The notes beneath the pieces were generated by a model that saw only the letters and a list, made by a program, of their open reading frames with translations, ran no database searches and was not told the origin of the DNA. A stretch of DNA of 21,382 nucleotides from Sandaracinaceae bacterium. GTDB lineage: Bacteria > Myxococcota_A > Polyangia > Polyangiales > Sandaracinaceae. The stretch covers positions 1-21,382 of the forward strand of contig JBGAQA010000106.1 in the NCBI GenBank assembly GCA_044220955.1, written 5' to 3'. Made by a program: the position numbers and the translations under genes. How positions within the stretch are numbered: the stretch's first letter is position 1; each line of letters begins with the position of its first letter. This document shows, piece by piece, positions 1-21,382 of the stretch.

Positions 1-1
1 C

Positions 2-373
2 GGCGCGACCAAGCCCGCGCTCGGCGCGGTCCTCTCTCACGCCGTCCCGCGGCTGGTCACCCCCGAGCGCGTCGTCCTCTCGTTCGCGAAGGGCTCGTTC
101 TACGCCAAGCAGGCCGACACCGACGCTGCTCGCGGCGCCGTCGCCGACGTGGCCGAGCGCCGCCTCGGCGCGCGGCCGGCCATCGAGATCGTCGAGACGG
201 ACGTCGCCCCCGACGCCGCCACGCCCACGCTCGCCAAGATCGAGGACGAGCGCGCACGCGCGCGGCTCGAGGCCACCAAGCGCAAGGCGCTGAACCACCC
301 CGTCGTGGTCGAGGCGCTCGCGGTGTTCGAGGCCAAGGGCCGCACGATCGACGTCCGCGTGGACGAGAGCTGA
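2..373 (+). CDS. dnaX: DNA polymerase III subunit gamma/tau, C-terminal part (5'-truncated by window edge)
   Basis: The frame is open from base 2 (GATKPALGAVLSHAVPRLVTPERVVLSFAKGSFYAKQ...) to TGA at 371-373 and ends KALNHPVVVEALAVFEAK, which resembles tau C-termini. It lies directly upstream of ybaB-recR, the conserved dnaX-ybaB-recR order. The ATPase domain is not visible. Confidence 0.8.
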   Translation, partial: GATKPALGAVLSHAVPRLVTPERVVLSFAKGSFYAKQADTDAARGAVADVAERRLGARPAIEIVETDVAPDAATPTLAKIEDERARARLEATKRKALNHPVVVEALAVFEAKGRTIDVRVDES

Positions 374-414
374 TCGGAACGGTATACGACGCGCCTTCCG
401 GAGGACCGACCCCG

Positions 415-741
415 ATGACGAACCACTTCCGCGGCGGGATGAGCGAGCTCATGCGCCAGGCGAGCCGCCTGCAGCGCAAGATCGAGAAGCGCAAGGAAGA
501 GCTCAAGACGGCCACGGTCGAGGCGACCTCGGGCAACGACCAGGTGAAGGTCGTCGTCAACGGCGCGCGCGACCTCGTGAGCATCACCATCGCCCCCGAG
601 CTGCTCAAGTCCGAGGACCTCTCGATGGTCCAGGACCTCATCGTCACCGCGGTGAACGCCGGCGCGAAGAAGAGCGCCGAGATGGTGGACGCCGAGCTCG
701 AGAAGGTCACCGGCGGCCTGAAGATCCCTGGTTTGTTCTGA
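415..741 (+). CDS. ybaB: YbaB/EbfC family nucleoid-associated protein
   Basis: 108 aa with MSELMRQASRLQ...VEATSGNDQVKVVVNG...DLIVTAVN...VTGGLKIPGLF. GGAGG lies upstream and the gene sits between dnaX and recR. Confidence 0.95.
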   Translation: MTNHFRGGMSELMRQASRLQRKIEKRKEELKTATVEATSGNDQVKVVVNGARDLVSITIAPELLKSEDLSMVQDLIVTAVNAGAKKSAEMVDAELEKVTGGLKIPGLF

Positions 742-743
742 GC

Positions 744-749
744 TAGTCT
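744..749 (+). promoter_or_regulatory. Putative -10 element (TAGTCT) for a leaderless recR transcript
   Basis: A TAnnnT hexamer lies 7 nt before the recR GTG at 757, and the 15-nt gap has no Shine-Dalgarno. Confidence 0.5.
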
Positions 750-756
750 CGCGCGC

Positions 757-1347
757 GTGGAGGACCCCATCGCGCAGCTCGTGGCGCTGCTCGCTCGCCT
801 GCCGGGCGTCGGCGAGCGGACCGCGACGCGCTACGTGCACCACCTCCTGGCCGAGGACGCGAGCCTCGCCGCGTCGCTCGGCGAGGCGCTCGGGACGCTG
901 CACGCGCGCGTGCATCGCTGCGTCGAGTGCGGGAACTGGGGGCCCGGCGAGCGCTGCGCCATCTGCGTGGACACGCGCCGCGATCCGAGCGTGCTCTGCG
1001 TCGTCGCGCGCGTGCCCGACCTCGCGGCCATCGAGCGCGGCGGGGTGTTCCGCGGCCGCTACCACGTGCTCCACGCGCTGCTCGCGCCCCTCGACGGCAT
1101 GGGCCCCGAGCGCATCGACGTCGCGCGCCTCGCCGAGCGCGTGGCCCAGGGCGGAGTCCGCGAGGTGATCGTCGCGACCCCGCTCTCGGTCGAGGGCGAG
1201 GCCACGGCGCTCTACGTGAGCCAGTCGCTCGATCACGCCAGCGTGCGCGTGACCCGCATCGCGAGCGGCATCCCACACGGCGGCGAGCTCGAGTACGCCG
1301 ACCCCATCACGCTCGGACGCGCGCTCGACGGGCGGCGGAGCGTATGA
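757..1347 (+). CDS. recR: Recombination mediator RecR
   Basis: HhH motif LPGVGERTATR, zinc finger CVECGN...CAIC, Toprim motif VIVATPLSVEGEATA, and C-terminal RIASGIPHGGELEYADPITLGRALDGR. Confidence 0.97.
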   Translation: MEDPIAQLVALLARLPGVGERTATRYVHHLLAEDASLAASLGEALGTLHARVHRCVECGNWGPGERCAICVDTRRDPSVLCVVARVPDLAAIERGGVFRGRYHVLHALLAPLDGMGPERIDVARLAERVAQGGVREVIVATPLSVEGEATALYVSQSLDHASVRVTRIASGIPHGGELEYADPITLGRALDGRRSV

Positions 1348-3149
1348 CCGGCCTGGCCGCCCGCGGACGAGCGATCGCCGCCGAGACCTGGCTCGCCGCG
1401 CTCGTCGTGCTCGTCGTCTTGATGATGGTCCTGCCGCTGCCGACGCCGCTGCTGGATCTCTTGCTCGTCTCGAACCTCGCCGTCTCGCTCCTCTTGCTGC
1501 TCTCCGCGATCTCGGCGCGCTCGCCGCTCGCGCTCTCGGCCTTGCCGACGCTCTTGCTCGTGACGACGCTCTTCCGGCTCGCGCTGAACGTCAGCTCGAC
1601 GCGCCTGATCCTGCTCCAGGCCGACGCGGGCCGCGTCATCGACGCGTTCGGCGCCTTCGTCGTGCGCGGCAACTACGCCGTCGGCGCGATCGTGTTCCTC
1701 GTGCTCACGATCGTGCAGTACGTCGTGATCGCGCGCGGCAGCGAGCGCGTCGCCGAGGTCGCGGCGCGCTTCGCGCTCGACGCGCTGCCCGGAAGGCAGA
1801 TGGCCATCGACGCCGAGCTGCGGGCCGGCGCCCTCACGGCCGAGGAGGCGCGCCGCCGCCGCAGCGACCTCTCTCGTGAGAGCAGCCTGTACGGCGCGCT
1901 CGATGGCGCGATGAAGTTCGTGAAGGGCGACGCCATCGCCGGGATCGTGATCCTCGTGGTGAACCTCGTGGGTGGCGTCGCGATCGGCGTCGGCCTCCAC
2001 GACCTCGAGGTGGGCCAGAGCCTGCGCACGTACGGCCTGCTCACGATCGGCGACGGGCTCGTGACCCAGATCCCCTCGCTCCTCGTCTCCACCGCCGCGG
2101 GGGTCGTCGTCACCCGTGTCGCGTCGGCCGAGGTGGACGGCTCGCTCGGCGCCGACATCGCGGCGCAGATGCTCGGGTCGTGGCGGACGCTCGGCCTCGC
2201 GGCGTCGGCGCTCGTCGCGCTCGCGATCGTGCCCGGGATGCCCACGCTCCCGTTCGTCGCGCTCGCGGCGGTGCTCGGCGGGCTCGCGTACGTCGCGCAT
2301 CGCGGCGCACCGCGCGATCGGGGAGCCGCGCCGATCGTGGTCGAGATCGGTGCCGAGCTCGCTCCGAGGCCCACGCACGACGTGCTCGTCGCCAGGGCCG
2401 TGACGGCAGCCGAGACGGAGCTGGGCGTGATGCTCCCCCGCGTTCGCGGCGCTCCGGCGACGGAGCCGCGCGTGGTCCGTGTGCGGATCGACGGCCTCGC
2501 GAGCGCGGAGCGAACGCCCGACCCGGGCGCCGACGCGGCGGCCGCGCTCACGTCGGCGCTCGTCGCCGCCGTCCGGCGCGACGTCCGGCTCGCGATCGGC
2601 CCCGACGAGGTCGGCGCGATGCTCGATGGCCTGGCGGCCGAGCGTCCGGCGCTGGTGCGACAGAGCGTGCCCCGCCCGCTGACCCTGGGGGCGCTCACGG
2701 ACGTCGTCCGCGCGCTCGTGGCGGAGGGCATTGCACCCCGGCCCTTCGGCACGGTGGTGGAGGCGGCCGCTCGGTCGACCGACGCGCTGCAGCGCGTCGA
2801 GCAGGTGCGGGGCGCGCTGAGCCGCGCCATCACCGCCCAGCTCGCGCCCACCGGGTCGCTCGACGTGATCGAGCTCGACGGGATGCTCGAGGACGCCATC
2901 CGCGACGGCCTCACCCGCGCGAGCGGCACCGTCCACCTCGCCCTCGCGCCGGCGCTGGCGCGCGATGCCATCCGCGCGCTGCGCCAGGCGACCGAGGCGA
3001 GCCCGAAGGGCGTGCTCCTCGTGGCCGGCGACCTCCGCCCACACGTGCGCACGCTGGTGGCGGCCGAGCTGCCCGATCTGCGCGTGCTCTGCGCCCGCGA
3101 GCTGGACGCCCGGACCGAGCTGCGGACCGTCGCCCGGGCGGCGGTGTGA
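1344..3149 (+). CDS. FHIPEP family type III export gate protein (FlhA/SctV-like), 601 aa
   Basis: Motifs LPTLLLVTTLFRLALNVSSTRLILL, ERVAEVAARFALDALPGRQMAIDAEL, LYGALDGAMKFVKGDAIAG, LTIGDGLVTQIPSLLVSTAAGVVVTRV and IVPGMP. ATG 1344 overlaps the recR stop (ATGA). The 927 start in the ORF track is a shadow extension. I cannot decide flagellar versus non-flagellar by eye. Confidence 0.93.
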   Translation: MTGLAARGRAIAAETWLAALVVLVVLMMVLPLPTPLLDLLLVSNLAVSLLLLLSAISARSPLALSALPTLLLVTTLFRLALNVSSTRLILLQADAGRVIDAFGAFVVRGNYAVGAIVFLVLTIVQYVVIARGSERVAEVAARFALDALPGRQMAIDAELRAGALTAEEARRRRSDLSRESSLYGALDGAMKFVKGDAIAGIVILVVNLVGGVAIGVGLHDLEVGQSLRTYGLLTIGDGLVTQIPSLLVSTAAGVVVTRVASAEVDGSLGADIAAQMLGSWRTLGLAASALVALAIVPGMPTLPFVALAAVLGGLAYVAHRGAPRDRGAAPIVVEIGAELAPRPTHDVLVARAVTAAETELGVMLPRVRGAPATEPRVVRVRIDGLASAERTPDPGADAAAALTSALVAAVRRDVRLAIGPDEVGAMLDGLAAERPALVRQSVPRPLTLGALTDVVRALVAEGIAPRPFGTVVEAAARSTDALQRVEQVRGALSRAITAQLAPTGSLDVIELDGMLEDAIRDGLTRASGTVHLALAPALARDAIRALRQATEASPKGVLLVAGDLRPHVRTLVAAELPDLRVLCARELDARTELRTVARAAV

Positions 3150-3288
3150 ACCGTGCGTCGGCTCCTTCGGGGGGTGGGTGTGAACGCGCCATCACGCGGC
3201 CCGAGCACGCGACGTCCGTCCGGGGGGTGTCGGCCGCGATCCTGCGTAGATCCGGGGAAACCGCCGCTAGTTTCCCGAATCCAATGGG

Positions 3289-3304
3289 TGGCACTACGAT
3301 TGCT
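3289..3304 (+). promoter_or_regulatory. Sigma54 (RpoN) -24/-12 promoter
   Basis: TGGCAC-TACGA-TTGCT is an exact match to TGGCAC-N5-TTGCW. It is intergenic and ends 36 nt before the ATG at 3341. Confidence 0.88.
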
Positions 3305-3340
3305 CGAAGGCGAGCGGGCCTCCAAGAGGGGGGTTTGAAT

Positions 3341-4228
3341 ATGAACAACCGCATTCTCAGCTCCGTGTCGTTCCTGATCGCCGTGGCTGCCCTCGGAGCG
3401 CCCTCGCTGGCGTTCGCGCAGGTGGACACGCGCTGCCGTCCCGACGACCTGCTCTGCGCCGACGCGCAGATCGGTCCGATCGAGGGTCACATCCGGATCG
3501 GGCCAGGCGACGCGCCGCCGCCGGTCGTCGTGGAGACGCCGCCGCCGCCGCCCGTGGTCGTGACCGTGCCGCCGCCGGTGGCGACGCCGCCGACGGTGAT
3601 CGTGCAGGCGCCGCCGCCGCCCCCGCAGCAGGTGGTCGTCGTCGCGCCGCCGCCGCCGCGTGAGCCTCCGGTGGTCGCCGTGCAGACCGTGCGTCAGCGC
3701 CGCGTCGTGTACGACCTCGTGCCGACGTTCGACATGGGCCTGCACCTGAGCGGCAGTGCGATCTTCTCGGATCGGATCGGGATGGGCGGCATCAACGCGG
3801 CGCTCCGCATCCGGCCCGAGGCGCACATCGGCATCGATGTCGGCACCGGCTTCTGGTACGGAAACGACTACAACGGCGCCGAGCACTGGGAGATGCCGCT
3901 CCAGGCCGACCTCCTCGTGTTCTTCAACCCGGAGCACATGTTCCAGGTGTACGGCGTCATCGGCGGCGGCGTGAGCTTCGGCCACGCGACGGGGGGCATC
4001 GGCCGCATGGACCGCGACCTCACGTACGCCGGGGGCGAGGCGGGTCTCGGCGCGGAGCTCCGGCTGGCGCGCTTCTTCGCCATCAACCTCGACGTGCGCG
4101 GGTTCGTCCGCCAGCAGGTCGGCGGCGGCGCGCCCGAGTTCACCAACCTGGCGACCGGACAGACCACCGACACCAGCGGCGGCTTCTACGGCACCCTCGG
4201 CATGACGTTCTACTTCTTCGGTCGCTGA
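3341..4228 (+). CDS. Exported protein with Pro/Val-rich linker and C-terminal outer-membrane beta-barrel (about 8 strands), 295 aa
   Basis: Sec signal MNNRILSSVSFLIAVAALGAPSLAFA|Q, then repeated PPPPPVVV tracts, then alternating Gly/aromatic strands (MGLHLSG, IGIDVGTGF, QVYGVIGGGVSFG, YAGGEAGLGAELRL, FAINLDVRGF), ending FYGTLGMTFYFFGR like a BAM beta-signal. A purine-rich RBS precedes the ATG. Confidence 0.8.
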   Translation: MNNRILSSVSFLIAVAALGAPSLAFAQVDTRCRPDDLLCADAQIGPIEGHIRIGPGDAPPPVVVETPPPPPVVVTVPPPVATPPTVIVQAPPPPPQQVVVVAPPPPREPPVVAVQTVRQRRVVYDLVPTFDMGLHLSGSAIFSDRIGMGGINAALRIRPEAHIGIDVGTGFWYGNDYNGAEHWEMPLQADLLVFFNPEHMFQVYGVIGGGVSFGHATGGIGRMDRDLTYAGGEAGLGAELRLARFFAINLDVRGFVRQQVGGGAPEFTNLATGQTTDTSGGFYGTLGMTFYFFGR

Positions 4229-4285
4229 GCATCGGCGGGCCCTGAGCGGGCGCAGCCCGCGGACCAAGGCCACGCCCAGTCGTCG

Positions 4286-4322
4286 ACGGCCCGAGCAGCG
4301 ATGCTCGGGCCGTTTCGCGTTC
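4286..4322 (+). terminator. Intrinsic terminator-like hairpin between convergent genes
   Basis: Perfect 12-bp stem ACGGCCCGAGCA/TGCTCGGGCCGT with a GCGA tetraloop, followed by a weak T-tract (TTCGCGTTC). Confidence 0.7.
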
Positions 4323-4343
4323 TGGCTCGGGGTCGCGCGGAGG

Positions 4344-5180
4344 TCAGGGCTTGCGCTGCAGGAGCTTGCCGAGGAACCCCTTCGGAGGCGCCTCGGAGGG
4401 ACGTGTCGGGGGCGGCGGCGGCGCGGTGCGCGGGGGCGGCGGCGGCGCGGTCTTGGGCCTGGGCTGGGCCTCCGCCGCCGGGGACTCTTCCTCGAGCTCG
4501 ATCATCTCGTCGAGATCCAGCTCGACGTCGCTCATGGCGACCGCGTCGTCCTCGTCGGACATCGCAGGGGCAGGCCGCGAGTAGCGCTCGGCATCCTCCG
4601 CCGTGAACATGGTGGTCGGCTCGGGCTCGATCTCCGGCGCGAGGGGGACGGCGCCCTCGTCACGCATCGGGTCGGACTCACCGAGGAGCGACGCGAGGTC
4701 CGCCGAAGGGTCGTCGGCACCGGTGTCGAGCAACGCCCGCGTCTCGGTCGCCGGTCCGAGGTCGGGCGGCACCACCGCCGCGAACGGCGTGCTCGCGGTC
4801 GTCGAGAGCGGCGCGAGCTCGGCGGGCTCTTCGAGCGGCGTCTCGCCCGAGTCGAGGTCCAGCGAGAGCGGCGGCGCCGGATCCGAGGGCGGCAGCGCGA
4901 GGACCGCCGGGAGCTCGGAGCTCGCGAGCACGTCGTCCGGGACGTCGATCTGGCCGGACGGCGGGGCGTCGTCGGCCGCGGGCGCCTGCGCGACGGGCGG
5001 CTCGGTGTCGATGCTCGCGGGCACGGACCGAGGCGCCGTCCCCGAGCCGAGCTCGGCGAGCTCCCGATCGATCTCGGACAGGGCGCGCCTCGCGCGCGCG
5101 GCATGCTGCACGGCGGCGAGGCGGGCCGGATCGACGGCGATCTTGTCGAGATCGCGATCGATCTCGGTGAGCGAGGGCAT
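4344..5180 (-). CDS. Hypothetical acidic, Pro-rich, probably disordered protein (278 aa) with C-terminal amphipathic helix
   Basis: This is the protein-like 3' part of the 4344..6911 ORF, starting MPSLTEIDRDLDKIAVD (ATG 5180) and ending KGFLGKLLQRKP. It fills the gap between the terminator and the divergent psuG. Confidence 0.75.
   Translation of the reverse strand: MPSLTEIDRDLDKIAVDPARLAAVQHAARARRALSEIDRELAELGSGTAPRSVPASIDTEPPVAQAPAADDAPPSGQIDVPDDVLASSELPAVLALPPSDPAPPLSLDLDSGETPLEEPAELAPLSTTASTPFAAVVPPDLGPATETRALLDTGADDPSADLASLLGESDPMRDEGAVPLAPEIEPEPTTMFTAEDAERYSRPAPAMSDEDDAVAMSDVELDLDEMIELEEESPAAEAQPRPKTAPPPPPRTAPPPPPTRPSEAPPKGFLGKLLQRKP
4407..4451. repeat. In-frame 24-bp-period tandem duplication encoding TAPPPPP twice
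   Basis: CGGGGGCGGCGGCGGCGCGGT occurs at 4407-4427 and again at 4431-4451. Confidence 0.8.
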
Positions 5181-5229
5181 CGGCGGAGGATCTTGGCGGA
5201 GTTGCGGTCCGAGGTAAAGAGCGCTCGTC

Positions 5230-6144
5230 ATGCTGTGGATCGCGGACGAGGTACGTGGAGCGCTCGCGCGCCGGAAGCCGGTCGTCGCGCTGGAGTCGAC
5301 GCTCTTCGCGCACGGCCTGCCTGCGCCTCGGGGTGTCGCGACGGCGCGCGCGCTCGAGGCGATCGTGCGAGGGGCCGGGGCGACGCCCGCGACCGTCGGG
5401 ATGATCGAGGGCCGGCTGATCGTGGGGCTGGCGGACGCCGAGATCGTCCGCATCGCCGACGGTCCGGCCACGCGCAAGCTGAGCCGGTCCGATCTCGCGC
5501 ACGCGGCCGCGACGCGCGCGACCGGAGCCACCACCGTCTCGGCGACGATGATCGCGGCCCACCGCGCCGGCATCCCCCTCTTCGCGACGGGCGGCATCGG
5601 CGGCGTGCACCGGGGCGTGGAACAGACCATGGACGTCTCGGCCGATCTCACCGAGCTCGGACGCACCCCCGTCTGTGTCGTCGCCGCGGGCGCGAAGTCG
5701 ATCCTCGATCTGCCGCGCACGCTCGAGCTGCTCGAGACGCACGGAGTCCCCGTGATCGGATACGCGACGGACGAGCTGCCCGCGTTCTTCGTTCGCTCGA
5801 GCGGACTGAGCCTGCACCAGCGCGTGGAGGACGCCGAAGAGGCCGCGCGCGTGATCCGCGCGCAGCAGCAGCTGGGGCTCGAGACGGGGATCCTCCTCGC
5901 GGTGCCGCCGCCCGCCGCGAGCGCGCTCGACGCCGACACGGTCGCCTCGGCCATCGACGCGGCGCTCGCCGCCGCCGAGCGTGACGGGATCCGCGGCAAG
6001 TCGGTGACGCCGCGGCTGCTGGCGGAGGTGCGGGCGCGGACCGCCGGGCGCTCGCTCGAGGCGAACGTGGCCCTGGTCCAGCACAACGCGCGTGTGGCGG
6101 CGGAGGTCGCCGTGGCGCTCGCGGCGCTCGGCGCCGCAACGTGA
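5230..6144 (+). CDS. psuG: Pseudouridine-5'-phosphate glycosidase
   Basis: Motifs PVVALEST, KLSRSDL, GATTVSATM, FATGGIGGVHRG, DVSADLTEL, AGAKSILDL (Schiff-base Lys) and GKSVTPRLL. Confidence 0.95.
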   Translation: MLWIADEVRGALARRKPVVALESTLFAHGLPAPRGVATARALEAIVRGAGATPATVGMIEGRLIVGLADAEIVRIADGPATRKLSRSDLAHAAATRATGATTVSATMIAAHRAGIPLFATGGIGGVHRGVEQTMDVSADLTELGRTPVCVVAAGAKSILDLPRTLELLETHGVPVIGYATDELPAFFVRSSGLSLHQRVEDAEEAARVIRAQQQLGLETGILLAVPPPAASALDADTVASAIDAALAAAERDGIRGKSVTPRLLAEVRARTAGRSLEANVALVQHNARVAAEVAVALAALGAAT

Positions 6145-6168
6145 GCCGAGCCGCGCCGACAAGGAGGC

Positions 6169-7779
6169 ATGCGTGCTCTGCGCGTGCTGCTCGCCGCTGG
6201 CGTCGCCAGCTCCGCCGGCTGTCTCTCGCCTCCGATCCTGCCTCCGCGACCGGACGCCGGGCGGGATGTCGGCGTGGACGCGTCCGTCCCGCCCTTCGCC
6301 GTGCTGGCGCTCGAGGTCACGGACGCGCTCGGCCGTCCGTGGCGAGGCGCGGCCCCACGGACGCCCCACATCCGGATCACGCTCTCGTCGCCCCCCCACG
6401 ATCCGGGGCAGGCGCTGCTCTTGATGGGCACCGACGACGCCTCGCTCGACGAGGATCTCGCGGATCTGCCGCTGCGCGCAGCGACGCTCGCGCGCTCGCT
6501 CCCCGTCCTCGCGACCGCCGCGGGCGACACGCTGACGCTGATCCCGGCCACGCCGCTCGATCCGGGTGCTTCGGTGACCGTCGCCCTCCCTCCCTGGCTG
6601 GCCGACGGACGCGGGGCGCGGCTCGGCGCGCCGTACACGCGGGAGCTCACCATCTCGACGTCCCCGGACGCGGGCGCGCGAGCGAGCGCGTCGTGGCCGC
6701 CGGACGGGGCGTTCGACGTCGCCCCGTCCCTCGCGCTCGCGGCCCTTCGCTTCGACGGAACGCTGGACGACCCGACACGCGCCGTGGTGCTCGCCGAGGC
6801 GGGCGGCGCAAGGGTCCCGTGCAGCACCGCGCTCGTCGCGTGCTCGACGATCGGCTGGCCGGACGGGGCCTGCGTGGAGCTGGTGCCGCTGGCCGGGCTC
6901 GACCCCGACACCGACTACACCCTGTCCGTGCCGGCCGGAGCGCGCGACGCCACCGGAGCCCGGGTCCCGGCGTTCGTCTCGCGCTTCTCGACGGCCATCG
7001 CCGCGCCCGGACCGCTCGAGTGGCTGCCTCTGGGCTGCGCCCTCGGGGAGAGCGCCAGTCCAGAGGGCTGCGCCCGCGCGGACGACGAGTCGATCGTGTT
7101 CCGCGGGCAGCTCTCGGCTGCGGCGCGGATCTCGTGGCGAGCCGATCCGTCCGCCGGGACCCTCATCGCCCCACGGGGCGAGGTCACCGTTCGCGTCGCT
7201 CCGCTGCCCGCGAGCACGCCCGTGACGCTGGCGATCGAGGCGCTGGATGCCGCAGGGGTCGCATCGCACTTCGAGCTCCCGCTCGCCACCACCGAGCCCC
7301 TGGCGACCCTGTCGATCACCGAAGTGCGCGCGGACCCGGCAGGTGTCGAGCCGCGGCAGGAGCTCCTCGAGATCCTGAACTACGGCACGTCTCCGGTCGC
7401 GCTCGGGGGGATGCGCCTCGCCGACGGTCCCTCGTCGGCGGGCGACGCGCTGCCGGCGATCTCGATCCCCCCCGGCGCGCGCGCGCTCGTCGTCGGGGCG
7501 TCCTTCGACCCCGACGACGACGCGGACGGCGCGGACGTGCCGGCCCCGCCGGGCGCACTGCTCGTCCGCGTCGACGCTTCGATCGGCTCGGGCGGGCTCT
7601 CGAACGGCGGCGAGCCGCTCTACCTGCGCGACGCGATGGACCGCTGGGTCTCCGCCGCTCCCGCCGAGCCCGCGCCACGCGAGGGGGTCTGTACCGTCCG
7701 CACGAGCACGAGCCCCCGCGTGGGCGCGCCGGGGTCGTTCGGCTACGATCCCGGCAGCACGTGTACGCCAGGACGCTGA
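6169..7779 (+). CDS. Lipoprotein with Ig-like (Big_5-type) domains and C-terminal lamin-tail domain (LTD)
   Basis: Lipobox SAG|C. Ig-like signatures LTLIPATPLDPG, SWPPDGAFDV and LVPLAGLDPDTDYTLSV. LTD signature LSITEVRADPAG...LEILNYGTSPVALGGMRLAD...LSNGGEPLYLRD...TPG. Confidence 0.78.
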   Translation: MRALRVLLAAGVASSAGCLSPPILPPRPDAGRDVGVDASVPPFAVLALEVTDALGRPWRGAAPRTPHIRITLSSPPHDPGQALLLMGTDDASLDEDLADLPLRAATLARSLPVLATAAGDTLTLIPATPLDPGASVTVALPPWLADGRGARLGAPYTRELTISTSPDAGARASASWPPDGAFDVAPSLALAALRFDGTLDDPTRAVVLAEAGGARVPCSTALVACSTIGWPDGACVELVPLAGLDPDTDYTLSVPAGARDATGARVPAFVSRFSTAIAAPGPLEWLPLGCALGESASPEGCARADDESIVFRGQLSAAARISWRADPSAGTLIAPRGEVTVRVAPLPASTPVTLAIEALDAAGVASHFELPLATTEPLATLSITEVRADPAGVEPRQELLEILNYGTSPVALGGMRLADGPSSAGDALPAISIPPGARALVVGASFDPDDDADGADVPAPPGALLVRVDASIGSGGLSNGGEPLYLRDAMDRWVSAAPAEPAPREGVCTVRTSTSPRVGAPGSFGYDPGSTCTPGR

Positions 7780-7783
7780 ATCG

Positions 7784-9988
7784 ATGAGCGGCGCGCGGAC
7801 GAGCGGCGCGCTGCCGTTCCCGGAGCGGGACCACGTCGTCGTCGTCGCGACCGTCGATGACCAGCAGTTCCGATCGCGCGACGGTGCCTGGGCGATCGCG
7901 AAGGCGACGCTCGAGCCGAGCGGCGAGAGCGCGACGCTCGTGGGCGAGGTCGCCACGCTCGGCCCGGGGGACACGGCGCGCTTCGCCGGCCGCTGGGAGG
8001 CACACGCCAAGTACGGCCGCCGCTTCCGCGTCGTCTCGTACGCCCCCATCCTGCCATCGAGTGATCGTGGCCTCGTTCGCTTCCTGGGCAGTGGGCTGGT
8101 CAAGGGCGTCGGAGAGGCGCTCGCGACCAAGATCGTCACCCGCTTCAAGGAGGAGACGCTCGACGTCGTCACCAGGCAGAGCGCGCGGCTGCGCGAGGTG
8201 CCAGGCGTGGGCGCGAAGAAGGCCGAGGCGCTCCGGAGCGCCGTGCTGGCGAGGCGCGACGAGGCCGAGAGCTTCGCGTTCCTGCACGGCGTGGGGCTCG
8301 GGCCCGCGCTCGCGCGGCGCGTCTTCACGAAGTACGGCCCGTCGGCCCCCGCCAGGCTGAAGGACGACCCCTACCTCGCCGCGGAGGAGGTGTCCGGCAT
8401 CGGCTTCCTGACGGCGGATCGCATCGGCCGGGAGGTCGGGATCGGTGAGCGCGATCCGCGGCGCGCGCGCGGGGCGATCCTTCACGCGCTGGCGCGCGCG
8501 ACCGACGACGGTCACACCTACCTCGACGAGCGCGAGCTCGCGGCGGCGACCGCCAGGCTCTCGGTGCCGGCGGAGTGCTTCAGTGTGGCGCTGGCCGAGC
8601 TGGTCGAGCGCGCGCTCGTGGTACGCGACGGCGACGCGATCTATCCGCCGCCGCTTCACGAGGCGGAGGTGACGCTGGCACGGGCGCTCGCCGAGCGAGC
8701 GAGCCTGCGCGCGCTGCCGCGCGACGCGGCCCGCGCGCTCGAGGTGGCCGCAGCCGGGATCGCGCTCGAGAAGGAGCAACGCGAGGCGGTCGAGCTCTCG
8801 CTCCGCACGCGCGCGATGGTGCTCACCGGCGGCCCCGGCACGGGCAAGACGACCACCGTGCGCGCGATCGTGGCTGCCCACGAGGCCCTGGGGCATCGCG
8901 TCCTTCTCGCGGCGCCGACCGGACGTGCGGCCAAGCGCCTGTCCGAGGCGGCGGGGCGCGAGGCGCGGACCATCCACCGCCTGCTCGAGTGGAGCCCCTC
9001 GCGGGGCGGCTTCGCGCGCGACGAGGACGAGCCGCTCGAGGCAGACGTCGTGGTCGCCGACGAGGCCTCGATGCTGCACCTGGCGCTCGGGCTCGCGCTC
9101 TTGCGGGCGCTCCCGCGGGACGCGACGCTCGTCCTCGTCGGCGACGCCGATCAGCTGCCGCCCGTGGGGCCCGGCCACGTGCTCCGCGAGATCCTGACCA
9201 GCGAGGTCGTTCCCGTCGTGCGTCTCGCGCGCATCTTCCGTCAGGCCGAGGCCAGCGCCATCGTCCGAGGCGCGCACGCGATCCTCGCGGGGCACACGCC
9301 CGTGCCGACCCCGTCCGGGACGAAGGGCGACGGGGACCTCTTCCTCGTGCGAGCGAACGATCCGGACGAGGCGAGCCGCAAGCTGCTCGAGGTGCTGGCG
9401 CGGCTGCCCGTCGCGTACGGGCTCGATCCACGTCGCGACATCCAGGTGCTCACGCCGACGCGGCGCGGACCACTCGGCACCGACGCGCTCAACGAGCTGC
9501 TGGCCGCCGAGCTCAACCCCTCGCGCGGCCGCGGGCGGTTCTCGCCCGGCGACAAGGTGATGCAGCTCTCGAACGACTACGAGCGCGAGGTCTGGAACGG
9601 CGACGTCGGCTGGGTGACCGACGTCCGCGACGGCGTCACGTACGTGGACTTCGACGGGCGAGCGGTCAGCTACACCGACGACGAGCTCGGCGCCCTGGCC
9701 CTCGCCTACGCCGCGACGGTGCACAAGTCGCAGGGCTCCGAGCTGCCCGCGATCGTCGTCGTCCTGACGAACAGCCACTACGTGATGCTCACGCGTCCGC
9801 TCCTCTACACGGCCGTCACTCGCGGTCGCCGCGTCGTCGTGCTCGTGGGAGACCCCCGCGCGATGGCCCGGGCGGCGCGCACCATCGCGTCGAGCCGCAC
9901 CAACGCCCGCCTCGGCGAGCGGATGCGCACCTTCCGGCGCGAGGCGCGCGATCAGCCGGCGTCGAAGAGCGCGAAGACGCCGTCGTAG
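7784..9988 (+). CDS. recD2: ATP-dependent RecD2-type SF1B DNA helicase
   Basis: N-terminal OB/HhH region (HAKYGRRF, VKGVG, VPGVGAKKA, GIGFLTADRIG), Walker A LTGGPGTGKTT, then AAPTGRAAKRL, DEASM, LVGDADQLPPVGPG, YAATVHKSQGSE and LLYTAVTRGR. Confidence 0.95.
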   Translation: MSGARTSGALPFPERDHVVVVATVDDQQFRSRDGAWAIAKATLEPSGESATLVGEVATLGPGDTARFAGRWEAHAKYGRRFRVVSYAPILPSSDRGLVRFLGSGLVKGVGEALATKIVTRFKEETLDVVTRQSARLREVPGVGAKKAEALRSAVLARRDEAESFAFLHGVGLGPALARRVFTKYGPSAPARLKDDPYLAAEEVSGIGFLTADRIGREVGIGERDPRRARGAILHALARATDDGHTYLDERELAAATARLSVPAECFSVALAELVERALVVRDGDAIYPPPLHEAEVTLARALAERASLRALPRDAARALEVAAAGIALEKEQREAVELSLRTRAMVLTGGPGTGKTTTVRAIVAAHEALGHRVLLAAPTGRAAKRLSEAAGREARTIHRLLEWSPSRGGFARDEDEPLEADVVVADEASMLHLALGLALLRALPRDATLVLVGDADQLPPVGPGHVLREILTSEVVPVVRLARIFRQAEASAIVRGAHAILAGHTPVPTPSGTKGDGDLFLVRANDPDEASRKLLEVLARLPVAYGLDPRRDIQVLTPTRRGPLGTDALNELLAAELNPSRGRGRFSPGDKVMQLSNDYEREVWNGDVGWVTDVRDGVTYVDFDGRAVSYTDDELGALALAYAATVHKSQGSELPAIVVVLTNSHYVMLTRPLLYTAVTRGRRVVVLVGDPRAMARAARTIASSRTNARLGERMRTFRREARDQPASKSAKTPS

Positions 9989-11070
9989 AAGGCGGGACGG
10001 AAGCCCTTGATCTTCTCGTTCGCCCGGCTCGGGCAGACGCGGTTGGTCAGCAGCACGATGACCAGGTCGCGCTCGGGGTCGCACCACACGCTCGTCCCCG
10101 TGAAGCCGAGGTGGCCGAAGGTCCTGCTGCTCGCGCGCCGGCCGGCCGCGCTCTCCGGGCCCGTCTTCACGTCCCAGCCGAGACGGTGCGAGCCCCCCGG
10201 GCGCGGCGCGAGCGCACGCTCGACCAGGATCTTCGGGAGGAACGGGCTCCGGCCGAGCGACGCGTCCAGGTATGCGCGCGCGAAGGTGGCGACACCGCGC
10301 GCGGTCCCGAACATGCCCGCGTGCCCCGAGACCCCGCCGAGCGCGTAGCAGTTCTCGTCGTGCACCTCGCCGCGCAAGAGGCGCCCCCGCCAGTCGTCGC
10401 GCTCCGTCGCCGCGGCCTTGCGCTGCAGCTCACCCTGCCGGTCGGGCGGGAGCGCCGCGCCGTAGCAGAGCTGATGGTCGTTGAGCCCCAGCGGCGCCAG
10501 CACCTCGGTCGCGAGCAGCTCGTCGAGATCCTTGCCGGTCGCACGGCTCACCGTCTCGCCAGCGACGATGTAGCCGAGGTCGCTGTACACCGCGCGACCG
10601 GCCGCGCTCTCGTCCGTGCGTCGACACGCCTCGCCGAAGATCCAGCGACGCGCCGCGCTCGTCCCCGGGTCGTGCGGAACGTCGAGGTAGAGCCCGCCCC
10701 AGGCCGCGAGGCCGGACCGGTGCGTCAGCAGCTGCTCGAGGCTGACCCCGCCAGCGTGCGTCCCCCGCGCGTCTGCGACGAACTGCTCGGGCTTCGCCTC
10801 GAGCGTCAGCGCGCCGCGCGCGACGAGCCGCAGCGTCGCCGCCGCGAAGACGGGCTTGGTGAGCGAGGCGAGATCGAACGGGGTCTCGTCGTCGGCGGGC
10901 TTGCCGCCCGGCGCGACGAGTCCGGCGGACGTCACGACCATCTCCGCCTTGCCGCCCGGCTCCCGATACGAGATGGCCGCGGCGGCCGCCGGGAAGACGT
11001 TGCCGGCGACACCGGACGCGATGAGTCGCGCCGCCTCGGCGGCAAGGCGCTCCGAGCGCGCTGTCCCCAC
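9952..11070 (-). CDS. Beta-lactamase-family serine hydrolase (esterase/amidase-like), 372 aa
   Basis: SxxK (FDLASLTK), LLTHRSGL, YSDLGY, GEVHDENC, GHAGMFG and FGHLGFTGT. The probable GTG start at 11070 has GGAGG upstream. No signal peptide. Its 3' end overlaps recD2 by 37 bp. Confidence 0.9.
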   Translation of the reverse strand: MGTARSERLAAEAARLIASGVAGNVFPAAAAAISYREPGGKAEMVVTSAGLVAPGGKPADDETPFDLASLTKPVFAAATLRLVARGALTLEAKPEQFVADARGTHAGGVSLEQLLTHRSGLAAWGGLYLDVPHDPGTSAARRWIFGEACRRTDESAAGRAVYSDLGYIVAGETVSRATGKDLDELLATEVLAPLGLNDHQLCYGAALPPDRQGELQRKAAATERDDWRGRLLRGEVHDENCYALGGVSGHAGMFGTARGVATFARAYLDASLGRSPFLPKILVERALAPRPGGSHRLGWDVKTGPESAAGRRASSRTFGHLGFTGTSVWCDPERDLVIVLLTNRVCPSRANEKIKGFRPAFYDGVFALFDAG

Positions 11071-11142
11071 CAGACCCTCCCACACCCATGGTACCGACAA
11101 ACGACCCCACGGCGGCGGTATTTTTCGCGCTACACCGGGTGC

Positions 11143-12171
11143 GTGAGCCTCCCCGACCTGCCCTTCGTCGTGCCTCTCTCCGAGCCCATCTCCGGCACCG
11201 TGAAGGACCGGCCGGAGGACTTCGTGGTCGAGGAGATCCCAGCGTATCTCCCGAGCGGCGAGGGCGAGCACCTGTTCGTCCGCTTCGAGAAGACCGGGCT
11301 CGACACCGAGCCCGCCGTCCGCAGGATCGCGGCGGCGCTCGGCGTGCGCGAGCCGCCGGGCTTCGCCGGGCTCAAGGATCGGCACGCGCGAACCACGCAG
11401 TGGGCGAGCTTCCAGCGCGGCGAGCGCGACGCGGCGCTGGCGCTCTCGCTCGACGGCATCCGTGTCCTCGAGGCTGCGCGCCACGGCAACAAGCTGCGGA
11501 CCGGGCACCTGCGCGGCAATCGCTTCGTGCTGCGCCTGCGCGGCGCCGATCGCGCACGCGAGGCGGACGCGCGCGCCGTGATCGAGACGCTGGGCCGCGA
11601 GGGTGTCCCGGCGTACTTCGGACCGCAGCGCTTCGGCCGCGACGGCGCGACGCTCGCGCGCGCGAGGGCGTGGATCGTGGGCGACGCGCGGCCCCCTCGC
11701 GCGCCCTTCGAACGGAAGCTCCACGTGTCGGCCGTCCAGTCGGCGATCTTCAACGAGCTCCTCGCGGAGCGGGTGCGGACGGGCGGCCTCGGGTCGATCG
11801 TGGCCGGGGATCTCTGCCGCAAGGACGACACCGGCGGCATGTTCGTCGCCACCGACCTCGAGGACGCGCGCGCGCGCGCCGCGCGCTTCGAGATCAGCGC
11901 GACCGGGCCCATGTTCGGCGCCGAGATGCGCTGGCCGGAGGGGGAGGCGCGGGTCGCCGAGGAAGCCGCGCTCGCGCGCGCAGGGCTCGACGTCACCAAG
12001 CTCGAGCGCTTCCGCCGCGCAGGCGAGGGAACGCGGCGCCCCTACCGCTTCCGGCTCACCGAGGCGAGCGTGTCGAGCGACGCGGACGGAATCGTGCTCT
12101 CGTTCGTGCTACCGGCCGGCGCCTACGCGACCGTGGTGCTCCGAGAGCTGACCCGCGAGCTCAGCGCATGA
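11143..12171 (+). CDS. truD: tRNA pseudouridine(13) synthase TruD, 342 aa
   Basis: Motifs PEDFVVEEI, GEGEHL, FAGLKDRHARTTQW (catalytic Asp), GHLRGNRF, YFGPQRFG, SAVQSAIFN and FVLPAGAYATVVLREL. GTG start at 11143 lies in the distal part of the 8575..12171 ORF. Confidence 0.96.
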   Translation: MSLPDLPFVVPLSEPISGTVKDRPEDFVVEEIPAYLPSGEGEHLFVRFEKTGLDTEPAVRRIAAALGVREPPGFAGLKDRHARTTQWASFQRGERDAALALSLDGIRVLEAARHGNKLRTGHLRGNRFVLRLRGADRAREADARAVIETLGREGVPAYFGPQRFGRDGATLARARAWIVGDARPPRAPFERKLHVSAVQSAIFNELLAERVRTGGLGSIVAGDLCRKDDTGGMFVATDLEDARARAARFEISATGPMFGAEMRWPEGEARVAEEAALARAGLDVTKLERFRRAGEGTRRPYRFRLTEASVSSDADGIVLSFVLPAGAYATVVLRELTRELSA

Positions 12172-13396
12172 CGAAGAAGTAGTACGCCGCCGCCGAGCCG
12201 AGCGCCCCGAGCACGAAGAGCACCAAGGCGCCCACGAGGATCATCGGCAGCGCCGAGCGGCGCGGGACCGCGACCGGCTCCGTGACGACCGGGACGGTCC
12301 CGAGCATCGGCGGCGCGGGCGGCGGGTGATCCGCCGGGGCTCCGAACGGGGCCGCGGCGGCGGGCGTACTGGTGGCGAGCGCGGCCTCGATCTCGGCGAC
12401 GGAACGCTTGCCCCACCCCTCCACCGACGCTCGGTCCGCGCTCGCCGCGAGCCCGAAGGCCGAGAGGGCGGCAGCGGCGAGCTCGAGCGTCGATCCGAAG
12501 CGGCGCTTCTTGTCCTTGGCGACGCCCTTCTCGACCAGGTCGTCGAGCGCGGGGGGCAGGCCGGGCTTGGCCTGACTCAGCGGCTCCGGCATCGCGTTGA
12601 CGATCTTCATCAAGATCTCGGCGACCTGACTGCCGGAGAAGGCGACCTTGCCGGAGAGCATCTCGTACAAGATGGCCGTGAGCGCGAAGCCGTCGGTCCG
12701 GTTGTCGACGTCCGCCTTCCCCATCGCCTGCTCGGGCGACATGTAGTACGGCGATCCCAGCGTCGTGCCGAAGGCCGTCAGCTTCGGTCCCGTCTCCATC
12801 TGGAGCTTCACGGACCCGAAGTCGAGGATGCGGATCTGATCGCCCGCGGGCGTGTCGACGAGAAAGACGTTGTCGGGCTTCAGGTCACGGTGGATCACGC
12901 CGAACGAGTGGGCGTCGTCGAGGCCGAGCGCGATCTGCGCGAGGATGCGCAGCGCGCGCGCCGGCGGGACGATGCCGTCGCGGCGGAGCAGCGCACCGAG
13001 CTCGAGCCCCTGCAGGTACTCCATCGTGAGGAAGTACGAGTGGTCGGGCGTCTCGCCGAAGTCGATCACGCGCACCACGTACGGGGAGTCGATGCCCTGG
13101 GCGGTCTCGAACTCCCGCTTGAAGCGCTCGACGGCGACCTTGTCCTTCGCGACGTCCGGGTGGAGCACCTTGATGGCCACCCGCTGCTTGGACTGGGCGT
13201 GCCGGCCCTCGTAGACGCGACCCATGGCCCCGTCGGCGACGTGAGCCGCGACGACGTAGTCCCCGAAGCGCTGGCCGAGCCGCGGGTCGGCGAGCTGCCC
13301 CGGCGGCGGCACCTGGATCACGATGTTTCCGTCGTTTCCGCAGAACGAGGTGTCGTCGGGGTACTCGGTCCCACACTGCGGGCAGCGTCGGCTCAC
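12161..13396 (-). CDS. Hanks-type Ser/Thr protein kinase with N-terminal zinc-ribbon-like motif and C-terminal membrane anchor
   Basis: CPQCG...CGNDG at the N-terminus, kinase motifs VAIK, RFKREF, HRDLKPDN, ILDFG and GSPYYMSPEQ, then a Pro-rich linker and hydrophobic MILVGALVLFVLGALGSAAAYYFFV at the very end. Confidence 0.95.
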   Translation of the reverse strand: MSRRCPQCGTEYPDDTSFCGNDGNIVIQVPPPGQLADPRLGQRFGDYVVAAHVADGAMGRVYEGRHAQSKQRVAIKVLHPDVAKDKVAVERFKREFETAQGIDSPYVVRVIDFGETPDHSYFLTMEYLQGLELGALLRRDGIVPPARALRILAQIALGLDDAHSFGVIHRDLKPDNVFLVDTPAGDQIRILDFGSVKLQMETGPKLTAFGTTLGSPYYMSPEQAMGKADVDNRTDGFALTAILYEMLSGKVAFSGSQVAEILMKIVNAMPEPLSQAKPGLPPALDDLVEKGVAKDKKRRFGSTLELAAAALSAFGLAASADRASVEGWGKRSVAEIEAALATSTPAAAAPFGAPADHPPPAPPMLGTVPVVTEPVAVPRRSALPMILVGALVLFVLGALGSAAAYYFFVMR

Positions 13397-13447
13397 GGGG
13401 GCGATGCTACTCGACGCCCGCCGCCCGCGCGAAGAGAACGGCAGCGC

Positions 13448-14113
13448 TCATCGACGCTCCCAGACGTCACCGTCCAGCCGGTGCGCGAGCGTGAGCTCCT
13501 CGCCATGTTCCGTGCGGACGAGGAACACGTCGCGCCGCTGGGCCCCCTCGCCCTCGCCGAAGCGCCCGAGGACGGCGAGGATCTCGATCCGGACGCCGCG
13601 CTCGTAGAGCACGGCCGGCGCGTATCCCCAGCCACGCGCGTCGCGGGTGTCGACGAGCAAGGGCTGGCGGTGCGGCTCCCAGCGCGGGCGCGCGATCTCG
13701 CCCTCCGCACGGAGGGCGGACACCGAAGCATCGATCGCGGCGCGCAGCGGCCCCTCGATCCGGATCGGGCGCGTGACCACCACGAGCAGGTACTCGTCGC
13801 TCACGCGGCGAACGAGGAGCTCGCGCTCGCTGCCCTTGACGTGGACGAACCAGACCTTGCCGCCGCGCAGCTTCGCGACGGCGGGCGCGATCTCGTGGAC
13901 CATCACGTGTAGCTGCGCGCCCGCGATCTTGGCGTCGAAGGGCGGCAGCGTGCTGCAGTAGTCGACACACTCGCCCTCCTCGTCGACGAACACGGCGAGC
14001 AGTGCCTCGGGCACCCCCCGGAGCAGCGAGCGCAGGACCCCCGTGAACGCGCTCTCGTCGATGTCGCGCCGGGCCTCCTCGGGCTGGGCCGCCGTCGTCG
14101 TCGTGGTGCTCAC
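13448..14113 (-). CDS. Roadblock/LC7 (MglB-like) domain protein with an additional small C-terminal beta domain, 221 aa
   Basis: GTG 14113 overlaps the upstream stop (GTGA). FTGVLRSLLRGVPEALLAVFVDEEGECVDY...RELLVRRVSDEYLLVVV...AAIDASVSALRAE follows the roadblock helix-strand pattern. Confidence 0.7.
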   Translation of the reverse strand: MSTTTTTAAQPEEARRDIDESAFTGVLRSLLRGVPEALLAVFVDEEGECVDYCSTLPPFDAKIAGAQLHVMVHEIAPAVAKLRGGKVWFVHVKGSERELLVRRVSDEYLLVVVTRPIRIEGPLRAAIDASVSALRAEGEIARPRWEPHRQPLLVDTRDARGWGYAPAVLYERGVRIEILAVLGRFGEGEGAQRRDVFLVRTEHGEELTLAHRLDGDVWERR

Positions 14114-15060
14114 GGCGCGCCCACGGCCTGGAGATCGGCGGCCAGGACGGTGGCCGCGAGGCGCTCGTCGACGGCGACCGCGGTTCGCGAGGCGAGCTCG
14201 GCGGTCAGCGCATCGAGGGCGGCACCACGGTGCTCCGCCAAGAGCTGGCGTCGCAGGATCGGGGTGGCCTCGGCGAGTGCGACCTCGAAGGACGGCTCGA
14301 GGGACGTCAGCGCGATCGCGTGGACGCCGTAGGAGGTCGTGACGGGCTCGAGCGCCACGCCCGGCGCCGAGGGAATCGCGAAGAGCGCGGCCAGGTAGGG
14401 CTCCTCCAGGGAGCCGTGGCGCGCGGTGGCGGGCAAGGTCTCGACGACCAGCGTGAACGGCTGGCCGGGCGCGCCCTCTGCGCGAATCGCGTCCGCCTCG
14501 GCGGCGGGATCGGGCCCCGACGCCAGGCGCGAGAGCGCCGCGCGTACGAAGCGATCGGCGGCGGCGCGCGCGGCCGCGTCGGCGCCCTCCGGCAGGCGCG
14601 CCAACACGTTCACGCTCGCGCGCCGCTCGGGCCGGACCCACGAGGCGCGGCTCGCGGCATAGCGGGCGGCGATCTCGGCGTCGTCGATCGAGCTGGGCGT
14701 GACCACCTCCTCGACGCGGGTGCGGAGCAGCGCCTGGACGCTGGCGCGCCGCAGGGCGCGAGTCGCCTCGGCATCCGCCCCGAGCGCCGCGCGGCGGGCG
14801 CGACGATAGAGGACGCGCTCCTGCTCGAGGCGATGCAGCGCCGCGAGCGGCGAGAGGCCGGTCCGCCGGCTGGCCTCCTCGACCTCGGCCAGCGTGATCG
14901 GCTCGCCATCGACGGTCGCGACGAGGGGCCCCTCGACCGCGACCGGCGGCTCGTCGGGCTCGGCGCCAGAGGAGGTCTGCGGCGGACCCGTCGGAGTGGT
15001 GCCGCACGCGCCGAGCGCGAGGGCCAGAGCCAGAGCGGTGCGTCGCGGGTTCGCTGTCAT
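14110..15060 (-). CDS. SurA/PrsA-like parvulin-domain lipoprotein, 316 aa
   Basis: Lipobox ALALGA|C, SurA-N-like VATVDGEPITLAEV, IDDAEIAARY, PERRASVNVL, and parvulin-like C-part YLAALFAI...EPVTTSYGVHAI. Confidence 0.8.
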   Translation of the reverse strand: MTANPRRTALALALALGACGTTPTGPPQTSSGAEPDEPPVAVEGPLVATVDGEPITLAEVEEASRRTGLSPLAALHRLEQERVLYRRARRAALGADAEATRALRRASVQALLRTRVEEVVTPSSIDDAEIAARYAASRASWVRPERRASVNVLARLPEGADAAARAAADRFVRAALSRLASGPDPAAEADAIRAEGAPGQPFTLVVETLPATARHGSLEEPYLAALFAIPSAPGVALEPVTTSYGVHAIALTSLEPSFEVALAEATPILRRQLLAEHRGAALDALTAELASRTAVAVDERLAATVLAADLQAVGAP

Positions 15061-15230
15061 TCGCCGATCGAGGGCCTGAGGAGCGTCACCGACGCACGCA
15101 GGACGGCCAGTCCCGTCCCGAGGATCAGCACCGCCGCGACGTAGTCGTGCCCCCGCACCGCGTTGACGCCGAGCACGAGCACGGTGAGCGCGACGACGAG
15201 GAGCACGTATCCCGCCCCGTCCTTGAGCAC
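15057..15230 (-). CDS. Small membrane protein (57 aa, two predicted TM helices), not in ORF track
   Basis: Translated by hand as (M)LKDGAGYVLLVVALTVLVLGVNAVRGHDYVAAVLILGTGLAVLRASVTLLRPSIGE*. Third codon positions are G/C-rich and the stop overlaps the next ATG (ATGA, 15060-15057). The start codon is uncertain. Confidence 0.75.
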   Translation of the reverse strand: MLKDGAGYVLLVVALTVLVLGVNAVRGHDYVAAVLILGTGLAVLRASVTLLRPSIGE

Positions 15231-15285
15231 GGATCGTTTGTCGCACGAGGGATCCGCCGCGGTCCACCCCCCGGTTCGGCGCGCG

Positions 15286-16086
15286 CTATCTCGGGCCCGG
15301 CGGGAACAGGGCGATCAGCTGCCGCGAGGTCGCGACCACCTCGCCGGACGGCGTCCAGAGGGTCGCGCGATCGTCGGCCAGGCCGCCCGCGACGTGCCCG
15401 GCGTGCGCGTCGTAGAAGAGCCAGTCGGCTGCGATCGGGAGCGGCGCGAGGAAGTGGTAGGTCAGCTCCACCGAAGCCACGGGACACCACACCGGCGAGA
15501 TCGCGACCGACGCGGGCGGCCAGGCGTCGAGCAGGGCGGACACGTGCGCGGCGTCGAGGGGAACGCCCGGCTCCACGAGCCTGCACCACCCCGCGACCCG
15601 CGCCTCGGCGCCCCCGGAGAACGGCCGCGGCCCGTGGGTCTGGCGGAACGCGAAGCGGCGCGCGAACGCCGGGATGTAGTGCTCGTCGGGCCCGTCGGGC
15701 ACGGCGTCCGGTGGCGGCGCCTGCGGCATCCGCAGCGCGCGGTGTGAGAGCCCCCCCTCGCGCACCCGGGCGAAGGTGGCGAGGCAGGTGGCGAGCGTCG
15801 CATCGTCACGCAGGAGCGACGCACGGAGCGTGGACACGTTGCGCCCGGCGCGGACTGCCTCGGTCCGGATCGTGGCAGGGCCCTCGGTCGCCGGCGCCGT
15901 GAACGACGCGGTGATGGTGGTGACGGTCTGACCACGCGGCGCGTCGAGCTCGAGCGCGCGTATGAGCAGCGCCGCGACCAGCCCGCCGTACGCGCCGCGC
16001 CCCTGCGCCCAGCCAGCGTCGATCACGCCTCGGTGCTCGCCGGGCGCGATGCGCTCGAAGCTCGAGGCGGCGACGAAGCCAGTCAC
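15286..16086 (-). CDS. Acyl-CoA thioesterase family protein (double hot-dog fold)
   Basis: Motifs WAQGRGAYGGLVAA, VRAGRNVS, LLDAWPP, ASVELTYHF and LWTPSGEVVATSRQ. Confidence 0.9.
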   Translation of the reverse strand: MTGFVAASSFERIAPGEHRGVIDAGWAQGRGAYGGLVAALLIRALELDAPRGQTVTTITASFTAPATEGPATIRTEAVRAGRNVSTLRASLLRDDATLATCLATFARVREGGLSHRALRMPQAPPPDAVPDGPDEHYIPAFARRFAFRQTHGPRPFSGGAEARVAGWCRLVEPGVPLDAAHVSALLDAWPPASVAISPVWCPVASVELTYHFLAPLPIAADWLFYDAHAGHVAGGLADDRATLWTPSGEVVATSRQLIALFPPGPR

Positions 16087-16231
16087 GAGGCCGGAGGGTA
16101 CACGCTCCCGGTCTGGGTTCCGGAAGCAGCTTCTCGCTCCTGGGCCCGTCTCCCCTCACGCTCTGGCGGCCCGCGCTCGGGCTGATCGCGCTCGGGCCGG
16201 GGCTCGACCCCGCCTGGCGCGCCGCCGAGGG

Positions 16232-18160
16232 CTACGAGAGCCCGAAGCCCTTGAGCTTCTTGTGCAGGCCCTCGCGCGTGATCCCGAGCGTGCGCGCGGT
16301 CTGGCTCTTGTTGTTGCCGTGGTCCTTGAGCGCCTCGATCAGGATCCACTTCTCGACCTGCTCCATCATCTCGCGGAGCGTGCCCTTGGTCGGGTGGACG
16401 CGATCGAGGATGTTCTCGACCTGCCGGATCTTCGGGCTCAGGTGCTCGGGCTGGACGAACGCCTGGTCGTCGATCTGGATCACGAGGCGCTGCACCTCGT
16501 TCTCGAGCTCGCGCACGTTGCCCGGCCACTTGTAGCTGCGGAGCATCTCCATCGACTGCTGCGAGAACCCGCCGACCGCGCGGCCGAACTCCTGCGAGTA
16601 CTTCTTGAGGAAGTGCGCGGCGAGCAGCGGGACGTCCTCACTGCGCTCGCGCAGCGCCGGCACGCGGATCGGGAACACCTTCAGGCGATAGAAGAGATCC
16701 TCGCGGAAGCGGCCCTCCGCCACCTCCTTCTCGAGGTCGCGGTTGGTGGCGGCGACGATGCGCGTGTCGACGCGGATGGTCTTGGCGCCGCCGACCGGCC
16801 GCACCTCGCCCTCCTGGAGGGCACGCAGGAGCTTCGCCTGCAGCGAGAGCGGCATCTCGCCGACCTCGTCGAGGAAGAGCGTGCCGCCGTCGGCCAGCTC
16901 GAAGAGGCCCTTCTTGTCCTCCGTCGCCCCGGTGAAGCTGCCCTTCTTGTGCCCGAAGAGCTCGCTCTCGAGCAGGTTCTCCGGCATCGCCGCGCAGTTC
17001 TGCGCGACGAAGAGCTTCTCCCGGCGCTCCGACCAGTAGTGCACGGCGCTCGCGATGAGCTCCTTGCCCGTCCCGGTCTCGCCCTCGATGAGCACGGTGA
17101 CGCGCGTGTTCACGACCTTGCGCAGCTGGTCGAAGAGCCGCTTCATGGTCGGCGCGTCGCCGATGATCGCCCCCTCGCGCCGGCTCTGCTCGCGACGCTT
17201 CAGGTAGACGTTCTCCTTGCGCTGGTTCTCCTCGGCGACGCGCAGTCGCGCGTAGAGCCGCGCGTGCGAGAGCGCCGCGCTCGCGGACTGCGCCAGCAGC
17301 GCGAGCACGTCGAGGTCGCGATCCCGGAACACGCCCGAGCCCTCGCGGTTGTCCACCTGGAGCACGCCGTTGATCTCGTCGCCTTGCCAGAGCGGGACGC
17401 CGATCGTGCTCGTGATCTGCGCGGCCATCATCGAGGCGCTCTCGCCGACGTCGCGCCGCGCGTCCGCAGCGAGCACCGCCGCGCGCTCGGCGACCACCTT
17501 CTTGAACACGCTGCGCGTGATCGGGACCGCGTCCCGCCCTGCCCCGCCGCGCACGCGCGTCCCGACCGGCACGTAGCGCGCGGCCCGCCTGGGCCCGTCC
17601 TCGTCCTCGCGCAGCGCGATGGTGACGTGCGTCGCGCGAGACAGGAAGCGGAACACCTCCTGCGCGATCTGGTCGACGAGCGTCTCGAGCTCGAGCGTCC
17701 CCGACAGGTTCTTCTGCGCCTCGTAGAGCGCCCGCAGCACCGTCTGGTCCGAGCCGAGGTCCGCCTCGAGCCGGTCGATCTCCGCCACGCGGCGCACCGA
17801 CACGATGCGCGCGTCGTCCTCCTCGTCCTCGAGCCGCACCAGGACGTGCACCGCGCGGTCCGTGTCTCCGAGCGTCAGCACGTCGCCCGACTCGAGGGCG
17901 ACCTCGCGGTTCTCGGCCGCTCCGACGTCGATCACGGTCTTGCCGCCGTCGCCGCGGCGGATGCGCGTCCCGTTCGTCGCCTGCAGGTCGCGCACGACGT
18001 AGCGGTCGCCGACGAAGAGCACGATCGCGTGCTCCTGCGACACGTGCCACTCGGACACGACGAAGTCGTTGACCTCGCCGCGCCCGATCTTCACGAGGTC
18101 CGAGCGCGACTCGAGGACGCGTCCCTTGTCCTGACCTTCGACGACCTCGAGACGGATCAT
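16232..18160 (-). CDS. Sigma54 enhancer-binding protein, FHA-GAF-AAA+-Fis HTH
   Basis: FHA (IGRG, VSQEHA, TNGT), GAF ([30 protein letters not shown]), AAA+ ([47 protein letters not shown]) and HTH ([20 protein letters not shown]). Confidence 0.96.
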
Positions 18161-18227
18161 GCCGACGGGAGGCGCCGAAGGCGCGATTCTCGCGAGTCGA
18201 GAGGGGCGAGCTGGATGCTCATGCGGG

Positions 18228-20036
18228 TCAATGCGCGGCCGAGCGCGCGGCGAGGCGCGCCTGCACGGCCAGGAAGAGCGACTCGGTGTGCGACCAGACC
18301 GAGCGGCCCTGCTCTTGCTGGTGCAGCTCGTCGATGCGCGCCACGGCGGTGGCGCTGCCCGACGACGCCACGAAGTCGAGCGCGTACAGGACCTCGCCGC
18401 GGATCTCCTCGCTCGCGTTGCCCAGCTGCCCGACGAGGGCCGTGATCGCGGCCTCGTTCCCGCGGCCGTAGCGCGCGAGCATGTAGCAGGCCTTGCGCAC
18501 GACCCACGAGTCGTGGTCGGTGAGCTTGCCGGCCCAGCACGTCACGTCGGTGTTGCACTCGCGCGTGGCCGCCATGACGGGCCGGGCGGCGTCGGCGGAG
18601 CTGCCCGCGTCGAGGTCGCCCGTGACCTCGAGGAAGCCGTCGCGCGCGTCGCTGTCCTGCGGCTCGGCCGAGAGGATGGCCTCCAGGTTCGCGATCTCGG
18701 CCGCGTTCGCCATCAGCAGGTACGCACGGAACGCGAGGATGCGGCGCGCGGTGCTGTCCGGATCAGGCGCCTGCCCGCGCGGCAGCGGCTGCGCCGTCTG
18801 CAGCAGGAACGGGAGCGCACCCGGGTCGTTGAAGTGCTGTAGCGCGACGAGCAGCTGCTGGCGGCTGCCGTGGCCGGGACGCGAGATCGGGTTGAGGCGA
18901 TTGTACGCCGCGATGAGGGCCTCGCGGATGCGCTGGCTGTCGGCCTCGTCGCGGTTGATCGACACGAGCGCGAGCGCGCCGCTCATCATGTGACCCTCGA
19001 CGGCCGAGTTCTCCTCGATGGCCCCCGGGCGCTCGCCCGGGGCCGTGCGGGCCGTCTCGGCGATGAGCGGATCGATCGCCTCGCGGAACCCGAGCTGTCC
19101 GAGGGCCGTCGCCGCCTCGCCGGCCACGATCGAGTCGACGGACATCTGCGCGGCGGCGTCCGCGTCGCGCTGGCGCACGGCCGCGATGTACTGCGTGGCG
19201 ATCTGGTTGGCCTCCGTGTTGCTGCCGGCGAGCGTGTCCAGGAGCGGCTGCAGCGCCGGGCGGCCGATGCGCACGAGGCCCATCGACGCCATGTCGTTCA
19301 TCCGGAGCGCCGGGTTGTTCGGCCCGAACAGGTAGAGGGCCTGGATCAACGCCGGCACGGTGGTCGGATCGGCGATGCGCCCGAGCTGCTCGCACGCGAG
19401 GCGGTTGATGAGGAAGTCCTGGTTCTCGGACTGCAGGAGCATCGTCCGCGAGACTGCGGCCGAGCCGCGCGGATCACCGAGGGTGCCCAGGGTGCGCAGG
19501 AACTCGATGCGCATCCGGTTGTCGACCCCGCGGGCCGTGCGGACCGCCGCGAGCGCGTGATCGAGCGCCGTGATCACCTGGCCCTTCTGGGCGTCGTCGA
19601 GCGTGAGCGTCGCGAGCGTGCGCGCCGCGCCGATGGCGGGCTCCTCGGACACCTCGGAGCGCCAGTCGAGCGCCGCGATCAGCGCGGGGAGCGAGCGGAC
19701 GTCCCGCATCTCGCCGAGCAGCGAGACGATCGCCGCGCGCCCCGTGATGTCCTCCGAGTGGTCCAGGTAGCACTGCGTCAGCTGCTGGACGCTCACGTCG
19801 GCGATGTGCGAAGGCTCGGCGGCCGTCCGGTCGCCGTCGGCGTGCGCGAGGGCCGTGGTGTACATGCGCGAGAGGTTCGCGATCGCGTTCGCGCGCCGCA
19901 CCGCGTCGCCCAGCTCGCCCGCCTGTCCCGCCGGGTCGTTCTCGTCGGCGTGGCAGCCGAGGGCAGCGAGCATCGCCAGGGCGGCCAGCGTGCGAATGAG
20001 GAGGGTCCAGCGTCCCGTCGTCGTGTGCGTGCGCAT
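18228..20036 (-). CDS. HEAT-repeat (alpha-solenoid) lipoprotein, 602 aa
   Basis: ATG 20036 has GGAG upstream. Lipobox LAALG|C. Repeated HEAT-like units: LGEMRDVRSLPALIAAL, LGTLGDPRG, LGRIADPTTVPALIQAL, LGQLGFREAIDPLI, LTDHDSWVVRKACYML. Confidence 0.85.
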   Translation of the reverse strand: MRTHTTTGRWTLLIRTLAALAMLAALGCHADENDPAGQAGELGDAVRRANAIANLSRMYTTALAHADGDRTAAEPSHIADVSVQQLTQCYLDHSEDITGRAAIVSLLGEMRDVRSLPALIAALDWRSEVSEEPAIGAARTLATLTLDDAQKGQVITALDHALAAVRTARGVDNRMRIEFLRTLGTLGDPRGSAAVSRTMLLQSENQDFLINRLACEQLGRIADPTTVPALIQALYLFGPNNPALRMNDMASMGLVRIGRPALQPLLDTLAGSNTEANQIATQYIAAVRQRDADAAAQMSVDSIVAGEAATALGQLGFREAIDPLIAETARTAPGERPGAIEENSAVEGHMMSGALALVSINRDEADSQRIREALIAAYNRLNPISRPGHGSRQQLLVALQHFNDPGALPFLLQTAQPLPRGQAPDPDSTARRILAFRAYLLMANAAEIANLEAILSAEPQDSDARDGFLEVTGDLDAGSSADAARPVMAATRECNTDVTCWAGKLTDHDSWVVRKACYMLARYGRGNEAAITALVGQLGNASEEIRGEVLYALDFVASSGSATAVARIDELHQQEQGRSVWSHTESLFLAVQARLAARSAAH

Positions 20037-20169
20037 ACCTTGTTCTCCCACCGAGTCCCCCGCCCGCGGGCGGTCTCCAAACTCTCGGCCGCCCCCGGAC
20101 CTGCCGCGGCGAGACGCCGTGCCGGGCTCGACCGGGCCCATCGCCGATGGGCCTCGTCGAATTCGGAGG

Positions 20170-20199
20170 AGACTAGGAGGGGGTGCGCGAGACTGTCAA
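20170..20199 (-). promoter_or_regulatory. Sigma70-type promoter for the HEAT lipoprotein gene (and possibly the downstream activator)
   Basis: The minus strand reads TTGACA (20199-20194), 18 nt, TAGTCT (20175-20170), in the divergent intergenic region. Confidence 0.75.
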
Positions 20200-20228
20200 C
20201 GGCGTTTCACGGCGGCTATCCTCCGCCT

Positions 20229-21150
20229 GTGCGAACGCGCGGCGTGTGGCTCGTGATGGCGTTTCTCTGCGGCTGCGCGACGGAGCCCCCGTCGAGCCCG
20301 CCCTTCCGCGCCCCCGAGCCCGCGCCCGCGTGGACGCCCGTGGCCAGCGCAGCCCAGCTGGAGATCCTGGCCCGGGATCGTCTCGCGACGCGCGGGGAGC
20401 AGCCGGCCGTGGTGTTCCGCGTCACCAACCACGGGGAGCAGGCGATCCTCGTCGACCTGCGCGATCTGGGTCGGGTGGTGCGGCCCGAGGCGGAGGCGAC
20501 GCCACGGCTGCCGCTCAGCGACGCCCAGGTCGCCGAGCTGTCCGAGATCTCGGCGCTCACGCAGATCCGGGCGGGCAGCTCGATCACCTATGCGGTCGCC
20601 TACGCGCTCGGGCCGTGCGAGGGCACGACCACCGTCCCGCTCGGCGGAGTGCTCGTCGCGCTCGACGGGGACCGGACCCTCGAGCTGGTCGCCGACGGCG
20701 CCCGGACGCCGCTCGCGTGCCTGCCCCCGGGCGAGCTGCCCGCCGGAACCACCTGGGTGTCGGGCGACTCCCCGCTGTCGGCGACCGGTCGGAGCCCCGC
20801 GGACTTCGCCGAGGGACTGCCGGAGCTGCTGCGCGGCGCGTCGGTCACGGGGGCGGCGGACGTGGCCCTCTTGCCCTTCTCGTTCGACGCTCGCCCCGTC
20901 GAGCGCTGGCGCTACGACGCCTGCGTCGCGACGGGAGCTTGCCCCGCGCGCGTCGTCGCGCAGCCGCCGGGCTCGATCCACGCGCCCGCGGTCGGGATGA
21001 CGGCGGCCGGCGTGGCGGCGCTCTGCGCAGCGCGGGGCCTTCGGCCGCTGACACCCGAGGAGGTCGCTTCCATCGCGGACCCGGCCCGTCCGCTGATCGA
21101 CGACCCTCGGCCCGAGGTCGTGACCGCCGGGCTCCGGGGCGCGCGCCCTG
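20229..21150 (+). CDS. Lipoprotein with degenerate FGE-sulfatase (SUMF1)-like C-terminal domain; no stop codon before window end
   Basis: Translated by hand; absent from the ORF track because the frame stays open to the edge. (M)RTRGVWLVMAFLCG|CAT..., then FSFDARPVERWRYDACVATGACP...PAVGMTAAGVAALCAARGLRPLTPEEV...GLRGAR, echoing the FGE pattern D..EVT...Y..CV..G.C / PV..V....A..YC...G.RLPTEAEW / GFRCAR. The end coordinate marks where protein-like sequence stops, not a stop codon. Confidence 0.68.
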
Positions 21151-21382
21151 GCGCTCGACTCGGACGGCAACCTTGTGGTGACAACCATCGCCACGCCGGA
21201 TGCGGTGTGGACGTTGGGCGAGTTTGTGGAGGTAGACACGCTCGACGGATGGATCGTCAAGGGGAACATTGTCACCGTCACCGCCGCTTACTCAGTGACT
21301 GCCCGCGACTACACCATCCTGGCCGACGCGACGGCGGGATCGTTCAACATCCTTCTGCCCGACGCTGCCAGTGTGGACGGAC
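21145..21382 (+). other. Fragment of a different coding sequence, phage tail/structural-protein-like, in another frame
   Basis: ALALDSDGNLVVTTIATPDAVWTLGEFVEVDTLDGWIVKGNIVTVTAAYSVTARDYTILADATAGSFNILLPDAASVDG. GC is about 63% by hand count and A/T-ending codons (CTT, TTT, GTA, ATT, TCA, ACT) are frequent. Confidence 0.5.

Follow-up and report, generated by a model that had tools for sequence, protein, structure and literature searches.

The window analysed here, a stretch of 21,382 nucleotides from a Sandaracinaceae contig, carries a gene for a type III export-gate protein of the SctV/FlhA family whose cytoplasmic subdomain SD2 appeared to have been cleanly removed. Current models give SD2 and the SD2–SD4 cleft a central part in how flagella and injectisomes choose and rank chaperone-bound substrates; the locus raises the questions of whether the deletion is real, whether it is confined to this allele, and what kind of machine a gate so reduced might serve.

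An orphan export-gate gene next to recR

The gene, sctV (1344..3149, forward strand), codes for 601 residues and is recognized by Pfam FHIPEP (PF00771) with an E-value of 2.2e-166 and a score of 555.6 bits against a gathering cut-off of 29.1. The initial annotation had read it as a 601-residue export gate, and every motif quoted there is present in the frame: FRLALN at residue 77, PGRQM at 149 (PGKQM in most relatives), QMAID at 152, KGDA at 194, VRVRIDGLASAERT at 378-391 (nt 2475-2516), DAAAALTSALVAAVRR at 397-412 (nt 2532-2579) and IGPDEVGAMLD at 418-428 (nt 2595-2627). The FHIPEP profile is matched in two pieces, positions 1-298 and 449-655 of 657; therefore, about 150 profile positions face only about 71 residues of the query, and this was the one FHIPEP gene found in its genome. 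Likewise, the NCBIfam models for SctV (TIGR01399, 548.2 bits) and FlhA (TIGR01398, 487.8 bits) fall under their equivalog cut-offs (692.25 and 772.1, respectively) and each match as two separate segments, the central part of the profile finding nothing to align with in the query.

In terms of genomic context, sctV is an orphan located outside any secretion gene cluster, with recR overlapping it on the 5' side and an outer-membrane barrel gene on the 3' side. Its ATG (1344-1346) overlaps the TGA stop of recR (1345-1347), with the two genes sharing 4 bases. The recR gene (757..1347, forward; Pfam RecR HhH, zinc finger, Toprim_4 and RecR_C) is itself preceded by ybaB, coding for a nucleoid-associated protein (415..741, forward; Pfam YbaB_DNA_bd, E 1.5e-25), which opens a conserved ybaB-recR-sctV block and also occurs upstream of recR-sctV in relatives; recR adjoins sctV in 28 of the 110 loci examined, the window's own being counted. 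Downstream lies a gene (3341..4228, forward) whose 295-residue product resembles an outer-membrane beta-barrel and has both a signal peptide and a proline-rich repeat (tandem repeats at 3509-3592); a homologue is found 3' of sctV in many relatives. The family matches of the product are all sub-threshold (Pfam OMP_b-brl, E 0.0065; NCBIfam OMP_myx_plus, E 0.0072), and among sequences of solved structures it had 0 matches at E <= 1. A promoter and terminator scan of positions 300-4500 and an Rfam search of the whole window recovered none, and the RNA run X19 contributed one 167-base contig, which maps to recR (1205-1337) only and not to sctV.

SD2 is absent and the linker is cut short

To describe the architecture we adopted what we take to be the boundaries in E. 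coli/Salmonella FlhA: linker 328-361, D1 362-434 plus 484-503, D2 435-483, D3 504-583 and D4 584-692. The membrane domain of the query (aa 1-318; 1344..2297, forward) aligns to YscV 18-327 and FlhA 26-327, and the residues equivalent to E. coli FlhA R94, R147, R154, D158, K203, D208 and D249 show no substitution in the query or in any of the 20 aligned sequences. They make up the conserved charged cluster of the SctV/FlhA membrane domain, presumably of functional importance; with seven out of seven checked positions kept, the conservation claimed for the membrane core holds. The last membrane helix is followed by a residual linker (aa 319-329; 2298..2330, forward) of about a third of the canonical length, with 11 residues in the columns of E. 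coli 328-361 as against 34 in E. coli itself, agreeing with the very short linker that had been noted.

The cytoplasmic part was modelled with AlphaFold2 (aa 320-601; mean pLDDT 95.1, pTM 0.90). The first part of SD1 (aa 330-391; 2331..2516, forward) adopts a beta-alpha-beta-beta-beta order (strand 12-16, helix 23-41, strands 48-52, 59-63 and 66-71 in model numbering), from which a 7-residue loop (72-78) passes to the SD1 helix (79-93) with no SD2 in between. This deletion junction, the loop PDPGA (aa 392-396; 2517..2531, forward), lies at the site where canonical proteins insert SD2 of about 46-50 residues, and faces a gap relative to E. coli FlhA 437-482. The second part of SD1 (aa 397-417; 2532..2594, forward) is the helix that comes after SD2 in canonical proteins and aligns with E. 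coli 484-503; it leads into the ring-forming SD3 (aa 418-493; 2595..2822, forward), which aligns to FlhA from residue 504 on, and SD4 (aa 494-601; 2823..3146, forward), with 108 residues in the columns of E. coli 584-692. In sum, residues 437-482 (SD2), 341-361 (linker) and 376-381 of E. coli K-12 FlhA are unmatched in the query, which places 3-7 residues, depending on the alignment, in SD2 columns that hold 49 in E. coli. With neither SD2 nor the distal linker, it therefore lacks counterparts of E. coli E351, W354, D356, D456 and F459. SD2 is likewise described as an insertion in SD1, spanning 416-463, in EPEC SctV (bioRxiv 10.1101/2020.11.20.391094).

The model superposes on solved FlhA/SctV cytoplasmic domains with Z-scores of 19.5-26.4, SD1, SD3 and SD4 all being present: the values are Z 26.4 and rmsd 2.2 over 269 aligned residues for MxiA (4a5p_A), and Z 23.1 and rmsd 3.8 over 273 for Salmonella FlhA (3a5i_A, chain residues 352-691). 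In a sister protein (P0012, the database counterpart of that from the same-genus genome G001) an SD2 segment is folded at the position of the junction with pLDDT 87-96. Further, a metagenome of another study (run X2) contributes a contig of 2981 bases that spans 1200-3400 gaplessly and differs at 9 letters; it alone bridges the junction with 31 letters on both sides, those of runs X3 and X7 failing to do so. That SD2 has merely diverged past recognition, or that an assembly error mimics its loss, has a negligible probability: only 5-7 residues join the SD1 strand to the helix in the confident model, the independent metagenome contig is gapless at the site, and three other species have the same deletion. 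Thus, the deletion in sctV is real and no artefact of assembly, and the clean in-frame removal of SD2 proposed in the initial annotation stands, together with a shortened linker and with the SD1, SD3 and SD4 folds and the charged cluster of the membrane domain kept.

When three copies of the cytoplasmic domain were folded together, they were predicted to pack through SD3. The trimer prediction scored 0.56, a mark reached by 20 of 30 proteins solved as one-chain pairs and by 1 of 23 with single-chain structures; the best of 3 controls scored 0.00. Contacts agreed to at least 61% between runs, with a partner pLDDT of at least 86. The predicted homo-oligomer interface comprises aa 433-440 and 467-473 in SD3 and aa 494-498 at the start of SD4, with SD1 also involved. 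As solved FlhA/SctV rings exist, this result may reflect what the model had already learned.

SD2 has been lost repeatedly

In an alignment of 120 rows (the query, E. coli FlhA and 118 database homologues), the SD2 columns hold 0-17 residues in 47 rows and 47-56 in the other 73. Close relatives came from a genome search; a separate contig scan returned nothing closer than 49% over most of the length, higher figures being those of N-terminal segments only. Within the genus, the deletion is common to three further species (G002, G004 and G005), and a fourth (G001) keeps an SD2 of 47 residues. The region is covered in 27 recR-linked orthologues: SD2 is missing from 20 and kept in 6, and one is intermediate. 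The 20 without it come from several families of the order and have intact reading frames. The alternative of a one-off decay of this allele is thereby removed.

The recR-linked orthologues of genus g7 retain SD2, and within a single family g7 has kept both SD2 and the NPTH motif of SctU (see below), whereas g1 and g3 have lost both. A FastTree phylogeny implies 10 changes of SD2 state, of which at least 5 are forced by well-supported branches, and an IQ-TREE phylogeny of 56 rows implies 4. A common clade for all SD2-less forms is rejected (AU test, delta lnL 219.7, p 8e-142), the group having been named after the tree had been seen. The query falls with other orphan SctVs in a distinct clade of their own that has 95% support. 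Hence, SD2 was lost more than once among these orthologues. The earlier suggestion that the deletion might define a clade is right inasmuch as relatives have it in common, but it is recurrent, extends to the chlamydial FlhA, and does not mark a single clade.

The secretion core genes are dispersed through the genome

The genome encodes sctJ, sctL, sctN, sctQ, sctR, sctS-T and sctU as single copies on seven contigs other than that of sctV. The nine core genes are thus spread over 8 contigs, mostly as single genes amid housekeeping genes, with none of the partners in the window or beside sctV; neither this dispersal nor the orphan position of sctV against recR had been noticed in the initial annotation. 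A closed genome (G007) has the same dispersal, with sctV at 5.80, sctU at 1.96, sctR at 7.98 and sctJ at 5.48 Mb, i.e., 0.3-3.8 Mb apart. Throughout the order, sctV stays next to recR and sctU next to priA. The ATPase SctN is kept (530 bits, above its cut-off), as are SctL and SctQ.

In the genome's own SctU, the position of NPTH, the motif for autocleavage, reads GEDE. NPTH is lost in 9 of the 29 SctU proteins aligned, and 8 of these 9 come from genomes with an SD2-less SctV, an association based on about two independent NPTH-loss events. The exceptions are G048, SD2-less with NPTH, and G001, which has SD2 but no NPTH. The lineage suggests an order of events in which SctU autocleavage was lost first and SD2 later.

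The flagellar rod domain PF00460 was not found in the genome, which is 88% complete (controls matched in 4 genomes), and the needle family PF09392 had 0 matches, though the control likewise matched 0 of 14 control genomes, which makes this search uninformative. At 88% completeness, the genome may also hide a needle, a partner secretin or another, clustered system; such an extra clustered system is present in G002 and G004, with FHIPEP in an open frame of at least 681 residues, where the spacing of the two match pieces is that of full-length proteins. The initial annotation had viewed the protein as a minimal gate that may still oligomerize and conduct ions but is without hierarchical chaperone recognition, as might suit a needle-less or filament-less system. 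The retained charged residues, the predicted packing through SD3, the lack of a detectable flagellar rod and the loss of NPTH in SctU accord with this, but lack of a needle is by itself no explanation, as L053, L058, L060 and genus g7 keep SD2. The broader proposition that any needle-less system drops SD2 is ruled out by the SctVs of the cluster-type needle-less myxobacterial systems, which keep it.

A working gate, a relic or a repurposed platform?

Nei-Gojobori dN/dS within the genus is 0.07-0.31 for the membrane domain, 0.09-0.33 for SD3 and 0.12-0.69 for SD4, as against nearly neutral values of 0.66-1.9 past the last membrane helix and 0.35-0.96 in SD1, all values being inflated by the saturated GC3 of this genome. 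Purifying selection thus acts on the membrane domain, SD3 and SD4, whereas the near-neutral values of SD1 and the post-membrane region could mean that the cytoplasmic domain is starting to decay. Genus g7, whose orthologues keep SD2, has its highest dN/dS in that subdomain, at 0.41-0.78 versus 0.03-0.15 for SD3.

Taking these features together, we propose that this SctV is probably the working gate of a dispersed type III core, neither a flagellar rod nor a needle gene having been found, and that it would export substrates without chaperone docking or substrate ordering. Briefly, we envisage the following mechanism. The SD2-less protein would still form a ring through SD3 beneath SctRSTU and couple proton flow to export. 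It would offer neither the SD2–SD4 cleft nor the SD1/SD2 surface that bind chaperone-substrate complexes in flagella and injectisomes, and hence would take up substrates without chaperone-based ranking. Such unranked uptake would fit a machine in which the staged building of a rod, needle or filament has been given up; as soon as ordering was no longer needed, SD2 might have drifted and then been deleted repeatedly, in this lineage plausibly after the loss of NPTH from SctU. Oligomerization, ion conduction and the loss of chaperone recognition are predictions of this proposal.

The same features might be read as those of a complex that is intact but no longer exports, serving instead as an ion-conducting or scaffolding membrane platform along the lines of what has been proposed for flagellar export-core proteins in nanotubes or "hat-like" structures; parts that dock substrates would then be unnecessary. 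The joint loss of SD2 and NPTH, both substrate-handling devices, and the retention of the charged cluster would suit such a role, and further structures of the inner membrane with a relation to type III proteins of the flagellum are described in the literature (PMC9380563). We nevertheless regard it as unlikely, given that SctN, SctL and SctQ, all serving substrate delivery, are kept, and that SD4 and SD3 (pore lining, stalk binding) are under purifying selection. A slightly smaller probability attaches to sctV being a relic close to pseudogenization, in which case the scattered genes would be what is left of a vanished system and the SD2 deletion one step in the decay. While the near-neutral dN/dS of SD1 and the linker region, the loss of NPTH, the scattering amid housekeeping genes and the scores under the NCBIfam equivalog cut-offs would all be expected of a relic, it would hardly have intact frames in 20 recR-linked SD2-less orthologues from several families, dN/dS of 0.07-0.35 in the membrane domain and SD3, all seven charged membrane residues and a high-confidence fold, nor all nine core genes with conserved recR and priA linkages.

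Finally, the function of SD2 might be supplied in trans, either by a full-length SctV paralogue in mixed rings, for which the second, clustered FHIPEP of G002 and G004 (frame of at least 681 residues) would be a candidate, or by a free-standing SD2-like protein. This is highly improbable: only one FHIPEP gene was found in each of G000 (the query's own genome), G001 and G005, and tblastn with the SD2 segments of four proteins against the query's own genome (88% complete) gave a best E of 0.28.

Beyond the single locus, the preferred reading of a working gate may extend to the order, although we would put this wider claim somewhat below even odds: the Polyangia-type myxobacteria might possess an ancient type III core, dispersed amid housekeeping genes, that repeatedly shed SD2 and NPTH to become a natural minimal machine without chaperones or substrate switching, the chlamydial FlhA having reached the same architecture independently. 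If true, SD2 would be an accessory of staged filament or needle assembly and not part of the export mechanism itself. The repeated natural deletions in conserved genes under selection show that a type III gate can persist without SD2, and the genome organization, with nine core genes on eight contigs and order-wide sctV-recR and sctU-priA adjacencies, is itself unusual. Comparison pairs are at hand in G001 with SD2 versus G000, G002, G004 and G005 without it, and in g7 versus g1 and g3, such that the needs of a minimal type III export apparatus are directly testable in relatives that are culturable and non-pathogenic.

Comparison with known systems

The canonical SctV/FlhA proteins (Salmonella and E. 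coli FlhA, YscV, InvA, MxiA, EscV, SsaV and CdsV) have the membrane domain and its charged residues as in the query, as well as the SD1, SD3 and SD4 folds, with self-association through SD3 being predicted for the query. In EPEC SctV, SD3 is reported to nonamerize the protomer, and SD2 to be an outward-facing, non-conserved and major chaperone-binding site (bioRxiv 10.1101/2020.11.20.391094). The query differs from them in being about 90 residues shorter, with neither SD2 (E. coli 437-482) nor the distal linker (341-361), in scoring below the equivalog cut-offs and in being encoded outside a secretion cluster.

The closest architectural parallel is the chlamydial orphan "flagellar" FlhA (NF004571/PRK05910; e.g., the 583-residue Cpn0363 of C. 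pneumoniae), which is similarly reduced. Query residues 19-588 are collinear in one stretch with positions 13-566 of 584 in NF004571, albeit at 235.3 bits, far under its cut-off of 670. In all six PRK05910 chlamydial FlhA proteins examined, the SD2 columns are empty (0 residues) and the linker has 19-22 residues, and the FHIPEP genes of the environmental chlamydial genome G061 are all full-length. This FlhA is likewise described as an orphan, its organism having no flagellum (PMC2830194). We consider the loss of SD2 in the two groups convergent, since trees place the query in the injectisome/myxobacterial descent. Moreover, Chlamydia has only FliI, FlhA and FliF of the flagellar set, plus a full separate injectisome, whereas the query genome encodes the whole core set. 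In the literature searched, mostly outside subscription journals, we came across no account of an SctV or FlhA naturally lacking SD2, no paper stating that the chlamydial FlhA is without SD2, and none describing a dispersed system of the Sandaracinus type.

Among the myxobacteria, the "Myxo" systems of the Cystobacterineae and the T3SS* of M. xanthus are reported, in the accounts given of them, as a type III core without secretin, needle or translocon (PMC3459982, PMC12075869). The query genome resembles these needle-less systems (Abby and Rocha 2012) in that no flagellar rod was found in it. However, they form compact clusters (mxan_2434-2464) of a conserved short or long type, in contrast to the dispersed partners of the query, and the cluster-type needle-less SctVs L053, L058 and L060 each keep an SD2 of 51 residues. 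Splitting of injectisome genes over several loci is reported for Chlamydiales and Hamiltonella (PMC3459982). In those lineages the genes occupy three or four multi-gene loci, as against nine core genes on 8 contigs, mostly standing singly, in the genome of the query.

An SctV gate without SD2

The sctV gene (window 1344-3149, +) belongs to a genome of 7.5 Mb in 301 contigs (88% complete, roughly 74% G+C) and codes for a 601-aa protein, which matches Pfam FHIPEP (E 2.2e-166), scores higher with the NCBIfam model for SctV (548 bits) than with that for FlhA (488 bits), both below the equivalog cut-offs, and has its closest named database relatives in Sandaracinus and Sandaracinaceae. Every motif quoted in the initial annotation was found in place. 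The FHIPEP profile is matched at positions 1-298 and 449-655 only, and in an alignment to E. coli K-12 FlhA residues 437-482, 341-361 and 376-381 have no counterpart; from the FlhA domain map we take the first gap to be subdomain D2/SD2 and the second the distal linker. Counted per subdomain (E. coli in brackets), the protein retains 11 (34) residues in the linker, 65 (73) in the first part of SD1, 7 (49) in SD2, 16 (20) in the second part of SD1, 76 (80) in SD3 and 108 (109) in SD4. An AlphaFold2 model of aa 320-601 (pLDDT 95.1, pTM 0.90) passes from the fourth SD1 strand via a seven-residue loop to the SD1 helix, and all solved FlhA/SctV cytoplasmic domains superpose on it (Foldseek, VIA-align; Z 19.5-26.4), with 257-281 residues aligned across chain spans of about 325-350 residues. 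Further, window 1200-3400 is spanned gap-free by a contig that comes from a separate, independent study of activated sludge. The alignment, model and independent contig thus bear out the initial claim of a clean SD2 deletion, along with that of a very short linker: SD2 is gone, and the remaining cytoplasmic fold of the monomer matches the solved domains.

Recurrent loss among relatives

The eight nearest database proteins are 588-603 aa long, with 69-80% identity to our SctV. Across 120 aligned rows the occupancy of the SD2 columns is bimodal, with 0-17 residues in 47 rows and 47-56 in 73. The deletion is common to the whole genomes of three members of the same genus (G002, G004 and G005); hence, the one-off decay considered at the outset is not what is seen. 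A fourth congener, G001, has a 47-residue insert exactly at the deletion point, and that of its database match (P0012) folds as a small beta-alpha-beta subdomain (pLDDT 87-96). As these keep a folded SD2 that G002, G004 and G005 are without, the loss occurred within the genus. In trees built without the SD2 and linker columns, FastTree (120 rows) gives 10 state changes, of which well-supported branches force at least 5, and IQ-TREE (56 rows) gives 4; an AU test rejects all 29 SD2-less rows as one group (delta lnL 219.7, p 8e-142), the group having been chosen post hoc from the tree. SD2 loss is thus recurrent, and the suggestion that the deletion might define a clade holds, though as a repeated loss and not as the marker of one clade. 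Among 27 recR-linked loci covering the region, 20 are SD2-less, 6 have SD2 and 1 is intermediate; the 41 complete SctVs with another sct gene in the fetched flank have 46-52 residues in these columns, with one exception at 32.

A dispersed secretion core

The window, one entire contig (C7), runs ybaB, recR, sctV (recR TGA and sctV ATG overlapping), a gene for an outer-membrane barrel-like protein, an unknown gene and psuG, followed by unrelated genes; no secretion gene besides sctV was found in its 21,382 bases. recR adjoins sctV in 28 of the 110 loci examined, one of the 28 (L122, genome G026) being a fragment on which no conclusion here depends. The remaining core genes of this genome are single-copy and each surrounded by unrelated genes: sctR (contig C240), sctS-sctT (C33), sctU (C32, beside priA), sctJ (C265), sctN (C44), sctQ (C266) and sctL (C4). 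A fragmented assembly does not explain this dispersal, because the one-contig genome G007 has sctV at 5.80, sctU at 1.96, sctR at 7.98 and sctJ at 5.48 Mb. On C240 (L006:8673-10655), the open frame has 661 codons, of which the FliP/SctR domain takes up residues 453-656 only; the part before it may be an N-terminal extension or may precede the true start.

In our genome priA directly follows sctU (G000:C32:28-1122, loci L007/L129), and across loci L130-L157 the adjacency is conserved across the order: it occurs in 17 of 28 relative loci with an SctU match (4/4 same-genus and 13 others), with priA alone seen in L154. Thus, two export-core genes are tied to replication-restart or recombination genes. 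G002 and G004 have a second, clustered type III system in addition to the dispersed one, with a single G004 contig carrying sctJ, sctR, sctU and sctV (C63:2772-19389) and adjacent sctU and sctV, no others being seen, in G002 (C77:4815-7681); their clustered FHIPEP lies in an open frame no shorter than 681 aa, and its match pieces stand as far apart as they do in full-length proteins. No such second system was found in G000 (our genome), G001 or G005. A search for a flagellar rod domain found none, its controls matching, and a needle-protein search gave no match, but its control matched nowhere either.

The barrel-like protein (3341-4228, +; 295 aa) combines a signal peptide with a proline-rich tandem repeat (3509-3592), and its C-terminus is beta-barrel-like. 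It has no match among solved-structure sequences; in many relatives, among them the SD2-keeping L020, L021 and L119, the gene right after sctV codes for a homologue. It is a candidate outer-membrane partner of the dispersed system. A 278-aa protein (4344-5180, -) with a proline-rich basic C-terminus has no family match; its aa 189-278 find a 57% identity match at the same place in G004 (L100). A Ser/Thr kinase (12164-13447, -) and a sigma-54 enhancer-binding protein with FHA and GAF domains (16235-18541, -), whose FHA domain has a sub-threshold match to the YscD cytoplasmic-domain family, are typical myxobacterial regulators. The recR 3' end (1205-1337) exactly matches one 167-base contig of wastewater metatranscriptome run X19, which has adapter-like ends and stops short of sctV.

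Loss of the SctU autocleavage motif

NPTH autocleavage underlies substrate switching. Our SctU has GEDE at the E. coli FlhB NPTH position; NPTH or NPTR is kept in 20 of 29 aligned SctUs and missing in nine, namely all five of this genus, three of genus g3, and G008. Pairing by hand the SctU motif with the SctV SD2 state of the same genome (16 genomes, both states clear), we found eight that are SD2-less with NPTH lost, six with both kept, one SD2-less with NPTH kept (G048) and one with SD2 kept and NPTH lost (G001), counts that go back to no more than about two independent losses of NPTH. As G001 is without NPTH yet has SD2, NPTH was probably lost before SD2 in this lineage. The SctUs of cluster-type Archangium and Myxococcaceae systems read NPDH rather than NPTH (L053:4342-5495, L058:1591-2635, L060:3714-4786), and after them comes another short ORF, similar to the SctU C-terminal domain alone.

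Function and alternatives

EPEC SctV is described as nonamerising through SD3 alone, with SD2 an outward-facing, non-conserved, major chaperone site (bioRxiv 10.1101/2020.11.20.391094), and chaperones as binding in the SD2-SD4 cleft (PMC7584215); therefore, removal of SD2 should spare ring and pore and abolish the docking cleft. By this analogy, our SctV would keep the former and be deprived of the latter. Its truncated linker is missing counterparts of E351, W354 and D356, studied in FlhA crystal-structure variants according to the structure entry titles. Hence, we favor as the likely reading a simplified gate, predicted to work, for a system no longer ordering its substrates.

Gradual decay of the gene appears improbable: none of the seven charged membrane residues varies, and within-genus dN/dS is 0.07-0.31 for the membrane domain, 0.09-0.33 for SD3 and 0.12-0.69 for SD4. 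The nearly neutral values for SD1 (0.35-0.96) and past the last membrane helix (0.66-1.9) point the other way and could mean incipient decay of the cytoplasmic domain (all values pairwise Nei-Gojobori, GC3 saturation inflating the absolute figures, so that the contrast between regions of one gene is the informative part). In genus g7, whose recR-linked orthologues keep SD2, this subdomain is under the weakest constraint (0.41-0.78 vs 0.03-0.15 for SD3). A three-copy prediction of the C-domain scores 0.56 vs 0.00 for controls, with the interface on SD3 and SD1, runs having 61% or more of their contacts in common and a pLDDT of at least 86; among proteins of known structure, 20 of 30 same-chain pairs and 1 of 23 single chains attain the mark used, and the result speaks for likeness, not binding, because similar rings are already solved. 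A repurposed complex that no longer exports is unlikely, if a little less so than decay. Provision of SD2 in trans is the least credible, as no free-standing SD2 was found in the 88% complete genome (best E 0.28). The simplified gate thus remains our preferred reading.

Relationship to known systems

Literature searches found no description of natural SD2-less gates, or of a core dispersed as one gene per locus in which the links to recR and priA are conserved; scattered injectisome loci are noted as already known in Chlamydiales (PMC3459982). Both the needle-less 'Myxo' systems of Cystobacterineae and the T3SS* of M. xanthus are described as compact clusters (PMC3459982; PMC12075869), and their SctVs differ from ours in keeping SD2 and falling in another clade. 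A like architecture is seen outside the phylum: C. pneumoniae FlhA is given as 583 aa, with 308-583 as its cytoplasmic part (PMC2830194), and the curated chlamydial family NF004571, above cut-off in 21 of the 60 chlamydial genomes scored, is collinear with our SctV and, like it, SD2-less, with 0 SD2 residues in 6/6 members examined.
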